Shown: piece after piece, positions 1 through 64,000 of the stretch
Layout of the letters: every line of letters begins with the position of its first letter
Numbering within the stretch: the stretch's first letter is position 1
Source: Planctomycetota bacterium
GTDB lineage: Bacteria; Planctomycetota; PLA2; JAEUHO01
DNA length: 64,000 nt
Reading direction: 5' to 3'
Assembly: GCA_965222115.1 (NCBI GenBank)
Contig: CBDCTJ010000003.1
Coordinates: 1 to 64,000 of the forward strand
Translations under genes and position numbers: made by a program
Notes under the pieces: generated by a model
Seen by the model: only the letters and a program-made list of their open reading frames with translations
Told to the model about the DNA's origin: nothing
The model's database searches: none

Positions 1-1098
1 CGCGCGCTTCTTCGCGCCCTTCTTTTGGGCGGGCCTTCTCGACCGACGCGCCTTCTTAGCGGACGCCTTTCGCTTGCGAGTTCCCGACGAACGGGCCTTT
101 CGTTTTGCCGCCTTCTTCCTTGAGGACGCGGCCTTCTTCTTCCGACGCGCGCGCTTCTTCGTGGCCTTCTTGCGCTCTTTCTTTGTGACGCGGGACTTCG
201 CCGATCGTTTTCGGGAACGCGCACCCTTCGATAGGGCAAGCACCATGGTTGAACCGAGATCGGCCGGGCTCTCTGCGACGAATATCCCGGCGGCGCGCAT
301 GGCCTCCATCTTCTCAAGTGCCGTGCCTTTGCCGCCCGCAATGATTGCGCCGGCGTGGCCCATTCGCTTACCGGGTGGTGCGGTGCGACCCGCGACAAAG
401 CCCACCACCGGTTTGGTCACATGCGCCTTCACGAACGCAGCGGCCTCTTCCTCGGCCGTGCCCCCGATTTCACCAATCATCAAAATCGCGTCGGTTTTGG
501 GGTCTTCTTGAAAGAGCTTCAATGCGTCGATGTGGGTCGTGCCAATCACGGGGTCGCCGCCGATGCCGACGCACGTGCTTTGACCGAGCTTCAATTCGGA
601 AAGCTGCCACACCGCTTCATAGGTCAATGTACCGGACCGAGACACCACGCCAATGCGCCCGGGTCGATGAATAAACCCGGGCATAATCCCGACCTTACAT
701 TTCTCACCAGGACTGATGACACCGGGACAGTTGGGGCCCACCATGCGCGCCCCGGCCGCCGTCACGATGCGCTTCATGCGTGCCTCGTCGAGTGCGGCTA
801 TGCCTTCGGTGATGCACACCACGAGTTTAATACCCGCTTCGACCGCCTCCTCAACGGCATCGGCTGCGAAGGGCGCGGGCACGAAGATCATCGATGTGTT
901 CGCACCGTGAGACTCGACCGCTTCACGAACCGTATTGAGAACGGGAATGCCCGATACGCGCTTACCGCCGCGACCGGGTGTAACGCCAGCAACCACGTTG
1001 GTGCCGTAGTCACGGCACGCGAGCGTGTGGAGCTTGCCTGCGTCGCCGGTTATGCCCTGAGTGACAACACGCGTTTTCTTTCCAACAAGAATGCTCAC
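1..1098 (-). CDS. sucD: Succinate--CoA ligase alpha subunit, 3'-partial, with long Lys/Arg-rich C-terminal tail
   Basis: Missing from the ORF track because no stop lies inside the window. Manual translation from GTG 1098: [17 protein letters not shown]...GPNCPG...SRSGTLTYE...GIGGDP...GKRMGHAGA. The start overlaps the sucC stop (GTGA). Confidence 0.96.
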
Positions 1099-2255
1099 GA
1101 CACGGCCTCCACGATTTTCTCTGCGGCGTCTGCCATGTCGTCGGCCGGAATGATCTGGAGACCACTCTTCTCAAGCAGGGCTTTGCCCTTCTTTACATTG
1201 GTTCCGTTGAGTCGCACCACCAAGGGACATTCAAGTCCGAGGGCGCGAGAGGCCTCGATCACACCGTTGGCAATCACGTCGCAACGCATGATGCCGCCAA
1301 AGATATTGACCAAAATGCCCTTCACCGCGGGATCCTCAAGAATGATTTGAAACGCCGTAGTGACTTGCTCGGTGGTGGCGCTTCCACCCACATCCAAGAA
1401 GTTGGCAGGCTCGCCGCCGTGCAGCTTGATGATGTCCATCGTGGCCATGGCCAGGCCCGCGCCATTGACCAAACACCCGATGTTTCCATCGAGGTTTACG
1501 TAGGAAAGCCCGGCCTTCTTCGCTCGCAATTCCGTGGGGTCTTCTTCGCTCTCGTCGCGCAGTTTACTGAGCCTCTTGTGGCGAAACATGGCGTTGTCAT
1601 CGATGGTCATTTTGCCGTCGAGGCAAATCACGCGACCGTCTTTGGTCGTGATCAGAGGATTGACTTCCACGAGACTGGCATCGTTCTTGAGATACACGTC
1701 CGCAAGCCCTCGGAGGACACCGGCGAACGCGCGCTGCAGTTCCTTTGGAATCTTGAGCCCATAAGTTGCACGACGCGCGCGGAAATCGGCGAGCCCGCGA
1801 ACGGGGTCCACGATCTCTTTCAAAATCTTGTGCGGACGCTTTGCCGCCACCTCTTCAATGTCCATGCCACCTTCAGACGACACCATGAGCACCGGAAGTT
1901 CACGCTGACGATCGAGCACGATGGCCGCGTAATACTCCTTGAGAATGGGAAGGCCTTCTTCCACGAGCACCTTGCGGACGATGGTTCCGTCCGGTGCGTT
2001 CTGCTTGGTCACGAGCGGCTTGCCCAGTAGCGAGCGTGCAACGTAGCTCGCCTCATCCCCTGAGCGCACGAGCTTAACGCCGCCGGCTTTCCCTCGTCCG
2101 CCCGCGTGAATCTGTGCTTTGACGACGGCGAGATCGCCGCCCAACTTCTTGAACGCCATCTTTGCTGCCTTGGGCTTCTTCGCCACAATCCCCTCGGGGA
2201 CTGGCAGCCCGGCCTCGGCAAAGACGCCTTTGGCCTGATACTCGTGAAGTTTCAC
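1095..2255 (-). CDS. sucC: Succinate--CoA ligase beta subunit
   Basis: [47 protein letters not shown] start at 2255 preceded by GGAGG. Confidence 0.97.
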
Positions 2256-2391
2256 GCGGACCTCCGTCGCACCCACCTCGGGCGCGCGGGAATCCTAGCC
2301 CGGATTGCTCAGATGCCCCACTCCACGAATAGAGGGGAGGACGTGAAGATTTGGCCGTCGCGACTTTCGTCGAAGCGGTCCTAGCCCCAAC

Positions 2392-3960
2392 TTAGCCGCC
2401 GGTCACGGGACCGATGGGCACGAGCCCTCGGGTAGCGCGCTTCAGGAACAGTAACGCGAAACACGTATCTAGAACGTCGTAGGGCTCATGCGTCGTTTTC
2501 GTATTCCAGAACACGCCGGGGGCTTCACGGGTCTTACCGCGCTTGCCATCCAGAAACTTGACGTTGACGGGCTTTTGCCGCCGCAACAACTGCTTGGCGC
2601 CCTCGACATACCACATGTGTTTGCCGACAAGGCGCTTGCCCAAAATGTCCATCGCGCGCTCAAGGCAATACAGATAGTAAACGTGGTATCCGTTCTTTAC
2701 TGGATTGGCAAAGGACGACCAGTGGCGATCGAGCCATGCCAGCCCGTCCCAGACCGCCGTTTCCATTTTCTTTGGCAGCGGCCCGTCCATGAAGCGCTTG
2801 CGGGCCTTCTTGCTCTTGTGATTGGCAAGAATCTGCTTGGCCATGAGGAGATTGGCGATGCCGCATGCGGTCATCGCGCCCGTAGCTTTACCTTCGCTGT
2901 GACTAGGCGAACCCTTCAGGTAGCAAAAACCACGCGCATGGTCGATGGGCTTCGCATACCGACCGTCTTGGTAGATGGGGTCGTGGCGTTCGTGTTTCGG
3001 CCCCTCTTCCTCCTGGTTTCCTAAGGTGTACTCGATAATCCGAAACCACGTATCTGGATCGGTATGGACGCCAAATCGTTGGGCGCTAAATAGTGCCAGC
3101 GCCGCTAACTGAGTGCTGGAAAGATCGGTGTTTCCGTGAACGCCCGGTCCGCCTTTTTGCAGCGTGTGAATCGTCCCACCTTTGCGACCGCCACCACCGC
3201 GCTTGATTTGAGGGACGTTGTAGCGCCACAGTTGTGACTTGTCATCCGCGTTGGGCAGACCGCGGCGACTCTCAAGCGCCCTCACCATTTCCTGGAGCCA
3301 TTCCTTGTCCTCCGGATCTTTGATTCGGAGCTTACCCGCTTTCTTTGCCCGACGCGATCTCGCAGACTTCTTGAAATGGTCGTACTTGGCCGTGAGCGCC
3401 AGAATCATGACGGAGAGTTCATAGCTCGATGCGGCTTCCGTAAGGCGCCACGAGTAACCCTTTCCGTTGACGTCATCGAACTCGGTCGTGATCTTATGCT
3501 TGTTCTGCAAAAAGTTGAACCCGCGCTCAATGACAGGATGCTTGGGACTCACGCCGCACTTCAAGAGTGTGTATAGCGCCAAGGCCGTTGGACCAGCGGG
3601 ATGCCGATAGGGCTTGCCTTTCTTGCCTCCATAAAACGTCTTGCCCTTGATAAAGCCCCAGTGGGCTACTTTGGGATCGTCGGCGCCCGGCATGTCGGCC
3701 AACTTGGGACGTGCAAGCAACCAGTGCGTCCCTTCTTCGATTGCCTTGTTCACGCGTTCCGCAAACGGCACGTTTTTGTCACCGAGATCCGGCCCCGCAT
3801 CGGGCGTGTCGTCCTCAGTCGGTTCGCCGTCTTTGCCATCTTGCCCTTTTTCGGCGTAGGCAGAACTGATCCATGCAGCGTCGCCCGCCGGGTTGATTCC
3901 AGCGGACCAACCCGTGAGGCAAAGCAACGCGATCGCAAGGGTTAGGTGCCTTCGTTGCAT
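2392..3960 (-). CDS. Secreted prenyltransferase/squalene-oxidase-repeat (alpha/alpha barrel) protein
   Basis: Signal-like N-terminus. Motifs TALALYTLLKCG, DLSSTQLAALAL, AMTACGIANL, YYLYCLERA, DTCFALLFL. Confidence 0.7.
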   Translation of the reverse strand: MQRRHLTLAIALLCLTGWSAGINPAGDAAWISSAYAEKGQDGKDGEPTEDDTPDAGPDLGDKNVPFAERVNKAIEEGTHWLLARPKLADMPGADDPKVAHWGFIKGKTFYGGKKGKPYRHPAGPTALALYTLLKCGVSPKHPVIERGFNFLQNKHKITTEFDDVNGKGYSWRLTEAASSYELSVMILALTAKYDHFKKSARSRRAKKAGKLRIKDPEDKEWLQEMVRALESRRGLPNADDKSQLWRYNVPQIKRGGGGRKGGTIHTLQKGGPGVHGNTDLSSTQLAALALFSAQRFGVHTDPDTWFRIIEYTLGNQEEEGPKHERHDPIYQDGRYAKPIDHARGFCYLKGSPSHSEGKATGAMTACGIANLLMAKQILANHKSKKARKRFMDGPLPKKMETAVWDGLAWLDRHWSSFANPVKNGYHVYYLYCLERAMDILGKRLVGKHMWYVEGAKQLLRRQKPVNVKFLDGKRGKTREAPGVFWNTKTTHEPYDVLDTCFALLFLKRATRGLVPIGPVTGG

Positions 3961-4062
3961 GGCGGTCTCCAGGGACGGGTCACGTTCAAAGAAATGGTAA
4001 CGAGAGGCGCGTCGAAGTCGTCGCCGATGTTGAAACCGGTCGACCAAAATCCTGGCAAACGC

Positions 4063-4746
4063 CTACTTCTTAGGACGTAGGGACTCAACCGGGGGAAACG
4101 TCTCCTGAAGTCGCTCGTATTCATTGCGATAGTATTCGCTGCGCCCGCGACCGAGACTCGACAGGGCCTTGTGGCGATCCGCAAGGGCTTCAAAGTACTT
4201 CTTGCGCGCCGCGCTGTAGCTGCCGTCATCATTCCCGCCCAGGACGTGTTCGCGCAACGCATACAGGCGGGTGCGTTCCAAATGCTCTTCGCTTGTAGTG
4301 CGCATGCTGAAGAGCGACTCCAACCGCTTGACCTCGCGGTCGAGGTATGCCGCGAGTTGCGTGTGGTAACTCTCGTCGTCCAACTCGCCGGCGATGTGAC
4401 GCCAATGCAGTACCTGCATGGCGATCTGTTCTACATTTCGTTCCGAGATCTCGCCTCGCTTTTGCGCCTCAATGGCGCTTCGCCAGTCCTCGACAACGCG
4501 GTTGCGCTTCCGTCGTCGCTCGGCCTCGTTCATCAACTCATGCTCGGTCGGGACGGTGAGGCTCCACATGGGCATATCGGGTGGAGCCTCAATCGGCCCG
4601 GCGGGCAGTGGTGTAGGCAGCGCAACGAGCGGCACCGTGCGCGCGCGCCCAAACGCGACGTAGAGGATTGCGACGAGGATGATTGCCGCCAGAATGCTCG
4701 TCGCACGTGTGCTGGATGCGCGAGGGCGAACGGCACGAGTGCTCAA
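4063..4746 (-). CDS. Hypothetical membrane-anchored helical protein
   Basis: 227-aa ORF: N-terminal hydrophobic segment, Pro-rich linker, charged helical remainder. Confidence 0.6.
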   Translation of the reverse strand: MSTRAVRPRASSTRATSILAAIILVAILYVAFGRARTVPLVALPTPLPAGPIEAPPDMPMWSLTVPTEHELMNEAERRRKRNRVVEDWRSAIEAQKRGEISERNVEQIAMQVLHWRHIAGELDDESYHTQLAAYLDREVKRLESLFSMRTTSEEHLERTRLYALREHVLGGNDDGSYSAARKKYFEALADRHKALSSLGRGRSEYYRNEYERLQETFPPVESLRPKK

Positions 4747-4761
4747 CGACGTTTCTCCGCT

Positions 4762-4815
4762 ACGGGTTTTAGAATCGGCACGGGTCTTAGAATCGGTACG
4801 GGTCTTGGAGTCGGT
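4762..4815. repeat. Three imperfect 18-bp tandem repeats (ACGGGTCTTAGAATCGGT) in a divergent intergenic region
   Basis: acgggttttagaatcggc / acgggtcttagaatcggt / acgggtcttggagtcggt. Confidence 0.85.
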
Positions 4816-4818
4816 TCA

Positions 4819-5814
4819 ATGCTTGGATCTGTTTCGTCGCAACCGTTTACCAGTGGCATCCTCTGTAGCAATGCGCTCGGTGACAGCCACGATCGAGAGC
4901 CCATTGTCTATACACCGCCAGGGTATGACCCCGAAGGGTCGAACGAATATCCGGTGCTTTATGCGCTGGCCGGCTTCACGGGGTCGGCACGGTCCTTTCT
5001 CAACTACGACTGGTATTCCGAGACACTACCCGAGCGGGTAGATCGCTTGATCCGCGAAGACAAGATGCCGCCGGTGGTCGTGGTCATGGTCGATGCCATG
5101 ACGCGCATCGGGGGAAATCAATACATCGACTCCCCGGCGGTGGGCATGTGGGCCACACACATCGTGGCCGAGTTGGTCCCGTGGGTCGAATCGAAGTTCC
5201 GCGTGCGCCGCGACCGCATGGGCCGCGGCGTCTTTGGCAAGAGCAGTGGCGGCTACGGTTCGATGATGATGGCGCTTGAGCATGCGGACACCTTCTCCGC
5301 GGCCGCAAGCATCTCAGGGGATTGCTACTTCGAGTACGCCTACGCGGCCGACTTTCCCAAGGCCATTGATGGGCTACACGCGGCGGGTGGGTTACGCCGC
5401 TTTTTGAAAGAACTCCATTCTCACAGTCGTTTTCCCGGTCACCTTTTCTCGGCACTGAACACGGTTGCCATGTCTCACTTTTATAGCCCGTCCACAGAGA
5501 CCGAGCATGGCTTCGAATTGCCCTTCGACCCCGACACCGGCGAACGCCGCAACGACGTTTGGGCCCGCTGGCTCACCCGCGATCCCGTTCGCCTCGTGCA
5601 ACCGATGGCCGAGTCACTCAAGACACTTCAATTGCTGTGGATCGAATGCGGATCCAAAGACGAATGGAATCTTCACCACAGCAATCGGATCCTGCACAAG
5701 CGACTTGGCGAGGCCGAGGTGCCGCATGAGTATCAAGAGTTTGACGACGGCCATCGTTCACTCAACTATCGATACGATGCATGCCTACCCGCACTGGCGC
5801 GAGCGATTAGTTAA
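4819..5814 (+). CDS. Alpha/beta-hydrolase, enterochelin-esterase (Fes)-like
   Basis: VYTPPGY..YPVLY, nucleophile motif GKSSGG, C-terminal EFDDGH. The upstream part of the 547-aa track ORF is antisense to the previous gene. Confidence 0.85.
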   Translation: MLGSVSSQPFTSGILCSNALGDSHDREPIVYTPPGYDPEGSNEYPVLYALAGFTGSARSFLNYDWYSETLPERVDRLIREDKMPPVVVVMVDAMTRIGGNQYIDSPAVGMWATHIVAELVPWVESKFRVRRDRMGRGVFGKSSGGYGSMMMALEHADTFSAAASISGDCYFEYAYAADFPKAIDGLHAAGGLRRFLKELHSHSRFPGHLFSALNTVAMSHFYSPSTETEHGFELPFDPDTGERRNDVWARWLTRDPVRLVQPMAESLKTLQLLWIECGSKDEWNLHHSNRILHKRLGEAEVPHEYQEFDDGHRSLNYRYDACLPALARAIS

Positions 5815-5821
5815 AGATGTT

Positions 5822-6268
5822 TCACAGGTCCTGCCAAAGCCCGTGCTGCGTGCCACCAAGGATGTAGATGGCGAAGGTGCCTTGACCCGGAACCTCCATG
5901 GGTGGATGCGCAACAGTCGCGCCTGCCGACTCAGCCTGCTTGATGGCAGATTCTATGTCGTCCACCAACATGTAGGCACGGACAATCGGCTGATCGTGTT
6001 CGGCCAATGGTGCACGAACACCGATTCGATTGCCTTCCGTGCGCATCGCGACGCGTGCGTTTCCAAGCTCCGCCACCGGTTCACCAAACTCGACATCGTG
6101 AATCGCCGATAGCGTGGAGCAGGTCCCGTCGACGTCGTTCGTTACGTATTCAAGATAGCGAACCAGCGCGGCTCCCCCAAAGTCAACACTGCTTTTGGAA
6201 TTCAGCGCTTCCCTCCCACAAGATGTGCCCAAGAGGCACGCCAAAACAACGATGAGGGCTATACGCAT
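5822..6268 (-). CDS. VOC/glyoxalase-family lipoprotein
   Basis: Lipobox LGTSC. YMLVDDIESAIKQAESAGATVAHPPMEVPGQGTFA resembles a VOC C-terminal half. Confidence 0.75.
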   Translation of the reverse strand: MRIALIVVLACLLGTSCGREALNSKSSVDFGGAALVRYLEYVTNDVDGTCSTLSAIHDVEFGEPVAELGNARVAMRTEGNRIGVRAPLAEHDQPIVRAYMLVDDIESAIKQAESAGATVAHPPMEVPGQGTFAIYILGGTQHGLWQDL

Positions 6269-6380
6269 GTGATGATGCTACTGCGCAATCAGTGATAGGA
6301 CAATTTCCATAGACGTTTAGCCCCAGGACTGCACGCTCGACACCTACACGAGCGCGCAAGAGGAGCGCAATACCTACTCG

Positions 6381-6863
6381 ATGCTGCTCATCTTCGCATC
6401 CATTCCTTTTGTGTACTTTGTCTGGGCTCTCCTCTCGCAGGGCCATCGCGAAACACCACGGAGCCCGCTCATCCAAGGACTCGGATGGGTATGCCTTTGG
6501 GCGCTACTCGGAACGATTGCTGGGATGTTTATCTACGGGCACGCATCCAAAGCACTTTCAGGAGGCTTCGTAACTGGTCTGGGTGAAATCGTATTGTTCC
6601 TACCCATAGCCTGGTGGGTCATGCTCGGTGGATACACCGTAAAGGAACTCTTCGAGGCGACCGCGGGACACCGTCAGTCCACGCTCGACAATTGGCACTA
6701 CTTCTACCTGTTGACGTGGATTCAGCTCTTTATCCTGGCTTATTTGATTTCGAAACGCGTTCAGACAAAGCGACTGACCCACGATCCCATCGCGTGGATC
6801 GTGGCCGCCATCGTCTTCGTCAATGCCATTCTGTGCGGAGGCTGGAAGTGGTGGGGTACATAA
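6381..6863 (+). CDS. Hypothetical multi-pass membrane protein
   Basis: About 5 hydrophobic segments, AGGAG upstream. Confidence 0.65.
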   Translation: MLLIFASIPFVYFVWALLSQGHRETPRSPLIQGLGWVCLWALLGTIAGMFIYGHASKALSGGFVTGLGEIVLFLPIAWWVMLGGYTVKELFEATAGHRQSTLDNWHYFYLLTWIQLFILAYLISKRVQTKRLTHDPIAWIVAAIVFVNAILCGGWKWWGT

Positions 6864-7026
6864 CGCCAACTTGCGCCCGCGGATTCCAAGGCAGTTCAGG
6901 AACCGGGTTAGGAAAGGGATTCAGCTTCAGAAGAGGATAAGGGAAGGGATGCGACCGAAATTGACAAGTACTCCACATCTTCGGCTGCGCTTGGTAGCCT
7001 TGGCGCCCTTGGTGAGATCCTCTTCT

Positions 7027-8295
7027 TTACCGCCGCGCGAGTGTGCGATCGTCCTCTGCCGGCGCCACGTCTTCTTGCGCACCGGGCACGGGTAACTCGC
7101 TGAAACGCAAGGTTTCAACGACGTGGCGCTTGTTCGCACCACCTGTGTGCAAGTCGCGCCGTCGAGTACCGTGAATCATCTCGGTTTCGGCATCGAAATG
7201 AATGAGGACGCGTTCATCGACACGTATGTCTTGCGTGGCCTCGCTACCGGGAAGCATGGATGCAATGCGATCGCGTGGAGTCGACGAGGCCTTTGAACGC
7301 GTGCCAATGGTCTTTTGTGAGGAATAGACCAATCCAACGACCGCGTCGTGTTCGTTGCGGTAGATGTCCATGTCTTGCACATCGACTGCGGGAAGCGTTG
7401 CACGTGCGCCCGTTGACGCTCGACCGCCTGTGGTCGGGACGTCTACGCGCCGCGTAACCGTCTCTCCGGGGCGAAGGGAAACTCCGCAGGCTGCATACAC
7501 CTGATTCCAGTCACCGAGCAAGACAGGTTCGACTACCGCGCGCCGAAGCAGGCGGCGTTCAATCGCTTCGAGATCGACGGGTTTCTTTGTCTCTCGTTGG
7601 TAGCGAAGCGCGCGTGCGCGGTGGAAGCGAGCTAGGGCGTCGCGCACTTCCATCCAGTTCAAAATTGACGTAGCCGTGCCGTCGCTCTGTACGGCAATAC
7701 GCAAGACGCCGCCACCCACCGAATCGCGAACCGCGGCGTTGGCGGCAGTCGGTGGATAACAGGCAACGCGACGACTTCCCCGTTCAAGTGCCAGCCAATG
7801 TAGCTCCGCCACATAGCCATCGCCGTACAGGGAGACGATTTCAACGTCGATGTCGGCCGCAAACGTATTTGACTGCTTCGAATCCTTCTGACTCTGTCTT
7901 CGATCCATGCGTTCTCGAACCGTGCGCTCGATTCGAAGCCGAAAGCGATCGCCCACGCGGTGCGCGAATGGAATCGTTTGCGCGGGGGGGACCTCTGTTG
8001 AGTCCCGAGTGTCCATGCCGATAGCCGCATCGATCGGGGCATCGGCGAAGGGAAGTTCAAGAATCTCCGTTGCGCTGGTAGGAACCTGAGACGCAGACGG
8101 TGCAACGGCAACCTCGGTCGCACCCCATACGCCGTCGGATGCCATGGCTTGCCCGGGACCAACGGCGAGCCCCTGTACGAACAAGAGGGCGATAGCCGCA
8201 ACAAGCGAGTGGAGGCGGTATCGACGACGACCGCTAGACGAAATGCACGCCGACTCGGTGCAAATCGTCTCGACTGGCTTCTCGGCGAGGGGCAT
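7027..8295 (-). CDS. Hypothetical exported protein (start uncertain)
   Basis: Long ORF with signal-like RRRYRLHSLVAAIALLFV...AMA segment. Confidence 0.55.
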   Translation of the reverse strand: MPLAEKPVETICTESACISSSGRRRYRLHSLVAAIALLFVQGLAVGPGQAMASDGVWGATEVAVAPSASQVPTSATEILELPFADAPIDAAIGMDTRDSTEVPPAQTIPFAHRVGDRFRLRIERTVRERMDRRQSQKDSKQSNTFAADIDVEIVSLYGDGYVAELHWLALERGSRRVACYPPTAANAAVRDSVGGGVLRIAVQSDGTATSILNWMEVRDALARFHRARALRYQRETKKPVDLEAIERRLLRRAVVEPVLLGDWNQVYAACGVSLRPGETVTRRVDVPTTGGRASTGARATLPAVDVQDMDIYRNEHDAVVGLVYSSQKTIGTRSKASSTPRDRIASMLPGSEATQDIRVDERVLIHFDAETEMIHGTRRRDLHTGGANKRHVVETLRFSELPVPGAQEDVAPAEDDRTLARR

Positions 8296-8548
8296 GACGT
8301 TGCATTCTGCACGCGGCGTGCCGGGAGGCGAGCCTGGTGCGATGAGATGTCCGCTAACGTTGATTTTTTGCGGGTCGCTGGCTGTTGTCGGTGTCGACGT
8401 GGGCCGCCCCCGGTGTCCACCCACGTGACAACGGGAGTTCACGGATGAGGACACCACTTCCGAATGCTGGGCTTGCCGGCCTTCTCTCATCTAACTTCCC
8501 GATCGTGCATGCCTCGAAGAAGTGACCGCCGGATGTGCGGGCTCTGCG

Positions 8549-9259
8549 TCATCCTGCGTTCCAGACCCATCGACTGCCGTTCCAACGCAGCGATCCGTGA
8601 ATGGAGAGCGCCTTGTCGCGCGCTTCGGCGTCGTCGCCCCGGCCACGCACGGCGTTCCCCATTGCTTGTACGTAGAGGCGGACCGGCTGTTTGCGACTGC
8701 TGGTCTTGGCAAGTCGAAGTCGCAGTCGCTTCCGCGCAGTCACCGTGAGTCCCGTTCCAATCAATACGCGCGGGTTCGTCTTCGCGCTTGCCCCTTCTGG
8801 ATTCCCGCGATAGGTCAGCGTGACGACCAGATCGTCGCCGTACTTCTTGTCGGTGCGATGAACAAGTCCGCTGTACTGGTTTACCGTGAGGACTTGGCTG
8901 AAGAACTCTTTGCTCACCACAACGTCCACATTGTCGCCAAGGATCCACTGCGCATTGCGATGATGAATCCACGCACGCACGGGCTGGAGATCGGTGGGCG
9001 TGAGTTTTACGAAGCCACGCCCGCCTCGCGGAGGGGATGCGTTCTGACTCACCACCGGACGTCGATTGGTGCGCGCCGGCCGGCGCGCTTTAGGTGATTG
9101 CGAACGAATCACAGGTCGCGCCGTACTGCCTTGATTGGTATAGCCCATTCGATCCGACAGGTACGGACCGTGGCACCCGGCCAATGCCAGCGCGCTGACC
9201 CAAAGGCACGCAACCCGTAGTGTCAGCGGCAAGAGATTGATGAATCCGCGGGGCAGCAT
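8549..9259 (-). CDS. Hypothetical basic lipoprotein
   Basis: GGAGG-preceded ATG, lipobox LAGC. Confidence 0.65.
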   Translation of the reverse strand: MLPRGFINLLPLTLRVACLWVSALALAGCHGPYLSDRMGYTNQGSTARPVIRSQSPKARRPARTNRRPVVSQNASPPRGGRGFVKLTPTDLQPVRAWIHHRNAQWILGDNVDVVVSKEFFSQVLTVNQYSGLVHRTDKKYGDDLVVTLTYRGNPEGASAKTNPRVLIGTGLTVTARKRLRLRLAKTSSRKQPVRLYVQAMGNAVRGRGDDAEARDKALSIHGSLRWNGSRWVWNAG

Positions 9260-9379
9260 GGGGTGTCCTCCATACAAGAACCTACCCCCCACTTGCATGG
9301 GTCCAAGCACCGAATGTCAATCAGCAACAACTTCACACACAACGCGGGTGAAATGTCATGGAAATGTCGCCGCGTGTGA

Positions 9380-10018
9380 CTACCGATTGGCGGTGGCGCC
9401 CATGTGCTCAAGATGATGCCCGACCCAGCGGCCCAAAATGTCTAGCTCTACATTCACGCGCTCGCCGACGGCAAGTCCACCCAAGGTCGTGACGGCCAAC
9501 GTATGAGGAATCAAGTAGACCGCAAATCGGCCGATCGCGTCGCTCGCTGATTCTTGCCACACCTCCCCAAGTGTGAGGCTGACGCCATCAAGCGTGATGG
9601 ACCCCTTGGGAAGCAGACCACTCAACATGGACTCGTCGATGGCGAAAACCAGCCGTTCGTCGCCTTCGCGAGCCGTGCGTTCGACAAGTGTTGCCGTGCC
9701 ATCTACATGCCCCTGAACCCAGTGGCCGCCCAATTCATCGCCGAGCTTCAGCGCACGTTCCAAGTTGACCGAGTCGCCTACCGATCGGGCGCCGAGCGTG
9801 GTCTTTCGCAACGTCTCGGGAATGACATCAAAATGGACGTGCTCATCTTGGTAGCTCACGACTGTGAGACACGTACCGCCAACCGCAATGCTGTCCCCCA
9901 CGCGCACACCATTGAGGGGCTCATCGATTTGAATCGACACGCGAACCACATCGCTTGCGTCGGGTAGCGGACCCAACGCACGAATAACGCCACGATGAGT
10001 AACAATGCCTGTGAACAT
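9380..10018 (-). CDS. ribE: Riboflavin synthase (alpha chain)
   Basis: MFTGIV start, GDSIAVGGTCLTV, VNLERAL, GHWVQGHVDG, VNVELD. ATG overlaps the trmD TAA (TAATG). Confidence 0.96.
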   Translation of the reverse strand: MFTGIVTHRGVIRALGPLPDASDVVRVSIQIDEPLNGVRVGDSIAVGGTCLTVVSYQDEHVHFDVIPETLRKTTLGARSVGDSVNLERALKLGDELGGHWVQGHVDGTATLVERTAREGDERLVFAIDESMLSGLLPKGSITLDGVSLTLGEVWQESASDAIGRFAVYLIPHTLAVTTLGGLAVGERVNVELDILGRWVGHHLEHMGATANR

Positions 10019-10782
10019 TACGTTGACTCCTTCGATTGCGTGCGGATGCGCTTCGAGACTTCGAGCTCGCATACGGATAACTCTTTCTGCAGTGCATCGC
10101 TCATGAGGTCGGGACGCAGTGCGGCCGTGCGCCGCAACGCCTGCATCCGCCGCCACGTTGCAATGGCGCCGTGATGACCGCTTAGTAGCACGTCGGGAAC
10201 GGCGCGACCTCCAAAGTCGGCGGGTTGTGTGTAGTGTGGATGATCAAGTACGCGCCCGTGTCCGGAAAAGGAATCTTCTTTGGCGCTACGCTCGTGCCCC
10301 AGGACGCCATCAACGAGTCGCGCGGTGGCATCGATCACCGCCATGGCAGCAACCTCACCGCCCGATAGTACATAGTCGCCAAGCGAAATGACGTCGGGCT
10401 GAATGACATCCAACGCGCGTTGATCGATGCCTTCGTAGCGACCGCAAAGAAGAATGAAACCCTCTGGTGAGGCGGCGAGCGACTCGGCGGTCGCTTGATC
10501 AAAGAGCCTGCCTTCAGGCGAAAGGAAAATCGTACGCACGCCGGGACGATGATTGGATTGGGTGGCCTCGACGGCGCGAATTACAGGTTCGGCCATGAGC
10601 ACCATGCCCGGCCCACCACCAAACGGGCGATCGTCAACCTGGACGTGCTTTCCGATGCCGAAGGAGCGCAGCGCCACGAGATCCACGCGAACGAGGCCGC
10701 GCGCCACCGCCCGGCCCAGCACCGTTGCACGAAGATAGGGCTCAAAGAGTTCGGGAAATAGGGTGATGACGCTGACGTGCAC
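10018..10782 (-). CDS. trmD: tRNA (guanine37-N1)-methyltransferase
   Basis: VITLFPE, VDDRPFGGGPGM, LCGRYEGIDQR, SLGDYVLSGGE, VPDVLLSGHH. Confidence 0.97.
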   Translation of the reverse strand: MHVSVITLFPELFEPYLRATVLGRAVARGLVRVDLVALRSFGIGKHVQVDDRPFGGGPGMVLMAEPVIRAVEATQSNHRPGVRTIFLSPEGRLFDQATAESLAASPEGFILLCGRYEGIDQRALDVIQPDVISLGDYVLSGGEVAAMAVIDATARLVDGVLGHERSAKEDSFSGHGRVLDHPHYTQPADFGGRAVPDVLLSGHHGAIATWRRMQALRRTAALRPDLMSDALQKELSVCELEVSKRIRTQSKEST

Positions 10783-11058
10783 GGGTAACTCCACGGCGAG
10801 GGTACTGAGATGCTGGGGCTCCGTCGCGATTCGCATTGGGGCGATGCCCCCCACCTGGCTCATTCATCGGTCGCGCCCATTCGTCGCCCCTACTAGTCGC
10901 ATCTACTGGGAAATGTGGACGCGTTGCTTGCGCTGCGACGTACTATCCCGGGCTGCCTCGCGTTCTCGGGGCGTCCTTCGACTGATGTGCACCCGGGCAG
11001 GCTGCTGGCCGCTCGCCATCGTCGGTGAATCGCCGCTCGACGGTAAGGAGTTGCTGCC

Positions 11059-11547
11059 ATGACCTCTCGCATTCGACAGGCCGAGACGCCGTATCTTCGC
11101 AGTGATCTTCCCGAAGTGTCCGTCGGCGATGGCGTGGATGTGGCGGTCAAGATTCGCGAGGGTGAGCGCGAGCGCGTGCAGACCTTCTCAGGTACCGTCA
11201 TCAAGATTCGCGGCGGCGGTCTGGGCAAGACGTTTACCGTGCGCCGCATTGTGCAGGGTGAAGGTGTGGAACGCATTTTCCCCGTGCACAGCCCGGTGAT
11301 CGAGGGCATTAAGATCACCCGCAAGGGTCGCGTTCGTCGCGCCAAGCTCTACTACTTGCGCGACCGCGTTGGCAAGGCCACGCGCTTGCGCGAGGTGCTG
11401 GGTAAGCGCGGTATCCAGGCCATTCGCGCCGCCGAAAAAGAGGCTGCGGCCCGTGCTCAGGCAGAAGCCCGCGCCGAGGCCGAAGCCAAAGCAAAGGCAG
11501 AAGCCGAAGCCGCCACGGCGGAAGCCGATACGCCCGCCGCCACGTAA
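11059..11547 (+). CDS. rplS: 50S ribosomal protein L19 with Ala/Glu/Lys-rich C-terminal extension
   Basis: [27 protein letters not shown] Shine-Dalgarno. Confidence 0.97.
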
Positions 11548-11627
11548 CACGCGTATTGCTTTCCATGGGGTTTTAAACTCCCGTAGGTCCGGTGTGACCT
11601 GAGCGCGCATTATGCGTAGTACAAGCG

Positions 11628-12062
11628 ATGGGACATCGTGATCGTACAACTCATACCAAACCTCGCTCTCGGCTAGGACGTCTTGCACTGCGCCGCGGTC
11701 GTTGGGGCGAACGCATGGCCGCTCGTTTGCTACGCAAGGCGGGCTGCCAAATCGTCGGGCGCAACGTCCGCACGCCCCACGGTGAAGTCGATGTGCTCGT
11801 TCTCGACGGATCGGTACTTACCGTGGTCGAAGTGAAGTGTGGAGACGCGCCGATTTCCGTGCTGGCCACCCGCATTCGATACGGTCAGCGCGTTCGACTT
11901 CTGCGCGCCGCTCGGTGGCTTGGGACACACGCCCGTGGCCGATCAGGAGGCGTCAGGTGGCGGCGGGTGCGTATTGACTTTGTGTTCCTATCCACGGAGC
12001 CGTCGTCTCGAACGCTGCGTGCTTGGCACTGGCGAAAGAACGCACTGGCACGCCCGGCATGA
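11628..12062 (+). CDS. yraN: YraN/UPF0102 PD-(D/E)xK nuclease-like protein
   Basis: GRWGE..A..L, RN.R...GEVD, VVEVK, RIDF. Usual position after rplS. Confidence 0.85.
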   Translation: MGHRDRTTHTKPRSRLGRLALRRGRWGERMAARLLRKAGCQIVGRNVRTPHGEVDVLVLDGSVLTVVEVKCGDAPISVLATRIRYGQRVRLLRAARWLGTHARGRSGGVRWRRVRIDFVFLSTEPSSRTLRAWHWRKNALARPA

Positions 12063-12176
12063 TTGGTCGCTTGCCGCGCAAAATCCGTAGGGGTCCCCCG
12101 CACCTTGGTGTATCGACAGGGGACAAAGAAGTGCGTCGCACCCCAGTGCCCGCGGCATGAGGATTCACCTACCGTG

Positions 12177-12647
12177 ATGGACTCCAATAAGTTGATGCTC
12201 GGTGATCATCTCGACGCGAGTCGTGTGGTGGAACTCGCCACCAACGAAAAGGACAAAGTCCTCAGCGAACTGGTCCGCGTCGCCGCGACGTCGGCGGCCG
12301 TAGGCGATGAAGCCGCGTTGCTTCAAGCCGTGCGTGAACGCGAAGGCTTGTTGAGTACGGGCATTGGGCTTGGGATAGCCATCCCCCACGCACGCATTGC
12401 GCAGGTGTCGGAGTTCGTGATCGCCTTGGGGCGCCACAAGCAAGGGCTTGAGTTTGGTTCCATCGACAACAAGCCGGTGCACGTGGTGGTCTTGATTGCC
12501 GGCCCACAGGATGCCAAAAAGCAATACCTCGAGTTGCTTGCCCAGATTTCAAAGCGCCTCAAGCTCCAGGATGTGCGTGAAGCAATCGTCGGCGATCTCT
12601 CGGCGCAAGGCGTTGTGGATCTGTTGATGGGAAACGGTGCCGGATAA
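12177..12647 (+). CDS. PTS EIIA component (Ntr/fructose type)
   Basis: ERE..STGIG.GIAIPHAR phospho-His motif, FGSIDNKPV. Confidence 0.92.
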   Translation: MDSNKLMLGDHLDASRVVELATNEKDKVLSELVRVAATSAAVGDEAALLQAVREREGLLSTGIGLGIAIPHARIAQVSEFVIALGRHKQGLEFGSIDNKPVHVVVLIAGPQDAKKQYLELLAQISKRLKLQDVREAIVGDLSAQGVVDLLMGNGAG

Positions 12648-12660
12648 TCAATCTAATTTC

Positions 12661-12899
12661 GGATCTACCGCCCTTTGTGTGGGTCGTGAGAAAATGATAT
12701 CTTGTCCTGCCACCCATAAGAGGGTGCGGGCGGTGAGAAAAGAAACGATGTTGGCAAGATGGGGCTGTCTCGACCTAGTGGCACGATGCGGATTCAGACA
12801 AAGCACCGTTCAGAGGCATCAATCTCATGTTGCTCCTGTGTAGCGGCGACATCGAATCCATCCCAAGCTGCCGCGACTCAGATGAAGATCAGGAAACTC
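12661..12899 (+). mobile_element. Degenerate, internally deleted ISL3-family relic (copy A)
   Basis: The left ~130 bp align with 20583-20705. The right part aligns with 20990-21070 and encodes a frameshifted ISL3 transposase C-terminus (MLLLCSGDIE..HPKLP). Confidence 0.65.
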
Positions 12900-12998
12900 T
12901 ACAACACGCGGCGCAGAGTCCCGAATCTGAGGCCTTGATAGAGAGACGCGAATTCAGCTAGACTCCTTTGCTTCTTGCACCCTTTTGGAGAGTTGGTC

Positions 12999-13379
12999 AT
13001 GTCAGACGAAGAAGGCTGCGTACTTCTACTTGTTTGGCTCTCTGGAACTGCCGCGGTCGCATGGGTCGGTGGTCGCTTGGCAGAACACGGTGTGCTAACC
13101 ATGCATGCTGAGACTGCTGGTTTGGTCTTTGCAGGAGCATTCACTCTCCTTTTCATGATTATCCCGGGGCTACGGGCTGCGCTCCTCGGATTGACCGAGC
13201 TGTTTTTTCGCCTCATCCAGGCAGCTTGGGAAATCGCGTTGACTTTGATCGGCATCGCGATATTGGCTGCGATCGGCTCTGGAGTGGCGCAGTGCAGTGC
13301 GAAGGAAGCGGAGAGTGGAGTGGAATTTCGCCAACAAGATTATGGCGCGTCGTTTGAGAGGCACCGCTGTCTACGATGA
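12999..13379 (+). CDS. Small hypothetical membrane protein
   Basis: GGAG-ATG start, three hydrophobic segments. Confidence 0.55.
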   Translation: MSDEEGCVLLLVWLSGTAAVAWVGGRLAEHGVLTMHAETAGLVFAGAFTLLFMIIPGLRAALLGLTELFFRLIQAAWEIALTLIGIAILAAIGSGVAQCSAKEAESGVEFRQQDYGASFERHRCLR

Positions 13380-14133
13380 ACGAGCCGCATCGCGGGACGC
13401 CTAAAACGATGAGCTAGCCTATTCGGGCGAACTTAAGTGCGCGCTCCAATACAGTCGTGGTCAAGACGAATTTTTCGTCAACGGTCCAGTCATATTCCAC
13501 GACACCAACCTGCTCGAGCGGTCGGGCCGGATCAATCATCACAGACCGAACCAGTTCCTCTGCGGCCTGACAGAATCGGCACCGCGCCTCCTTCCCTCGT
13601 AGCCAAGTAGGGTTTCCCCAACCGCGCCCTTGGGGACTGTCCTTAGCTACTCTTGCGATGGATCAGGGCGTGGCAAATTCACGCACCCTACAAAGTTCCC
13701 TCGTGAGGCAACCCCAAACATGGTTTTCTTGGGGAATCAGCTCGACCCGAGCCAACGGGTAAACTAATGAAAGGTCTGATTCCCTTGAGTGAGAAGGAAC
13801 TAGAGAGCACTGTAGGCACTCCCCTCCCTAGCTGCCATCACTTTCGTTGTCTAAATCGACCCTGCTACGACTTCGAATGATGGTGGCGCAACCTAGACTA
13901 CAAGGGATTGCGCACACCTTAAAAATTGATCAGCAATTTTTCCGCTCTGGGCTGGTCGACGGACACAGTAAGTTCCATCTCGCCCAAGGGCGCCTCGCTA
14001 GCAGTGCGACTCCAAAATCACATAGAGTTACGCGCGGAGGAATGTAGCCTCAACCCGCAGTCAATTCCGAATTCGTCCCGTCAACGTCGAATCTACGCTG
14101 ATGTTGGCTCAGCCCCAGAGGCAGCACGTACCT

Positions 14134-15516
14134 ATGAGTAACGACCCTGTCGGAACTGTTGCCAGCCTCGTTGGAGGTTGGTTAACCTCAACCGTCAGTA
14201 AGGGTGTTCTGCTTGGAGCGGTGACCTATTGGAAATCGCCAAAACGCATTGGCGAGCACCTCCCATTAGCCGCGCAACCGAAGCGCCTGGAAAAGCTGGG
14301 AAGGACTCTTTCCCAATTCGGGCCGAATCAACTTCGAGCACACAGTCACCAAAGGAAGATTACCCATCAAAGGTTGGCGGCTGAGACAAACTACCCCAAT
14401 GAAAACAACTGGTTACTGACGCGGGAATTCTCGGACGATGCGGGTACCCATGCTCGGAGAGTCATCCCATATGTGCACAGCCTAGATTTGACAAAGAGAG
14501 TTCGAATCAGTGCACGGGTGGTTGAGCCTTATAGCCAGCGCGTGAAAGACATGGCCAAATGGTCAGATCTTGGTGGGTACGATGCGTTTCGCCGCGCAAT
14601 GGCAGCTCACCGGATTGCTTCGGAGAAGAGACGCTCTCAGCCAACTGACAACACACTCATAGCTGTCGTCAAGGTGTGGAAAGATGGAATAGAGCACACG
14701 GTAGACATATCTAAGGCCACGTACATCGATCAATTCGTTACGAACCAAGTGCAAGCCGTCGATCTGCCTGTGGGAGTGATTCGTGACAGCGACTCACGTA
14801 TAGCACTCAGTCCCAAGTACATCGACCGCACTCTACGTTCGCTAGATCGCAGCAAGGAAACAAAGCTTTGCGCGCTTGAAGACTCAATTTTAGCAAACAC
14901 ATTGGGAGCAGCAGTCTTAGTGGTAACATATGATGGTTATCTCTTGCTTCCGAGACGCAATAAGAGAGTGCACGTGTTTGAAGATCTAGATGGCTGTAGT
15001 GTGTCCGGAGCTGTGGATTGGCCAAGACCACAAGGATCCTTAGAAAATCTGGATCTTACGGAATACGTATTCGACAATCATCTAAGAGAAGAAGCCGTTA
15101 AGGAGCTAGGTGTCGACAGAAGAACGCAGTCGAATTGGTCCTGGGAACCAGTTGCCCTGTGCCGGGAAGCACATAGAGCAGGCAAGCCTCAGTTGTTCGG
15201 CATCGTGTGGTCTTCACTTAGTCTTTCCGATCACATCAATGCCTTCAAGGCTGCGACCGGAACACCTGGTGGTCCCCAGAGTGAGTTTTCTTATCTCAGC
15301 TGGATACAAGTCGCTACGAGCCTTGATTTGTCGAACGACAATCTACCTAGTCTCATTGGCGCTCGAATGGGCTATCTGAGTGCGCCAGGCATTCGATTGG
15401 TGGCGGAGTCGGGACGCGCTTTCGTGCCCTCAGACGAGTTTAGAGCATGCGCCTTGTACGCAGCTTGTGCGATTGGAAGCTCTGCGATAAAGGTACATCC
15501 CAGTTGGACCAGATAG
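14134..15516 (+). CDS. Hypothetical protein with C-terminal degenerate Nudix-like domain
   Basis: LANTLGAAVLVVTYDGYLLLPRRNKRV...SVSGAVDW...LREEAVKELGV...GKPQLFG resembles divergent Nudix folds; the Nudix box is non-canonical. Confidence 0.6.
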   Translation: MSNDPVGTVASLVGGWLTSTVSKGVLLGAVTYWKSPKRIGEHLPLAAQPKRLEKLGRTLSQFGPNQLRAHSHQRKITHQRLAAETNYPNENNWLLTREFSDDAGTHARRVIPYVHSLDLTKRVRISARVVEPYSQRVKDMAKWSDLGGYDAFRRAMAAHRIASEKRRSQPTDNTLIAVVKVWKDGIEHTVDISKATYIDQFVTNQVQAVDLPVGVIRDSDSRIALSPKYIDRTLRSLDRSKETKLCALEDSILANTLGAAVLVVTYDGYLLLPRRNKRVHVFEDLDGCSVSGAVDWPRPQGSLENLDLTEYVFDNHLREEAVKELGVDRRTQSNWSWEPVALCREAHRAGKPQLFGIVWSSLSLSDHINAFKAATGTPGGPQSEFSYLSWIQVATSLDLSNDNLPSLIGARMGYLSAPGIRLVAESGRAFVPSDEFRACALYAACAIGSSAIKVHPSWTR

Positions 15517-15560
15517 CTGGAAGAGACTGACCACGAAGTTGGCTACCTGGAGTTACGAAA

Positions 15561-16433
15561 ATGCCCTCAGGCAAGAAGATTCTTATTACTGGTGGTGCTG
15601 GGTTCATTGGTAGTCACCTTGCAGAAGCACTTGCAGAATCCAATTTCGTCACTTCACTCGACAATTACTTCACGGGATCTCGCGACAACCACGTCGCGGG
15701 TGTTCAATACCTTGAAGGCCACACACGGGATATTGACAAAATCATAGAAACTCCACCGGAGATAGTCTACCACCTTGGGGAGTACTCGCGGGTTGAGAGA
15801 AGCTTTGCAGAACCCGACGTCGTGTGGGACTTGAACGTCCAAGGCACAACTCAAGTTGTTGAATACTGTCGACGTGTTGGTGCCAAATTGGTGTATGCGG
15901 GATCGAGCACCAAATTCGCTTCAGGAGACTCCGGGCGAGACTTGAGCCCTTACACGTGGTCAAAAGCGATCAATTCGGAGTTAATCGTCAACTACGGAGC
16001 CTGGTACGGAATCGACTACGCGATCACTTATTTTTACAACGTGTACGGACCACGAGAAATCTGCAGCGGGACCTACGCAACTGTGCTTGGGATCTTTCGT
16101 GCTCTGCATGAGCAAGGTAAGCCGCTTACAGTGGTTTCGCCTGGAACTCAGCAGCGTAACTTTACGCACGTATTAGATGTTGTAAGAGGACTTTTGATAG
16201 TTGGAGATCATGGTCATGGTGACGGCTTCGGCCTCGGTGCTGATGCAAGCTACACGATAGTTGAGATTGCGGAGATGTTCGGATCCGAGATCGCGTGGCT
16301 TCCGGAACGTCCAGGAAACCGAAAGGCGTCAAGGCTTGACACGTCCAAGGCAAGACTTCTTGGATGGAATCCGACTCAGAAGGTAGAGGACTACGTGGCG
16401 AGGGCAGTCTCGTCAAGTCGTGAAGCGAAGTAG
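15561..16433 (+). CDS. NAD-dependent NDP-sugar epimerase/dehydratase (extended SDR)
   Basis: ILITGGAGFIGSHL, YAGSST, SPYTWSK (YxxxK), YFYNVYGP, RNFTHV.D. Confidence 0.93.
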   Translation: MPSGKKILITGGAGFIGSHLAEALAESNFVTSLDNYFTGSRDNHVAGVQYLEGHTRDIDKIIETPPEIVYHLGEYSRVERSFAEPDVVWDLNVQGTTQVVEYCRRVGAKLVYAGSSTKFASGDSGRDLSPYTWSKAINSELIVNYGAWYGIDYAITYFYNVYGPREICSGTYATVLGIFRALHEQGKPLTVVSPGTQQRNFTHVLDVVRGLLIVGDHGHGDGFGLGADASYTIVEIAEMFGSEIAWLPERPGNRKASRLDTSKARLLGWNPTQKVEDYVARAVSSSREAK

Positions 16434-16937
16434 ACAGGTGGCTCCCCGGCGGATTCGATGGAAATCTTGCAATACCGAATCATGAGCCAACGGTTCGTGC
16501 AGCCCAAGCAGACATTGTTGGATGCAAACGCAATGGCCGCGCGGATCCTGGCGACGTCAACTGGCTTCCCGCAAGTGCACAGAGGGTCCCACACAGCCAT
16601 GCTCTTGAACCTCCACAAGCGGACTCATCGAGTCAAGATCCAGCATAGGAAGTGCAAGTGATTTCGAGAGTATGTATTATGAACTCAACAGCTTCCTAAG
16701 CTGAATGTCGGGAGTCCGAATCTCATTGGGTACTTCTTGAGTTGATCGGAAACAACTATCGCGAGAAGGTGACCAAGAGGCGGTAGCAAGAAAATTGGAA
16801 TCGAAAAGAGCAAAGCCAAGACTCTGCCCTTTATGGAAGACCAGCCTGCATTACGTGCTGGCTGGCAATGACGTGCTCCCCGAATTCGATACCGGGTTGA
16901 GTGAGAGTTTCCGCATCGTATGATGAGGAGACAGAGC

Positions 16938-17216
16938 ATGAAGAAGAAGCGTCACAATCCTGAGCAGGTGATCCGCAAGTTGCGGAAGGCCGAGCAGATG
17001 AAGTCTGCTGGCAAGTCCGTAGGTGAGATCTGCCAAGCCCTGGAAATCAGCGAACAGACGTACCACCGTTGGAAGGCACGTTACGGAAACGCCGATGCAA
17101 GCGTGGCGAAGCGCGTTCGAGAGCTAGAGGCCGAGAACCGGCGCCTTAAGAAGGCTGTTGCCGATCTCACGATTGACAAGCAGATTCTCAAGGAGGTCGC
17201 CGAGGGAAAATGGTAG
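16938..17216 (+). CDS. IS3 OrfA (HTH) transposase subunit
   Basis: MKKKRHNPEQVIRKL..LEISEQTYHRWK..LEAENRRLKKAVADL. Confidence 0.93.
   Translation: MKKKRHNPEQVIRKLRKAEQMKSAGKSVGEICQALEISEQTYHRWKARYGNADASVAKRVRELEAENRRLKKAVADLTIDKQILKEVAEGKW
17204..17210 (+). promoter_or_regulatory. Putative -1 programmed frameshift site G_GGA_AAA (orfA/orfB)
   Basis: X_XXY_YYZ heptamer in the orfA frame just before the orfA stop; a -1 shift enters the orfB frame (GKMVGP). Confidence 0.75.
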
Positions 17217-17781
17217 GCCCAGCTCGCAAGCGCGAGGCTGTTCGCCTTGTGCGTCGCCGGCTGGGCTACTCCGAACGTCGAGTTTGCCGTGCACTTGGCG
17301 TGTCTCGTTCCACGGCGAGGCGCAAGCCTGCACAGTCAAGACTCAATCTCAAGCTACTGGAGCGCATTCTCGAACTCGTGCGTGTAAATCCACGGTTTGG
17401 CTACCGTCGAATCCACGCGTTGCTTCGGCGCGAGGGCTGGAAGATCAACCTAAAGCGTGTGCATGGCATTTGGCGCCGAGAGGGCCTAAGAGTCCCTAAG
17501 AGACAAAATAAGCGCATGCGGCTGGGCTCAAGCGCACAGGGTTGTGTTCGGAATCGAGCAACGCATCGGAATCACGTTTGGACGCTTGACTTCGCGTGGG
17601 ACGTGACCAGCGAGGGGCGACAGATAAAGTTCTTGCCGATCGTTGATGAATACACGAGGGAGTGTCACGCGTTGAGCGTAGGAAAGTCGATTCGCGCTAC
17701 TGACGTACAAGACACTCTTGAGCGTTTATTCGAAGAACAAGGGGCACCTATGCACATCCGCTGCGCGTGCTATGTCTCTTT

Positions 17782-17787
17782 TGTCAA
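17782..17787 (-). promoter_or_regulatory. Perfect -35 (TTGACA) of a putative circle-junction promoter
   Basis: It points out of the element end. After circularisation it sits 17 bp from GAGTAT (weak -10) and faces the transposase. Confidence 0.6.
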
Positions 17788-17789
17788 CC

Positions 17790-17990
17790 TGTGATTCTGA
17801 GAAACCGTGGGATGTCCAATCGAGCAACGGATCCGAGCTTTCCCTATTTGGGTGCTCAACGTGCCTCATCCGGACTGAACCCGAAGGAGCGGAGGGTGCC
17901 AAGCGGAGCTGTCGGGATGTCTCAAATCGAGGTCCCATGACAACGGACGACATGTCCTCCTCTCCGATTTCTCGGAGCCTTCGGTAAGTT
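17790..17990 (-). ncRNA. Candidate bridge/seek RNA in the IS110 3' non-coding end
   Basis: GAAA-tetraloop hairpin at 17962-17977, further stems, and short segments matching the reconstructed target and donor (see findings). Boundaries are guessed. Confidence 0.55.
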
Positions 17991-17991
17991 C

Positions 17992-19245
17992 TTAGGCTGC
18001 TTCGGTACTTTTCTCCTTCCATTGGTGATTGACGTCGAAGGGGACGCGCTTCTTCATCACCGCGAAGGCGTAGAGAAGCAGCTTATTCATACAAGCACCA
18101 AATGCGGCCATCTTGGATAGAGGTCGAACGGCGCGATTAGTGAGGTGGTCGTAATGTGCGGCGATGCGGGGGTTGTGCTGGGTGGCGGCCAGTGTCGCCA
18201 TATATAGGATGGTTCGAAGTTGGCTGCGACCGCGGCGAGTCATGCGAGTCGCCGGATCGGCATTGCCCGTTTGTCTTCGTCCAGGATTTGTGCCTGCAAG
18301 CTTGATCAGTTGACGACCGTTTGCGTAGTTGTCAATGGGGCCAATCTCAGCGATCAAACCGGCGACGGTCAACCAGGACATACCGGGAATCGTTGAGAGA
18401 TACTCGGCCTCCTCAATGCAATTGAGTGCACGCTGGATCTCGGAGCCGAGGTCGTCCATTTGATCTTGGGCGAGGTCGATGCGTGCGACTAAGCGCTGGA
18501 TCTCACTTGCCAGAACTTGGTTTCCTTGTCGCGGTGCGACGCTTGTTTTGGCCTTTTCGATGAGTTGTCGGACCTTGTGCCGCCAAAGTCGCCGGCCGCG
18601 CGCGGCTTCTTTGGCTTGGGCTACCAACTCTGGCTCTGACATCTGCGCGATATCGAATGGTGTAAGTCCCAGTCGTAAGACGGCCAGCGCGCCGGGTGAG
18701 AGCGTCTTGGACCAATTGCCTGTGAACTCGGGAAACCAGCCGTAGATTTGATGCGCGAGGAGTGTTTTGAGTCGGGCTCGCTCAAATCTTAGGCGACTAA
18801 GTTCTCCCCAGGCACGGCGAAGCGCAACGTAGTTGGGTGGCATCAACTGCGTCTGCGTGACCATGCCGATACGCAAGAGGTCAGCGATCTGTTCCGCGTC
18901 CGTGATGTCGCGTTTGTCGCGTCCCATTTGGCGTGCCTCTCGCACCCGATGGGTGGCCAGTGGATTGACAATGGAGTAGCGTTCTCCGGCTGTTGCGAGA
19001 TAATCTGCGATAGCAGGCCAAACATGCCCCGTGGCCTCGAACGCGTAGTGCGCCCTCCCATTCAAAGGAACATGGCGAGCTGCGCGCCGACGAAGCTCTT
19101 GGAAGCCTTGGATCGAATGAGGGATTTTAAATCGCGTGATGCGTGAGCCGCTGGCCCCGAGAATGGCCACGACATGACCAGTAGTGGCCAGATCGATTCC
19201 AACCGCGATATCTTGAGGACTGAGGTGAGGGCGCTTGAGTTCCAC
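17992..19245 (-). CDS. IS110-family DEDD recombinase/transposase
   Basis: AVGIDLA, FEATG, VNP, KRDITDAE, LSTIPGM, AGTNPGRRQTG, RRGRSQLR. AGGAG-preceded GTG start; frame intact. Confidence 0.95.
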   Translation of the reverse strand: MELKRPHLSPQDIAVGIDLATTGHVVAILGASGSRITRFKIPHSIQGFQELRRRAARHVPLNGRAHYAFEATGHVWPAIADYLATAGERYSIVNPLATHRVREARQMGRDKRDITDAEQIADLLRIGMVTQTQLMPPNYVALRRAWGELSRLRFERARLKTLLAHQIYGWFPEFTGNWSKTLSPGALAVLRLGLTPFDIAQMSEPELVAQAKEAARGRRLWRHKVRQLIEKAKTSVAPRQGNQVLASEIQRLVARIDLAQDQMDDLGSEIQRALNCIEEAEYLSTIPGMSWLTVAGLIAEIGPIDNYANGRQLIKLAGTNPGRRQTGNADPATRMTRRGRSQLRTILYMATLAATQHNPRIAAHYDHLTNRAVRPLSKMAAFGACMNKLLLYAFAVMKKRVPFDVNHQWKEKSTEAA

Positions 19246-19311
19246 TGTGTGTACTCCTGATTCGTGAGAGTTTTGGGAGACACAGAGTAGGGCCAGGGGC
19301 CTCGCCTCACT

Positions 19312-19367
19312 TAGCACGCGAGTATGTCCTTCTCGAAGGCCTCTGGCCTCCAAGAAGGACATACTCG
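19312..19367. repeat. Inverted repeat whose inner arm (19312-19333) is the exact reverse complement of the element's circle junction
   Basis: tagcacgcgagtatgtccttct versus junction agaaggacatact-CG-cgtgcta. Confidence 0.9.
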
Positions 19368-20001
19368 ATAACGGTCCAGAGTTCGTTGCGAATCAACTGC
19401 GCGAATGGCTTGCGCGCCGAGGAGTGTTGCCGCTCTACATCGAGCCAGGAAGTCCATGGCAAAACGGATACGGCGAATCGTTCATCGGGCGTCTCAGAGA
19501 TGAGGTCTTGAACCGAGAACTCTTTACGAGCTTGCTCGAAGCTCAAGTCGTCACGGAAGACTGGCGAATCGAGTACAACAAGAGTCGACCGCACGGTGCG
19601 CTTGGCTACAAAACCCCAGAGGAATTTGCAGCTTCGTGCATCCGCGCCGCCTAGGGCGGGTGCGCGGCACGGAGGCACGAAGCAAGAAAGTTAGGGACTC
19701 TCACAACCGCTGGTAGCGCTATTGGGGGCACGTCAAACGAGTTACGCCTGATTTGAGTTCTGGTAGCCCTTGCACAAGTGTAATTGTCGCTGGCACAACT
19801 GCGTACTTAAATTTGGCACCCTCTGAACTGAGTTCTGAGGAGTGCGACAGTTACAACCAAGTTCGCCCAATCAATCAGACACGAATTCGTGTGGGGCAAT
19901 CGCACGCGACGAATTCAAGCCAAATAGAGCGCGCGCGACTAAGATGACTTTCGAACTGGGAGTGGCTTCCATGCTCGTGCGGCAACGGCTGACAAACGAC
20001 A

Positions 20002-20520
20002 ATGGATATCGGTTCAATGTCCAGAATCCAGTACGTGAGGATAGTCGCCGGATTGGAGACAACTATGTTTCACCCGGAAGTCGGGACCAGTTTTGGAGAG
20101 CACTGGACCACTGCGGAGAGCTTGTTTCGTACGGCTGGGGAGTACACATGGCGAAACTTCAATATTCAGCCGTGCCAAGTGACTATCGTCAACAAATCTG
20201 GTTGGTTTGGTAGTCCCCCCAGCGTACTCGTCATGTCCCGAATTCTGCGAACGTACGGGAACCCGCGGTTGGAGAACCAAGAGTTGCGGAGCAAAGCCGA
20301 ATCGTTCTGTCGGTCGCAGCTTCGTATGCGTGAGCAGGGGCTAGACTTTGCCGTAATATTTTTCAAGGGCGGTGACTTCGGAATTGGCTGCCTTTCGCCT
20401 GGCAGCTGGTTGCTGCCCTATCTCCGCGAAATCGCGGTACATCCAGCTGCTTCGCGACCTAAGGTCTTGCGAGTCGCCCGGAGCAAGAAGCCTTGGAAAC
20501 GGTTATTCCGGCGCAAGTGA
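20002..20520 (+). CDS. Hypothetical protein
   Basis: 172-aa ORF in the island; no recognisable motif. Confidence 0.45.
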   Translation: MDIGSMSRIQYVRIVAGLETTMFHPEVGTSFGEHWTTAESLFRTAGEYTWRNFNIQPCQVTIVNKSGWFGSPPSVLVMSRILRTYGNPRLENQELRSKAESFCRSQLRMREQGLDFAVIFFKGGDFGIGCLSPGSWLLPYLREIAVHPAASRPKVLRVARSKKPWKRLFRRK

Positions 20521-20582
20521 CGCATCAACGCTGTGTCAGATAAGTTGCCACTATCTTCAGTGGTACCCTGCTGCGTCCTATC

Positions 20583-21079
20583 GGTTCTACGGCACTTCGA
20601 GTGGGTCGCGACTGAGTGATTACTTGTCCTGCCGCCTCTAAGAGCGTGCGGAGGACAGGAAAAGAAATGATGTTGGCTAGATCGGGCTGTCACAATCTAG
20701 AGGTGCCCACGGAACTCATGCTTCTTTGTTGGTTACGAAATCGACATTTCAACAGAGGAGCCTCATGCGCGTCACCACATTGCTGCATCGGATGATCGAC
20801 GTCCCGGGGATGTACGTCCGTTCCATAGATTTTTGACTGTGGTGTGGGCAGGAAAAGGCAAGGATTCAGCGACGCTATGCAAGTTCTTCGAGGAGGTATC
20901 GTCGGAGGACACTATCAAGATTGAAGAGGTAACAACGAATCAACAACCGGCTCCGCATGACAGCTCGACGAGCATACGGACTTCACAGCGCCGAGGCGCT
21001 GATCTCTATGATGATCTTGTGTAACGGCGGCATCGAACTCCATCCGAAGCTGCCGTGACCCACAAAGAGATGGAGATTC
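20583..21079 (+). mobile_element. Internally deleted ISL3-family relic (copy B)
   Basis: GAGGAG + MRVTTLLHRMIDVPG (N-terminus), VVWAGKGKDSATLCKFFEE (middle), RAYGLHSAEALISMMILCNGGIELHPKLP* (C-terminus). Imperfect IRs GGTTCT...GTGGGTC and GACCCAC...AGATTC. Confidence 0.8.
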
Positions 21080-21091
21080 GATTTCGTTTGG

Positions 21092-21844
21092 CTAGCGGCT
21101 GCGCGCGCGCTTCTTCTTTCGTGTAGCCTTGCGTTTGGTGGCCTTCTTCTTGGCGGCACGCTTCTTACGATGCAGAGCCGTTTTTCGAATGTAGGCCGCC
21201 GCGCTTGGTGTCTTGCAACTGGTCTCGCCGTGATCGACCTCTACAACGCCAATGGCCTTCGCAGCGTTGAGCGCAAGCGCTTCCATCTTCTTGTTGCGTA
21301 GACCGATACAAATCAATGCCATGTTCATGGCGTGCCGGGTTCGATTTTTCTGATCGTGGATCGTGCATTGGATTTCGTCCACGATGGATGTGAGCTCGGC
21401 ATCGGTGAATGCAGGCGTCTCCGCCAGTGCGCCGATGAGTCCCCACCCGGCGGCACTCTTCCATTCATTCTTTGCCGATTTCCAGCGCGTGGCGCGGGTC
21501 TTTGCAATCTGCGTCTTGGCCACGAATCCAACGAAGGCGTCACTCAGCACATAGTTGTTCAGTTCCCCGGCCCATCCATCCACAAGCTTGGCCGTCGCGG
21601 CGTCTGGATCGGCCACCATGGTCGCAAGTACACGCGCATCGTGAACGCCGGACGTCCACAAGTCAACGGCCACGTCGTGATCTACGCCGATACGCTTCTT
21701 GAGCTTGCCGAGATTGGCATAGCTCACGCCATAGAGCGGAGGCTTCACGCCATGCCGCCCATAGACCTTTACATTCTGAGCGGTGCCGAGAGTCTTGAGT
21801 TCGGCAAGCACTGCCTTTGGCGTATTGGGTTTCTTGGCGGCCAT
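21092..21844 (-). CDS. DNA alkylation repair protein (AlkD-like HEAT repeat) with Lys/Arg-rich tail
   Basis: LYGVS, LW.SGVHDARVLA, RHAMNMALICIG, IGVVEVDHGETSCKTP, then KKRAAKKKATKRKATRKKKRARSR. Confidence 0.85.
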   Translation of the reverse strand: MAAKKPNTPKAVLAELKTLGTAQNVKVYGRHGVKPPLYGVSYANLGKLKKRIGVDHDVAVDLWTSGVHDARVLATMVADPDAATAKLVDGWAGELNNYVLSDAFVGFVAKTQIAKTRATRWKSAKNEWKSAAGWGLIGALAETPAFTDAELTSIVDEIQCTIHDQKNRTRHAMNMALICIGLRNKKMEALALNAAKAIGVVEVDHGETSCKTPSAAAYIRKTALHRKKRAAKKKATKRKATRKKKRARSR

Positions 21845-21906
21845 GCTGGCTCTCCTATGCGTTACAAAGACCCGGGGATTCGAGACAAAGGGACTGCACG
21901 CAGTCG

Positions 21907-24900
21907 CTACTTGGCATTCGGGCTATCTTCTTGGTCAGAACCTTCAGTGGGAACCGTTTTGTTGGGCACGATCAACTTGTCGGTACCCCGCACGGGCGTG
22001 TGTTCGGGCGGGATGATTGCCAAGCCTTCATCAACCGGAACAAGTAACTGCCCTCCAGACCATACCGGCGGAGCACGGCGAGCATCGCGCGACGGTGCAC
22101 GAAGCACGGTGCGTGGATCTGCTCCCACGGCTTCGCGCGAAGGCAGCCATTCGTGCCACATCTGGTGCTCGGAGCTCAGCGTTGCACAACTCACAACGAC
22201 GCCCAAGCTGTCTACGGTTGCGGCGAGTACATAGCGCCTGAGCCGTCCCGTGGATGCAAACCAGCGATGCTTAATGCCGGCGTACGCGGCGGTTTCGTTT
22301 TGTGGGGGCACGTCACCGAGGCTGCTCGGCCGCCGACGATCGCTGGATGGCGTGGGCGCACGCAGATGCACGGTGGACCCGAAGAGCGCGCTATGGCGAC
22401 CGCGGTTGCGAAGTCGAAGCACGTAAAGGGTGCGGCCACGGGCGAAGAGGCGCGACTCAAAGTCAAGCGGCCCACCCCGATCATCCGCCGCTGCGAACAC
22501 GAGGAAGGGAATCGTCTCCCGGTAGGGCTCACCGTTTCCATGCAGGGTGGGAAAGAGAACGTCGATCGTGGCATTCGAACGGGGAATGGCTGCGAACCCA
22601 CCCGCTACTGCCATGGGAGGCGCGCCCGCGCCGCCACGTGCAACCCGTCGCCACGTAACGGTGCCCGTCGCGCTGTTGACAAGTAGCGTCGTAGGTAGCC
22701 GCCGATTGCCCGCCAACACAAAGACCTGGCCGGCTACGGGTGCGGCCGTCGTCCGATCGATCCAGTTGGCCGCGCGGTCATAGCCGAACTGGTGTATGGA
22801 ACGACACGTGACACGCGCGCTGCCCGTCCATCGATCCAGAAGAACAGCGGAGCGACGTTCCAGCGTTTGAACAAGCACGGCACTGCCTACCGGTCGCAAA
22901 TCGGTGACGTGCCCCTCGGCCTCAAAACGCCAATGTTCTTCGCCGGTGCGGTGATCAACGGCAACGATGACATCCGGCGACAGCCGTTGATTGATCACCA
23001 CAAACGCGAGGACACCGTGTACGCGCAGCCGACGGACAAGTCCGTCGCCCACCCAACGCCACACGAGTTCGTGTTTGCCCGTGGAACGCTCAATCCGATG
23101 CAACCCCGTACGGCAAACAACAATCGCGTTCTGATGCGCATCGACCCAAATCGGTGTCTCATCCATGAGACCGCCCTGCGCGGCGGGGCGGCGTCCGGCT
23201 GAAAAGTCGCTCAACACCTCAGTTCCGCGACGAAACACCTTGACGGGAATGGTGTCGCCAGGCGTCGTGCCGGCCACGAGCGACATGAATCCATTGAGCG
23301 TGCGCACGGGCGTTCCGTTCCACTCACGTACCCAGTCACCCGCACGCACACCACTGCGATCGGCCGGTTCCTTCGCGACCACCGAGTGAACGAGCACACC
23401 GCCACCGGGCAACGCGCGATCGACTTCCCGCAATGAACTGCCAAACCACCCGCGATCGCCCAAATCGATGTCGGCGATGAGTTTCTCTCGCCCGATCGAC
23501 CAAAGTTCAAAACCCAGCCCGCGCTGCGCGAAAACCACATCAGCGAAACGCGTCGAATCGGTCTTGTCGCCCTTTCCAAACCCGCCCGCGTAAGCACCCG
23601 GACCCCACTGCGACCAAGGAGAGATCGCACGTAGCTCCACCGGTGTGATTCGCGCGAGTTCCTCCTTGGGCCAGAGAGGCAGCACACGCGGGCCGGTTTC
23701 GGCTTGACCCGACCCTTTTGCATCCAGACGCTGAGGACGTCGCGCCGCGGCACGGAACGCCGTCGGTATGGCGTCCACCGCTCCGTAGATGCGTCCGCGA
23801 ACAAGACTTGCGCGACGTTTATGTTCGTTCCCGGCCGCTACGTGAATCTGCTGGTAGTCGGGATGCAGCTCGGTGGCAACGAGCAGGTTCTCGGCGGCTT
23901 CAAACTCATACGCGTTCGCAAGCGCCTCGACTTCCTCCATTGCAAGCCGGTATGCCGCATCGTGTTTCGCGCGGGCGGGGTCCTCGTCAACACGTCCGTC
24001 GCGGACACGTTCCTCAATCGGCCACGGTGAAACAAGGCGCAAGTCGGACAGAAGGCAGGCGGCCTCCACATAGTCATTTCGTGCTCGCGCTCGACGAAGC
24101 AACTCCTCGCGAATAAACTTCGCGATCTTTGTGCCCACAGCTCTCGGTAGCGACTCACGCAACTCACGTTCGTCTTTCGATGACAGGTCCGTCCCGTGTT
24201 CGCGAGCAATCTGTGCTTCACGCTCTTTGAGAAATGCCACGATGGACGCGCGCCCCGGTGAATCGGGAAGCGCCAAGGCAGTCTCCAGCGTTTCCTCAAG
24301 CAAACGCGCGGCAAAGAGATCGCCGCGTGTCCACGACATGCCATCGCTGTCATTCAGACCATCGGCTTCGACGGCATGGGCGGCGCCCACCTCGATCCAG
24401 CGCGCGAGAAACGGCAGCGCCACGTCGTGCTGCTCGCGCGTGAGCAACCCGAGCGCAACGTCACGGTAGATGCCGCCGACATCCTCGATCGGCAACGTGC
24501 GCGCAAGTGCCGCGAGCTGAATCAACACCCGCTCCTGATCTTCAATCAAATCCAACTCGGACAATACGTAGTCGATGGAACGCAGTAAGACATCGTCGTA
24601 GGCGCGCTGCGCGGACTGTGTCCACGAAGAGCGCGCGGCCGCAGCGCGTTCAGCCACCTCCACAAGTCGATCCATGTCAATGGTTGCGGTCACGGCGTCG
24701 GTAATCCGTCTGGCGGCTTCAACGACGTCGTTCAGGCTCGTTGGTTGCGAAGCGGATGACGAAGCACCCAAGTTTGACGTGCGCGTCCGCTTCCTAAATG
24801 GACGAAACGAGTAGACTGCTACAACATCGGGTGTGACCACGCATAGGCGATTCGTATCAAACGTCAAATCGGCGCGACTGGCACCCATCAACGGCGCCAA

Positions 24901-27015
24901 CGTAGCGATACGCCAGTGCACTTGTTCATCGTTGTCGCGCGGATGAATCGCCCAGCGTTCCATGCGCAACAAGTTCTCGGCTACCGACACACAATGCGAG
25001 CCGGTGTCAATGGCGTGGCTCGACTGAAACGGCATGGGGTTGGACGTACCCAGTTCACGTTCAATGACGTGGCCGTCGCGCATGCGTACCTCGTAGAGTC
25101 GATCGCCTGCTAGTCGCGCAACCGTAGTACCCGGTGTAGAAAACGCGGTGCCAAGCAGGTTGCGCCAGTGATGGGGACCATCACCGTCTTGCCAACCGGA
25201 TGCACGCCAATGGAGTTCCCCCGTGCCGGCGTCGAGACAGAGAAGGTCCGGACTATCCATGGGTGCGATCAGCCAAGTTCCTTTATGGCCAATCGGCGCG
25301 TTTCGCAAACTTGCGCCTTCGCTGGTGCCCTGAGGCATCCATTCGCTCTGCGCAGAAAATCGCGGGAGTGCGCGCAACCACATGACACGACCCGTCGCAG
25401 CGTCTACTCCCGCGGCGAATCCTGCGTGGGGACAAAAACAGAGTTGCCCAGATGCAAGCGCGGGCCGCTGACCAAAGGGCGGCGCGTCAACATGCGTACT
25501 CGAAAATCGACCGCGTATGCCAGATTCACCCGAGCGCCCGCTTTCGCCGCCTCCGAGATACGTCAACCAACGAGTTTCACCCGTGAGACGATCCAAACAC
25601 GCGCCGTAGAGTGCGGTCGCGCCTTCAAAATGTGCAAACGTGACATACACGGCGTCACCAACGACCAACGGTGGCGACGAACATCCACATGCAGGACTGG
25701 ATAGGATGGGATCGGATTCCGTTGCATCGCCCGTAGCCCACCGGAGCTTGCCTGTGGCGGCATCAATCGCAACGAGCCGCATGCGGTGCTCGAGACCGAG
25801 GGAATCGGATTCCTCGGTGCGACCCAAAAACTCATAGGAACCCGTCGCCGCCGGATCGCCCAGTGTGGCAAGCACCAAATCGCCCGCGAGCGTGACATTG
25901 CGAAAGGGTTGTGATCCCTCTCGGTATCGAATAGCCGATGCGTGATTGAGAGGTGCTTCGCGTTGCGGAAAGGACCAATGTTCATAGCCGCTCTTCGCAT
26001 CAAGGCAACGAACAACGGCCCCCTCGTGAATCAGCAGCTTGTCATCCACAAACGTGGCACCGCGTCGCAGGGGCACCGGATCTGCAGGCAGTCGATCCCA
26101 CAGTTCACTCGACACATCAAATACGCGTGTCCACCTCAGCTCAAGAGACTCTGGATCGACCGGCCATTCGTGTGTTTGCGACGTGTCGCGACCGGCGCTC
26201 GTCTTGTTGCTCGATTTGCGAGACTGGGCATCACGCAAATACCGATGCAGCGGCTTCCTTACACCTCCTCGTGTTACGTCTTGAGCAAGCAGCGATTCAA
26301 AGCGCTTTTCAAATGCGCTAATTGCGGGCTCATTTCGCCCATGTGTGATGGCGTCCAAGTACCGCAACGCCACCGTAGCACGTTCGGCGTCGCTTCGATG
26401 GGTGGCAACATACAACCATCGGAGCGCGTGCGTGGCGGCTCGATGCCAATCACCGGCTTCGGCGGCGCGCTCGTAGAGCAACAGGCGAGCCGAGAGTCCG
26501 CCCTTTAGCGCCGCGAAACGCGAGGCCAGCGTTTCTAATGCATGCTTCCGACCCGAGCGACTACGCGTGCTGAGGATCGACGCCTCAGGTTGAAAATGTG
26601 CTTCGTACCAAACACGTTCATCAACTGGCAGTTCACTGATTAGTCGATTGGCACGCGTCTCGGCCGGCAAAAAGCGATGCGGTCTCTTGCGCTCGCGACG
26701 GCTCGACGCTTCGGGGAGCAAAACGCTTCCCCACTCGCGAATGAGCTTTACAAGCGGAGCCCGCGCCGCTTCGAACTGCTCGGCCCGAACGGCATCAACG
26801 CTCTCTCGCCACAAGCGAGTAGCCTCCCCCACGACATCGGTTTGAATGCGCGCCACGAGCATGGGCGGCACAGCGGGTTCCTCTTCCTCCGCCACGGCGA
26901 AACCAACCCAGAAGATGACCGCCACACAAAGAGAGACGCAAGTAGCCCATGGGGTCTGCGAGCGCGCGATTCCTTGCGGCTGCAAGGCGCTCCATTGCCG
27001 GGTTCGCTCAATCAA
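21907..27015 (-). CDS. Very large exported PQQ-like beta-propeller repeat protein with helical regions and a PDZ domain
   Basis: Repeated xLDxxTGxxxW motifs. PDZ-like GVLVHSVVAKEPADRSGVRAGDWVREWNG. Signal-like N-terminus. Confidence 0.85.
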   Translation of the reverse strand: MIERTRQWSALQPQGIARSQTPWATCVSLCVAVIFWVGFAVAEEEEPAVPPMLVARIQTDVVGEATRLWRESVDAVRAEQFEAARAPLVKLIREWGSVLLPEASSRRERKRPHRFLPAETRANRLISELPVDERVWYEAHFQPEASILSTRSRSGRKHALETLASRFAALKGGLSARLLLYERAAEAGDWHRAATHALRWLYVATHRSDAERATVALRYLDAITHGRNEPAISAFEKRFESLLAQDVTRGGVRKPLHRYLRDAQSRKSSNKTSAGRDTSQTHEWPVDPESLELRWTRVFDVSSELWDRLPADPVPLRRGATFVDDKLLIHEGAVVRCLDAKSGYEHWSFPQREAPLNHASAIRYREGSQPFRNVTLAGDLVLATLGDPAATGSYEFLGRTEESDSLGLEHRMRLVAIDAATGKLRWATGDATESDPILSSPACGCSSPPLVVGDAVYVTFAHFEGATALYGACLDRLTGETRWLTYLGGGESGRSGESGIRGRFSSTHVDAPPFGQRPALASGQLCFCPHAGFAAGVDAATGRVMWLRALPRFSAQSEWMPQGTSEGASLRNAPIGHKGTWLIAPMDSPDLLCLDAGTGELHWRASGWQDGDGPHHWRNLLGTAFSTPGTTVARLAGDRLYEVRMRDGHVIERELGTSNPMPFQSSHAIDTGSHCVSVAENLLRMERWAIHPRDNDEQVHWRIATLAPLMGASRADLTFDTNRLCVVTPDVVAVYSFRPFRKRTRTSNLGASSSASQPTSLNDVVEAARRITDAVTATIDMDRLVEVAERAAAARSSWTQSAQRAYDDVLLRSIDYVLSELDLIEDQERVLIQLAALARTLPIEDVGGIYRDVALGLLTREQHDVALPFLARWIEVGAAHAVEADGLNDSDGMSWTRGDLFAARLLEETLETALALPDSPGRASIVAFLKEREAQIAREHGTDLSSKDERELRESLPRAVGTKIAKFIREELLRRARARNDYVEAACLLSDLRLVSPWPIEERVRDGRVDEDPARAKHDAAYRLAMEEVEALANAYEFEAAENLLVATELHPDYQQIHVAAGNEHKRRASLVRGRIYGAVDAIPTAFRAAARRPQRLDAKGSGQAETGPRVLPLWPKEELARITPVELRAISPWSQWGPGAYAGGFGKGDKTDSTRFADVVFAQRGLGFELWSIGREKLIADIDLGDRGWFGSSLREVDRALPGGGVLVHSVVAKEPADRSGVRAGDWVREWNGTPVRTLNGFMSLVAGTTPGDTIPVKVFRRGTEVLSDFSAGRRPAAQGGLMDETPIWVDAHQNAIVVCRTGLHRIERSTGKHELVWRWVGDGLVRRLRVHGVLAFVVINQRLSPDVIVAVDHRTGEEHWRFEAEGHVTDLRPVGSAVLVQTLERRSAVLLDRWTGSARVTCRSIHQFGYDRAANWIDRTTAAPVAGQVFVLAGNRRLPTTLLVNSATGTVTWRRVARGGAGAPPMAVAGGFAAIPRSNATIDVLFPTLHGNGEPYRETIPFLVFAAADDRGGPLDFESRLFARGRTLYVLRLRNRGRHSALFGSTVHLRAPTPSSDRRRPSSLGDVPPQNETAAYAGIKHRWFASTGRLRRYVLAATVDSLGVVVSCATLSSEHQMWHEWLPSREAVGADPRTVLRAPSRDARRAPPVWSGGQLLVPVDEGLAIIPPEHTPVRGTDKLIVPNKTVPTEGSDQEDSPNAK

Positions 27016-27132
27016 TAGGAAGTCTCCGGCAACGTGCTCGCGGGTCGTTCCAATCTAACGCAAGTAGCCGCAGAACAGCGACACGAGCTAGCTTCTGACG
27101 CCCAAGTGGCGGCTGGGCGCTACGATGGGCCC

Positions 27133-28359
27133 GTGGACGGCGAGCGATCAATACTGCATGTGGATATGGACGCATTTTTCGCGTCTGTGGAGCAGCGTGA
27201 CGATCCGGCTTTGCGTGGGAAACCGGTGCTCGTGGGCGGAGCCGGAAAGCGCGGCGTGGTGGCCACTGCGTCCTACGAGGCCCGCGCGTTTGGTTGTCGT
27301 TCGGCCCAGCCCATGGCGACTGCTCTCAAACTGTGCCCCGACGCCATCGTGGTGCCGTCGCGCGGTCACGCCTATCGCGAAGCGTCAGACGCGATTCACG
27401 AGGTGTTTCGCGAGGCAACGCCTCTGATTCAGCCTTTGAGCATTGACGAGGCCTTTCTCGATATCACGGGCACTGAACGTCTCCACGGCGCGGCGGTGGA
27501 TGTAGCGCAGACTATTAAAGACAAGATTCACGAACGTACGAGCCTCACGGCGTCGGTTGGCGTTGCGCCGAATATGTTTCTCGCCAAACTCGCATCGGAT
27601 CTGCGCAAGCCCGACGGATTGGTGGTGATCACGCGCGACAACGTGCAGTCAATCTTGGATCCGCTCTCGATCCGTCGTATTCCCGGTATTGGACCCAAAT
27701 CGGAGCCACGTTTTACGGCACATCGCATAGAGACGATTGGCGACTTACGCGCGCGAAGCCGCGAGGAACTTACGCGAATCTTCGGGTCACACGCAAAGCG
27801 GCTGTATGACATTGCGCGCGGCATCGATCACAGAAGGCTCACACCGGATGGCGAGGCGAAGAGCATCTCCCAAGAATGTACGTTTGCCGAAAATGTGCCC
27901 GACCCGGACTACGTTCGCAGCGTGCTGCGCGGACACACGCAGGATGTCGCGCGCCGCCTTCGCCGCCACGGACTGCGGGCAAAGACCGTCTCCCTTAAGA
28001 TTCGCTACGGCCAGTTTCAGACCATTACACGCTCTCGTTCGTTTCGCGAAGCGACCTACGCCACCGAGGATCTCCTGGATGCCGCGTGTGCGTTGTGGGC
28101 CACGTGGGTGGCAAGCGGCTTTCAACCGGTGCGTCTCATCGGGGTCGGCACAAGCAACTTCACAACCAAAGAACCCGAGCAAACACTGTTTCCCGATCGC
28201 GTAGCCGAACGCAGAAGCCGACTTGACGAAACACTCGACGCCCTCCATGTGCGTTTCGGTCGCGGCACAGTGACTCGCGCCGACACCAAAACCTCCGACC
28301 GCGCGGATGGACTCGGCCGCGGCGACGATGCGGTGCGGCGTGAAGATCGGGATGCATAG
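27133..28359 (+). CDS. dinB: DNA polymerase IV
   Basis: ILHVDMDAFFASVE, SYEAR, LSIDEAFLD, LAKLASD..KPDG, IPGIGPK. Confidence 0.96.
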   Translation: MDGERSILHVDMDAFFASVEQRDDPALRGKPVLVGGAGKRGVVATASYEARAFGCRSAQPMATALKLCPDAIVVPSRGHAYREASDAIHEVFREATPLIQPLSIDEAFLDITGTERLHGAAVDVAQTIKDKIHERTSLTASVGVAPNMFLAKLASDLRKPDGLVVITRDNVQSILDPLSIRRIPGIGPKSEPRFTAHRIETIGDLRARSREELTRIFGSHAKRLYDIARGIDHRRLTPDGEAKSISQECTFAENVPDPDYVRSVLRGHTQDVARRLRRHGLRAKTVSLKIRYGQFQTITRSRSFREATYATEDLLDAACALWATWVASGFQPVRLIGVGTSNFTTKEPEQTLFPDRVAERRSRLDETLDALHVRFGRGTVTRADTKTSDRADGLGRGDDAVRREDRDA

Positions 28360-28496
28360 ACGGCTCGGTTGCCCATGGTGACTTTCGCAGCCATTACTTG
28401 GCCTTTCAACCGACTTGTAACGCAACCCGCGAAAAGCGGCTCTTGGAGATGGCGCGTAAGGGTTCCGGTCCCCGCGTCGCGAAATGGAGCCCTCCG

Positions 28497-29582
28497 ATGA
28501 AATCCCTCCCTCTCTCTACCAACGTGTCTCGACTTCTAACTGTCTGTGTGTGCACTGCATTTCTGACCCTCTCTGGCTGCGGTGCTGGAGGTGGCAGTGG
28601 TGGCGACGAAGCGGACAGTGACGCCCCACAAGCCCCAGCGTTCTTCGTGGATGCAATCGCAGGTGATGATGCGAATTCGGGTACTACCGACTTTCCACTG
28701 CGGACAATCACGAAGGCACTTGAGCTAGTCGCCCCGGGTGAAACGGTCCGCGTTCGATCCGGCCGCTATGACGCCAACCACGGCGAGCGGTTTCCTATCC
28801 GCGTCCCAGCCGGCGTGTCGCTTGTGGGTGATGTCCTATCGATACGCGATGTCATTCAGTTTCCGTTCCCGGTGCTACCAACGACGATGTCGGCCAAGGT
28901 GGTTGGTACAGGCGTAGCGCTAGAACTTCAAACGAGCAACCCTTCTTCGATCATCCCGTTTGCAACCATGATCGTGGGCGAGAACAGTAGTGTCTCTGGA
29001 TTCGAGATTCGTGGATCCGAGCTGACTTCACCCGATGGCCGTTCCTACACCACACTCGCGCTCCCTCATCCGGGCGCTTCCATTCGATATTCCCTTATCT
29101 TCGGCGGGCCGCTAATTGGTGGACAGACCGATGCTGATCGTAGCAACGGCGTCGTAGCAATGGGTGATGGTGAAGCCCGTTCGATCGATCTGTGCCGAAT
29201 CTCAAACAGCGAATATGGACTCCGTGCGCTTGACACGGGACTCTCCGTGGAAACGTCGATCATCAACGACTGCTCGATCAGCGTCTTCTGTCATGGCGAG
29301 GGCCTCGATCTCGGCGGAGGCGATGCCGGCAGTCTCGGCGGAAACTCAATCTACGAAGGCGAGAAAATTGACATCATCGTGAGCGCAAACACGGTTGCTT
29401 TGTTTGCCGATAACAACTACTGGGACGCGTCGCCGCCTGTCATCCGAGTAAGTAGCGCCGCTGGAGCCGACGGCGACGGAACGGACATCTGGATTCGCCC
29501 GGGGACGTTTCTCAGCGTGGCGGGATCCAGAAAAGTCGGCGATGTCCCTGTACTTGACGACACGCTCTCGACGGGGCCGTAG
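28497..29582 (+). CDS. DUF1565/pectin-lyase-fold (beta-helix) lipoprotein
   Basis: Lipobox LSGC. FFVDAIAGDDANSGT...PLRTITKAL...GE.FPI.VPAGVSLVG and DLGGGDAGSLGGN. Confidence 0.75.
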   Translation: MKSLPLSTNVSRLLTVCVCTAFLTLSGCGAGGGSGGDEADSDAPQAPAFFVDAIAGDDANSGTTDFPLRTITKALELVAPGETVRVRSGRYDANHGERFPIRVPAGVSLVGDVLSIRDVIQFPFPVLPTTMSAKVVGTGVALELQTSNPSSIIPFATMIVGENSSVSGFEIRGSELTSPDGRSYTTLALPHPGASIRYSLIFGGPLIGGQTDADRSNGVVAMGDGEARSIDLCRISNSEYGLRALDTGLSVETSIINDCSISVFCHGEGLDLGGGDAGSLGGNSIYEGEKIDIIVSANTVALFADNNYWDASPPVIRVSSAAGADGDGTDIWIRPGTFLSVAGSRKVGDVPVLDDTLSTGP

Positions 29583-29651
29583 TGCGTCACGTTGCGCTGT
29601 TCCATGAGTAATTCATGCCCCCATCGGAAAGGTTGGATGGGGGCGCTCCCC

Positions 29652-32600
29652 TTAAGCCTTCGCCAACCCGGCCCACGCTTGGTTTTCACCGGGAAGATCA
29701 AGCGCACTCAATCCATCCGAGCCACCGGCACGCGTGAATTCCACGGCCAGGATTTCGGAGGCGAGCCACGATGCGTGCGCATTGATAGCAGCGGCGACGT
29801 CGCCTTCGGCGAACCATGTGGCGTGTACACGATCTTCTACACGTAGGCCCGAGTCTTTGCGAAGTTGCTGTAGCTTGCGCAGCACTTCCCGCGCAAGTCC
29901 TTCTTGCTTGAGGTCCGGTGTGAGAACCGTGTCGAGCAATACAACAACGCCTCCACCGAACTCGGCCTGCGCATCGTCCTTGCTTTCGGCCACGACGCGA
30001 ATGTCGGAGGGTTTGAGCGTGACGTCACCGTCGGGCGTGCTCACGACGGGTGCGTCGGAGCGCAGGAGCGCCGCGACGTCATCGGCGGAAAGTGCTTCAA
30101 GGGCTTTCGCGACGACTGGCGTCTGCTTGCCCAAACGACGTGCCGCCTCGCGTTTGTCGAGGGTGGCGCCCAGTTCGCAGGAATCCGGGAGGTCACTTAG
30201 GAACTCCACACCCTTTACGTTGAGTTCATCCGTAGCAATGCGTTCGTTCTGCTCAAGGAACGCGTGCGCTCGCTTGGATAGTCCCCACACCTGCACACTG
30301 GCGAGCGGTTGCCGAACGCGTACTTTGGCTGCATCGCGTGCGGCGTGACCCAGCGAAACGACGCGCCGGAGGCCCACCATCCCGGCGTCCAAATCATCAT
30401 CGATCTTCTTCGCGTCTGCGACGGGCCAGGATTCGAGATGAACGCTCACGTTGGGCTTGTCCGACATGCGCAATGCGCGAAACATTGTGTCGGAGATGAA
30501 CGGCGCAAAGGGCGCCATCAACTTCAGGACCGTTTCGAGAGCACCCGACAGCGCGACGTACGCACTCACCTTGTCGGGCGAAAGATCGGCTCGGAAAAAA
30601 CGACGGCGATTGCGACGCACATACCAGTTGCTTAGATCTTCAACCACGAAGTCGGCCAGGCGCTTGCCCGCGCGCAGCGTATTGAAGTCGTCCATGTCGG
30701 CGCTGACATCGCGCGCCAACGCCTCCACGCGCGCGTCGAGCCACCGATCAAATACCGGGCGTTCGGCGGGCAGTTTGTGTTCCACACCCGCCTCGAAACC
30801 ATCGATGTTGGCGTAGGTCGCAAAGAAGCTGTAGGTGTTGAGTAGCGTGCCAAAGAATCGGTTGCGGATCTCGCGCAAGTCGTCTTCGTCGTAGCGCAGC
30901 GGCGTACCGAGGGGACGCACAAGCAAATGCCAACGGGCGATGTCGGCACCGTAGGTGGACATGATCTCAATGGGATCCGTCACATTGCCGCGCGACTTGG
31001 ACATCTTCTTGCCCTTGGCATCGAGCAGAAGGTCGAGTGAGGCGCAGCGTTCGTAAGCGGGCTTGCCCACGAGCATTTGGCTCACCGCAAGCAACGTATA
31101 GAACCAACCACGCGTTTGATCGACGCCTTCAGAGATGAATGCTGCAGGGTGCTCTGCTTCGACCTTCTCCTTGTTTTCAAAGGGATAGTGCCACTGCGCG
31201 AAGGGCATGGAGCCCGAGTCAAACCACGCATCGGCCACTTCGGGCGTGCGCGTCATGGTGCCCTTGCAGCCGTCTTCCGTGCAGCGCCACGTGAGCTCAT
31301 CCACATAGGGCCGATGGAGATCGGGTACGTCATGGCCCACATGCGTTTCGAGCGTCTTGACATCGCCGATGGCTTCTTCGTTCTTGCACTCGACATCGTC
31401 ACACACCCAAATCGGTAGCGGCGTGCCCCAATAGCGATCGCGCGATACGGCCCAATCCACATTGCCCTCGAGCCAGCGGCCAAAGCGCCCGGTGCCAACG
31501 CTCTCGGGCCACCACGTAACGCGTTCATTGGACGCAATCATCTCGTCCTTGAATGCCGTCGTGCGCAAGTACCATGAGGAGCGCGCCATGTAGATCAATG
31601 GACTGTCACAACGCCAGCAATGGGGATAGGAGTGAACACACGTCTCTTGCTTCCACATCATGCCGCGTTGCTTGAGCTCACGACTGATGGGTTTATCGGC
31701 ATCTTTGATGAACTGCCCCGCCACGAGGGATCCCGGCAGGAATCGTCCTTGATCGTCCAAAGGTTGAATGAGCGAAAGGCGCTCGGAGCGACCGATGTTG
31801 TTGTCGTCCTGCCCAAAGGCGGGCGCCATGTGTACAAATCCAGTGCCGTCCGACGTCGTAACGAAATCGCCGAGTACAACGCGAAAGCCCTTTAGCTCTT
31901 CGCCGTCGGTGGCGTCGTACCAGTCGAACATGCGTTCGTACGTTACACCTTCGAGATCCTTGCCAGTGACAGTCTTGATGACGTCGTGTTCCACACCAAG
32001 CGTGCCTCGTCGCGCCTCGGCAACCCAAAGCGTGCTGCCTTTGTGATTGCCCTCGGTGACATTGACCTGTGCATACGTAACATCGGGATGGACGGCAATG
32101 CCGGTATTCGCGGGTAGCGTCCAGGGTGTCGTGGTCCACACCAGGAAGTCGCCTTCACCATCCGAGCGACGAAAGCGTACGAATACGGATGGATCCTGCA
32201 CGTCTTGATAACCAAGACCGACCTCGTGGCTCGAAAGCGGTGTTGAACAACGGGGGCAGTAGGGCAGCACTTTGTGCCCGCGAAAGAGAATGTCTCGCCG
32301 GTGAAACTCGGCAAGGATCCACCAGAGCGACTCCATATAGTCGCGCTTCAACGTGATGTAGGGATTGTCCTGGTCGCACCAGTAGCCCATACGCCAAGTG
32401 AGTTCGTTCCAGTCTTTCAGGTACGAAAAGACCGAGTCGCGACATGCCTTGTTGAACTTCTCGACGCCGTACGCCTCGACGGCCTTCTTGTCCTTGAGCC
32501 CCAGCGCTTTCTCGACCGAGATCTCAACTGGCAAACCGTGCGTGTCCCATCCCGCGCGGCGTTCCACCAAGTAGCCCTTCATGGTGTGCAGCCGACACGC

Positions 32601-32804
32601 GAGATCTTTGACACTTCGCGCGAGCACGTGATGCATGCCTGGCTTGCCATTGGCCGTGGGCGGCCCCTCGTAAAACACCCAACGCTTGGCCCCCTCACGA
32701 ATCTTCAAGCTGCGTTCGAAGGTCTTGTCCGTCTCCCAACGCTCAAGGCATTCCGCTTCCAGGGCCAGGAGATTGAGGGGTTTGATGTCGTCGCGAAAGG
32801 GCAT
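29652..32804 (-). CDS. ileS: Isoleucine--tRNA ligase, type 2
   Basis: FYEGPPTANG, GWDTHGLP, WTTTPWTLP, DW.VSR.RYWG, EGVDQTRGWF, KMSKS, type-2 C-terminus EGLAREV..LQQLRK. Confidence 0.97.
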   Translation of the reverse strand: MPFRDDIKPLNLLALEAECLERWETDKTFERSLKIREGAKRWVFYEGPPTANGKPGMHHVLARSVKDLACRLHTMKGYLVERRAGWDTHGLPVEISVEKALGLKDKKAVEAYGVEKFNKACRDSVFSYLKDWNELTWRMGYWCDQDNPYITLKRDYMESLWWILAEFHRRDILFRGHKVLPYCPRCSTPLSSHEVGLGYQDVQDPSVFVRFRRSDGEGDFLVWTTTPWTLPANTGIAVHPDVTYAQVNVTEGNHKGSTLWVAEARRGTLGVEHDVIKTVTGKDLEGVTYERMFDWYDATDGEELKGFRVVLGDFVTTSDGTGFVHMAPAFGQDDNNIGRSERLSLIQPLDDQGRFLPGSLVAGQFIKDADKPISRELKQRGMMWKQETCVHSYPHCWRCDSPLIYMARSSWYLRTTAFKDEMIASNERVTWWPESVGTGRFGRWLEGNVDWAVSRDRYWGTPLPIWVCDDVECKNEEAIGDVKTLETHVGHDVPDLHRPYVDELTWRCTEDGCKGTMTRTPEVADAWFDSGSMPFAQWHYPFENKEKVEAEHPAAFISEGVDQTRGWFYTLLAVSQMLVGKPAYERCASLDLLLDAKGKKMSKSRGNVTDPIEIMSTYGADIARWHLLVRPLGTPLRYDEDDLREIRNRFFGTLLNTYSFFATYANIDGFEAGVEHKLPAERPVFDRWLDARVEALARDVSADMDDFNTLRAGKRLADFVVEDLSNWYVRRNRRRFFRADLSPDKVSAYVALSGALETVLKLMAPFAPFISDTMFRALRMSDKPNVSVHLESWPVADAKKIDDDLDAGMVGLRRVVSLGHAARDAAKVRVRQPLASVQVWGLSKRAHAFLEQNERIATDELNVKGVEFLSDLPDSCELGATLDKREAARRLGKQTPVVAKALEALSADDVAALLRSDAPVVSTPDGDVTLKPSDIRVVAESKDDAQAEFGGGVVVLLDTVLTPDLKQEGLAREVLRKLQQLRKDSGLRVEDRVHATWFAEGDVAAAINAHASWLASEILAVEFTRAGGSDGLSALDLPGENQAWAGLAKA

Positions 32805-32940
32805 GAGTCCGAAGTTTACGCGTGCCACGCGTGGCTACGCCGATGTTTCCAGGACTGTTACCACGGTCTTGGCGCCATTCCGCATGCCGTGCTCGCTCAC
32901 TACGTAGCGACCCCACGATCCGGCGGGGAAGGCCGCCACG

Positions 32941-33855
32941 TTAGCGCTGCACTGCCGTTCGCGTTGACTCCGCAATGTGTGCTTGCAGATAGCCAAGCAG
33001 CAGATCAACGCGTCCTGCGTCGCTAAGTCGTCTACGTCGAATGGCATACATGGGCGCCGCGGGCAACGTCTCGAATGGAAGCCTTCGGAGGCCGTGAGTC
33101 CTGGCGATTGCATTGGGAAGCACAGCAAGCAATCGCCCCTCCGTGCATGCGCGTACGCCAGTTGCCATGTGATCCGTGTAGAGCGCGATGTGACGCTTGT
33201 GTCCAACGGGCCAGCCATCGTTGCTTTTTCCCTGAGCGTCGGGAACGGGCGCAATAAAGGAGTGGCGTTCGAGGTCTTCCGTGGAGACGCGGGGAGGATC
33301 AAAAAGCGGATGACCCGGTCCGCAGTAAACCCCGTTGCTCTCTTCACCCAGAAACAGGGTTTCAAGTTGCTCATGCTCGATTGAGATACTTTGGAGTACG
33401 AGATCAACAGTCCCCTGCAATAGGTCGTCGACGATGGCGCCCCTTGGAATCGTTCGCAGATACACAGAAAGTGCCGGGTACACAGCGCGCATCTGTTCCA
33501 ACACGGGCTCGACGTGTACCGGCGTGATAACACCGCCACTTAGAATTCGAAGGGGCCCCACAAATGTCTCGCCACGCACATCCAAGACGCCGTCATGAAT
33601 CAATCGCATGCTGTCGCGAACGCGCGCAAGGAAGCGTTCGCCGGACGAATTCAAACGGAGTCGCCGCCCCTCTCGGATGAAGAGCGACCGCCCCAACTCC
33701 CTTTCCAAGAGGCCGATCGTGCGCGAGAGCGCCGATGGAGTGACAAAGAGAATCTTCGAGGCTGACGGCAGGTGCTCCGTCTCTGCAACCGTTCGAAAGG
33801 CGGGGATCCAATTCCAGATTCGCCCGGTTATCGCCTTCGGCTCCTGCGTATTCAT
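32941..33855 (-). CDS. LysR-family transcriptional regulator
   Basis: ASKILFVTPSALSRTIGLLERELGRSLFIREGRRLRLN. Confidence 0.93.
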   Translation of the reverse strand: MNTQEPKAITGRIWNWIPAFRTVAETEHLPSASKILFVTPSALSRTIGLLERELGRSLFIREGRRLRLNSSGERFLARVRDSMRLIHDGVLDVRGETFVGPLRILSGGVITPVHVEPVLEQMRAVYPALSVYLRTIPRGAIVDDLLQGTVDLVLQSISIEHEQLETLFLGEESNGVYCGPGHPLFDPPRVSTEDLERHSFIAPVPDAQGKSNDGWPVGHKRHIALYTDHMATGVRACTEGRLLAVLPNAIARTHGLRRLPFETLPAAPMYAIRRRRLSDAGRVDLLLGYLQAHIAESTRTAVQR

Positions 33856-33959
33856 TCGGATATTCTCAACAAATCATTCGAAAGATCAACATGATTGGAT
33901 CGATATTTTGCCCTAGCTTCCTTGCGGGCCCGGGCAAACGGCGAATCACGAGGATAACG

Positions 33960-34856
33960 ATGAACGGTAAACGGCTGGCCGCGATGGCCATGGCATTCCT
34001 AGTAGGTGGTGTCTCTGCGGGATGCGGAGGCAGTAGTAGCAGCAACAACACGGCGCCCGCAGCCATGCGAACGCTCGAGTGGAATCTCGCCGGGCTAGAA
34101 ACACTCGCGGCGGGCTTCGAGTACGAGGGCTGGATCATTGTCGGTGGCACGCCCGTGTCCACCGGCAAGTTCAATGTGGATGCGACGGGTACGCCGTCAC
34201 AGACAAGCACCATGATCAGTGAAGCCGATGCACTCGCTGCTACGGCATTCGTACTGTCCATTGAGCCCGTGCCCGATCCCGATCCAAATCCCGCTGCGAC
34301 CAAGATCCTCGGGGGCGACTTTGCTAACGGACAAGCTACGCTCGGCGTCGAACACCCCGCGGCGCTGGGTGATGACTTTTCGGGCGCCGAAGGACGCTTC
34401 ATTCTCGCTGCCCCCTCGGATCCTGGTGGAGGAACCGACACGCAAGGTATTTGGTGGGTGATTCCGGCCGGCGAAACGGATCCGGCATTGGTCCTACCAA
34501 CGCTACCGGTGGGTTGGGCCTATGAGGGCTGGGTGGTTACCAATACAGGGCCTGTGTCTACGGGTCGCTTCACGGACATCAATGCTGCCGACTCCGATGG
34601 TGCTGGTCCGGCCGCGGGCGCGGCACCCGGAAACGCTCCCGCAGTGCCCGGTCAAGACTTCATCAATCCAGCACTTGATCTTGTTGGCCTTGCTGCCGTG
34701 ATCTCCATTGAGCCGGAACCCGATGACAGCTCCATGCCTTTCGCGCTCAAGCCGCTCTTGACGCCCACGATTACGCCGGACACGGCACCCGTGCGGCAAG
34801 ATATGGGCAACAATGCAGCCGCGACCAATCCCACCGGGACCGCGATGATCAACTGA
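33960..34856 (+). CDS. Lipoprotein with two internal repeats (resembles anti-sigma-K/RskA C-terminal-like domain proteins)
   Basis: Lipobox SAGC. Duplicated YEGW.....PVSTG.F and SIEP.PD motifs. Divergent from LysR. Confidence 0.7.
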   Translation: MNGKRLAAMAMAFLVGGVSAGCGGSSSSNNTAPAAMRTLEWNLAGLETLAAGFEYEGWIIVGGTPVSTGKFNVDATGTPSQTSTMISEADALAATAFVLSIEPVPDPDPNPAATKILGGDFANGQATLGVEHPAALGDDFSGAEGRFILAAPSDPGGGTDTQGIWWVIPAGETDPALVLPTLPVGWAYEGWVVTNTGPVSTGRFTDINAADSDGAGPAAGAAPGNAPAVPGQDFINPALDLVGLAAVISIEPEPDDSSMPFALKPLLTPTITPDTAPVRQDMGNNAAATNPTGTAMIN

Positions 34857-34915
34857 GCGCAAACTTGATAGCGCATATACCGCCACGCGTTATGCACGCG
34901 TGGCCTAAACGATGT

Positions 34916-34954
34916 GTCGTCCGCCTTCTCGGCGGGCGGCGCTTCTCGTTTTTT
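34916..34954 (+). terminator. Putative intrinsic terminator
   Basis: GC stem gtcgtccgcc-ttctc-ggcgggcggc followed by a T-rich tract, between convergent genes. Confidence 0.5.
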
Positions 34955-34974
34955 CGGTTTCGGACTCGTACGGA

Positions 34975-35718
34975 TTAACGCGTAGCCGTCAACGCTCGCC
35001 GTTTCGCCACATCCACAAACGTCTTGAACAGCGCCTTGGTCAGGTCGTTATCGCGCATACGCTCCGGATGCCACTGCACGCCAATGCAGAATGGATGCTC
35101 CGGATCTTCGATGGCTTCTACCACGCCGTCTGCGGCCGTGGCGCTCACAACATAGCCGCGACCGACTTTGTCAACGGCTTGATGATGGAATGAGTTCACA
35201 CGCACTTTGGACTCGCCCACAATGGTTCCCAACCGTGTGCCGTCTTTGACGTGAATCGAGTGGCTCAATGCATTGGGTGGCACCGTTTTTTGCGCGTGCT
35301 GATGATGGCCTTCTACATCGCTTGGAATGTCTTGAATCAAACTTCCGCCCGCGGCGACGTTGATCACTTGCACGCCGCGGCAGATTGCAAAGATGGGTAA
35401 GCCCAAACGGCGCGCACCGTTGGCGAGCGCGACTTCAAACGCGTCGCGCCCGCCGTCCACTTCACCGAGTTCTGGATGCGGCTCTTCTCCGTAGGTGGCG
35501 GGGTCCACGTCCACACCACCACTCAGCAAGAGGCCATCCAACGACTCAAGCAATTTGTCTGCATACTTCGAGTGAATGTTGGGAAGCAGATAGGGAATGC
35601 CTCCCGCATCGAGCACGCAATCGACGTAGTACTGGGGCAGGCAAAATCGACGAACGCCGCGTGTGCCGGGCAGCAGCAAGGTTGATACGGAGAGTCCAAT
35701 TACCGGTCCCACAAGCAC
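34975..35718 (-). CDS. Gamma-glutamyl-gamma-aminobutyrate hydrolase family (peptidase C26)
   Basis: LDGLLLSGG.DV.P, AICRG.Q, VNSFHHQAV, GVQWHPE. Confidence 0.92.
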   Translation of the reverse strand: MLVGPVIGLSVSTLLLPGTRGVRRFCLPQYYVDCVLDAGGIPYLLPNIHSKYADKLLESLDGLLLSGGVDVDPATYGEEPHPELGEVDGGRDAFEVALANGARRLGLPIFAICRGVQVINVAAGGSLIQDIPSDVEGHHQHAQKTVPPNALSHSIHVKDGTRLGTIVGESKVRVNSFHHQAVDKVGRGYVVSATAADGVVEAIEDPEHPFCIGVQWHPERMRDNDLTKALFKTFVDVAKRRALTATR

Positions 35719-35833
35719 TCCTTAGGGCGGCGGCTAGGATTCAGGAACGTGGGTTCCACCTGGGCGCCCGATTGCGTCGGGTCAAAGTACCTCAATTTCA
35801 TCGCAAGTCCGCGATATCTGGCATGATGGAAGT

Positions 35834-37069
35834 GTGACAACGACCGCACACACCCCTTGCCGCATCGACCTCGCTGGCGGCACGCTCGATATCTGGCCCA
35901 TTCCCCACGTGCTCCCCGAGCCCGCCGTCACGGTCAACGTCGCGCTTGACTTGCCCGCGCGCACGCGCGTAACACGACTCAGTGGCGATGGCGCTCGGTC
36001 ACAAGAGATTCAGCTCGAGAGCATTGACCTCGGGCTTAGTGAAACCTTTCCATCTCGTGACGCGCTCGACATCGCCATTCGTGAGAAACGCGCTCAACTT
36101 CCCCTCCTGGGACGCGCTGTCCTTGCCGTGCGCGGGGCAGAAGGGATCGCCATCGAGACCGAGGCCGGGAGTCCGCAAGGCGCAGGGCTTGGTGGGTCCT
36201 CCGCGCTCCTTTGCAGTCTCTTGGGAGCGCTCTACCGCGCCCTTCGCTCCGACCCACATTCGCCCCATCTGACCAAGCGGCCTCGCGAGCGAGAGATTCA
36301 AGCACTCGCTCAAAATATCGAAACGAGTTTGTTAGGCACGCCCACGGGCTATCAGGACTATTACCCGCCCCTCTTTGGAGGCTGCTTAGCGCTAGAGGGA
36401 TCGCTGTCCGGCATTCAGGTGGAGCCGCTGTCGGTCAACTTGCGATCGCTGGCGCGCCGATTGCGGTTGGTCTATACCGGCGTGCCCCATGTGTCCGGCA
36501 TCACGAACTGGGGCGTCGTACGGGCTTACTTCGACGGTGAACGAAAGACTGTGGATGCACTTCATCGCCTAGCGCGCATTGCCCGCGACGTGCGCGACGC
36601 GCTGCGTGTAGGCGCACTCGACTTCGCACTTCACGGCGTCATCGCCGACGGCCGAGAACGATTGGCCATGGCACCCGGCATATCGACGTCGGAAATTGAG
36701 GAGTTCGATCGCGTCATGTGTGCCGCGGGCGCTATGGGTACAAAAGTCATGGGCGCGGGGGGTGGTGGCTGTGTGTTGGTGCTGCTCCCCGATCGTGAAG
36801 AAGTCATTCAAAGCGTGGACGAGGCCCTTGATCGAGGACCGTGGCAGCGGATCGACGTGGCACTCAGTAAAACGGGCCTCACGGTTGTAGACGAAAACGA
36901 CGCGTCGCGCGAAAAACGTGACCACGGTTCTCGGATGATCTCCGGCGCGTCGCCCTCCACGTCGATTCGAAGCGGAGACGAAACGAGTCCGGCAACGCAT
37001 GAGGCAGACGTGCCTGACACTCCCACAAGCAAAACGCGCCGACTCTTTCCAGGCGAGCCTCCCGCGTAG
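35834..37069 (+). CDS. GHMP-family sugar kinase (heptose-7-phosphate-kinase-like)
   Basis: PCRIDLAGGTLD, PQGAGLGGSS, TGYQDY, K.MGAGGGG. Confidence 0.88.
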   Translation: MTTTAHTPCRIDLAGGTLDIWPIPHVLPEPAVTVNVALDLPARTRVTRLSGDGARSQEIQLESIDLGLSETFPSRDALDIAIREKRAQLPLLGRAVLAVRGAEGIAIETEAGSPQGAGLGGSSALLCSLLGALYRALRSDPHSPHLTKRPREREIQALAQNIETSLLGTPTGYQDYYPPLFGGCLALEGSLSGIQVEPLSVNLRSLARRLRLVYTGVPHVSGITNWGVVRAYFDGERKTVDALHRLARIARDVRDALRVGALDFALHGVIADGRERLAMAPGISTSEIEEFDRVMCAAGAMGTKVMGAGGGGCVLVLLPDREEVIQSVDEALDRGPWQRIDVALSKTGLTVVDENDASREKRDHGSRMISGASPSTSIRSGDETSPATHEADVPDTPTSKTRRLFPGEPPA

Positions 37070-37642
37070 GTGCATACCGAAGACGTTTACGCCTCGTTTC
37101 GCTACAGAACAAAGTGGTTCGAGCTACTACTCTTTTGTCTATGGGCGCTACTGCCCATCGCACTGCTGATTGCTCGAATTCAACTCATTGCCGAGGGACG
37201 CGGCCTTCACATGTGGGGCATTGACGCCGTCATCTATCCGCTTTTCATCCTTTGGTTTCTCCGCATCCGACGTCTCCGATCCGGCCGCGGCGTCACGCTT
37301 CGACTCTCCTCCGATGCTTTGACGGTTGAACAGACAGGCCGTCCCGGGTGGTTGGATTTACTGAAGGGTCGCATTGCGGGCGAAAATGATGCCAAGCGTG
37401 ACAAATGGATCGTGCATCGATTTGCAAGAGCCGACGTGGCCTGCGTCGCCGTTGACAAGTACCACGAGCCTGACACGTCAACTCACTTCGGTCGCTTCAT
37501 TGCATTCGTTTCACTCAAAGGCCACGTCCAGCACAAGTTGTTCATGATTGACGAAATCAAACTCGTTGACGGCATCCAACTCAGTGAGTTCATCAAGACC
37601 GTGGATGCGTGGGTTGAACCACAGCGCGAATCGACCGACTAG
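37070..37642 (+). CDS. Hypothetical membrane protein
   Basis: Starts immediately after the kinase stop; two hydrophobic helices then a soluble domain. Confidence 0.6.
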   Translation: MHTEDVYASFRYRTKWFELLLFCLWALLPIALLIARIQLIAEGRGLHMWGIDAVIYPLFILWFLRIRRLRSGRGVTLRLSSDALTVEQTGRPGWLDLLKGRIAGENDAKRDKWIVHRFARADVACVAVDKYHEPDTSTHFGRFIAFVSLKGHVQHKLFMIDEIKLVDGIQLSEFIKTVDAWVEPQRESTD

Positions 37643-40600
37643 CGCGGGGGTAGTTTGAGGACTGGTACTTCGCCAACCGTCCATCGAACGGCGGGACCGC
37701 GAACGGGATGCTTGGGATCTGCGTAGTCGATTACATAGACATCCAGTGGGCCGGGTGGTACGCGCTCAAACTCGAATGTTCCGTCTTCGGCGATTTTCGC
37801 GTGATTGTTGTCGAGGGGCACATTGGTGGTGACCACGATCCGCGCATCTTCTCGCCTGCCCGTAAGGTCAATGCGCCCCCGCAACGGTACAGCGTCCACG
37901 ACTGGAATCGTCAGTTGCTGTCCGTGGGCAGGACGCACGTCTGTAAGCCAACCGAATTTCCCTTCGCCGAGTCGTCCCCACAGAAACATCCATCTCGCCG
38001 CGGCGGGCTGTCCTATCAACTTATGAGCTTGCGGTTCGAAATCCGATACTGCCGTGTTGCTTCCTCCCACCAACTGGCCGTCAGCACTATGGGCCTTGTA
38101 GCAGAGCATCGAATATTTGCCTTTGGGTGGAACAGGCCTTCCCAGTCGTACAGAAAAATCAATGCCTGGATCGAGTACAAATGTCACGTTCGCATCGCCT
38201 GGACGAAGTCGTATTGTCTTTGACTTCATTGCTCCGCGGATCACTTGGGCCATGACGCCCTCGCGCAGAATCTTGCGACTTTCGAATCGACCGGTCTCAT
38301 CGCTACGCGCGAGCGTAGTAACCATGCCTGAAGACGCGCGCGTTGTTATGCGAACTTTTGGAAATGCCGTACCATCGGGCTTGCGCACGAAGCCACTGGC
38401 GGTGAAGTATCGATTCACGACAATGCGTTCGTTCCGTGGCGACCAATCGCGAAGCGTCTTGGACTGCACCGGTGATTTGAACGACTGCTTGCCAACATGA
38501 AGTCGATACGTGGCCTCGGGGTCCAACCCTACGAGCGTCACCATTCCTTTGCTGTCGGTCAACGTACGTGCTTCGTCACGCCACACAAAAGGATCTCTTC
38601 GATCTGAACGCACCGCTTGTACAACTACGGATTCCAGCGGTTGACCGTTGTCATCCACCACGTGTATGTCGGCGGTCACGGCGGCGCGGAGTCTCAGCGT
38701 CACACTGTTCGTTCCTCGCTCCACAACGGTCCTTGGATCCGGGGCAATCCCCGAAGTCCCCTTGACGTGTAACGCATAACGATACGGACCCAGCCCTTCG
38801 ATGCGAAAGGCCCCTTGCTTGCCGACATACGTATGGCCGTGGGCTATCGGAAACTCTACTTCTTCGCCATCTCTGGAGACCAATGGACGCGCCTCTATCT
38901 GCGCACCACGTTCTGCGGGTTTGTCGCCAATCATGACTGTGCCTGAGACAACGCGCTCGGGGTGCACGCGCACGCTGTTGTCATCCGGCTTGCGCGTTCC
39001 AGCAGGAATGATCACCGCGCCCAATGCCATCCGCTTACTACTGCCGTCTCGAAAGTTGTAGATGCTCACAATGTCGGGTGGAACGCCCCCATAGCCTTCG
39101 TATGTTTCCTGCCACTCAGACTCGACGCTACTCGTGCGTTGGCCGTTTTTGCCCCACGTTGTGCATGTCGCGTGATCGACGCGAATGCCGTCCGGCGTCT
39201 CGAGTTGCATCCGGACCGTCACGCGATCGCGAGCCTCTGCGTCCTCTTTGGATTCGGCGCGCTTCCAATCCCAGGGAATCTCAATCTGAACGTCTTGGTC
39301 GCCCGCGTCCGCTTCGACGCGCCCCTTTCGTATCCGACCGTCGGAACAGTGCGCCTCAACGGACACGGTCCAGCGACCCGGTTGCAGACCATGCACAACG
39401 AACGAATGTGGGACTGTGTTCACGTCGAGTTGCGTATCGTTTTCCGCATGAGGATGCCCTTGATGTGCCGTGACGCTGGCGAAATAAATGCCTCCCGGCT
39501 GTAGGCCATGGGGGGGAAATCGAACCACACCGCGAATCGACTTTCCGGTGCGCACGGTGATATTCACCGATTGGATTGCTGAGTCCGATGGCTCCAACCA
39601 CGTAGTTCTCTCGCTGGTACTGAGAAGATGCTTCCCGTACACTCGCACGCCGAGTTCCCCATGGGGCAGTCCAATGAGGCGCGCCACACCCTCTGGGCCA
39701 GTTACTGCGCCACCGGCTATTGTTGCATAACCACGCTTGCCCGTCTTCAGGACGGGCCGTACGACAACACCCGCGATCGGAACATCTTGATCCTTGTCGA
39801 TCACGTGCACGTGAATCTCACGGTTCAACCGAATGCGACGCGTGACCAACCGTACGTCACGAGCACCGGCTTCAATCGGATGCGTAGGCCCCTTCATGTG
39901 GCGCAGCGCATGCTCGGCAACGATGTGCGGACCTCGCATGGAAACAGCGTGGAGTGTGCCGGGTAGCACAGACTGAATAACAAAGCTCCCGTCTTCGAGC
40001 GTAGCTGTGCTTGGCGTTTCTCGAACAAAACGATCATCCCAGCGTCGATCGGCATGATGAGGCGCAGCAGTCACGTGGACACCTTGGACGCCACGTCCTT
40101 CCTCATCGACAACGGCTCCTGCGATCGTCTCCAGTCGCTCAACCGTGAGCAATACGTCGTCCGTTGATTCCGTATCCACGACGAACGGATTCCGCCCTCC
40201 GGGTGAAGCACCTGCCAACTCAATCGATCCCCAGCCGTTCCCGTAAGCGAACGCCACCAATACATAGCCTTCGGCCGTAGTACGCGGTGCACGAAACGCG
40301 CCATCCGGGCCGCTGACGACTCTGTGTTTCTGCTGATAACTGGCAAATCGCCCCGATCGGCAGATTCCTATTCGCACAGGAACATCAGGGACTGGATTGC
40401 CTTTGCGGTCGACGACGCGTCCGTGTAACTCGGGTGCACGACGCAGACGAAACGTAAGTTCGCCTTCGGCTTCTTTGAATTCCCGCGTGACGCTCTCGAA
40501 TCCTGGGCATGAAGCGCTGATCGTAATCTGCCCGTCGTGATTGAACGTGTCGACGGCGAACGAACCGTTTGCGTCCACGTCAATGCCAAGACGCTCCACA

Positions 40601-42054
40601 TTCGGTCCGTACATCCGTGAGGTCGAGTTGTTCGCGCAGGAGAGACTGATTCGCGCCTCGCCAAGCGGCGTATCATCCGACGCGTCAACGACGCTTCCTG
40701 CAACTCGGGCCCCCTTGCGGCCCATGACAAAGTGATGAGCATCGGATTGAGACAGATCGATGGGAGCTCGACGAGTGTGTCCGCCAGGTGTACCGATGAT
40801 GATCCATGCTCTCGTTGCAGGAACACCCGCCAATGTGAACACGCCTTGTGAGTCGGTTTCTCCGAACAACACACCTTTGCTGCGATCGCCCTTTTCTTGA
40901 TCCGAGAGCTCAATTCGAAAGGGGAATGACTGCGGCCCGCCGTTCGCCTGTTCGACCTGCAATGTGAATCGAGCCGGCCCAGCGGGTAGCGACAGGGAAC
41001 CGTCTTCGTACAGACCATCCGCCGCGACCGAGACTCGACGCACGAGTACCGCGCGCTCGGCAATCTGCGTTGAAAGCAGGTAGGAACCCGCGGGAACTCG
41101 ATCGAAATCAAAGCGACCGTTGCGACTGGAAGTTACGGCGCGATCCGGAGGTCGAGCAAGTGCGCTATAGACCTCAGGCGATTCGGCGAGTTGCTGATGC
41201 GACGTAGTTGACTCTCGCTTCATTCGTCGGAGTTCGACGCGCACCGGTAATTGTTTGGATCCGCGGCGTGCCCAGCCAGCAATGCGGGAGTGTCCGTTCA
41301 GCTCATGCGCTCGATCTGATACTGGCTCCCCTTTGGGCACCCCGGTGAGTCCCGGCGATGGCGATTCGTCGGGTTTCTGAGCCGTGGTCTCTACCCGGGC
41401 TGTGTCCGACACTCGGTCTTGGTTGTGGTCAAACCACCACCAAACGCCACCAATCGCCACGGCGCACGCACAAACAGCGCCCACCGCGATCGACGTGCTA
41501 CTCGTCGACGATGCCGCGCTCACGTTCAATGACGATGTGAGCAGCGGTACCCAGCCCGCCCGCCCACCGTGCTGCGCGTCCATTCGTTTGCGAAGTAGAG
41601 CGAGGCCGCGCTTTACGCGCGTGCGAGCCGTCTCTGTGGGAATCCCTAGCCGAACTGCCATCTCCCGAGGCGGAAGGCCTTCGAAGAAGCGCAGCACCAA
41701 TGCGTCGCGATACGGTTCGCGCAACGTGAGGAGCGCATCCATCACGTGTCTACGCATCGCCTCTTGTGCGGCTAGGTCCTCAGGACTCGGTGCAACAGGT
41801 CGCTGGTCTTCGAATCGACGGTCGAGACGGCGCTCTCTCGACCGCCGTCGATATGCACCTGCCGACTTTCGCCGAACGATTCCGCCGAGCCATGCGCGCA
41901 ATCGAGATGGATCGTCTGGCCGTGAACGGGATGCGACCAGCCACGTATCTTGCTCGACATCGTCCGCGAATTCTGGTCCAGCGAGGGCCAGCGCGAGCGA
42001 TCGCACGAACGTCGCGTGCGAAAGGGCATCTTCGATAGACGGGGGTTGAACCAT
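37639..42054 (-). CDS. ECF sigma-70 factor fused via a TM helix to multiple carboxypeptidase-regulatory-like beta-sandwich repeats
   Basis: ADDVEQDTW..LRAWL (region 2), L.EPYRDALVLRFFEGL..REMA..LGIP.ETARTRVKRG (region 4), TM segment, then repeated G.VVD..G.PV....V units. Confidence 0.9.
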   Translation of the reverse strand: MVQPPSIEDALSHATFVRSLALALAGPEFADDVEQDTWLVASRSRPDDPSRLRAWLGGIVRRKSAGAYRRRSRERRLDRRFEDQRPVAPSPEDLAAQEAMRRHVMDALLTLREPYRDALVLRFFEGLPPREMAVRLGIPTETARTRVKRGLALLRKRMDAQHGGRAGWVPLLTSSLNVSAASSTSSTSIAVGAVCACAVAIGGVWWWFDHNQDRVSDTARVETTAQKPDESPSPGLTGVPKGEPVSDRAHELNGHSRIAGWARRGSKQLPVRVELRRMKRESTTSHQQLAESPEVYSALARPPDRAVTSSRNGRFDFDRVPAGSYLLSTQIAERAVLVRRVSVAADGLYEDGSLSLPAGPARFTLQVEQANGGPQSFPFRIELSDQEKGDRSKGVLFGETDSQGVFTLAGVPATRAWIIIGTPGGHTRRAPIDLSQSDAHHFVMGRKGARVAGSVVDASDDTPLGEARISLSCANNSTSRMYGPNVERLGIDVDANGSFAVDTFNHDGQITISASCPGFESVTREFKEAEGELTFRLRRAPELHGRVVDRKGNPVPDVPVRIGICRSGRFASYQQKHRVVSGPDGAFRAPRTTAEGYVLVAFAYGNGWGSIELAGASPGGRNPFVVDTESTDDVLLTVERLETIAGAVVDEEGRGVQGVHVTAAPHHADRRWDDRFVRETPSTATLEDGSFVIQSVLPGTLHAVSMRGPHIVAEHALRHMKGPTHPIEAGARDVRLVTRRIRLNREIHVHVIDKDQDVPIAGVVVRPVLKTGKRGYATIAGGAVTGPEGVARLIGLPHGELGVRVYGKHLLSTSERTTWLEPSDSAIQSVNITVRTGKSIRGVVRFPPHGLQPGGIYFASVTAHQGHPHAENDTQLDVNTVPHSFVVHGLQPGRWTVSVEAHCSDGRIRKGRVEADAGDQDVQIEIPWDWKRAESKEDAEARDRVTVRMQLETPDGIRVDHATCTTWGKNGQRTSSVESEWQETYEGYGGVPPDIVSIYNFRDGSSKRMALGAVIIPAGTRKPDDNSVRVHPERVVSGTVMIGDKPAERGAQIEARPLVSRDGEEVEFPIAHGHTYVGKQGAFRIEGLGPYRYALHVKGTSGIAPDPRTVVERGTNSVTLRLRAAVTADIHVVDDNGQPLESVVVQAVRSDRRDPFVWRDEARTLTDSKGMVTLVGLDPEATYRLHVGKQSFKSPVQSKTLRDWSPRNERIVVNRYFTASGFVRKPDGTAFPKVRITTRASSGMVTTLARSDETGRFESRKILREGVMAQVIRGAMKSKTIRLRPGDANVTFVLDPGIDFSVRLGRPVPPKGKYSMLCYKAHSADGQLVGGSNTAVSDFEPQAHKLIGQPAAARWMFLWGRLGEGKFGWLTDVRPAHGQQLTIPVVDAVPLRGRIDLTGRREDARIVVTTNVPLDNNHAKIAEDGTFEFERVPPGPLDVYVIDYADPKHPVRGPAVRWTVGEVPVLKLPPR

Positions 42055-42148
42055 GAGTAACGGCTCCCTTCCTATCGTAGTTGCGCGGAGCGTCCTTTTC
42101 GGTTCAGGATTCTTCGAAAAAAATCGTGTGGCTTGGAAGGATCGGACC

Positions 42149-42529
42149 TCAACGCATCGCCAGCCATAGCACCAGCGCCACGAGAGCTCCGACTGCGATC
42201 AAAGAGAGTACGACGCGCCAACAGCCGCCGGGACGGGCGATCTCGTGTGAAACGTCGGTCCAGGACACTACATCCGGTAGCGTGGCATGGGCATGGAACG
42301 CTTCAAAAACGTCCGCGGCGTGCGAGGGGTCCATTGCACGCCACAAACGATGTCCGTCGCCTCGTTCCAACAGTTCGCCGGAGAACTGAACAAAGTTGTC
42401 ACCGCGACTCAGGATCACGTAGGACACACCCGAGGGTTCGGCGGTCAATGCCAATGCCGATCTGACTTCCGTGATTGAAGGACTTTCTCGCGAGAACTTA
42501 TCCGTTGAAAGCCTCATCGTGCGTGACAT
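42149..42529 (-). CDS. Small hypothetical protein with C-terminal membrane anchor
   Basis: 126-aa ORF directly downstream of thrS. Confidence 0.55.
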   Translation of the reverse strand: MSRTMRLSTDKFSRESPSITEVRSALALTAEPSGVSYVILSRGDNFVQFSGELLERGDGHRLWRAMDPSHAADVFEAFHAHATLPDVVSWTDVSHEIARPGGCWRVVLSLIAVGALVALVLWLAMR

Positions 42530-42547
42530 CGAAGGCTGAGTCTCAAC

Positions 42548-44482
42548 CTAAATCTGCTGCGTTGAACGCGCGCGAATCGACGTCAATGCTTGTTCAATAA
42601 ACTGATCGAGCGGCTGCGAGCCGTGATCTTTGCCCGAGCGTTGGCGGACCGAGACATTACCCGACTCTGCCTCGCGTCCGCCCACAATCAACATGTAGGG
42701 CACACGGGCAAGTGTGGCGTCGCGGATCTTGGAGCCAATCTTGTCCCCACGAATGTCGGACTCGGCGCGAATGCCGGCGGCTTTCAGTTTCTTCGTGACG
42801 TCGATCGCATAGTCGCTCTGGGCCTCCGTGATCGAAAGCACTTTGGCCTGCACAGGCGCGAGCCACAACGGGAATTTGCCCGCGTGATGCTCAATCAATA
42901 CGCCAATCAATCGCTCGAACGAACCGAGAATCGCACGGTGAATCATGACCGGTTGATGGCGGGCACCATCGCGACCTACATACTCAAGACCGAATCGCTC
43001 CGGCATGGAGAAGTCCACCTGAATCGTGCCGCATTGCCATGTGCGACCCAGGGCGTCGGTGACATGGAACTCGATCTTGGGACCGTAGAAGGCGCCCTCA
43101 CCGGGATTGACTTTGAAATCCATGTCCTGCGAACGCAGCGCGTCGGCCAGTGCGGCCTCCGCACGTTCCCACGAGTCCGGATCGCCCAACGCATCGTCGG
43201 GCTTGGTGGCGAGCATGACTTGCACGTCGCCCATGTCGAATCCAATCGCCGGGTAGACCACCTGCAACATGTCGATCATGTCCACGATCTCACTCTGGAG
43301 ATCTTCGGGTGCACAATAGACGTGGGCGTCGTCCTGGGCCATGGCGCGCACGCGCAAGAGGCCGTGCAAGGTTCCAGAAAGCTCGTTTCGATGCAACGGG
43401 CTAAACTCAGCCAAGCGTACCGGCAGTTCGCGATACGAACGCGGCCGATTGCCGTAGACCAAGCAGGTGCCCGGACAGTTCATGGGCTTCACGGCGTAAC
43501 TGCGTTCCTCGATTTCGAGGAAGTACATATTGTCCTTGAAGTGATCCCAGTGGCCGGAGCGCTTCCACAACTCATCGTTCAGGATGATGGGTGTGCGCAC
43601 CTCACCGTAGCCGCGCTGTTCAAGCTCTTCGCGCACCAACGACTGAAGCTCGTTGTAGAGCACCATGCCGTTGGGATGGAAGAAGGGAAAGCCGGGACCC
43701 ACTGGCTGAAGCGAGAACAAGTCCATCTCGTGCCCGATACGACGGTGATCGCGCTTCTTGGCTTCCTCCAACATGAGGATGTAGCGCTTGAGCGACTTCT
43801 TATCGAAGAACGCCGTGCCGCGAATGCGTTGCATGGGCTCACCCGATGCATCGCCACGCCAGTATGCACCGCTCACACTCAGGAGCTTGATGTGCTCAAG
43901 CCACGACGTATCGGGAACGTGGGGCCCTTCACACATATCGGTGAAGGGACCGGAGTCGTAAAAGGTGATCTCGTCTTCGGGAATCTCATCCACGTGAGAA
44001 ATCTTGAGCAGATACCCAATGTCCTTCAGTCGCGACTTGGCTTCGTCACGGGAATTGGCCACGCGCTGATAGGGACGCGACTCCTTGACGATCTCAAGCA
44101 TGCGCGCCTCAATACGCGGCAAGTCGTCTTCGACGATGGGCTTGGGCGTCTTGAAGTCGTAGTAAAAGCCCTGCTCGGTGGCTGGACCGAAGCCAAGGTC
44201 GGTACCGGGAAACAAGTCGAGCACGGCCATGGCCAAAAGATGCGCTGCACTGTGTCGAAGTACGTAGAGCGCTTCGTCGTCCTTCTTGGTGAGAATGCGA
44301 AACTCGCCGCTCTCGGCCATGGGGCGCGAAATCTCCATCACTTCGCCATTGAGCACACCTGCCACGGCGGCCTTGGCAAGACCCGGGCCGATCTCCTGCG
44401 CCACGGCTGCCGTCGTCGTCCCGTTGGCCACACTGCGTACGGTGCCATCGGGAAGTCGGAGCTGTAGGGCGGAAGGGGTCAT
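42548..44482 (-). CDS. thrS: Threonine--tRNA ligase
   Basis: TGS domain, HSAAHLLA, DMCEGPH, GAYWRG, RDHRRIG, KPMNCP, QDDAH, GEGAFYGPK, HRAILGS.ER. Confidence 0.98.
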   Translation of the reverse strand: MTPSALQLRLPDGTVRSVANGTTTAAVAQEIGPGLAKAAVAGVLNGEVMEISRPMAESGEFRILTKKDDEALYVLRHSAAHLLAMAVLDLFPGTDLGFGPATEQGFYYDFKTPKPIVEDDLPRIEARMLEIVKESRPYQRVANSRDEAKSRLKDIGYLLKISHVDEIPEDEITFYDSGPFTDMCEGPHVPDTSWLEHIKLLSVSGAYWRGDASGEPMQRIRGTAFFDKKSLKRYILMLEEAKKRDHRRIGHEMDLFSLQPVGPGFPFFHPNGMVLYNELQSLVREELEQRGYGEVRTPIILNDELWKRSGHWDHFKDNMYFLEIEERSYAVKPMNCPGTCLVYGNRPRSYRELPVRLAEFSPLHRNELSGTLHGLLRVRAMAQDDAHVYCAPEDLQSEIVDMIDMLQVVYPAIGFDMGDVQVMLATKPDDALGDPDSWERAEAALADALRSQDMDFKVNPGEGAFYGPKIEFHVTDALGRTWQCGTIQVDFSMPERFGLEYVGRDGARHQPVMIHRAILGSFERLIGVLIEHHAGKFPLWLAPVQAKVLSITEAQSDYAIDVTKKLKAAGIRAESDIRGDKIGSKIRDATLARVPYMLIVGGREAESGNVSVRQRSGKDHGSQPLDQFIEQALTSIRARSTQQI

Positions 44483-44638
44483 CGATCTTGCCTTTCTTGA
44501 GTTAGACGTTTGTGAGTTGGAAACGCGCGCCATGTCAAAACGACGATGGCGTGCCAAACCATACACGGCACATTACGAATTCGGTCAGTTCGCGAGATTT
44601 TGTCCCAAAACAATAGTGGGGACGCAGCGTGCGTGAAG

Positions 44639-45895
44639 TTAGTTGTCTGTGATCCCCGTGGCGCGGCGTGTGATTTCATCGCGAATCCACTTGACGACAT
44701 GGCCGAGGTCGCCCGCGTCCGGTTGGAACTTAAGTAGGGCGGCATCCGCCGCGGGGCCCACTTCCGCGAGCACCATCGCGATGGGCGGGTTGGGCACGCC
44801 CGGTCGGTGACGAATCTCACGACCGAGTACCTTGATGGGAAGCGCGCCGCACGTGACATTGCATGCCAGCAACTGCCGCCGAATAAACTCCGTCGCGTCT
44901 TGGGTTTGCGGCAATGAAAACGAAATCATGGACTCGGGGTGTTCCGTGATCGTCGCCCGCGCTTCTGCGGCGCCCTCGACGAGCAGCAAGACGCTGTAGC
45001 CGCGATAGGTTTCCAACCATGCCGCGAACGCCTCGCGTAGCGGCGCAGCAGGCCGAACCTCAATCACATTGTTTCGCGTGGCTCGGTCCGCACGCGTTCG
45101 AATGTTCAGTCCGTCTCGTTCAAGAAACTCGGGGACGTCAGTCGTGGGCTCGTAGTACGACGCGTGCTCGGCGTTGCCTGACGATGGCGAACTATCGGCA
45201 TTCTTCTTCGGCTCGTTATTCTCGTCTTCCGCCTCATCCTTCGCACGCTTCCCGCTGTCGTCGTCATGAAGAGCAGGTAGATAGGTCTCCAACCCAGGGC
45301 GCCACGTGGCAGACACCACACGATGCGCTTTGGGCGCGGCTACAGATGTCCCCGGCGCAACCTGCTCCAGACGCAGCGATACGCGCCCCTGCATACTCAT
45401 GCGCGCAATCAATGTGGCCAGGAAGCCATCAAGTTCTTCGCCCTCCATGCTTCCCCGTGGAAGTCGCATCTCGATGATTCCGCGACTCACACTGAACGAT
45501 GCGGCAGGATATCCAAAGCATGCCAGTCGAGACGCCATGACACGCTGCGCCTGATTGAGTTTGACACTCGCGGTTTGCGGGTCGAGCTTCTCGGACGGAT
45601 CCAGGTAAAATTCAACAACTTCCGCGTTTGGGTCGGTGCGCTCTTGCTTGAGTCGCGACATCAGCAGCGGAATGCCCCGTTCGGGGTCCTTGCGCACCAA
45701 CGCGGCAAGCTCCTTGACGTGCTCCTCAAGGCGCATGCCCGCATAGCGGTAGAGACCCTCAATCCCCGACTCGATACTCGTGGGAGCTTTCACGGCCTTG
45801 TCGCCACATGACGTCAATAGCACCAGCACCGCGATGCCGGTGACGATCCATCGCAACGATTCATGCGCTGACGGAAACACATTGCCACTAAGCAT
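44639..45895 (-). CDS. Lipoprotein with SecD P1 periplasmic-domain-like region
   Basis: Lipobox LTSC. IEMRLP..QGRVSLR, FAAWLETYRGYSVLLLVEG....ATI and GALPIKV echo SecD P1 motifs. Confidence 0.6.
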   Translation of the reverse strand: MLSGNVFPSAHESLRWIVTGIAVLVLLTSCGDKAVKAPTSIESGIEGLYRYAGMRLEEHVKELAALVRKDPERGIPLLMSRLKQERTDPNAEVVEFYLDPSEKLDPQTASVKLNQAQRVMASRLACFGYPAASFSVSRGIIEMRLPRGSMEGEELDGFLATLIARMSMQGRVSLRLEQVAPGTSVAAPKAHRVVSATWRPGLETYLPALHDDDSGKRAKDEAEDENNEPKKNADSSPSSGNAEHASYYEPTTDVPEFLERDGLNIRTRADRATRNNVIEVRPAAPLREAFAAWLETYRGYSVLLLVEGAAEARATITEHPESMISFSLPQTQDATEFIRRQLLACNVTCGALPIKVLGREIRHRPGVPNPPIAMVLAEVGPAADAALLKFQPDAGDLGHVVKWIRDEITRRATGITDN

Positions 45896-47750
45896 GGGTG
45901 GACTCCTGATCGTCAATCGCGGGTGCGGCATCAGGCGAAACAACGATGGCAAGGCCGAGTTCTTCCAATTGTTCTGCGTCCACGCGCGCAGGCGCGTTGC
46001 ACATGAGATCGGTGGCGGCCAGCGTCTTGGGAAACGCGATCACATTTTGAATGCCGGTTTCTCCGAGCAAGCACATGATCACACGGTCCAATCCCCATGC
46101 CATACCGCCATGCGGCGGCGTGCCAAACTTAAGGGCGCGCACGAACCAGCCAAAACGCTGCTCGATCTCGTCGTCTTCCATACCGAGCAGCGCGAAAACC
46201 GCTTCCTGCATCGCTTCGTCGTGAATACGAATGCTCCCACTACCCAACTCGTGCCCATTCATCACGAGGTCGTACGCCCGCGAGCGCAACCGCTCGAGCG
46301 TGCTGCGCATGGACGGGTCGGTGCAAGCCGCTGGCCCCGCCTTTGCGGCCTCAAAGAGTGCCGGAAGATCCTCCTCGTGAATGGCGGTAAAGGGATGGTG
46401 GGCAGGTTCCAAACACTCGCGCTCATCACTCCACAAGAACAATGGAAACTCTGTAATCCAGACCAATGCGTTGGCTGCGGAATCGCGAAGCGAGAGTAAG
46501 TCGGCGATTTCGTCGCGCAATCCGCCCAGCACTCGATGGACGAGGGAAGCGCGCCCGGCCGCAAAAAACACCGCATCGCCCGGCGCGGCGCCGAGTTCAG
46601 TAAGGAGTGCCGTCCCCGCATCCGTGGAAAGAACTTTGCCGAGCGGACCTGTGGCGCGTTCCTCGGTGATCTTCGCCCACGCGAGACCGGGTGCGCCCAT
46701 GGACTTGGCCTGCGCTTCCAACGCGCCCATCTGCTTGCGAGATAGCGATCCGCCACCCGGGGCGTGAATTGCTTTGGCAATGCCCTCCTCTGCAATCGCG
46801 TTTTGAAAGATGGGAAATTGAAGGGCGTCGACATGGGCGGCGATATCACGCAGCTCAAGCGGATTCCGAAGATCGGGCTTGTCGCTCCCGTAGCGTGCCA
46901 TGGCTTCGGCATAGGTCATACGTGGAAGTGGCAATGAGAGGGACTCACCTCGCCACGCCTCAACGAGCGTTGCCATGAGCGGATCGAGAAAGCCAAACAC
47001 GTCCTCTTCGTCTACGAAACTCGCTTCGAGGTCGAGTTGCGTAAACTCCGGCTGGCGATCGGCACGCAGGTCTTCATCCCGATAGCAACGCGCGATTTGG
47101 TAGTAGCGATCTTGGCCGCCAATCATGAGCAACTGCTTGAACAACTGCGGGGATTGCGGGAGGGCATAGAAACGCCCGGAATGAAGGCGACTTGGCACCA
47201 GATAGTCGCGCGCGCCCTCTGGTGTAGAGCGAATCATGGTGGGCGTTTCAATTTCAATGAAGCCGAGCGACTCCATGTGACCTCGAATGGTCGACACCAT
47301 GGCGGCGCGCGCCTTGAGTGAAGCGGTAAGCGCCGCACGACGCAGATCGAGATATCGACTGCGCAAACGAATCTCAGCACTCGCTTCGGAGCGTCCATCG
47401 AGTGGAAATGGTGGCGTTTGCGCGCGCGAAAACACGCGGAGCGACTTCGCGTCGAGCTCGATTTCGCCGGTTGCAATCTGATCGTTCCACGCCTCTTTAG
47501 GGCGCGCGATCACCAGCCCCTCAACGCCAAGCACCCATTCACTTCGCACGCGCTCCGCTTCTTCAAGGAGTGCGGCGTCCCGGTCGCCCCGAAATGTCAC
47601 TTGCGTGACGCCGTAGCGGTCGCGGAGATCCACGAAGACCACGCCGCCCTGATTACGAAGCGAATGCACCCAGCCGCATAGCGTGACGGTCTGATCGACG
47701 TGAGACCGACGCAGTTCGCCGCATGTATGGGTACGCAAGTTTGTTCGCAT
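45888..47750 (-). CDS. aspS: Aspartate--tRNA ligase
   Basis: RTHTCGELR, FVDLRDRYG, TPEGARDY, LPQSPQLFKQ, RDEDLRADRQPEF, PPHGG.A.G.DR. Confidence 0.98.
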   Translation of the reverse strand: MRTNLRTHTCGELRRSHVDQTVTLCGWVHSLRNQGGVVFVDLRDRYGVTQVTFRGDRDAALLEEAERVRSEWVLGVEGLVIARPKEAWNDQIATGEIELDAKSLRVFSRAQTPPFPLDGRSEASAEIRLRSRYLDLRRAALTASLKARAAMVSTIRGHMESLGFIEIETPTMIRSTPEGARDYLVPSRLHSGRFYALPQSPQLFKQLLMIGGQDRYYQIARCYRDEDLRADRQPEFTQLDLEASFVDEEDVFGFLDPLMATLVEAWRGESLSLPLPRMTYAEAMARYGSDKPDLRNPLELRDIAAHVDALQFPIFQNAIAEEGIAKAIHAPGGGSLSRKQMGALEAQAKSMGAPGLAWAKITEERATGPLGKVLSTDAGTALLTELGAAPGDAVFFAAGRASLVHRVLGGLRDEIADLLSLRDSAANALVWITEFPLFLWSDERECLEPAHHPFTAIHEEDLPALFEAAKAGPAACTDPSMRSTLERLRSRAYDLVMNGHELGSGSIRIHDEAMQEAVFALLGMEDDEIEQRFGWFVRALKFGTPPHGGMAWGLDRVIMCLLGETGIQNVIAFPKTLAATDLMCNAPARVDAEQLEELGLAIVVSPDAAPAIDDQESTHA

Positions 47751-48046
47751 GACCTGTCCTTTTGCGCACCAACCGGGAACGCCACAGGGATTCTGTGTTC
47801 GTGCGGCGGCCGCTGCAACTCTGCTGAGACCTTGACTGCGAAGGAGGTCCGTCGGTGGAACCGATGCTCGAATGGCGAAGAATCCACAAACGTCCAAAGC
47901 GTACCATTTCACGAGTGTTCAAAGTGTTTTGTGTTTGGTAGTGAGAAATCGAGCGCCCGTGGTCGATAGAGGCGTGAGTTCGGCTGGGTGGCCGACATGA
48001 CAGGTACTAGTGCCGCGCTGAAAAGCGCGCCGATTGAGGATGATCC

Positions 48047-48721
48047 ATGACCAACCGTGCATATCCCGGCACACGAATGAACCGCTTGAGCTGCCTCATT
48101 GGGCTTATGGTGCTCGGTCTCTCGGCACCCTGTTTCTTGGGGGCCGTCGCCGAGGCCAACGATCACGTGCGCCCATCGACGGGCGTTGCCGATGACCTAT
48201 TGGGATCCGCGATGCGTAACGCGGGCCCCCCCACGCTCGCGCAGAGCATATCGAAAACGCCCGCCGTCAAAACGTCGGTCCCAGCCGTCAAGAAGACCAA
48301 GTCGAAGGCCGTTGTTGAATCTGCGTCCAAAGAGGCCGCAGCGTCATCGGTGGCTGCACAAGGAAAGGTGGCCGCACGGGCAACGACACCTGCATCAACG
48401 AAGTCGGTCCCCGGCACACAGAACAGTTCCCGCGCTCTCCCTTCAACGGACTATGGCGTACCGCCTGCATTGAAGGCGCTTCCTAAGCCTGTGATTCGCC
48501 GCGTGAAGCGTCCAAGCTCCAAGCACGGCACCCGTGCCGCGCCAACAAGCACCACCCGTCGTGGCGCCCATGGCGTTTACAACGCTGCTCGACACCCGCA
48601 CCCCTACCGATCGACGATGCCTACACCGTATGTCGCACAGCCCAAGACACCGGCGCCCGTGATCTATGCGAGTCCCCCACCCCCTGCACACATTCTCGTG
48701 CAGTACGAGTGCTTCACCTGA
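48047..48721 (+). CDS. Secreted low-complexity Ala/Pro/Lys/Thr-rich protein
   Basis: Signal peptide followed by a largely disordered-looking sequence. Confidence 0.55.
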   Translation: MTNRAYPGTRMNRLSCLIGLMVLGLSAPCFLGAVAEANDHVRPSTGVADDLLGSAMRNAGPPTLAQSISKTPAVKTSVPAVKKTKSKAVVESASKEAAASSVAAQGKVAARATTPASTKSVPGTQNSSRALPSTDYGVPPALKALPKPVIRRVKRPSSKHGTRAAPTSTTRRGAHGVYNAARHPHPYRSTMPTPYVAQPKTPAPVIYASPPPPAHILVQYECFT

Positions 48722-48801
48722 GGCTAGGACGCGATGGCGCAGCCGTGTGCTGCGCCTGACTCATGGTTTCGCTGACCCGGACTCTTCGTGAACGGTCCGG
48801 G

Positions 48802-49203
48802 TTACGTCGTCGTAAACGGTGGCTTCCGAATCTTTTCGCCGCAGTACATACAAACGCGGCGACGTTGACCCACCATGCGCTTGCAGGCGGGGCATGGCGT
48901 AGCGGGATGCCTCACTTTGCCATCCAGTTTGCCGTCGGTCTTGTCAACGGCCTCGGCGATCTTCAAGAGCACGTCGTCGTCCGCCGCTGTGGTCTCCTTG
49001 ACGATCTCCCACATGGCTGCACAAAGAATCGTCAGTCGATCCACACGCTGCTCTAGCTCAATGGACGCGCGCGTCTGGTCCCCCCCGGGTCTCTTGGGTG
49101 GCAATGCGATCGTGGACGTGGATGCGTCGTCATTTATCTGCTTGTCTAGGATCCGAAGAAGTAGTTCAACGGCCAGCACCGCGTGTCCTGGATAAATCGG
49201 CAT
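48802..49203 (-). CDS. Hypothetical protein with C-terminal CxxC-CxxC zinc ribbon
   Basis: LEQRVDRL...AMWE..D..DG.LDG..CPAC...CMYCG. Start uncertain. Confidence 0.7.
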   Translation of the reverse strand: MPIYPGHAVLAVELLLRILDKQINDDASTSTIALPPKRPGGDQTRASIELEQRVDRLTILCAAMWEIVKETTAADDDVLLKIAEAVDKTDGKLDGKVRHPATPCPACKRMVGQRRRVCMYCGEKIRKPPFTTT

Positions 49204-49263
49204 GCGCGCGACCTCCGTGATCTGTTTCTTGCCGAGGTCCAAGCATAGTCCGTCAGCGAGGCA

Positions 49264-50052
49264 TCATCGAGTGATACGTGGATCTACGTCCACGCCCACG
49301 GGGCAATGGTCTGAACCCATGACACCATCCCAAATGTGGGCACCTCGAACGAATCGATTCGACGCACGGCTCGCGAGCACATAGTCAATGCGCCAACCCA
49401 CATTGCGTTCACGCACACCGAAGCGCTGTGACCACCACGTATACCGATCGGGCGACTTGTGACGATCGCGAAAGGTGTCCACCCACCCCGAGCGCAACCA
49501 ACGGTCCAATTCCGCGCGCTCCTCGGGTAAGAACCCGCTGGTCTTGTGATTGCTCTTGGGCCTCGCGAGATCGATCTCGGCATGGGCCGTGTTGAAATCC
49601 CCCATCACCAGCACGCGGCGCCCGGCCCTCCGTTCACGATGCAGGCGGTCGAAGAGCACACGATAGAAATCGAGCTTGTAGGGCACACGGCTGTGGTCGC
49701 GATTGGGGCCACTGCCATTTGGAAAGTACACGTTGGCTATAACGAGCCGCCCGATGCGAGCAACCTGAAGTCGTCCTTCGTCATCAAATCGAGGCTCGCC
49801 CAACGTGGTGTCGATGGTGTCCACGTCAAGCCCGCGGGTGAGAAGCGCCACACCGCTGTATCCCGCTCGCGTGGCCTCGACTACATGCAGTGTCCATTCG
49901 GGGTGATCGCGAAGCGCATCGGGAAATTGCGAGGCTTTGGCCCGGGTTTCTTGAAGTCCCACAATGGAGGCGTCGGTTGCGCTCAGCCAGTCGAGGAATC
50001 CCTTCTTGGTGCAGGCACGTATCCCATTGACGTTCCACGAAACGATTTGCAC
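49264..50052 (-). CDS. xth: Exodeoxyribonuclease III / AP endonuclease
   Basis: SWNVNGIRA, LQET, GYSGVA, GDFNTAH, YTWWS, GWRIDY, GSDHCPV. Confidence 0.96.
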   Translation of the reverse strand: MQIVSWNVNGIRACTKKGFLDWLSATDASIVGLQETRAKASQFPDALRDHPEWTLHVVEATRAGYSGVALLTRGLDVDTIDTTLGEPRFDDEGRLQVARIGRLVIANVYFPNGSGPNRDHSRVPYKLDFYRVLFDRLHRERRAGRRVLVMGDFNTAHAEIDLARPKSNHKTSGFLPEERAELDRWLRSGWVDTFRDRHKSPDRYTWWSQRFGVRERNVGWRIDYVLASRASNRFVRGAHIWDGVMGSDHCPVGVDVDPRITR

Positions 50053-50102
50053 TCTTGCTCCTCATGGTTCCTGGCGCCGGCACAGTTAGCATCCGCCACA
50101 CT

Positions 50103-51824
50103 ATGCGAATCTCCAAATCTCTCTTCGTCACGCTGAAAGAAGACCCGGCCGATGCCGAGGTCCGCTCTCACGCGCTTATGGCTCGCGCCGGGTTCATTCA
50201 GAAACTCGCCGCGGGTGTCTACATCTATGGCCCCCTCATGTGGCGAGTCCTGCGCAAGATTGAGACCATCGTGCGCGAAGAACACGACAAGGCGGATTGC
50301 CAAGAGATGCTCATGCCGGCGCTGCAACCACGCGAGATTTGGGAGGAGAGCGGCCGCTGGGAGCGTTATGTCCAGGATGGCATTCTCTACCACTTTCAAG
50401 ACGGCCGTGAGCGCGACGTGTGCCTGGGGCCCACGCACGAGGAGGTAGTGACCACCTTCGTCAAGGGCCGTATCACGTCTTATAAGCAGTTGCCGCAGAC
50501 GCTCTATCAGATTCAGACCAAGTTTCGCGATGAGATTCGACCGCGCTTTGGTTTGATGCGCGGTCGCGAGTTCGTGATGAAAGACGCCTACTCGTTTGAC
50601 GCCGATCCCGAAGGCATGAAGGCTTCGTATGCGCTCATGCGCGACGTATACCGCAAGATTTTCACGCGCTGTGGCGTGCGCTTTACACCCGTCGAAGCCG
50701 ACTCCGGGGCCATCGGTGGTGCTGGAAGCGAAGAGTTCATGGTCGACGCCGACACCGGCGAAGACGCAATCGCCGTGTGTCGCGAAACGGGCTACGCCGC
50801 CAATATTGAAAAGGCGGTGAGTGTGATTTCCCCGCCTGCAACGCCTTCCGAGAAACTCGCAATGCACGAGGAGCCCACGCCGGGCGCCAAGACCTGTGAA
50901 CAGCTCATCAAGCTCTTTCCCGAATTGCCAATGACTCGCCTCCTCAAGACCGTGCTCTACCGTGTGGTCTGGAGCGACCGCGAGGCCGTCGTCGCGGTGA
51001 TGTGTCGAGGCGACCGGGAACTAAACGAAGTCAAGCTGCTCAATCACTTTGACGCGCTGCGAATCGAACTCGCCGATGAAAAGCTCGTACGCGAAGCCAC
51101 GGGCGCCGACCCGGGTTTCGCAGGACCCATAGGCTTGAATAAAGGCGTGGAGCTACTGGCCGACAAAAGTGTCGAGGGCGTTGAGGGCTTCCTTTGCGGC
51201 GCCAATAAGACCGACGCGCACCATCTCGACGTGTACTTCGGACGAGATCTTGAACAACCGCCCACGCACGACTTTGGAACCGTCCAGGCGGGCGACAAGA
51301 CGCTGGACGGCAAGGGCACGATAGAGATCACGCGCGGCATTGAAGTCGGACATATCTTTCAACTCGGAACGAAGTATTCGGATGCAATGGGTGCCACGTT
51401 TACGGGACAGGATGGCAAAAGCAAGCCGCTATACATGGGATGCTACGGCCTCGGGATCACTCGCGTCGCAGCCGCCGCGATTGAGCAGAATCACGATGAC
51501 GGCGGAATGATCTGGCCGGCACCGATTGCACCGTTCACGGTGCACCTTATTCAGATGCGCCCCGAGGATGAGGTGCAGTCCGCGCTCGCAAACAAGCTCT
51601 ACGAAGACCTCCACGCTGCCGGCCACGACGTTTTGCTCGACGATCGAAAACTTGGCGCGGGTGGAAAGTTCAAGGATGCCGATCTAATCGGCATTCCTTT
51701 CCGCGTGGTCGTGGGTCGCGACGCGACCGACGGAAAGGTGGAGTGGAAGGGCCGACGCGACGACAAGGCGCAGACCATCGCGGTCGGCGAAGTGCTCGCT
51801 ACACTAGAAGGGATGCTTTCCTAG
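50103..51824 (+). CDS. proS: Proline--tRNA ligase (bacterial type, INS editing domain)
   Basis: LGPTHEE, QIQTKFRDE.RPRFGLMR.REF.MKDAYSF, IEVGHIFQLG, MGCYG.G, DADLIGIP. Confidence 0.98.
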   Translation: MRISKSLFVTLKEDPADAEVRSHALMARAGFIQKLAAGVYIYGPLMWRVLRKIETIVREEHDKADCQEMLMPALQPREIWEESGRWERYVQDGILYHFQDGRERDVCLGPTHEEVVTTFVKGRITSYKQLPQTLYQIQTKFRDEIRPRFGLMRGREFVMKDAYSFDADPEGMKASYALMRDVYRKIFTRCGVRFTPVEADSGAIGGAGSEEFMVDADTGEDAIAVCRETGYAANIEKAVSVISPPATPSEKLAMHEEPTPGAKTCEQLIKLFPELPMTRLLKTVLYRVVWSDREAVVAVMCRGDRELNEVKLLNHFDALRIELADEKLVREATGADPGFAGPIGLNKGVELLADKSVEGVEGFLCGANKTDAHHLDVYFGRDLEQPPTHDFGTVQAGDKTLDGKGTIEITRGIEVGHIFQLGTKYSDAMGATFTGQDGKSKPLYMGCYGLGITRVAAAAIEQNHDDGGMIWPAPIAPFTVHLIQMRPEDEVQSALANKLYEDLHAAGHDVLLDDRKLGAGGKFKDADLIGIPFRVVVGRDATDGKVEWKGRRDDKAQTIAVGEVLATLEGMLS

Positions 51825-51840
51825 TAACCCCTGGCGAATC

Positions 51841-52671
51841 ATGCCTTACAACCCCCCGCCTTTGATTGTTCGATCCGCGCGCAGCAGTTCCATTTTGTGG
51901 GACTTTTTCGTGCAGTTCATCGGCGCCAAAAGGGAGTTCGAAGGCATTGACCAACACTACAACGAGCGGGTCATACAGGCCGCCGCTGAACGTGGCGTAG
52001 ATCGGGAAGTGCTTCATCTGCCGCCCAAGAAGCTGTTCGATCTCTTCAACCTGAAGCGACTTGAACACTTGCGCGATCGCCGTCTGCGCCCCCTACGGCT
52101 CATGGCCCGCGAAATATTTGGTGAAGACGGCGACCTCGGCCTCATGGGCGCCTATTGCAGCCACATATTTCATGAAGTGTCGATTCTCAGCCGCGAGCAT
52201 CGTTCCGTCGGTCGCTTTGTGCGCTTCGACGATCCCGAGCGCTACATGACGCTCTTCAATGAAGTCAGTGGCAATTACCCAGCACGCCTGGGACGCACGC
52301 GTCGATTCTTCGGCCACGCGGCCAAGCGCATGGACGAGTTGCTGGCCCAGTGGGCTGAACAACGCGTGGTGGTGCGCTCCGCCTTCTTGTTTGGCGATCG
52401 TTTGGGCCGACGTGCCTATGGTTCGGGTCGCGACGGCCTCTATACGCGCATGTATCCGGAGGGCGGTGCCTTCCGTGGTTACTTCGAAGCGGCGCGCTCC
52501 TTTGCCAAGAGTGGCTTCGCCAAACAGACCGAAGAAGCCCGAAATGAACTTCGCCGCCTCGCCAAGGCCACCCGTGCCGAGCGTCCGCTCACCGCAACCG
52601 AAGCACTCTATTTCGAATCCACGGAACAGCTCACGGTTGAGTCGCCCCCGGCGGAAGAAGGCGCCGCATAG
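51841..52671 (+). CDS. Hypothetical helical protein
   Basis: 276-aa ORF tightly packed between proS and miaB. Confidence 0.7.
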   Translation: MPYNPPPLIVRSARSSSILWDFFVQFIGAKREFEGIDQHYNERVIQAAAERGVDREVLHLPPKKLFDLFNLKRLEHLRDRRLRPLRLMAREIFGEDGDLGLMGAYCSHIFHEVSILSREHRSVGRFVRFDDPERYMTLFNEVSGNYPARLGRTRRFFGHAAKRMDELLAQWAEQRVVVRSAFLFGDRLGRRAYGSGRDGLYTRMYPEGGAFRGYFEAARSFAKSGFAKQTEEARNELRRLAKATRAERPLTATEALYFESTEQLTVESPPAEEGAA

Positions 52672-52714
52672 CAAGAATGCAGGCCCTACCGGCGCCCGCG
52701 CATACCATTCGCCC

Positions 52715-54142
52715 ATGAGTTTAGACGTTCCCAGCCCGACGGCCGTTGCGAAGGACGAACCGTCGGTACACGCAGCGCCCCGCCGTGCGTACTGCGTGAG
52801 TTTCGGTTGTCAGATGAACACGCTTGATAGCGAACTCGTACAGGGCGACTTGATGCGCCGTGGCTATACACGCACATCAGACATGAGTGACGCCGACGTC
52901 ATTCTCATCAATACGTGCTCTATTCGCGAACACGCCGAGGACAAAGTGTGGAGCCTCTTGGGTCGCGCACGACAAGCCAAGGAGAAGCGGCCGAGCCTCA
53001 AGATTGCTGTCATGGGCTGTATGGCACAACGCGTCAAAGACAACATCATTCAGCGAGCGCCGCATGTGGATTTAGTGCTTGGCACATCGACATTTCGAAA
53101 CGCGGTCCAGGATCTTGAAGACCTCCAGCGCGGCGGCGGACGCATTGTGCGCACCAAACTGCGACCGGATCCAGAGTTTTTGCCCGATGTCGATCGCAAT
53201 GTGGCCTCGCGGCCCGACGCGTTTCGCGCCTTCGTCACCGTCATGCGCGGGTGCAATCACGCTTGCAGTTATTGCATCGTCCCGTTCACGCGGGGTCGCG
53301 AAGTGAGCCGGCCCATCGAGGAGTTGCTTCGCGAGGTCGACCTGCTCGTGGCCGACGGCGTGCGCGAAGTCACCTTCCTTGGACAAAATATCAACACGTA
53401 TGGCGTGGACCTAGGCGGCCAACTGCTACCCGACCTCTTGGAACGTGCCGCAGAACGTTCGGGTTTGGATCGCATTCGATTTCTTACGAGCAATCCATTC
53501 GACATGACCGAAGACATGATGCGCCGCTTTGGTGCCGTAGAAAAGGTCATGCCCTGGCTCCATATCCCGGCCCAGAGTGGTTCGGATACGGTCTTACGAC
53601 GCATGAAGCGCACCTACACGGTGGATCAATATCGCGAAGTGGTCGGCTGGGCACGCAAACATATCGCCGACGTGGAAATCACAAGCGACTTCATTGTTGG
53701 CTTTTCCGGTGAAACGGATGAAGACTTTGGGGAAACGAAGCGCTTGGTCAGGGAAATCGAGTTCCTACAGACGTACGTCTTCAAGTACAGCTTGCGCCCA
53801 CGCACGCACGCGGCCCGGCAACTACCCGATGACGTCCCAGAAGATGTAAAGAAACAAAGAAATGTCGAACTCTTGGGCATCCAAGACGACATTTCCAACA
53901 AGCGCAATGCTCAGTTGATGGGTACGGTACGCGATGTCTTGTTTGAAGGCATCAGCAAGACCCATGAGGACCGATTGACCGGACGTGACGTGACCAATCG
54001 CATTGTCCACTGCCCCGGCAAACGTGAATGGGCGGGGCGCATGGCGCGCGTGCGGATCGATGAAGTGGGCGCGCACTCGATGATTGGCACGTGCTTGGCG
54101 CTGGAGGGACATGACGACGTGCCGTTCAGCTCAACGCCATGA
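52715..54142 (+). CDS. miaB: tRNA-i6A37 methylthiotransferase
   Basis: FGCQMN..DSE, NTCSIRE.AE, GCMAQ, CNHACSYC, QSGSD, D.IVGF.GET, TRAM domain. Confidence 0.96.
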   Translation: MSLDVPSPTAVAKDEPSVHAAPRRAYCVSFGCQMNTLDSELVQGDLMRRGYTRTSDMSDADVILINTCSIREHAEDKVWSLLGRARQAKEKRPSLKIAVMGCMAQRVKDNIIQRAPHVDLVLGTSTFRNAVQDLEDLQRGGGRIVRTKLRPDPEFLPDVDRNVASRPDAFRAFVTVMRGCNHACSYCIVPFTRGREVSRPIEELLREVDLLVADGVREVTFLGQNINTYGVDLGGQLLPDLLERAAERSGLDRIRFLTSNPFDMTEDMMRRFGAVEKVMPWLHIPAQSGSDTVLRRMKRTYTVDQYREVVGWARKHIADVEITSDFIVGFSGETDEDFGETKRLVREIEFLQTYVFKYSLRPRTHAARQLPDDVPEDVKKQRNVELLGIQDDISNKRNAQLMGTVRDVLFEGISKTHEDRLTGRDVTNRIVHCPGKREWAGRMARVRIDEVGAHSMIGTCLALEGHDDVPFSSTP

Positions 54143-54154
54143 TCCCCTAATGCC

Positions 54155-55294
54155 ATGACCAAGACGACGCTCACAGACCACGAACGACAGCGACTCGAAC
54201 GCGCCATTGCGCTTGCGCGCAAGGGATGTCTCGATGTGGAACCCAATCCCCCCGTGGGTTGCGTACTTGAGCGGAACGGCAAGGTGATCGGCGAAGGCTG
54301 GCACAAGGCCTATGGCGGCCCCCACGCGGAAATCGAGGCATTGAAACTCGTCCATCGCAAGGCCGAGGGCGCCACCGCCTACATCTCGCTTCAACCATGC
54401 AGTCAGTCGGGCAAGACCGGGCCCTGTTGCGACGCCCTCATCAAGGCCGGCGTTTCACGTGTGATCTATGCTTCTCGGGACCCTGGCGAGCCGAGGAATA
54501 GCGAGGGTCTCCGTAAACTTCGCAAGGCCGGCATCGACGTGCTCGGGCCCTGCTTGCCCGCGCTCGGCGATACACTGCTCACACGCTATGGGGCCCATGC
54601 AAAGACGGAACGCCCATGGGTGATATTGAAATGGGCCATGACGCTCGATGGTCGCATCGCGCCCAAAGAAGGCGAGGGTGGAACGATTGCGGGACGCCGT
54701 TCACGATTGCTGGCCCACATTTGGCGCGGCCGCGTTGACGCCATTGCCGTGGGTATTGGCACCGTTCTTTCCGATGATCCCGAACTCACGTGTCGCATCG
54801 AAGGCGGCCCGCCCGATGGTCGTTCCCAACCCACGCGCGTCATTTTCGATCGCCTATTAACAACACCGCTAGGTGCCAAAGTCATCAAGACCATCGACAA
54901 AGCCCCTGTATGGATTGTGACGGGCCCCGATGCACCGGCAAGAGTCGAGGCCGAGTTGGCGGAGCGAGGCGCCAAAGTCTTGCGTGTTCGCCCGGGCGCC
55001 GGTGGGCTTGATATGTCCGACGTCATGGGAAGTCTCTATCAAGAAGGCATTCGCCGATTGCTTGTGGAGGGCGGTGCGCGCATTCACGGCACGTTTGTTC
55101 GTCAAAATCTCGCCGATCAAGCGTGCGCGTTCATTGCCCCGGCAATTGCTGGCGGTGAAAACGCTGTTCCGGCGGTCTTGGGGTCAGGCATCACCAACAT
55201 GGCCCACGCATTGCGACTCGAAGATGTCGCATGGCGAGGTCTCGGTGACAACGTGTTGATGCGCGGGTATTTGCCGCGCGCAGGTGGCGTGTGA
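54155..55294 (+). CDS. ribD: Bifunctional riboflavin biosynthesis deaminase/reductase
   Basis: PNPPVGCV, HAE, PC....TGPC, KWAMTLDG, DDPELT.R, LLVEGG. Confidence 0.96.
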   Translation: MTKTTLTDHERQRLERAIALARKGCLDVEPNPPVGCVLERNGKVIGEGWHKAYGGPHAEIEALKLVHRKAEGATAYISLQPCSQSGKTGPCCDALIKAGVSRVIYASRDPGEPRNSEGLRKLRKAGIDVLGPCLPALGDTLLTRYGAHAKTERPWVILKWAMTLDGRIAPKEGEGGTIAGRRSRLLAHIWRGRVDAIAVGIGTVLSDDPELTCRIEGGPPDGRSQPTRVIFDRLLTTPLGAKVIKTIDKAPVWIVTGPDAPARVEAELAERGAKVLRVRPGAGGLDMSDVMGSLYQEGIRRLLVEGGARIHGTFVRQNLADQACAFIAPAIAGGENAVPAVLGSGITNMAHALRLEDVAWRGLGDNVLMRGYLPRAGGV

Positions 55295-55481
55295 CTCATA
55301 ATCGTCGGTAACGGCGTTAAGTCCGGCGACCAAAACTATCCGTCGGTCGCCACCACATCCCCTTTCCTAAATCTTAATCTGTTTCCTCACCCGCCCACCG
55401 CATTCCTCCTTGGTCACGATCTACTTAGCCTTGAACGATAAGGGACAGGCGAAGGATTAAGATTCAGTGTAGGAGCAAGAG

Positions 55482-56549
55482 TTAACGCACAATGGGTCGT
55501 GCGTTGGTCATATCGCTCAAGCGGTAACGAATCCGTGAAGAAATGAGGAGATCGCGTAACTCAACTAGGTCGGGATGCACAGGATCGATGTAACTCGCGC
55601 GGGCGGCGAAGCGTTCGGCGTGGGAGTAGACACGGCCCTGCCACATAAACCACGCGGCACCGTAGAGCAAGTCGAAGTGCTTACGGTCGAGTTCCTCCAG
55701 CTTGGTAAGGATCTCTCGTCGTTCGCGAGAACCATGCTTGAGGACGCGTCGCAAGCGTCCAAAGTGGCGACGAGCTTCGGTGAACTTTTTGTCGGCCTCG
55801 TCAACGGCTTTGCGCGCGCGTGTGATGGAGCCTTGCTTCTGCTTGCCTTTGGCCTCCCGCGCAAGCGTTTCGCCCGCACGAATGAGACTGGTGGCCTTGA
55901 GTGTGCGCAGCATGATTTCCTGCTTGCGCTTTACCGACTTTTTGAGACGTAGTAGGTGCGCCTGGTCGCGCTCATTCTGCTTCTGGAGTTCTCGGACGCG
56001 CGCCAGCAACTTCGCAATGAGCTGCTCAACCCCCGCAGCATTCGGTGCGTCGGCAAAATGCAGCTTGAGTTCGCGTGCGCGATCGAGTGCAGCCTCCACA
56101 TCTCCTTCTTCGGCTTGCTTCTCGGCCTGAGCCAAGCCCGACGTTACGGCCTGGGTCTCCGCAGCGCGCAGTAGCTTCTTAAACTGCCCTTCATTGATCG
56201 CGCCAAGGGCAAGCGCCTTTTCGTACTCGCGCCGCGCGTCGCGGTAGAGACCCAACTCGGCGGCTAACTCAGCAAGTTGTATGCGGGCGTTGCCATCGTC
56301 GGCTTTCGCGAGCGCCGCACGCGCGCGGAAGAACGCGAGGGGCGTGAGTTGAATCCACGGGATTTCACGAACCGAATCGGGGCCCAACCTGAGTGTGATT
56401 CCGTGTTTGTCGGACGATTCCACGATTCCCGTAAGAGTGTGCCCGTTCTTTAGCGTGAGGGTTTGGGGGCGCTTGTCACCGGCGTGCGCTGGCAAGCCAC
56501 TCAGAAGCACCAGCGAGACGAGGATCGTACTCAAGACGCGAGAGATCAT
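55482..56549 (-). CDS. Hypothetical exported helical/TPR-like protein
   Basis: Signal peptide ending AHA, small LTLKNG..LTG beta module, then helical repeats. Confidence 0.65.
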   Translation of the reverse strand: MISRVLSTILVSLVLLSGLPAHAGDKRPQTLTLKNGHTLTGIVESSDKHGITLRLGPDSVREIPWIQLTPLAFFRARAALAKADDGNARIQLAELAAELGLYRDARREYEKALALGAINEGQFKKLLRAAETQAVTSGLAQAEKQAEEGDVEAALDRARELKLHFADAPNAAGVEQLIAKLLARVRELQKQNERDQAHLLRLKKSVKRKQEIMLRTLKATSLIRAGETLAREAKGKQKQGSITRARKAVDEADKKFTEARRHFGRLRRVLKHGSRERREILTKLEELDRKHFDLLYGAAWFMWQGRVYSHAERFAARASYIDPVHPDLVELRDLLISSRIRYRLSDMTNARPIVR

Positions 56550-56756
56550 GGCGTGCTCCACCGATTGACCGTTCAACAGTACGACTGCTCTACAGCCAAG
56601 ATAGTTCGCACCCGTGCCGGAATAGGGCGCTAACCAACTAATGAACGCGTGGCGCGTCGCAATTGCTCCAAATTCTTGCCGAAACTCGCCCGTCGCCCGC
56701 GAAACGCGAAAGGGAAGCCTTCAAGAGAAGAAATCGTTTGTGCCGAAAACCGCTAC

Positions 56757-58007
56757 CTAGCGAGGGAAGCCTTCGGGAGCCCCCGGGTCGTCGTACACCG
56801 GGGTTGGAGAGGAACCGCCACCGTTTGAAGGCGGTGCTGGTGACGGCCAGGATTCGCCGGTGGAATCCGAGGGCGCCGGAGAGGGCGGCGTCACGCGCAC
56901 GGGCTTATTTGTTTCGCGTGTCTCACCATCGGAGACGATCTTTCGATATTGCTGCAAGAGCTCGGCAGCTTTTACGCGCGCACCCCGCTGCGCCTCGGGA
57001 TCGGTTCGGCGCATGTACTCGCGAAGATCCTTGACCGCCAAAATGTGACGCCCCTCGGCAGCAAGCGCTTGCGCGCGCTCCAGGTAGGCCGCCGTCTGTG
57101 ATTCATCGATGTGCAGCGCTCGGCTGTACTGATCGATGGCGTCGCGATATTCCTGCCGGCGCATGTGCACCGTGGCCAGCAACATATGCATCTTCATCTG
57201 CTTGTTGCGGGCGGAGTAGGCCTTCTTGCGAAGGTGGGCGCGCTGGCGTGTGGTCACACCGCCTTTGCCTCGTGCCTCTTCCAACTCCTTGATCTGGTCT
57301 TCCCAGAACGGCTGGCTGTCCTTGGTGAGTTCCAAGTACTCACGGGCATACTCCATGCCCTCGGTATCGCGACTCAACTGAAGATTGGCCTTGGCCAGAC
57401 CGGCAAGCGCGTAGGGATTTCGCGCATTCATGTTGAGCACCTGCTTCCACATGGGAATGGCCTCTTGCAGGAGCTCATTGCGATTGCGTACTTGGCGCTG
57501 AATCTGGCGGCGAATGCGTGATGTGTCGGCATCGGGGTCGGTGCGCGCGCGCTGCTCGAGTTCGCGAACGTCACGGTCGTAGTAATCGGCGAGCTCGGTG
57601 TGAACGGTGGCCATATCCGACACGACCTCAAACTTTCGGTCCTGGCCGTCGGCGTTGCGCCATTCCATGTCCATAAGAGGCTCTAAGATCTTTTGCGCTT
57701 CGCGGAGCTTGCGCGGTGTTCCCTGCTGGATCTTGGCGCGAGCCAACGCGCGGCGAAGCTTCTTGTCGCGGGGCTTCTTGTCGAGCGCCTTTTCAAACAT
57801 GGTTTCGGCTTTGGCGTAGGCGCCGCCGTCGTAGTAGGTGAATCCGGCAGTTTCGTAGTGCTCCTGACGGGTCTCTTCGTCGATTTCCTTTTCACGTTCT
57901 TCTGAAAGTCCGGAGCCTTGGCAGCCGGCGAGCCACAGTCCGCCCACGACCACGCAGCTCATGACAAACAGACGGCGTGCAAGGAAACGGTGTGGCGACC
58001 CAATCAT
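56757..58007 (-). CDS. TPR-repeat lipoprotein
   Basis: Lipobox LAGC, several TPR-like units, Pro/Ser-rich tail. Confidence 0.8.
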   Translation of the reverse strand: MIGSPHRFLARRLFVMSCVVVGGLWLAGCQGSGLSEEREKEIDEETRQEHYETAGFTYYDGGAYAKAETMFEKALDKKPRDKKLRRALARAKIQQGTPRKLREAQKILEPLMDMEWRNADGQDRKFEVVSDMATVHTELADYYDRDVRELEQRARTDPDADTSRIRRQIQRQVRNRNELLQEAIPMWKQVLNMNARNPYALAGLAKANLQLSRDTEGMEYAREYLELTKDSQPFWEDQIKELEEARGKGGVTTRQRAHLRKKAYSARNKQMKMHMLLATVHMRRQEYRDAIDQYSRALHIDESQTAAYLERAQALAAEGRHILAVKDLREYMRRTDPEAQRGARVKAAELLQQYRKIVSDGETRETNKPVRVTPPSPAPSDSTGESWPSPAPPSNGGGSSPTPVYDDPGAPEGFPR

Positions 58008-58199
58008 CGATCGCGCAGCAGGGTAATTGGCAGTACGCACGACAGTGCCCTCCAGACCCCATGAGGGTCGCCGGGTAGGGTCACATGGCGGTCATATTTC
58101 GCCGCCCCCCACAACGCGACTCGTGGGATTCGCCCGAATTTCGGCGCACACACGAGCGCTACCCGGCCTATGAAGCAGGGTAGGTGTCTGTTGGGCGTC

Positions 58200-58652
58200 C
58201 TACGAGCGATCGTAGACCCAGCAGTCGGCATGTTGGGCGTAGTCGATGGTGCCTTCGGGGAACCATAGACCCAACTCGCGTTCGGCCGAGGCGATCGAAT
58301 CGGAGCCGTGGATGAGGTTGAAGGAAAAGCTCATCCCGTAGTCACCGCGAATGGTGCCACCGGGCGACTTTGCGCCGTCGGTCTCGCCAATCAAACGACG
58401 GGCAACGGCAACGGCGCCATCGCCGCGCACGGCGAAAGCCACGATGGGGCCCGAACTCATGAACGTCAGGAGGTCACCAAAGAAGGGCTTCTCCTTGTGC
58501 TCCGCATAGTGCGCTTCGAGGGTCTCGCGCGGCGCCATCAACATGTTCATCCCTACGATCTGGAGTCCCTTTTGTTCGAAGCGAGCGACGATACGACCGA
58601 CCAAACCGCGCTGAACGCCGTCGGGCTTCACTATGAGTAGGCTAGTTTCCAT
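58200..58652 (-). CDS. ndk: Nucleoside-diphosphate kinase
   Basis: KPDGVQRGLVG, HYAEH..KPFF, GTIRGD, N.IHGSDS. Confidence 0.98.
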   Translation of the reverse strand: METSLLIVKPDGVQRGLVGRIVARFEQKGLQIVGMNMLMAPRETLEAHYAEHKEKPFFGDLLTFMSSGPIVAFAVRGDGAVAVARRLIGETDGAKSPGGTIRGDYGMSFSFNLIHGSDSIASAERELGLWFPEGTIDYAQHADCWVYDRS

Positions 58653-58813
58653 GAGAGTTCCTTTTGCAATCCGTGATGAGTCGATGCCGATTCTGCGGCG
58701 GGATTGTCGCCACCCGCTCGGCGGAGCGAAGAACTGACCGGGGCGCGGGCGTGAACTTGTCCGGGGCGGCCCGATTTGACGATGCCCGGCCCACGCCGTA
58801 GCGTGCCTCGCCT

Positions 58814-59338
58814 ATGACAACAATCCTTGCGCTCCGCCACGGGGGCAAAACGGTGCTCGGCGGCGACGGCCAAGTGACCCTCGGGCAACAGATTCAAAAA
58901 CGCGGCGCGGTCAAAGTTCGCGCCCTCATGGATGGCCAAGTCCTCGCGGGCTTTGCGGGCGGTGCCGCCGATGCCATGTCGCTCATGGAGCGCTTCTCAG
59001 CCAAACTGGATGAGTTTGGCGGGCAGCTGATGAAGGCCGCCGTCGAACTGGCCAAAGAGTGGCGTTCGGATCGTGCGCTTCGGCGACTCGAAGCCGTGTT
59101 GATTGTGGCCGACGCTAAAGAACTTTTGCTCGTCACGGGGACGGGCGATGTGATTTCGCCCGACGATGGCGTGGTGGCTACAGGGAGTGGCGGTGCCTAT
59201 GCGCTGTCGGCCGCGCGCGCGTTGATGCGTCATGGATCGCTGGATGCAAAGGCGTTGTGCACAGCCGCGCTCGGCATTGCCGCGGAGATCGATCTCCATA
59301 CCAATGATTCGCTCACGGTATTGGAGGCGAAAGCGTGA
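58814..59338 (+). CDS. hslV: ATP-dependent protease subunit HslV
   Basis: MTTIL, GDGQVTLG, AGFAG, WRSDR.LRRLEA, GSGG.YA. Confidence 0.97.
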   Translation: MTTILALRHGGKTVLGGDGQVTLGQQIQKRGAVKVRALMDGQVLAGFAGGAADAMSLMERFSAKLDEFGGQLMKAAVELAKEWRSDRALRRLEAVLIVADAKELLLVTGTGDVISPDDGVVATGSGGAYALSAARALMRHGSLDAKALCTAALGIAAEIDLHTNDSLTVLEAKA

Positions 59339-60753
59339 AACTACCCACCGGCAAGCGCACGGAGTCCGCGAAACGACAAAGCGGATGTGAACTAACGCCC
59401 TCGGAAATCGTGCGCGCGCTCGATCGGCATGTCGTGGGTCAAAAACAAGCGAAACGCGCCGTCGCGGTGGCTATTCGCAATCGATGGCGTCGCATGCAAC
59501 TCGACAATGACATGCGCGCCGAAGTATTGCCGAAGAACATTCTTTTGATCGGTGCCACAGGCGTGGGCAAGACTGAGATTGCGCGGCGCATTGCTAGTCT
59601 GATCGGCGCGCCATTCACTAAGGTCGAGGCAACGAAGTACACCGAAGTGGGTTATGTCGGTCGCGATGTAGAAAGCATCATTCGCGATCTGACGGCGAGT
59701 GCGATGACGCTCGTCAAAGCATCGGCCAAGAAGACGGTAGAAACGAAGGCAGCCGAATCCGCAGCATCGAGAATTCTCGACGCCCTGGTGAACGCGTATA
59801 AGCCCGGCGATCCCGATCTTGATCCGCTGGGTCTGGGCAGAGCGGATGACACGAGCGCAGTGACCGACCTATCGGCCGTGCGCATCAAGCTACGTCAACG
59901 TTTGCAGGCCGGCGCACTGGAAGACCGAGAGATCGAGATCGATGTGCAGAGCACCGCATCCACGCCCCTCGGCAACATCTTCGACAATCCATCGTTTGCA
60001 CAGTCCGGCATCGATTTCTCGAAGATGTTTGAGCAGGTCGCGCAGCAAAGTACGTCGAGCAAACGCATGACGGTGCGCGAGGCGCGCAAAACGTTGATTG
60101 ACGAAGAGGCGGAAAAGCTTGTCGATTCGAGCGACGTAGAAAGTGAAGCCGTGAAACTCGTCGAAAATCAGGGCATCGTGTTCCTCGACGAGATCGACAA
60201 GGTGGCGGGATCGGATCGCACACAGGGCGCCGATGTATCGCGGCAGGGTGTACAACGCGATCTGTTGCCGCTCGTCGAGGGCTGTACAGTTCACACGCGC
60301 TTTGGCCCCGTATCAACCGACCACATTCTCTTTATCGCGGCCGGCGCGTTCCATGTGAGTAAGCCAAGCGATCTGTTGCCCGAGTTGCAAGGGCGACTGC
60401 CCATTCGCGTGCGCCTGGACAACTTGCGCGAAGAGGACTTCGTGCGCATACTCAAAGAACCAAAGAACGCGCTCACGCGTCAATACGAAGCACTCCTCGC
60501 AACCGAAGGCGTGCGCATACGATTCGCCGACGATGGCATCGCGGAAATCGCTCGCGTGGCCGCAGCAGCCAATGCACTCCACGAGAACATCGGCGCCCGT
60601 CGCCTCAGCACGGTCATGGAACGCGTATTGGACGAAGTCTCCTTCGAAGGCGGCTCCCTCAAGGGCCGCGACGTCGTCATCGACCGCGCCTACGTTGTCT
60701 CCCGCACCCACGACCTCCTCGAAGACCAAGACCTAGGCCAGTTCGTCCTCTGA
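59335..60753 (+). CDS. hslU: ATP-dependent protease ATPase subunit HslU
   Basis: RNRWRR, PKNIL.IG.TGVGKTE, GYVGRDV, DEIDK, GVQRDLLP, ENIGARRL. Confidence 0.97.
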   Translation: MKLPTGKRTESAKRQSGCELTPSEIVRALDRHVVGQKQAKRAVAVAIRNRWRRMQLDNDMRAEVLPKNILLIGATGVGKTEIARRIASLIGAPFTKVEATKYTEVGYVGRDVESIIRDLTASAMTLVKASAKKTVETKAAESAASRILDALVNAYKPGDPDLDPLGLGRADDTSAVTDLSAVRIKLRQRLQAGALEDREIEIDVQSTASTPLGNIFDNPSFAQSGIDFSKMFEQVAQQSTSSKRMTVREARKTLIDEEAEKLVDSSDVESEAVKLVENQGIVFLDEIDKVAGSDRTQGADVSRQGVQRDLLPLVEGCTVHTRFGPVSTDHILFIAAGAFHVSKPSDLLPELQGRLPIRVRLDNLREEDFVRILKEPKNALTRQYEALLATEGVRIRFADDGIAEIARVAAAANALHENIGARRLSTVMERVLDEVSFEGGSLKGRDVVIDRAYVVSRTHDLLEDQDLGQFVL

Positions 60754-60922
60754 TGCGCCCAAAATACCTGGTATTCGTGGCGCATGGTTTCCCCGCGGAA
60801 TCGCAGACACCGGCGCGAGCGGGCCATTGCTTGGAGCGCTAGCCTGCGATGCGCCAGAAATACCTGGTTTCTGTGGCGCACGAGCGTTTCGTGCGCCAGA
60901 TTTACCTGGTATTTGTGGCGCG
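60754..60922. repeat. Three 31-bp imperfect palindromes (REP-like)
   Basis: TGCGCC-(a/c)(g/a)aatACCTGGTwtyyg-TGGCGC at 60754-60784, 60850-60880 and 60892-60922. Confidence 0.85.
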
Positions 60923-62386
60923 CTCGGAAGCGCGCTGACCGAAGAGGGCGGCGTGGTATTCGGATTCGGTCATGACTTCGGTGGTGGTTGGGAGCGGGCC
61001 GGGTTGACGATCTTCGGAGGTGTTTTCCATTGCGTCGGGAATCACCGTGACCATGCGTCGAGGGGTGCGCACGTAATCGCGCTCGGTGATGCGAGAGCCG
61101 GGCTTCACGAGAATGTCCTTTGTGCGGTAGCCATTGGCGTGTTGCACGGTGCGGGTGCCAATACGCTGTTTGATGTAGCGAACGCCTGCGTATACGCGCG
61201 ACACGGACTCCCCCACCTTTACGCGCTTTCGGCAGGTCCCGCTGGGCACCTTCTGTGTCGTGTATCCCACAATACGTACGTCTTTACGAGTTCCGACTTG
61301 GTATTTCTCACGCTTGGTCCCGTCAGGCAATTGCTCAATCTTTATTCCCGTAACGCGACGAACCTTGCGCGTGCCCTCTTGCTTCCATCGCAGTCGCACG
61401 CCCATTTTCTTCTTCGTTCGCTTGTGACCGGTCAGCGTCTTGAACCGCTTGGTCCCCTGCAGCACTTCCTTTTCTTCGTGACCGCAGACACGACATACCT
61501 CATCGCCCGTAACGCAATCCTTGATGATCTCACGCTTGGGCACTTTGACCGTGACGTAGTTGGGTACCTCACCCTCTTCGTACTGAGGCTCCCACACTTC
61601 GCGCGTAGCCGGCGTACGTTCCGTCTTCAGAACGGGAAACTCGACATCCTCATACTTATAGACCTTGCGCGTACGCTTGACAGGAACCTCGCGGTAATCG
61701 TAAATCGCAACGTCTACCTCTTTGTAGGTGGGCACTTCGCACGTTCGGTAGGTCGGCACGGTACGCCACTCGTACTTGGGCGTACGAACCGTGCGATAGC
61801 GCGGCACTTGAATAATGCGATACACAGGAATGTCGATCGTGTCGCAAATGGGGATCTTCTTGGTATAGGCACACCCAGGGCAAATAGTCTCTTTCTCGAC
61901 CCAGCGCCCCATGGCAGGAATGATGGCGATATAGGGCTCTCCCGATGTACCTGCTTCGTCATCCGTAGCCCGCTGCGTGCTTGTGTCGCGCCTTTCTCGT
62001 CCGGCCCAGTCTTTGTCAGATTCGGCTCGTTCACCGCCCGCACCGGGAATGTCACCACTTCCAACAACGGGATCGCCGTCTCTTGCCTTCGACGCAGCGT
62101 TACGCGTCGCGGCTCTCCTAAGCGCCTCTTCGACTGCTCGTGCGGTCGCTGTGTCGTGCGCCGACGGTTCAGGCGCCACCCCACCACCCAACGTTCCGTC
62201 ACTCGACGCTGCGCCACCCGCGGGTTCAACCGCACCATCCGGTGCCACTTCCCCCCCGGGCGGTATCGGCGGAACCGGTTCACTGCCGGGCGGCTCATCG
62301 GCGTGGGCCTGAGGAATGAGCGCGAGAATCGCCGCGAGCGCGAACACCTGAACGATAGGCCATGCGCGTCTTCGTGTCTGAATCAT
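60902..62386 (-). CDS. Secreted Pro-octad/Gly-nonad repeat protein A (14+14 repeats)
   Basis: Signal peptide (AHA), acidic Pro/Ala linker, PxYxxxxV octads then Gxxxxxxxx nonads, C-terminal PLPTTTEVMT..EY. Confidence 0.85.
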   Translation of the reverse strand: MIQTRRRAWPIVQVFALAAILALIPQAHADEPPGSEPVPPIPPGGEVAPDGAVEPAGGAASSDGTLGGGVAPEPSAHDTATARAVEEALRRAATRNAASKARDGDPVVGSGDIPGAGGERAESDKDWAGRERRDTSTQRATDDEAGTSGEPYIAIIPAMGRWVEKETICPGCAYTKKIPICDTIDIPVYRIIQVPRYRTVRTPKYEWRTVPTYRTCEVPTYKEVDVAIYDYREVPVKRTRKVYKYEDVEFPVLKTERTPATREVWEPQYEEGEVPNYVTVKVPKREIIKDCVTGDEVCRVCGHEEKEVLQGTKRFKTLTGHKRTKKKMGVRLRWKQEGTRKVRRVTGIKIEQLPDGTKREKYQVGTRKDVRIVGYTTQKVPSGTCRKRVKVGESVSRVYAGVRYIKQRIGTRTVQHANGYRTKDILVKPGSRITERDYVRTPRRMVTVIPDAMENTSEDRQPGPLPTTTEVMTESEYHAALFGQRASERATNTR

Positions 62387-62505
62387 GGACCGCCTCCACT
62401 GCTTCGATCGGAGAAATGAAGGCGCACCTTCACCACCACCAAACGTATTGGACGACGACCGTGTGCGCCTCTTGTGGATCCGCTACGGATGCACGGGGCG
62501 TAGAT

Positions 62506-63939
62506 CTACTTCGAAATGGCCTTGCGGATGGCGTTTCCTGCACCACCACGAGCCATTGCCGTGGCATAGGCCGATTCATATTGGGCCAATGTCATCACTT
62601 CCGTAGTTCCTGGAAGTGGCGATGCGTAGGCGGCACCATTGGCCACCACCGTGACCTTGCGCGCCGGAACACAGACGATGTCGGCCACGCGCTTGGTACC
62701 CGGGCAAATGGGCGTCTTGATGGTGCGGTACCCAACGATCTTCTTGGTCTCTTTGTAGCCCGCCAGATAGCGCTTCATTTCCCAACCGCACTGAATCTTC
62801 TTCGCGCGTTCGCCCGCTCGCACCTTGATCGTTTTGGTGCCGTTGTAGACCTGCTTCGTTTCGCAGTCTTCACACTCACTCACTACGGTCTCGCCGGCAG
62901 GGCGGTGGGTGACCGTATGGGTGAACAGCTTCTTTTCCGTTCGGTAGCCCGCGTGCTTACGCACAGGTGCGTACCCTACGAATATGCGTTCCTTCTTATT
63001 GCCCACCAGGACGCGCTTGGTCTCCCATCCATCGTCCACCTCTTTGGTTTCCATGTGGATGAATTTTTGTGTCTTCCAGCCGCAGGGCACCTTGCGTGAC
63101 TTCGCGCCGACCTGGAGCTCACGACCGGTGTATCCCGCGATAAATGGAACGCGCTTCGTCCCCACGCATACCTTCTTATTGACCCACCCGGCGGGCATCT
63201 TCTTTTCGCATTCGCATATCTTGACGGTTTTACGATCTACGCACTCTTCGCAGGTCCCGCACCCGCCAAAGTACTTCTCGCGGATCTCCTGTGTACCCAA
63301 TACGGGCTCTTTACAGGTCTTACAGACCGGCACACGGATGTAATCGTAAATGGGTTCGTCGCGATAATCGTAGTGCGGGGTTTTCTGATTCTCATACTGA
63401 GGAATCTGGACGGTCTTGTAAATACGTACACGCCGCGTGCGAGTGACAGGAACCTGAATAGTCTTCTTCTTGGGTACGAGTTTTTCCTCGTACACCGGAC
63501 GATCCACCCAACGGTACTGGGGTACATTGACGATCTTGGTCTGGGGCACCTGCTCATCGATGTAGTGTGCTTCGGTGCGCTTGGCCATAAGCGGCTTGAT
63601 CACGCGCTTGGTCTTGGGACGCGTAACAGTCTTCCAATCGGGGACATAGCGCTCTTCAAAGATCGGAATGATCTTGGTCTCGTACTTGGGCACCCGCTTG
63701 GTCTTGTAGACGGGCGTCTTGATGGTCTTGTAGATGGGCTCTTTGCGAACGTGGTTGTCGCAGGGCGTTTGCTCAGTGCGGTAGACCGTGCGCATATGCT
63801 TGGGGATCACTTTGACGCAGCACTTGCGTTGGCCCGTGACCAGCGACACATCGGCCGAGGCGGTCAACGCCGACGTTGTGATCAAAAATGCCGACACACC
63901 GAGTGCCAGGACCCGCGCCGAAATGGGGCTCGAGTTCAT
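62506..63939 (-). CDS. Secreted Cys-rich Pro-octad/Gly-nonad repeat protein B (19+19 repeats)
   Basis: Signal peptide (ASA), GGAGG SD, same architecture as the neighbour, C-terminal PLPGTTEVMT..QY. Confidence 0.88.
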   Translation of the reverse strand: MNSSPISARVLALGVSAFLITTSALTASADVSLVTGQRKCCVKVIPKHMRTVYRTEQTPCDNHVRKEPIYKTIKTPVYKTKRVPKYETKIIPIFEERYVPDWKTVTRPKTKRVIKPLMAKRTEAHYIDEQVPQTKIVNVPQYRWVDRPVYEEKLVPKKKTIQVPVTRTRRVRIYKTVQIPQYENQKTPHYDYRDEPIYDYIRVPVCKTCKEPVLGTQEIREKYFGGCGTCEECVDRKTVKICECEKKMPAGWVNKKVCVGTKRVPFIAGYTGRELQVGAKSRKVPCGWKTQKFIHMETKEVDDGWETKRVLVGNKKERIFVGYAPVRKHAGYRTEKKLFTHTVTHRPAGETVVSECEDCETKQVYNGTKTIKVRAGERAKKIQCGWEMKRYLAGYKETKKIVGYRTIKTPICPGTKRVADIVCVPARKVTVVANGAAYASPLPGTTEVMTLAQYESAYATAMARGGAGNAIRKAISK

Positions 63940-64000
63940 CTTGTCCTCCTGGGCAAAGCGGGCATCACGCCTTGGTGGCTAAGGCGGACCGCACCTCCCT

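Follow-up and report, generated by a model that had tools for sequence, protein, structure and literature searches.

In the account of Durrant et al. (2024; PMC11208160), the bridge RNA of IS110 insertion sequences (ISs) consists of a 5′ stem-loop and, after it, a pair of internal loops, of which the first serves the target and the second the donor. Each loop is described as pairing by its 5′ side with the bottom strand over 8–9 nt and by its 3′ side with the top strand over 4–7 nt. For ISEc21, another IS110-family element, Siddiquee et al. (2024; PMC11187229) have already described a target that is the transposase motif hit by the element reported here.

Within the window, by which we mean the whole 64,000-nt stretch of DNA that was analysed, the minus-strand segment 17766–17991 is very probably the bridge RNA gene of an IS110-family IS, as judged from comparison with homologous sequences. 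The segment spans exactly from the transposase stop codon (17994–17992) to the last base of the element and forms its 3′ non-coding end. An earlier note had proposed a bridge or seek RNA 3′ of the transposase, with a 5′ hairpin, a target loop and a donor loop in that order and with readable guides. The positions it gave for all five sequence features on the minus strand are correct, and both the predicted structure and the covariation between guides and DNA argue for the proposal.

The element and its insertion site

The element sits at a CG within the D-N-G codons of an IS3-family transposase gene of the rve type. Its parts and surroundings are as follows.

17766–19365, minus strand: IS110-family insertion sequence of 1600 bp, flanking core copies excluded, delimited by junctions and empty sites
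17992–19245, minus strand: transposase/recombinase gene, intact, 417 aa, GTG start, TAA stop at 17992–17994
19246–19365, minus strand: left end, 120 nt, starting with AGTATG (right donor), from a left-end alignment of 50 sequences
17766–17773, minus strand: right terminus ATAGCACG, equal to the left donor, from the alignment of 47 homologues
17782–17787, minus strand: −35-like TTGACA, 18 nt from the right end
19366–19367, minus strand: left core copy CG, on the target side, from the junction and the empty-site allele
17764–17765, minus strand: right core copy CG, from the junction; CG or CC in 47 of 47 aligned homologues
19367–19366, core of the left junction: CCGTTAT-CG joined to AGTATG, read from the sequence
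17765–17764, core of the right junction: GCACG joined to CG-CAGCGGAT, read from the sequence
19367–19374, minus strand: left target CCGTTATC, the reverse complement of GAT AAC GG (D-N-G) in the host IS3 transposase gene
17756–17763, minus strand: right target CAGCGGAT, read at the junction
17210–17765, plus strand: upstream part of the interrupted IS3-family orfB (HTH_21 and rve; Pfam rve 1.8e-10)
19366–19654, plus strand: downstream part of the same orfB, from DNGPEF onwards (rve_3; Pfam rve_3 5.6e-28 on 19424–19654)

Removal of 1602 bp restores the orfB reading frame. An empty-site allele is present in a contig of run X2, which joins 17742 to 19366 via 21 other letters, codes for H-I-R-C-D-N-G and contains a single CG. 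When the element's own genome was searched for an uninterrupted copy of the host IS3 itself, only 68%-identical paralogues were found, two of which (L149 and L150) read ..CCATTAT-CG-GAGCG.. at the uninterrupted site. The runs listed for this stretch are four DNA runs from one study and no RNA run; they probably include the source sample, and their contigs contain the empty-site allele and no circle junction.

At the right end, AGCACG (17771–17766) is invariant in all 47 aligned homologues, with the full ATAGCACG in 46 of them and ACAGCACG in L083. The left end of the window element measures 120 nt versus 226 nt for the right end. Palindrome arms lie at 19319–19341 and 19345–19367, and the left end carries a 37-nt palindromic insert seen in none of the 49 other left ends. 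A 12-nt inverted copy of the right end, at 19309–19320 and 46–57 nt inside the left end, is likewise absent from the others. The donor is flanked by a subterminal ATA..TAT repeat, which is 6 bp long in the window (GACATA / TATGTC) and about 3–6 bp overall. The core was noted earlier as CG, which holds for the window; across the family, the first base is always C and the second is variable, its copies at the two junctions being unlike in 27 of 43 unique insertions.

The transposase matches the Pfam families DEDD_Tnp_IS110 (PF01548; 1.1e-22) and Transposase_20 (PF02371; 1.3e-21) as well as NCBIfam NF033542, ‘IS110 family RNA-guided transposase’ (181.9 bits, cutoff 140), and is also matched by the structure of IS621 (chain 8wt6_A, E 5e-20). 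All 51 sequences share the acidic residues D18, E70, D113 and D116. At residue 326, the nucleophile position, the window copy has T, found in 18 of the 51 family sequences, the other 33 having S, and so this Thr is no defect particular to the window copy. The window transposase is 67–72% identical to proteins P0002–P0006 and 52–58% identical to the transposases of the aligned homologues. Among 61 genomes related to that of the window, there is no close copy, the best non-self match being 33% identical. A contig scan with a single protein as the query returned 30 pattern matches and no relative, and the scan was repeated with an alignment. In ISfinder-type annotation, full-length matches have at most 31.9% identity among the matches listed (with labels such as ISBth13, ISBth166 and ISSep2), and ISEc21 is absent among these.

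Fold and covariation of the 3′ end

The RNA is encoded 3′ of the transposase gene in the window, as in every homologue examined. Two features define its overall shape.

17814–17985, minus strand: predicted structured bridge RNA, with an outer stem P1, a 5′ hairpin, and a target-binding and then a donor-binding stem-loop
17962–17977, minus strand: 5′ hairpin CUCCGA-GAAA-UCGGAG (helix 2), 99.6% paired across 47 sequences

An alignment and covariance model of homologous 3′ ends, which the earlier note had put forward as a check, yields one common fold with compensatory changes. The alignment (A2) comprises 47 of 48 unique 3′ ends from metagenomes and MAGs (46 when counted as non-identical homologues). 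One sequence, L092, was excluded for a deletion of ~20 nt in the target loop, and seven of 80 close loci without a recognisable right end within 330 nt, owing to contig ends or rearrangement, were dropped. The consensus fold common to the aligned 3′ ends has an outer stem around the 5′ hairpin and the target stem-loop, followed by the donor stem-loop, with internal loops in both stem-loops. Across the 46 pairs of its nine helices, 96.6% of cells are paired, and 25 pairs have changed on both sides. None of 500 shuffles reaches any of the five pairing measures, and when the partners are slid by 1–3 columns, pairing falls to 37–59%.

The window sequence forms 42 of the 46 consensus pairs, and all nine helices are present in the minimum-energy fold of nt 1–180. 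This fold closes the loop by pairing GUUGUC with GACAGC, as the earlier note had cautioned it might, and does so without conflict with the guide role. Folded as a single sequence, the full 217 nt do not stand out (z −1.52), and 21 of 200 shuffles equal or better the fold. A further pairing suggested by RNAalifold, UGA with UCG in the donor loop (columns 152–154 / 202–204), was excluded from the tested structure; it would bury the right donor guide.

The covariance model (R1) scores the window RNA at 146.4 bits, the sole match in the genome of the window, and its finds include three loci of a clade in which the transposase is only 34–35% identical. A search of window positions 17000–20000 against Rfam 15 with E up to 10 gave three chance matches to microRNA families, none of them in 17766–17991, and one homologous locus had no match in Rfam 15 with E up to 1. 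The RNA thus falls outside the curated families.

Guides, targets and alternative readings

The internal loops contain four predicted guides, two for the target and two for the donor.

17939–17946, minus strand: left target guide CCGUUGUC, 5′ side of the first internal loop; sense of CCGTTATC (19374–19367) with one rG.dT wobble
17904–17910, minus strand: right target guide, family register AGCUCCG; its CG faces the core CG and its upstream bases face the right target
17860–17865, minus strand: candidate left donor guide GGCACG, 5′ side of the second internal loop; sense of the right terminus AGCACG (17771–17766)
17821–17826, minus strand: right donor guide UGCUCG, 3′ side of the second internal loop; pairs with CG and AGTA of the left end with one G.T wobble

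The rate of chance matches was taken from 5000 first-order Markov sequences, each 226 nt long. An 8-mer with at most one mismatch to CCGTTATC occurs in 5.2% of them and an exact TCCGCT in 3.8%, a 6-mer within one mismatch of AGCACG occurs in 69% and one within one mismatch of TACTCG in 52%, and all four matches in the observed order occur in none. The donor-guide matches by themselves are thus no better than chance, and the real 226-nt region contains TCCGCT twice. It is comparative evidence, not these short matches, that carries the case. The earlier note had looked to covariation of the guides with target and donor across homologues. Such covariation is present for the left target guide (17946–17939) with the flanking target, for the right target guide in the family register, and for the right donor guide UGCUCG (17826–17821) with the left end of the element.

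Among 43 unique RNA/site pairs, the guide CCGUUGUC is found with CCGTTGTC in 23, CCATTGTC in 10, CCGTTATC in five and CCATTATC in one. The guide CCAGACUC occurs with the target CCAGACTC in three pairs, and CCUUGGUC with CCCTGGTC in one. All 18 non-identical positions between left guide and target are rG over dT or rU over dG of the bottom strand. L081, which stands outside these counts since its contig stops short of the right end, carries a fourth form of the guide, CCGUACUC, alongside the left target CCATATTC (six of eight positions identical, one wobble and one mismatch). Guide class undergoes two independent changes on the transposase tree, from which L039 and L107 were excluded for stops in the gene. 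Among the elements that target D-N-G, the CCAGACUC clade occupies a nested position; it has a changed target loop and an unchanged donor loop, and its target is intergenic with no Rfam match.

On the other strand, 52 of 59 unique left flanks start with D-[N/Q/S/D]-G. On sequence grounds, elements of the clade naturally target the codons for D-N-G (or D-Q-G) in the rve-type transposase genes that other ISs carry, always antisense, such that each insertion at these codons breaks the catalytic motif of the host element. A more tentative reading adds that, with G and U precisely at the third codon positions of GAY-AAY-GG, CCGUUGUC would by wobble with the bottom strand accept every synonymous D-N-G, as CCUUGGUC would for D-Q-G.

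For the right target guide, the earlier note had identified the correct loop strand. The register it gave, UCCGCU with AGCGGA, is displaced in our analysis by GCUCCG (17909–17904) over the core CG and right target, with the G of ..CCG (17904) facing the first core base. Pairing in this family register appears site-specific (193 paired cells versus 164.8 ± 7.2 when shuffled, reached by 2 of 2000 shuffles), in a type of test that is inflated by related sequences and is to be read with few independent events in mind (two in guide class and two in left-end base 3). GCUCCG also has perfect predicted pairing with the CG-GAGC of the uninterrupted IS3 paralogues. In most D-N-G-targeting members, right-target pairing is loose, comprising the core and 1–3 bases.

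The candidate left donor guide lies where one would be expected and matches 5–6 nt of the right terminus, which is invariant at the paired bases, so that covariation cannot probe it; a mismatching GCUCG stands at this place in 27 of 72 loci. Another candidate for this guide, GAGCACC (17857–17851), was ruled out, as it sits in the inner stem of the donor loop. In the right donor guide, column 200 tracks left-end base 3 (A/T, C/G, U/A), the two being complementary in 13 of 15 RNA/left-end types; the exceptions are a mismatch in the L033 type and the G.T wobble of the window type, and the left-end call of L045 was left out as wrong. On the tree, base 3 of the left end has changed on two occasions, both accompanied by the complementary change in the RNA. 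CG lies within both right-hand guides, that for the target and that for the donor. Of the core, the left target guide takes in just the first base and the left donor guide none.

In the target loop, CCGUUGUC, the sense of the left target and first core base, would pair with the bottom strand, and ..GCUCCG, complementary to the top strand of the core CG and right target, would pair there; in the donor loop, UGCUCG complements CG and the first left-end bases, and GGCACG reads in the sense of the right terminus. By analogy with published work on IS621, ISEc11 and ISEc21, the DEDD recombinase and RNA would bring the circle junction ..ATAGCACG-CG-AGTATG.. to the target ..CCGTTRTC-N.., with strand exchange at the C-N core. 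In the same analogy, circle formation would join the right-end −35 box to a −10-like hexamer across the junction. A TTGACA-like hexamer is found 18–19 nt from the end in 32 of 32 elements, and in the circle form, the junction is spanned by a [G/C]AG[T/G/A]AT hexamer with a 17–18-nt spacing, giving promoter geometry in all 32. A sigma-70-like promoter was not found in the linear element. Following published work, the transposase gene would be turned on by the junction promoter, and the RNA would form the 3′ portion of its transcript.

The scheme as originally drawn differs from this one in assigning the element to the IS1111 type and in having UCCGCU (17907–17902) pair with AGCGGA, bases 2–7 of the right target, without the core. 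We consider it unlikely. In the window taken by itself, it offers a contiguous 6-bp match and pairs at six of seven positions, compared with six of eight and two mismatches for the family register. Over 58 unique RNA/site pairs, however, the UCCGCU register is unspecific (193 versus 196.6 ± 4.7 shuffled, reached by 1606 of 2000 shuffles), its matches stemming from an invariant CGC of the RNA that meets a common GCG of the targets. It also fails wholly in the retargeted CCAGACUC clade, where the family register gives seven contiguous pairs (CGGACAC). As for the IS1111 assignment, the RNA position 3′ of the gene holds and is, like the longer right end, an IS1111 trait, but the guide order is that of ISEc21, an IS110-type element, and not that of the studied IS1111 members; the short subterminal repeats and the 417-aa transposase (330–350 aa in IS1111) are also IS110-group-like. 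It is more improbable still, to the point where we give it very little weight, that the conserved 3′ end is a structured 3′ UTR, a terminator or a protein-binding DNA end rather than a guide RNA. The last 60 nt (tail, −35 box and terminus) are indeed conserved as DNA signals, and small RNAs with a regulatory and not a guiding role are described for other IS110 members, for instance Ssr9 and Asr9 in ISPpu9 (PMC12288879). A DNA-binding role would nonetheless not yield 25 compensatory pairs, and the loops of a purely regulatory RNA would not change in step with the insertion site and the element's left end. We also considered Ssr9 as a precedent for a downstream RNA and rejected it, as that source describes it as not needed for transposition and not a bridge RNA.

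A more serious possibility, albeit one that we doubt, is that the element is of the bridge-RNA kind and that the window copy is an immobile relic, inserted once and now decaying. It is the only copy in its genome, and the two IS3 copies with a fitting CCATTAT-CG-GAGC (two wobbles on the left and a perfect 6 nt on the right) are both unoccupied, in contrast to a relative that occupies 21 of 22 host copies in genome G061. The window copy also has the unique palindromic insert in its left end, no promoter-like site found in its linear form, the longest branch on the tree (0.65), and an actual target that mismatches the right target guide at two of eight positions. Against decay, the ORF is intact with all conserved catalytic positions kept, 42 of 46 RNA pairs are retained, both termini and the −35 box are intact, and the Thr at the nucleophile position is shared by 18 of 51 members.

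Significance and comparison with known systems

In addition to the bridge RNA itself, we tentatively propose, with slightly more doubt than belief, that the window element belongs to a widespread soil and sediment clade that combines an IS110-type RNA with an IS1111-type position, possibly as an intermediate in the shift of the RNA from one element end to the other that has been proposed, and that acts as a specialised parasite of other ISs. If true, such elements can inactivate almost every rve-type transposase gene in a genome, and 21 of 22 related host copies are occupied in the MAG G061. Breaking the catalytic motif of other ISs may limit their spread in Acidobacteriota-type and related genomes. 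Bridge recombinases are under development as programmable tools for DNA insertion, excision and inversion. The clade provides a data set of ~50 natural RNA variants with a clear fold, encoded at the opposite end from that of the closest structural relatives, and includes two cases of natural retargeting by a change confined to the target loop, with any second core base tolerated. These features bear on the modularity of the RNA and on its move between element ends.

As IS621 has been described, the window element shares with it a DEDD recombinase, an RNA with a 5′ stem-loop followed by target and donor loops, and 3′ loop sides complementary to the top strand over 4–7 nt including the core. A short ATA..TAT repeat flanking the donor and an expected circle-junction promoter are also common to both. 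Unlike the RNA described for IS621, which is located in the left end, that of the window is 3′ of the gene in the right end, its outer stem encloses the 5′ hairpin and target loop, and its left guides do not span the whole core. The core of IS621 is CT, whereas that of the window element is C-N (CG), and the window transposase has 417 aa compared with 328 aa in the solved IS621 chain.

In the description of ISEc21 (PMC11187229), from which its likeness to the window element is known rather than from sequence, we recognise the same class of target motif, a bottom-strand match 5′ of the top-strand match, insertion without duplication beyond the shared bases, and a circle-junction promoter. The non-coding region and seekRNA of ISEc21 are described as upstream of the gene and its transposase as 358 aa, whereas here the RNA is downstream and the transposase 417 aa. 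The same source describes the IS1111 members ISEc11, ISKpn4 and ISPa11 as having the RNA and a long non-coding region downstream with a longer right end, as here, and as having, in their C-terminal motif G..P....[S/T]G, S or T ahead of the conserved G, as the window transposase also does. By that account, the guide order of these three elements is reversed relative to the window RNA, and IS1111 subterminal repeats are 7–17 bp and transposases 330–350 aa, compared with about 3–6 bp and 417 aa here.

Our literature search on the clade returned no paper, and the ISfinder-wide tables of both 2024 papers may list members. Of the IS110-group traits, the window lacks an RNA in the left end upstream of the gene and has the guide order, with the bottom-strand guide 5′ of the top-strand guide, assuming that the ‘top strand’ of these papers is the transposase-gene strand. 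By these sequence features, the element is not IS1111-like and has the traits of the IS110 group except for the IS1111-like position of its RNA. The general principle of a bridge RNA, and with ISEc21 the same target motif, is already published, and the window element adds a new member.

The element, its host gene and the empty site

The region in question (17766-17991) is the 3′ non-coding end of a 1600-bp IS110-family insertion sequence (17766-19365, minus strand), which is organized as follows.

Organization of the element and its flanks
Left flank end: ..GGACCGTTAT-CG, minus strand
Left end: AGTATGTCC.., 120 nt, minus strand
Transposase gene: GTG at 19245 to TAA at 17994-17992, minus strand, 417 aa
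3′ non-coding DNA: 226 nt, ending ..GACATAGCACG, minus strand
Other flank: CG then CAGCGGATGTG.., minus strand

The gene product contains both IS110 domains (DEDD_Tnp_IS110, 1.1e-22; Transposase_20, 1.3e-21), passes the NCBI model "IS110 family RNA-guided transposase" (181.9 bits, cutoff 140) and matches the solved transposase structures of IS621 (E 5e-20) and ISCro4 (E 3.6e-18). The serine of the IS621 ..YESG.. motif, reportedly the nucleophile in the structural paper, aligns with a threonine in the window, and the family has serine in 33/51 sequences and threonine in 18/51.

An IS3-family orfB on the plus strand is split by the element into the two flanks (rve, 1.8e-10; rve_3, 5.6e-28), and taking out 1602 bp restores the reading ..M-H-I-R-C-D-N-G-P-E-F... 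The host element comprises an orfA-like frame (16920-17216) and the insertion-split orfB (17210-19654, plus strand). No second identical copy of this host IS3 element was found in the genome, the nearest paralogues (contigs C1 and C7) being 68% identical; these two are uninterrupted and read F-I-R-S-D-N-G-S-E-F, with ..CCATTAT-CG-GAGCG... Furthermore, a 164-nt contig from DNA run X2 connects 17742 to 19366 via 21 other letters, and represents an uninterrupted allele, slightly diverged, that has H-I-R-C-D-N-G and a single CG. Because it carries five further differences, this contig is ascribed to a related copy or strain, and excision is not proven. With the frame restored, an empty allele at hand and uninterrupted paralogues in the same genome, the junctions, CG core and natural target proposed in the earlier note stand.

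The element is present once in its genome. Its left end carries an insert of ~37 nt, a feature that none of 49 other left ends shares. It is formed by a palindrome with 23-nt arms (19319-19341 and 19345-19367, minus strand) that takes in the left core and the element's first 13 nt; immediately after the palindrome comes an inverted 12-nt copy of the right terminus (19309-19320 versus 17764-17775). Together, these features (19309-19367) read as an inverted circle junction, and the insert may be a scar left by aberrant recombination or may act as a regulatory or decoy site. Many homologue left ends have CTCGCGT(G/C) or CCGTGC at one aligned place, ~35-45 nt 5′ of the start codon; these motifs look like the right terminus plus core read in reverse complement (CGCGTGC) and may form a short internal inverted repeat. 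With an intact gene, RNA and ends set against a single copy and an odd left end, present activity of the window copy is putative only.

A probable conserved two-loop RNA downstream of the transposase

On the single sequence, the evidence for a guide RNA is suggestive and not decisive. The coordinates of the proposed matches are all exact. In 5000 Markov sequences with the length and composition of the real region, the left-target match arises by chance in 5.2%, an exact TCCGCT in 3.8%, and the two donor matches, allowing one mismatch, in 69% and 52%; no sequence has the four together in the observed order (0/5000). The fold of the whole region is not special relative to shuffles (z −1.52).

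Among 8000 scored candidates, 246 relatives of the transposase are found at E up to 0.001, mostly metagenomic and at best 72% identical. With an alignment of 51 relatives as the query, 80 loci were taken from the metagenome set (157/211 pattern hits confirmed) and 35 from the genome set (37/55 confirmed), the latter including MAGs titled Vicinamibacterales, Gemmatimonadota, Eisenbacteria, Methylomirabilota and Thermoleophilia, among others. The right terminus, [A/C]TAGCACGC[G/C], lies 218-262 nt past the stop codon in 73 of 80 close loci with enough downstream DNA. These 73 loci yield 48 different 3′ ends, of which 47 were aligned and one (L092, with a 20-nt deletion) was excluded. RNAalifold predicts 49 pairs in this alignment, with compensatory changes in 25. 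Omitting three pairs inside the donor loop, the structure we counted has 46 pairs in nine helices, with 96.6% of cells paired, as compared to 36.9-58.6% when partners are slid by 1-3 columns. Both sides are changed in 25 pairs and 250 cells, and none of 500 shuffles reaches any of the five measures.

Parts of the consensus RNA, 5′ to 3′
P1: outer stem of the RNA
P2: 5′ hairpin, the one proposed in the earlier note
P3 + P4: stem-loop with a large internal loop
P5 + P6: another stem-loop that has an internal loop, separated from the first by a short linker
Tail: ~60 nt, carrying a TTGACA-like box that does not vary, and the terminus

The window forms 42 of the 46 consensus pairs. All nine helices are present in the minimum-energy fold of its nt 1-180, with both internal loops zipped up, and the competing pairing of GUUGUC with GACAGC, of which the earlier note had warned, does appear in this fold. 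The bridge RNA of IS110 is described by Durrant et al. as a 5′ stem-loop and then a pair of stem-loops that have internal loops, the first serving the target and the second the donor, each loop pairing over 8-9 nt with the bottom strand on its 5′ side and over 4-7 nt with the top strand on its 3′ side (PMC11208160). The predicted window RNA has the layout described there, and the proposed order of 5′ hairpin, target loop and donor loop is supported by covariation within the structure and between guides and DNA.

A covariance model built from the homologous 3′ ends (184 positions), which had been suggested as a check, recovers only this place in the window's genome, at 146.4 bits (next match, E 0.43). 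A scan of 38 additional loci with it gives 23 hits, of which 17 cover the full length and score 101-184 bits. In three loci from a clade with transposases that are only 34-35% identical, it also gives full-length hits 3′ of the gene, all of them weak (18-27 bits).

Guides, targets and the core

On the other strand, D-[N/Q/S/D]-G starts 52 of 59 unique left flanks, and 9 of 10 longer flanks match rve-type integrase-core models (seven above the rve_3 cutoff, two short and weak), with one matching none. Thus, the clade inserts, always antisense, in D-N-G (or D-Q-G) codons of rve transposases. In the MAG of locus L117, 24 places match the host-element flank (L155-L178) and 22 span the site; of these rve-type host copies, 21 are interrupted by an IS110-type element and one is empty, such that the targets in this MAG are nearly saturated. 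The sole empty copy (L178) reads ..CCCGTTGTCG/GTGCGCAGG...

The left target guide (columns 54-61 of the aligned 3′ ends) was compared with the DNA flanking the insertion over 43 unique RNA/site pairs. Guide CCGUUGUC is paired with left targets CCGTTGTC (23), CCATTGTC (10), CCGTTATC (5, window included) and CCATTATC (1), guide CCAGACUC with CCAGACTC (3), and guide CCUUGGUC with CCCTGGTC (1). At all 18 non-identical positions, the RNA has G where the top strand has A, or U where it has C, and these are predicted wobble pairs with the bottom strand. The left target guide was correctly placed, and each of the three guide classes has its own left target.

A quick tree of the transposases shows two changes of guide class. 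The CCAGACUC clade (9 rows, SH-aLRT 97) branches from within nearly identical elements that target D-N-G, and its right target guide is also altered, from CUUCCG to UGUCCG, with the donor loop unaltered; judged from guides and sites, this clade is a natural retargeting event. Its target (L050, L058, L063, L064, L066 and relatives) is a conserved intergenic sequence, ..TGAC[G/A]TAA..TGCCAGACTC-N / CG-GACAC..GGAGCC.ATGCCACAGC.., preceded 5′ by a GC-rich hairpin, and neither an Rfam match nor an rve gene is found there. In L037 and L145, guide CCUUGGUC goes with left target CCCTGGTC; this target is GAC CAG GG, which encodes D-Q-G in a DQGSQF-type rve transposase, and by the same reading the pair is a second natural retargeting, onto a D-Q-G variant of the D-N-G motif. 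A fourth guide form, CCGUACUC, is seen in L081 with left target CCATATTC (six identical positions, one wobble, one mismatch); its contig stops short of the right end, and it was excluded from the guide counts.

The right donor guide (columns 199-204), which faces the element's left end, was assigned in the right register. Its ..CUCG, complementary to CG + AG, never varies, and at column 200 the bases A, C and U accompany left ends AGT, AGG and AGA, respectively, except that L033 has a mismatch and the window a G.T wobble. Base 3 of the left end changes twice on the tree, with a complementary RNA change each time.

Because both loops are built alike, the ..CCG in loop one is expected opposite the core, where ..UCG lies in loop two. 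In this family register, pairing of the right target guide with bases 1-6 of its own site totals 193, versus 164.8 ± 7.2 for shuffled sites (2/2000 reach it), and the retargeted clade has seven contiguous pairs, GUGUCCG over CG-GACAC. The register of the earlier note, UCCGCU, fits the window at 6/7 positions (family register, 6/8) but is not supported family-wide: its pairing is not site-specific, at 193 versus 196.6 ± 4.7, a value reached by 1606/2000 shuffles. Window GCUCCG has perfect predicted pairing with CG-GAGC of the unoccupied IS3 paralogues. For the left donor, the candidate GGCACG is in the expected place and matches terminus AGCACG. The right terminus is invariant at the bases facing this guide, and GCUCG occupies the guide's place in 27/72 loci; GGCACG is, by position only, a putative left donor guide.

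The proposed CG core holds in the window, whereas in the family only the C is fixed. The first core base is C at both junctions in 43/43 unique insertions, and the second is alike on both sides in only 16/43 (CG/CG 15, CC/CC 1) and unlike in 27/43, the left copy being G, C, A or T and the right copy G or C by element. L038 and L040, from two different metagenomes, have the same element and flanks (14 nt left, 12 nt right); their single difference is at the left core copy, whose second base is C versus G. The left guide spans only the core C, unlike IS621, for which all four guides are described as including the core (PMC11208160).

Expression and relation to known elements

The linear element gave no sigma-70-like promoter. 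A TTGACA-like box 18-19 nt from the right end is shared by 32/32 elements, so joining the ends would place [G/C]AG[T/G/A]AT 17-18 nt from it (predicted in 32/32). Circle-junction promoters are reported for IS621, ISEc11 and ISEc21 (PMC11187229, PMC12288879). On this model, the transposase transcript would start at the junction promoter and carry the bridge RNA as its 3′ part.

Overall, the bridge/seek RNA observation is confirmed and its interpretation supported, with corrections to the right-guide register, the group and the core. The earlier assignment as IS1111-type agrees with the RNA lying 3′ of the gene and with a right end that is longer than the left. Other features are instead IS110-like: the guide order is that of ISEc21 and opposite to that of ISEc11, ISKpn4 and ISPa11 (PMC11187229), the donor is flanked by an ATA..TAT repeat as described for the IS110 group (PMC11208160), and the 417-aa transposase falls within the 395-455 aa given for the IS110 subgroup rather than the 330-350 aa for IS1111 (PMC11187229). 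In ISEc21, for which this transposase motif is likewise the published target, the RNA is upstream of the gene (PMC11187229), whereas here it is downstream. The combination of IS110-type features with a downstream RNA is not unheard of, as Siddiquee et al. note a downstream non-coding region in some IS110-family members (PMC11187229). Earlier publications already cover the RNA-guided principle and the two-loop RNA, and the target motif too; what is new is the clade, the downstream position with an IS110-type RNA, the natural retargeting events and the tolerance at the second core base.

Follow-up and report, generated by a model that had tools for sequence, protein, structure and literature searches.

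An inverted copy of the joined ends within an IS110-family element from a Planctomycetota bacterium: a probable single-lineage duplication

The window, as the whole 64,000-nt stretch of DNA analysed is called here, contains an IS110-family element that carries, close to its left border, a 30-nt inverted copy of its own joined ends. The copy is best explained as an inverted duplication that arose in one lineage from the joined form of the element and has no selected role, a statement to which, taken as a whole, a probability of about 0.6 is given. Its mechanistic part, namely a single inverted duplication by template switching or fold-back on the joined form followed by re-integration, is considered highly probable. 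The switch mechanism, the young age of the copy and its lack of a selected function are what we infer from the comparison with related elements. Judged by that comparison, the copy does not belong to the conserved transposition machinery, which appears ordinary for the family, nor is it a general regulatory principle of the family. Relatives transpose without it, as illustrated by one genome with at least 12 near-identical copies of its element.

The element, its borders and the inverted copy

The element belongs to the IS110 family of DEDD, bridge RNA-guided recombinases. Its body of 1600 bp, together with one shared CG, occupies positions 17766–19365 on the minus strand. The recombinase gene (17992–19245, minus strand) starts with GTG at 19245, preceded by an AGGAG Shine–Dalgarno sequence, stops at 17992 and encodes 417 amino acids with the DEDD_Tnp_IS110 and Transposase_20 domains. 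The DEDD RuvC-like domain PF01548 was matched with E = 1.4e-22 and the C-terminal domain PF02371 with E = 1e-21, and the motif G-x-x-P-x-x-x-x-T-G, as defined in PMC11187229, is readable in the ORF. The element is present in a single copy within its own 4.5-Mb genome.

The insertion interrupts the rve gene of an IS3-like element. The host element comprises orfA (HTH_Tnp_1) and the N-terminal part of orfB (HTH_21, rve) at 16920–17763 on the plus strand, and the C-terminal part of the interrupted orfB (rve, rve_3) follows at 19368–19654 on the same strand, with the break lying within the D-N-G-P-E-F codons. The CG core is found at the left-end, transposase-proximal border (19366–19367) and at the right-end border (17764–17765). 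Terminal inverted repeats are absent, and the target duplication is limited to this shared dinucleotide. A contig of sequencing run X2 (depth 7.4) contains a diverged, uninterrupted copy of the IS3-like gene in which 17742 is joined to 19366; 21 nt replace positions 17743–17763, and a single CG stands at the position of the element. This empty site with one CG fixes the borders on which the reconstruction of the junction depends. The IS110 affiliation and the CG core given in the original prediction agree with the domains, the CG at both borders and the single CG of the uninterrupted variant.

Both direct reading and a script showed that plus-strand positions 19312–19333 are the exact reverse complement of 19353–19365 (13 nt), the CG core and 17766–17772 (7 nt). 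The exact 22-nt inverted copy of the joined ends described beforehand is thus real and correctly placed, and only a small correction is needed elsewhere, the terminal 13 nt being 19353–19365 and the CG 19366–19367. The 7 nt at 17766–17772 are the last of the right end (minus strand), and a circle or a tandem is needed to bring them next to the left end. A repeat search recovered arms of 23 nt at 19319–19341 and 19345–19367, which are 91% complementary and separated by a 3-nt loop, AGA (19342–19344, minus strand). A second pair of 12 nt (17764–17775 and 19309–19320, 92%) means that the match to the far end extends over three further positions with one mismatch.

The duplicated segment as a whole measures 30 nt (19312–19341, minus strand; left-end positions 25–54), with the exact 22-nt copy forming its outer part. 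Compared with the reverse complement of the preceding 30 nt of the joined ends, it matches at 28 of 30 positions, 22 of them consecutive. Both mismatches lie within the inner 8 nt of the copy and are G-T in DNA and G.U in transposase-sense RNA. The 5′ arm of the palindrome, which would also be the template of the duplication, consists of left-end positions 1–21 (19345–19365, minus strand), and these include the right half of the donor and most of a −10-like hexamer. It follows from the sequence that, as a side effect of the copy, a hairpin of 23 bp at the left end would lengthen to 30 bp in the joined form. A hairpin of about 30 bp had been anticipated for the circle.

Contigs from two samples of one study (X1, possibly the source sample, and X2) cover the full hairpin with no differences, which makes an assembly artefact unlikely. 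No circle junction was seen in the contigs of four runs, a type of data from which rare variants are dropped. Further inside the left end, a second hairpin (19242–19290, minus strand) is predicted to mask the AGGAG sequence and the GTG start; analogous anti-Shine–Dalgarno pairings were recognised by eye in the left ends of relatives.

Bridge RNA, donor and junction promoter

The right end, located 3′ of the gene, is predicted to encode a canonical two-loop bridge RNA. The consensus fold of 18 right ends contains 42 pairs, 17 of them with compensatory changes, and forms two stem-loop domains with internal loops. Domain 1, the target-binding loop (17886–17965, minus strand), was delimited by alignment, consensus fold and the flanks of the insertion. 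It carries CCGUUGUC at 17939–17946, identical to the left half of the target, and UCCGCU at 17902–17907, complementary to the right flank of the insertion in the window. Domain 2, the donor-binding loop (17814–17876, minus strand), was delimited by alignment and consensus fold. It carries GCACG at 17860–17864, identical to the last 5 nt of the right end, and N-CUCG at 17821–17825, complementary to the core and left-end positions 1–3. In 34 of 35 relatives, the N of this guide forms a pair with position 3 of the left end (A-T in 21, C-G in 9 and U-A in 4), and the motif was not found in the remaining one; the pair in the window is a G-T wobble. As expected, the donor guides are short and split; they are located in the right-end bridge RNA and supported by covariation. 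A search of positions 17000–20000 against Rfam with permissive thresholds gave no matching family, and the only hits were chance microRNA matches.

The donor read by the RNA comprises, on the evidence of these alignments, about 10 bp: GCACG, the core CG and left-end positions 1–3, flanked by ATA/TAT. A flanking pair of the ATA/TAT type was described by Durrant 2024 (PMC11208160). In all elements with located ends, the right end closes with the same 9–10 nt and the core, and the left end starts with AG(T/G/A)AT. Among 36 non-identical elements, the core at the left border is CG in 16, CC in 10, CA in 5 and CT in 5, and the core at the right border is CG in 32 and CC in 4. The target corresponds to the D-N-G-P-E-F codons of DDE transposase genes, as judged from the flanks, which encode D-N-G-x-E-F (reverse complement) in 25 of 35 cases (34 relatives and the window), the D-N-G part being forced by the pattern used to find the ends. 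The comparative work reveals a well-sampled clade with a 3′ bridge RNA, in which covariation discloses the guides, the donor, the tolerance at the core and the target.

The hexamer TTGACA (17782–17787, minus strand) is a candidate −35 element of a promoter formed only when the ends are joined. In 32 of the 36 non-identical elements, the distance between this hexamer and the right-end terminus is 18 nt. Joining the ends of the window element places TTGACA at a 17-nt spacer from a GAGTAT-like hexamer made up of the core G and left-end bases 1–5, and a scan of the integrated element found no sigma-70-like promoter. Both the arrangement and its placement across elements are consistent with the promoter proposed for the junction. 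A cruciform acting as a switch over this promoter was judged unlikely, the centre of the palindrome being GC-rich and mismatched.

The non-coding regions measure 226 nt at the right end and 120 nt at the left end (93 nt without the duplication, start codon counted). The element shares with IS1111-type elements a long non-coding region with an RNA downstream of the transposase gene. Its subterminal inverted repeat (STIR) is limited to ATA/TAT, extending to 4–6 bp in some members, compared with the 7–17 bp given for IS1111 (PMC11208160). The protein of 417 aa differs from the approximately 330–350 aa of IS1111 transposases; those of the IS110-proper subgroup have 395–455 aa (PMC11187229). Elements of the IS110 type with a 3′ non-coding region were noted by Siddiquee 2024 (PMC11187229). 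By the published criteria, the element is not of the IS1111 type in size and STIR length. The clade may already be listed in Supplementary Table 5 or Extended Data Fig. 10 of Durrant 2024.

Distribution among relatives and probable origin

Protein searches yielded relatives with 50–72% identity, nearly all of them metagenomic. DNA was obtained for 129 loci, from a scan of genome contigs with alignment A1 as the query and from the metagenome scan; both ends were located in 52, of which 35 were non-identical. The remaining 77 of the 129 loci, in which the two end patterns did not both match, were left out; they comprise distant relatives with 24–33% identity, truncated contigs and truncated elements. 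The DNA comparison covers relatives with 49–60% protein identity, and the closest ones (P0002–P0006, 67–72%) were compared as proteins. No relatives were found in the genome-contig scan with a single protein query or in the viral-contig scan, and the plasmid searches with protein and DNA returned nothing, or nothing above 32% identity. Among 60 taxonomic relatives, only distant IS110 proteins with up to 33% identity were found. The metagenome scan gave no full-length locus closer than 60%; two partial matches of 62–67% (L160 and L161) have no recognisable left end.

In the tree, the window element and P0002–P0006 form a clade with a support of 100, which is sister to the clade holding all relatives of known DNA (supports 85–86). 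The tree was built by FastTree only, and three of its rows are truncated translations of 51–138 aa (L058, L057 and L060).

The left end up to the start codon is 123 nt long in the window and 81–107 nt long in the 35 relatives. In a deletion scan, each segment of 10–55 nt was removed from the left end of the window element and the remainder was aligned globally to 17 representatives. The best deletion over all starts and lengths was that of left-end positions 25–54 (equivalently 24–53), i.e., 19312–19341, with a summed score of 187 versus −119 for the undeleted sequence. The segment chosen in this way coincides exactly with the 3′ arm of the palindrome, and the left end that remains without it aligns to those of the relatives through a common purine-rich motif; a MAFFT alignment of the left ends alone left the placement of the gap ambiguous. 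As a control, a 50-nt junction was reconstructed for each of the 35 non-identical relatives; the longest inverted match to the relative's own junction measured 5–8 nt within the left end and did not exceed 9 nt across the whole element. A 14-nt junction word of the window element was absent on either strand from all 161 other loci and occurred only in four loci that represent the window itself. Predicted folding of the junction region gave −62.1 kcal/mol in the window element and −21.7 to −47.3 kcal/mol in the 32 relatives folded. None of the 35 relatives has a copy that could co-vary with its junction, an outcome that the original prediction named as counting against it. As far as the relatives sampled are concerned, the alignments identify the copy as an insertion.

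The word CTCGCGT(G), a 7–8 nt match in the left ends of two subgroups, was considered as a conserved homologue of the copy and rejected: it lies in the anti-Shine–Dalgarno stem and aligns elsewhere after the deletion scan. A match of 7–8 nt is estimated to be expected about 0.07–0.27 times per element. The internal arm was likewise rejected as the STIR of the family, the real STIR being the ATA/TAT pair immediately on either side of the donor.

The proposed duplication can be outlined as follows. DNA synthesis would have passed left-end positions 1–24. At this point, a template switch or a fold-back would have caused the 30 nt ahead of the AGA loop to be copied in reverse complement; they comprise 21 left-end nucleotides, the CG core and 7 right-end nucleotides. 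The mutated element would have integrated at the usual target afterwards. The copied 30 nt are contiguous only with the ends joined, so the template would have been a circle or a head-to-tail tandem; the integrated locus is excluded, as the 7 right-end nucleotides of the copy differ from the present flank. With the joined form as its template, the copy would be a trace of that form in one lineage. Top-strand copy-out has been reported for an IS110 element in a preprint (10.1101/2025.10.25.684509). Such copy-out needs second-strand synthesis across the new junction and would therefore provide a natural occasion for a copying error of this kind. No clear microhomology was found at the switch points.

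Two other routes to the palindrome were rejected. A remnant of a second, inverted element would not hold the joint of right end and left end, and an origin through the recombinase itself, by way of the palindromic CG core, would centre palindromes on the core and not on the AGA loop.

The direction of the change counts against the proposed duplication: in this tree, one loss in the sister clade is as parsimonious as one gain in the lineage of the window element. Accordingly, the arm could be an old feature of the family that was lost once in the sister clade, i.e., a maintained structural element and not a recent accident. The tree is compatible with either direction, and the arms of palindromes tend to be deleted precisely, which could explain such a loss. 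However, the arm is found in no sampled lineage outside that of the window, and 22 of 22 positions would have to have been kept identical while the remaining left end diverged beyond easy alignment. We regard this ancestral origin as very improbable.

Several features also leave room for selection after the duplication. The perfect 22-nt match within a left end that otherwise hardly aligns between groups could mean maintenance and not youth. The G.U compatibility of both mismatches and their position in the inner 8 of the 30 nt hint that an RNA stem was selected for, or a perfect palindrome selected against. The copy may not be inert, given that it keeps all the donor bases read by the RNA and 5 of the 6 bases of the ATA/TAT flank.

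If the duplication did arise as proposed, it is a sequence-level record of contiguous ends having served as a template for DNA synthesis. It would then be natural, PCR-independent evidence for a joined form, circle or tandem, and would fit the replicative copy-out models debated for IS110. The lineage is in addition a natural test case of a bridge recombinase facing a complete inverted donor and a 30-bp palindrome that adjoins the crossover point, a situation that bears on the off-target and self-target behaviour of bridge editors.

Possible roles of the copy and comparison with known systems

A role at the RNA level would follow from the strong 5′ stem-loop that the arm is predicted to make in transcripts. 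In a transcript from the junction promoter, only a stem of about 10 bp would form at the 5′ end, and it could stabilise the RNA. In a read-through or round-the-circle transcript, the full stem of 23–30 bp might serve for processing by an RNase III-type enzyme or shield the element from outside transcription. The transposase-sense RNA folds with −66.1 kcal/mol (z = −5.8; none of 200 shuffles was as good). Both mismatches of the stem are G.U in the sense strand and would be A-C in the antisense strand, although two transitions share a strand by chance half the time. In 26 of the 32 folded relatives, 6–13 of the first 15 left-end bases are predicted to pair further inside the element (the other 6 relatives show 0–1 such pairs), and one subgroup has, by eye, compensatory changes in such a stem. 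Regulation of the transposase through the structure of the 5′ UTR is known for ISPpu9 (PMC12288879). On the other side, the transcription start is inferred, and the separate hairpin that sequesters the Shine–Dalgarno sequence is already predicted to block translation. A role in RNA is considered unlikely.

The site created by the copy deserves attention as DNA as well. It lies 45 nt from the true left border and is identical to the true junction at 10 of the 10 bases read by the guides and at 5 of the 6 flank bases. On the plus strand, the sequences read by the guides recur in it as GCACG, CG and AGT, and its flank is TTA/TAT where the family has ATA/TAT. With all the guide-read donor bases present, the copy is a permanent inverted look-alike of the donor. 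A complex of recombinase and bridge RNA might bind it, so that the site would lower activity in the manner of a decoy or operator, or might recombine it with targets as a second donor without excision; in the latter case, inversions, deletions or cointegrates would be expected, or the circle would open at a different point. Bridge recombinases do invert and excise between suitably oriented sites (Durrant 2024, PMC11208160). However, no inversion, alternative joint or other rearranged form was seen in the contigs of four runs, though contigs drop rare variants. A constitutive chromosomal donor would mostly give harmful rearrangements, and the site is absent from all 35 relatives. According to a preprint, complete donor pairs are essentially absent in expanded IS110 loci (10.64898/2026.08.14.744561). 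A standing donor or decoy appears improbable.

The copy could alternatively act on a single-stranded circle of the top strand, where it would pair with the junction and supply the bottom strand of the donor in cis, with no need for second-strand synthesis. It covers the whole donor (7 nt of the right end, the core and left-end positions 1–13) and gives a 30-bp stem once the ends are joined. For an IS110 element, top-strand ssDNA is reported to integrate, with dsDNA about 20-fold better at the LD-RT joint (10.1101/2025.10.25.684509), and the Xer-dependent integration of ssDNA of the CTX phage is a working precedent from another recombinase family (PMC3442271). Nevertheless, the copy-out model comes from one preprint on a distant IS110 element, the window element is single-copy in its genome, and none of the 35 relatives, several of them multi-copy, has the copy. 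We think it improbable that the copy is such a hairpin donor. Its adaptive version is equally doubtful: the single-stranded circle would fold onto its junction as a "self-templated donor", a duplex for an RNA-guided DEDD recombinase, and replication would complete the integration. Were this the case, it would be the bridge-RNA counterpart of the folded single-stranded attachment sites of Xer-dependent phages and integron cassettes, and the same circle could be opened at one or the other of its two inverted donors, giving two integrated isomers.

None of the functions suggested in the original prediction (decoy or operator, second donor, antisense UTR, cruciform switch) was supported by the relatives, and the comparisons point to a lineage-specific 30-nt insertion. 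Comparative evidence in favour of any functional role of the copy was likewise not apparent among the sequences sampled. No description of an IS110-family element with such a complete, inverted copy of its donor was found in the literature searched.

The closest known systems include the STIRs of IS1111 and IS110 elements (PMC11208160, PMC11187229), which are likewise inverted repeats near the ends that flank a programmable donor. The ATA...TAT pair of the window element is extended to 6 bp, with 9 bp between its halves across the junction. A STIR pair has one copy per end, whereas the window element has a third, contiguous copy of donor and STIR 45 nt inside its left end, including the core and bases of the opposite end. 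In ISPpu9, another member of the IS110 family, the A-box palindrome (PMC12288879) is also an inverted repeat at the extreme left end; no role has been established for it, and its mutation did not abolish circle formation. It is a short GCCC-N4-GGGC sequence, conserved among relatives and target-like, whereas the palindrome in the window has arms of 23–30 bp, occurs in one lineage and resembles the donor junction. A target mimic of the ISPpu9 kind was rejected for the window element, its left-end palindrome having no similarity to the target.

Expanded IS110 loci likewise hold donor-like sequence inside the element, away from the true termini: their internal boundaries show half-donor matches, and complete donor pairs are, as stated above, rare to the point of absence in the preprint's account (10.64898/2026.08.14.744561). 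The window element differs in holding a complete LD-core-RD, inverted and at no boundary. In ISPpu10, a stem-loop encoded by the target serves as a specificity gate (preprint 10.64898/2026.03.19.712850). It is likewise a DNA stem-loop directly adjoining an IS110 recombination site; the ISPpu10 structure, however, lies in the target, is conserved and has had its function tested, while that of the window lies on the donor side of one element and is known from its sequence alone.

A fold of comparable design is encountered in phage integration. The substrate of Xer in the CTX phage is reportedly a folded hairpin of two inverted sites. Xer integrates the ssDNA of this phage by exchange of a single strand pair, followed by replication (PMC3442271). 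Inverted copies on a circle of the window element could similarly fold into a duplex, with one strand pair exchanged and replication completing the process. XerCD, however, is a protein-guided tyrosine recombinase with an established mechanism, whereas for the window element such a course is only a hypothesis.

The preferred reading, a duplication from the joined form, has its counterpart in template-switch mutations, which are known to create perfect hairpins and to expand inverted repeats (PMC8794818, PMC13100816). There, as in the window, a new reverse complement of adjacent sequence yields a perfect stem in one step. The difference lies in the template, which in the window element would span a transient recombination joint, so that the event would record the joined form of a mobile element.

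Target choice and genomic setting

The insertion site for the whole clade was the reverse complement of the codons for D-N-G-x-E-F in DDE (rve) transposase genes, as observed at positions 19367–19384 of the window and in the left flanks of relatives L037–L130. The full motif was present in 25 of 35 flanks (34 relatives plus the window), with the D-N-G part imposed by the search pattern used to find the ends. With DDE (rve) transposase genes as its targets, the clade amounts to an IS that preys on other IS elements. In the genome that contains the window, the strict 18-nt target pattern has a single match, at the site already occupied. No description of these codons as an IS110 target was found in the main texts of the literature searched.

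The IS3-like element that hosts the insertion has a second variant in run X2, a sequencing run from a sister sample. This variant lacks the IS110 insertion, differs by about 20 single bases and is more abundant, with a depth of 7–10 versus about 4 (window 17335–17665 and 19396–19667). One Vicinamibacterales genome contains at least 12 near-identical copies of one relative (L041–L051, L054, L055), mostly within paralogous rve genes. Two of these copies, L047 and L055, are truncated at the right end, and the flank of another, L044, does not look like rve.

Guides of the window element

In the donor guide of the bridge RNA (window 17821–17825), a G faces left-end position 3, where 34 of the 35 relatives have a Watson–Crick partner; the motif was not found in the remaining one. 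The target guide (window 17939–17946) shows an A/G difference from the occupied target, with GTTAT instead of GTTGT. Judged from sequence, both differences would be rG-dT wobbles and could represent either tolerated wobble or the early decay of a single-copy element.

Left ends

Visual inspection of the relatives' left (transposase-proximal) ends revealed, in every subgroup, a pyrimidine-rich anti-Shine–Dalgarno stretch pairing with the GGAGG Shine–Dalgarno sequence that shortly precedes the start codon. In the window, the predicted hairpin (19242–19290) includes the GTG start in addition to the Shine–Dalgarno sequence. These predicted pairings suggest that translation of the transposase is blocked in this way across the family.

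The left ends of two subgroups (L038, L052, L099, L109, L058 and close relatives) also carry, within positions 49–66, the word CTCGCGT(G), the reverse complement of the donor centre, located inside the anti-Shine–Dalgarno stem in both subgroups. It was rejected as a homologue of the window element's inverted internal copy of its own joined ends (19312–19341) because the positions are not homologous. The word may have arisen by chance, or it may offer the donor guide a short stretch to pair with.

Core dinucleotides and a possible joint

A metagenome contig of one relative (L128:1–70) starts with the terminal 10 nt of a right end, directly followed by a left end of the same subgroup; the joint lacks one base, the first A. 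The contig may have caught a circle or tandem junction of the relative, or the joint may be a contig-end artefact.

Among the window element and the 35 relatives, the core at the left border (window 19366–19367) is CG in 16 cases, CC in 10, CA in 5 and CT in 5; the second base, which varies, falls on the wobble position of the target codon. At the right border (window 17764–17765) the core is CG in 32 cases and CC in 4. By these counts, the two copies of the core are not interchangeable, and these elements evidently tolerate a mismatch at the second core position. The left joint thus retains the core of the target and the right joint that of the donor, a result to be expected from top-strand cleavage 3′ of the core, with the top strand deciding the outcome.

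Follow-up and report, generated by a model that had tools for sequence, protein, structure and literature searches.

Proteins A and B, encoded by two genes in the window (the whole stretch of 64,000 nucleotides that was analysed, from a Planctomycetota bacterium), probably belong to an undescribed, planctomycete-restricted family of Sec-exported proteins, in which the body of each chain forms one giant intramolecular beta-hairpin. A protein rod of this kind appears to have no earlier description. Both open reading frames of the preliminary description are present on the minus strand, and their translations confirm in each protein a run of 8-residue units (octads), a turn and a run of 9-residue units (nonads). 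Both N-termini read as probable Sec signal peptides (AHA/D and ASA/D). The parts of the two genes are as follows.

60902..62386, minus strand: gene A (P0001), 494 aa, stop codon included; from the open reading frame list and its translation
62300..62386, minus strand: A signal peptide (probable Sec), residues 1-29, MIQTRRRAWPIVQVFALAAILALIPQAHA / D; read from sequence
61925..62299, minus strand: A linker, residues 30-154 (125 residues), rich in Pro, Gly, Ala, Asp and Glu, net charge -12
61517..61924, minus strand: A N-arm, residues 155-290, 17 octads (3 lead-in and 14 Pro-octads)
61511..61516, minus strand: A predicted hairpin apex, residues 291-292 (CV), placed by landmark arithmetic (D = 291 = 17x17+2)
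61052..61510, minus strand: A C-arm, residues 293-445, 17 nonads (TGDEVCRVC, 14 Gly-nonads and 2 lead-out)
60905..61051, minus strand: A cap, residues 446-494, VTVIPD...PLPTTTEVMTESEY, C-terminal helix, terminal Arg
62387..62505, no strand: spacer between B and A, 119 bp
62506..63939, minus strand: gene B (P0002), 477 aa, stop codon included; from the open reading frame list and its translation
63853..63939, minus strand: B signal peptide (probable Sec), residues 1-29, ...TASA / D; read from sequence
63283..63810, minus strand: B N-arm, residues 44-219, 22 octads (3 lead-in and 19)
63244..63282, minus strand: B tip loop, residues 220-232, 13 residues, REKYFGGCGTCEE, with CxxCxxC here and CxC in the next unit
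62656..63243, minus strand: B C-arm, residues 233-428, 22 nonad-equivalents, two of 8 residues
62509..62655, minus strand: B cap, residues 429-477, VTVVANG...PLPGTTEVMTLAQYE, helices, terminal Lys

In protein A, Pro recurs each 8 residues from 179 to 283, and Gly each 9 residues from 302 to 419. The 14 octads, the segment between the arms (first read as CVTGDEVCRVC) and the 14 Gly-nonads reported earlier were reproduced from the translation; Gly begins 14 of 14 nonads, and only 12 of the 14 octads begin with Pro (unit 7 starts with A and unit 9 with Y). Protein B likewise yielded the 19 octads, Cys-rich turn and 19 nonads that had been described for it. Its octads occupy residues 68 to 219 (17 of 19 P-started), the Cys cluster GGCGTCEEC lies between the arms, and the nonad-length units run from residue 242 to 411 (15 of 19 G-started), METKEVDD having 8 residues. 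The equality of the arm counts stands, but the numbers 14:14 and 19:19 do not, as degenerate units at the base raise them to 17:17 and 22:22. Three lead-in octads (IIPAMGRW, VEKETICP and GCAYTKKI in A), two lead-out nonads (KPGSRITER and DYVRTPRRM in A; CPGTKRVAD and IVCVPARK, as units, in B) and the turn-proximal nonad continue the arms, so that A is a 17:17 protein with a 2-residue turn and B a 22:22 protein with a 13-residue Cys-rich tip loop. Both contain the family lead-in (xIP..12..P), lead-out (xPA.TR... ....P.RR) and cap (VTVVPDG..PLPGT.EV.TE.EY), and the shared pattern VTV...PLP(G/T)TTEVMT..(E/Q)Y noted earlier is present in both caps.

The pattern lies beyond chance. When all six frames of the whole 4.55-Mb genome were scanned for chains of P-every-8 and G-every-9, A, B and a third paralogue ranked top. 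Among seven other high scorers that were inspected, one was this third paralogue and six were Pro/Gly low-complexity frames. Paralogue C is located outside the window (G000:C3:222717-223937), has 12:12 arms in the genome scan and has Cys/Pro-rich ends; Cys makes up 11.3% of its residues, 3.6% of B and 1.6% of A. No Pfam or NCBIfam model was found for the family. In a sample of the phylum, it was detected in 14 of 16 genomes of one Planctomycetota family (f1) versus 1 of 384 genomes of other families. Orthologues of A with equal repeat number share 29-78% identity, and B is colinear with P0010, P0012 and P0046 across the entire hairpin region; B-type relatives have Cys-rich tips comparable to that of B. 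The family consensus is PVYETRxV for the octad and G[TYW]RTE[QRK][VY]Q[CV] for the nonad. A conserved functional neighbour was sought and none was found, the sole signal being synteny with AddAB-like genes.

Equality of octad and nonad numbers among homologues, the check proposed in the preliminary description, was examined through D, the spacing of two landmarks, 'xIP' in the lead-in and 'VTV'; both are present in 53 of 70 parsed proteins. D mod 17 equals 2 in 33 of these 53 and lies in 1-3 for 44 of the 53, two mis-picked landmarks having been corrected; because the tested proteins are related, such counts overstate independence, and the distinct length classes are sounder evidence. These classes are 138, 154, 189, 205, 240, 291 and 359, all 17n+1 or 17n+2, with n values of 8, 9, 11, 12, 14, 17 and 21 (strictly 17n+2 at n = 8, 11, 14, 17 and 21). 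Protein A has D = 291 (n = 17), and B has D = 385 = 17x22+2+9. Only 2 residues separate the arms in most family members (D = 17n+2). In L005, a relative with 21 units, three types of octad are faced by three types of nonad whose position, counted from the base, is the same, and a 3-unit block is duplicated at units 8-13 of both arms.

In the proposed model, the outgoing strand would be built of 8-residue units and the returning strand of 9-residue units, with unit i from the base on one strand facing unit i on the other. The added residue, Gly, would hold the return strand in register, presumably through one beta-bulge per repeat. Pairing of 8 against 9, unit by unit, would make rod length a matter of whole 17-residue steps, 17 in A and 22 in B. 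Fully extended at ~3.3 A per residue, the rods might reach at most ~45 nm (A) and ~58 nm (B). Both chain ends would meet at the base. This sole non-repetitive part would be formed by the lead-out and lead-in units together with the cap, in which VTVVPDG..PLPGTTEVMTExEY is followed by a helix and, as last residue, Arg or Lys. The base may serve as an attachment or interaction end, and the far tip of B-type proteins would be a small Cys knuckle.

The octad and nonad arms very probably pair in antiparallel fashion, and charge covariation points in this direction. In the n = 11 class (17 sequences), the mean charge correlation on the antiparallel diagonal is -0.29 at one register, all others remaining within +-0.14; the n = 17 class (7 sequences) gives -0.28 at the identical register. 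Among 32 proteins, in-register charge complementarity was -0.121 versus -0.051 +- 0.006 with unit-shuffled arms, and 0 of 2000 unit shuffles reached the observed value, a significance that is overstated because the proteins are kin. Cross-arm Cys-Cys spacings, when tested, did not peak at the paired register. Family-wide, between-arm unit-similarity matrices did not single out register 0 (mean r 0.18 at shift 0 versus 0.25 at shift +1), and this signal is clear solely in one subfamily, which was chosen after the data were seen.

Structure prediction, also suggested earlier as a check, agreed with the proposal for A and, in B, did so only at the base. AlphaFold2 was applied to A with an alignment of 6 orthologues and five models; residues 30-154, the linker, were excluded from the fold, and model numbering plus 149 gives the residue of A. 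The result was a monomeric hairpin of mean pLDDT 79.8 (five models, 75.6 to 79.8) with a low pTM of 0.28. It contains two long strands of 117 and 131 residues (model 24-140 and 147-277, residues 173-289 and 296-426), further strands at residues 152-168 and 432-441, and a helix at model residues 325-344. The turn coincides with the arithmetic apex, non-strand model residues 141-146 being residues 290-295. The model of B, from a 4-row alignment, was poor (mean pLDDT 44.1) and confident only in the basal ~40 residues of each arm, where strands at model residues 32-71 and 339-382 are paired; its helices (model residues 422-447) are of low confidence. Foldseek comparison of solved chains with the model gave no significant match (best E 0.068, TM <=0.11), and VIA-align gave 0 of 48,161 chains with Z>=5. 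To our knowledge, a free two-stranded ribbon of >100 residues has no solved precedent, and the stability of such a monomer is doubtful. If the prediction holds, no other beta-hairpin that we know of would come near those of A and B in length.

In a second family the order is reversed, a TM anchor being followed by nonads, a tip domain and then octads. With 515 clusters at E<=1e-5, this family contains unnamed 'hypothetical proteins', such as P0042, P0032, P0063 and P0026, and is probably of Bacillota, the commonest phylum among its members in the ESM Atlas. The landmarks of its length measure, D2, are both present in 96 of 121 proteins examined; D2 mod 17 falls in {2,3,4} for 87 of the 96, and eight classes of 17n+3 occur (190, 224, 241, 258, 275, 309, 326 and 343). 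Independently counted repeats of the two arms correlate with r = 0.81 (72 proteins). These stalk proteins resemble A and B in their GTKTEQVQV-type nonads and PVYETRxV-type octads, in phmmer matches of E 2e-9 to 5e-4 and in the common 17-residue length rule, by homology or convergence. Unlike A and B, they place the nonads before the octads, have a folded tip domain of ~50-340 residues inserted between the two, carry a TM anchor at the N-terminus or a YSIRK signal and do not have the planctomycete cap.

The length rule, the second family, charge covariation and the AlphaFold2 model of A all support the hairpin that had been inferred from A and B, and neither unequal arm counts, nor a predicted solenoid, nor an assignable characterised family came to light. 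It is very improbable that the arms are unpaired, each forming a structure of its own (for instance a trimeric beta-helix resembling that of phage fibre octads) or staying disordered, with the predicted hairpin as an artefact. Octads do occur alone in the giant proteins P0009 and P0013 (34 each, with the tail-fibre-type domains Laminin_G_3 and Peptidase_S74) and adjoin a T4 gp5 C-terminal-like stretch in P0035, AlphaFold2 is able to produce long hairpins from repetitive sequence, and the pTM of the A model is low. With unpaired arms, however, D would not stay congruent modulo 17 over 7 + 8 length classes in two families, and the single-register charge covariation in two length classes and the mirrored unit types would be unexplained.

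The partner of each arm is a separate question, since the length rule and covariation are equally compatible with antiparallel pairing within or between chains. Arms swapped between chains would give a domain-swapped dimer or, by run-away swapping, filaments or a meshwork. Both faces of an isolated ribbon would be lined with exposed Val, Ile and Tyr, which favours association, and multiple Cys are found in the family, including paralogue C with its Cys/Pro-rich ends. Such swapping is nevertheless improbable: with a 2-residue turn in most members, immediate fold-back is kinetically favoured, the prediction for A is a monomeric hairpin, and the reverse-order family has a folded tip domain between the arms, as a fold-back stalk predicts. 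Of the two, a hairpin formed within a single chain is the likelier.

An envelope structural role, as a rigid strut or fibre, is proposed tentatively for A and B. They may be rigid struts or fibres of the planctomycete envelope, filling the role that Cys-rich YTV proteins have in Planctomycetia; no YTV protein was found in the lineage of A and B. The same hairpin could instead act as a surface fibre, an adhesin-like spacer or a rod that binds polyanions (acidic polysaccharide, LPS or nucleic acid), a role that seems somewhat unlikely. The cores of A and B are the most cationic in the family, with net charges of +32 over 291 residues and +42 over 385, ~+11 per 100 residues versus a family median of +1.4. 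The acidic 125-residue linker of A, the use of the two-arm module as a tip-domain stalk in the Bacillota-like family and in a YSIRK-signal protein, and the regular Tyr, Thr and Gln on one face of the ribbon, where glycans might bind, are also in keeping with a surface or binding role. Strong positive charge, however, is limited to A, B and the closest orthologue of A and is not family-wide, and the planctomycete members have just a tight turn or a small Cys knuckle in place of a tip domain.

If the hairpin model is true, it would represent a novel construction for rigid rods, in which a single chain takes its defined length from paired repeats that can be counted. As spacers, rods tunable in such digital steps would interest protein designers. 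Joint growth of both arms would be an unusual constraint on repeat evolution, open to direct study in these sequences. Two distant repeat arrays expanding in step would pose an evolutionary problem, for which one relative already offers mirrored block duplications. Hundreds of unannotated membrane-anchored Bacillota proteins would be explained as stalks, and the protein part of the planctomycete envelope, YTV proteins included, would gain a concrete structural hypothesis. With the case evenly balanced, octad and nonad arms may define an unrecognised, widespread class of rods with >100 residues per strand and 17-residue rungs, including bare envelope struts of 8 to 22 rungs in planctomycetes, inverted tip-domain stalks in Bacillota and the YTV proteins as a 16:16 version.

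Among known systems, the YTV proteins are planctomycete-only, have signal peptides and contain octad-like units with a PV(Y/W)ETK/R motif, as do A and B. YTV proteins occur in cell-wall preparations and one of them is essential, and the available portions of these sources give their composition and contain no description of their fold or architecture (PMC8567305, PMC10632474, PMC12673574); they are described there as cysteine-rich (PMC8567305, PMC10632474). The likeness to YTV proteins drawn in the preliminary description is apt, but membership by the Pfam model did not follow: at E<=1 the YTV model (PF07639, cut-off 21 bits) matched neither A nor B and 0 of 27 relatives, and it gave 0 of 8 f1 genomes and nothing in the genome of the window itself (completeness 90%). 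The same model matched 11 of 11 genomes of another family (f5), so that YTV and the A/B family have complementary distributions over the sampled genome families. When the family profile was aligned with the YTV profile (hhalign, A2 vs A5), 52 columns of the octad arm matched with E 5e-4 at a probability of only 30.8%, and YTV clusters are among the nearest to A in the ESM Atlas (0.80), which is a lead only. Four YTV proteins that were inspected have a mirror layout (16:16) resembling that of A and B, with two halves of period 16 around a Cys-rich region at the midpoint, one with 9+9 units. The return arm in A and B consists of 9-residue Gly-started units, whereas YTV proteins have a second 16-residue array in its place. 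Cys content in A (1.6%) and B (3.6%) compares with 7.8-14.8% in the four YTV proteins, and this scarcity makes a role in a disulfide meshwork, as proposed for YTV proteins, less obvious.

Alveolins (IMCp, PF12314) and articulins likewise contain short repeats rich in Val, Pro and charged residues; B gave a sub-threshold match to IMCp (E 0.61, 10.9 bits versus a cut-off of 21.1) and A no match. They are eukaryotic cytoskeletal proteins in which we know of no second, complementary arm. Long hairpins of pore-forming toxins and phage tail proteins (phi29 tail knob, lysenin, Vibrio cytolysin, MspA) were the sole kinds that Foldseek ranked; in contrast to A and B, these hairpins are only some tens of residues in length and belong to oligomeric barrels. 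In the stalk of streptococcal antigen I/II, the chain folds back and the alpha-helix of the A-region is wound with the polyproline helix of the P-region. As proposed for A and B, two distant repeat regions pair antiparallel and repeat number sets the length of the stalk. The antigen I/II stalk, however, combines an alpha-helix with a PPII helix and bears a large tip domain, whereas the arms of A and B are predicted strands with no sequence relation to it.

Genes A and B encode two secreted paralogues; both are on the minus strand in head-to-tail orientation, with 119 bp between them. The open frames of this region are the following.

59335-60753, plus strand: gene for an HslU-like AAA+ ATPase, converging on gene A, with no apparent functional link to A
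60827-62419, plus strand: 530-aa open frame opposite A, a shadow ORF
60902-62386, minus strand: gene A, 494 aa
62362-63099, plus strand: 245-aa open frame opposite A and B, a shadow ORF
62506-63939, minus strand: gene B, 477 aa

The long plus-strand ORFs over A and B were rejected as genes and are regarded as shadow frames of repeat-coding DNA with 59% G+C. Outside the window there are AddAB-like genes and a gene resembling short-chain dehydrogenases. The two repeat arms reported in the preliminary description, one of 8-residue units begun by Pro (octads) and one of 9-residue units begun by Gly (nonads), were confirmed. A shows an 8-residue Pro period between residues 179 and 283 (14 units, P first in 12) and a 9-residue Gly period between residues 302 and 419 (14/14 units), the two runs being separated by 11 residues. 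B carries 19 octads at residues 68-219 (P first in 17/19) and 19 nonad-length units at residues 242-411 (G first in 15, and one unit of only 8 residues), with a GGCGTCEEC cluster between the arms.

Searches of A and B against Pfam and NCBIfam gave nothing above noise and no model, and when B was used in a word-indexed homologue search, the sole match among 6370 candidates was B. Exhaustive phmmer comparison of B with 1.84 billion representatives detected 69 proteins at E<=1e-3, B included. In whole-genome searches of f1, the taxonomic family to which the window's genome belongs, 17 of the 24 other genomes had matches, and none of 11 sister-family genomes or 5 genomes of other families did. A profile built from 27 short members matched 14/16 f1 genomes versus 1/384 elsewhere in the phylum, the lone outside match being weak (9.7e-6). 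The A/B family is unannotated, and its architecture was not found described; searches of the literature for a giant hairpin or an octad/nonad stalk found no relevant description, and one candidate paper, PMC12415215, proved to concern something else. The A orthologue group is well conserved, with an alignment that is gap-free across the repeats, and B is colinear with the long, Cys-tipped type represented by the database proteins P0010, P0012 and P0046. In the two other genomes where an A-type gene was seen in context (loci L006 and L014), the gene immediately upstream is of the B type, the same arrangement as in the window; the pairing of A with B is conserved.

From the N-terminus to the C-terminus, the plan of the family comprises eight elements.

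Element 1: signal peptide
Element 2: three degenerate lead-in octads, xIPAxxEx VxRxVxxP AVTxxxxV
Element 3: n octads of the PVYETRxV type
Element 4: turn, PVTxxVCD-PC-TGxxxxVxC
Element 5: nonads of the G(T/Y/W)RTE(Q/R/K)(V/Y)Q(C/V) type
Element 6: two lead-out units, RPAxTRxVx ExVxxPxRR
Element 7: cap, VTVVPDG...PLPGTxEV(L/M)TExEY
Element 8: short tail, with Arg or Lys last in 35/41 database proteins at any tail length

Of the 41 database members, 31 end in Arg and 4 in Lys, and the tail after the cap measures 29-93 residues; the terminal residue codons of A and B are at 60905-60907 and 62509-62511 of the window. Such a conserved C-terminal Arg/Lys is a possible terminal-residue signal, either for sorting or for attachment resembling that of Braun's lipoprotein.

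If the two arms pair, their units should be equal in number throughout the family, and this expectation of the preliminary description was borne out in the homologues. In a position-weight chain parse, octad and nonad counts were correlated and the arms differed by -2 to +3, because degenerate units at the base, the end of the hairpin that bears the landmarks, are counted unevenly; a landmark distance was therefore used instead. This distance, D, runs from the lead-in xIP to the cap VTV and requires no apex. Equal numbers of octads and nonads give D = 17n + c, whereas independent numbers would scatter D mod 17. Among 70 parsed sequences, 53 had both landmarks, including a few duplicates of one protein and many kin. 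D mod 17 equalled 2 in 33/53 and, once two mis-picks of an earlier VTV were corrected, fell within 1-3 in 44/53. Seven length classes (138, 154, 189, 205, 240, 291 and 359) correspond to n = 8, 9, 11, 12, 14, 17 and 21, and these distinct classes weigh more than the row counts. Classes often lie 3 rungs apart (n = 8, 11, 14, 17), a rung being one octad plus one nonad. For A, D = 291, made up of 17 octads and 17 nonads joined by a turn of 2 residues; for B, D = 385 = 17x22+2+9, corresponding to 22:22 and a 13-residue tip loop in place of the 2-residue turn. Besides B, the exceptions to the rule are P0015, P0038, P0044 and P0058, among which P0038 has a tip deletion and P0044 and P0058 are probably landmark errors.

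The register between the arms was examined by dropping the Gly of every nonad and numbering both arms from the base. The facing charge product was most negative at a single shift, at which octad position x faces return position x-1. Over 32 proteins the observed value was -0.121 versus -0.051 +- 0.006 with units shuffled, and 0/2000 shuffles were as low, a significance that is overstated because the 32 proteins are kin. Covariation across sequences of equal length is a cleaner test. In the n=11 class (17 sequences), the mean charge correlation along antiparallel diagonals reached -0.29 at the same shift, all other shifts staying within +-0.14. The 7 sequences of the n=17 class gave -0.28 at that shift, with a second dip of -0.19 two residues off that fits same-face diagonal neighbours. 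With 5 sequences, the n=14 class was dominated by noise. The implied pairing sets nonad Glu5 against octad Arg6, with a mean charge product of -0.40.

A mirrored order of unit types can be observed in one relative of 21 rungs.

L005 (G009:C4): 552-aa open frame, 21-rung relative

Here the octad types PEYENVEV, ACYATRQV and PVYTTRKV face the nonad types GTRTE+R(L/F)x, GYRPE(Q/R)YQS and (G/D)YRxEQV(Q/L)C at identical base-counted indices. A duplicated 3-unit block occupies units 8-13 in both arms; at the DNA level its octad copies are 98.6% identical and its nonad copies 81.5%. Two further measures of arm pairing gave no clear signal: the family-wide correlation of unit-similarity matrices between the arms did not single out the zero register, and cross-arm Cys-Cys spacing showed no peak.

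Structure prediction of the monomers, proposed at the outset, gave a hairpin for A and a confident model of only the base for B. AlphaFold2, given residues 150-494 of A with six orthologues, produced a model of mean pLDDT 79.8 and pTM 0.28, with strands at model residues 24-140 and 147-277. The break between them, at residues 290-295, is exactly the arithmetic apex, and the lead-in and lead-out units form short strands followed by a C-terminal helix. For B with three distant relatives the mean pLDDT was 44.1, and confident strand was confined to the basal ~40 residues of each arm; the fold of B therefore rests on the sequence tests. No solved structure resembled the A model: Foldseek against the PDB yielded 0 matches at E<=1e-3, and the top Z score in VIA-align, over 48,161 chains, was 2.6.

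A and B are strongly supported as exported proteins whose two repeat arms are paired antiparallel, rung by rung. Each would be a monomeric hairpin rod with one Gly bulge per rung, and its base, composed of lead-in, lead-out and cap, would be the attachment end. Of the original hairpin reading, the architecture is supported by length, register and the A model, and the functions proposed with it stand as hypotheses. A and B (60905-62386 and 62509-63939) have hairpin cores that are Lys-rich and strongly cationic, at net +32 and +42, or about +11 per 100 residues versus a hairpin-family median of +1.4. In A, an acidic linker of 125 residues (net -12) stands between the signal peptide and the rod. 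The cationic cores may bind an anionic envelope polymer. Comparison of 12 loci, using crude ORF calling, revealed no functional partner in the neighbourhood and only AddAB-like synteny in 2 relatives. The function proposed for A and B is that of a strut or fibre in the envelope, in place of the YTV proteins (cell-wall proteins with the PF07639 domain) in this lineage.

A look for further paralogues beyond position 64000 had been suggested, and a six-frame scan of the 4.55-Mb genome for chains with P every 8 and G every 9 residues added one. B, A and this paralogue took the top ranks, and the repeats are not a product of chance.

G000:C3:222717-223937, plus strand, outside the window: paralogue C (L002/L035), 407 aa, 12:12

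Its 12 octads start with Tyr, some units having Pro at position 7, and are matched by 12 Gly-nonads; Cys makes up 11.3% of the protein, and Cys/Pro-rich segments with DPC lie at both ends. The other high scorers examined in that scan were Pro/Gly low-complexity frames. Paralogue C looks intermediate between the hairpin family and the Cys-rich YTV proteins, and the YTV Pfam model did not match it.

The phmmer matches of B also include proteins of inverted order, in which nonads are followed by a tip domain and then octads. A YSIRK-type signal is present in one of them, together with an insert of 340 residues; others begin with a TM segment, and Listeria-Bacteroides repeats occur in some. A search with one such protein, P0042, gave 515 clusters at E<=1e-5, almost all without a Pfam domain or name. 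Its nearest ESM Atlas clusters are in Bacillota, the phylum being known for few members only, and this reverse-order family (P0042, P0032, P0063, P0066, P0026) is probably from Bacillota. An analogous distance, D2, was taken from W..W before the nonads to [TLVIS][YF]Y[RK] after the octads, both landmarks being present in 96/121 proteins. D2 mod 17 was 2, 3 or 4 in 87/96, with eight classes of 17n+3 in the range 190-343; therefore, the 17-residue rule also holds with the arms reversed and a folded domain between them, which is what a fold-back stalk predicts. Separate arm counts were correlated as well (r = 0.81; 72 proteins with both arms scoring >40). Charge covariation in this family, with too few variable charged columns, reached at best -0.16 at an uninterpretable shift in one class and yielded no value in the second.

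Among known proteins, those with the YTV domain were compared most closely. Published accounts describe them as Cys-rich, found in cell-wall preparations and restricted to the class Planctomycetia; one member is essential in Planctopirus limnophila and has been suggested to contribute to the rigidity of the wall (PMC8567305, PMC10632474, PMC12673574). YTV-domain clusters are among the nearest to A in the ESM Atlas (0.80), which is a lead only; the profile-profile similarity of the two families is weak (31% probability), and the YTV Pfam model matched neither A and B, nor 27 relatives, nor the window's own genome. The distributions are opposite: YTV occurs in 11/11 genomes of f5, another planctomycete genome family, and 0/8 of f1, and the hairpin family in 0/20 of f5 and 14/16 of f1. 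Octad arrays can also stand by themselves, perhaps as parts of trimeric fibres: the giant proteins P0009 (2072 aa), P0013 (4166 aa) and P0035 (1140 aa) have 31-34 Pro-octads together with tail-fibre-type domains (Laminin_G_3, Peptidase_S74, gp5 C-terminal-like) and lack an arm of Gly-nonads to match. The four YTV proteins examined, from other Planctomycetota genomes (L038, L039, L040, L042), have a 16-residue period in both halves and a central PGP/Cys-rich segment at the midpoint, with 9+9 units in L038; judged from this mirror layout of the sequence, they may fold back in the same manner, with arms of equal period. In kind, the A/B family is akin to the wall proteins with the YTV domain, and its counterpart is a large unannotated family of other bacteria.
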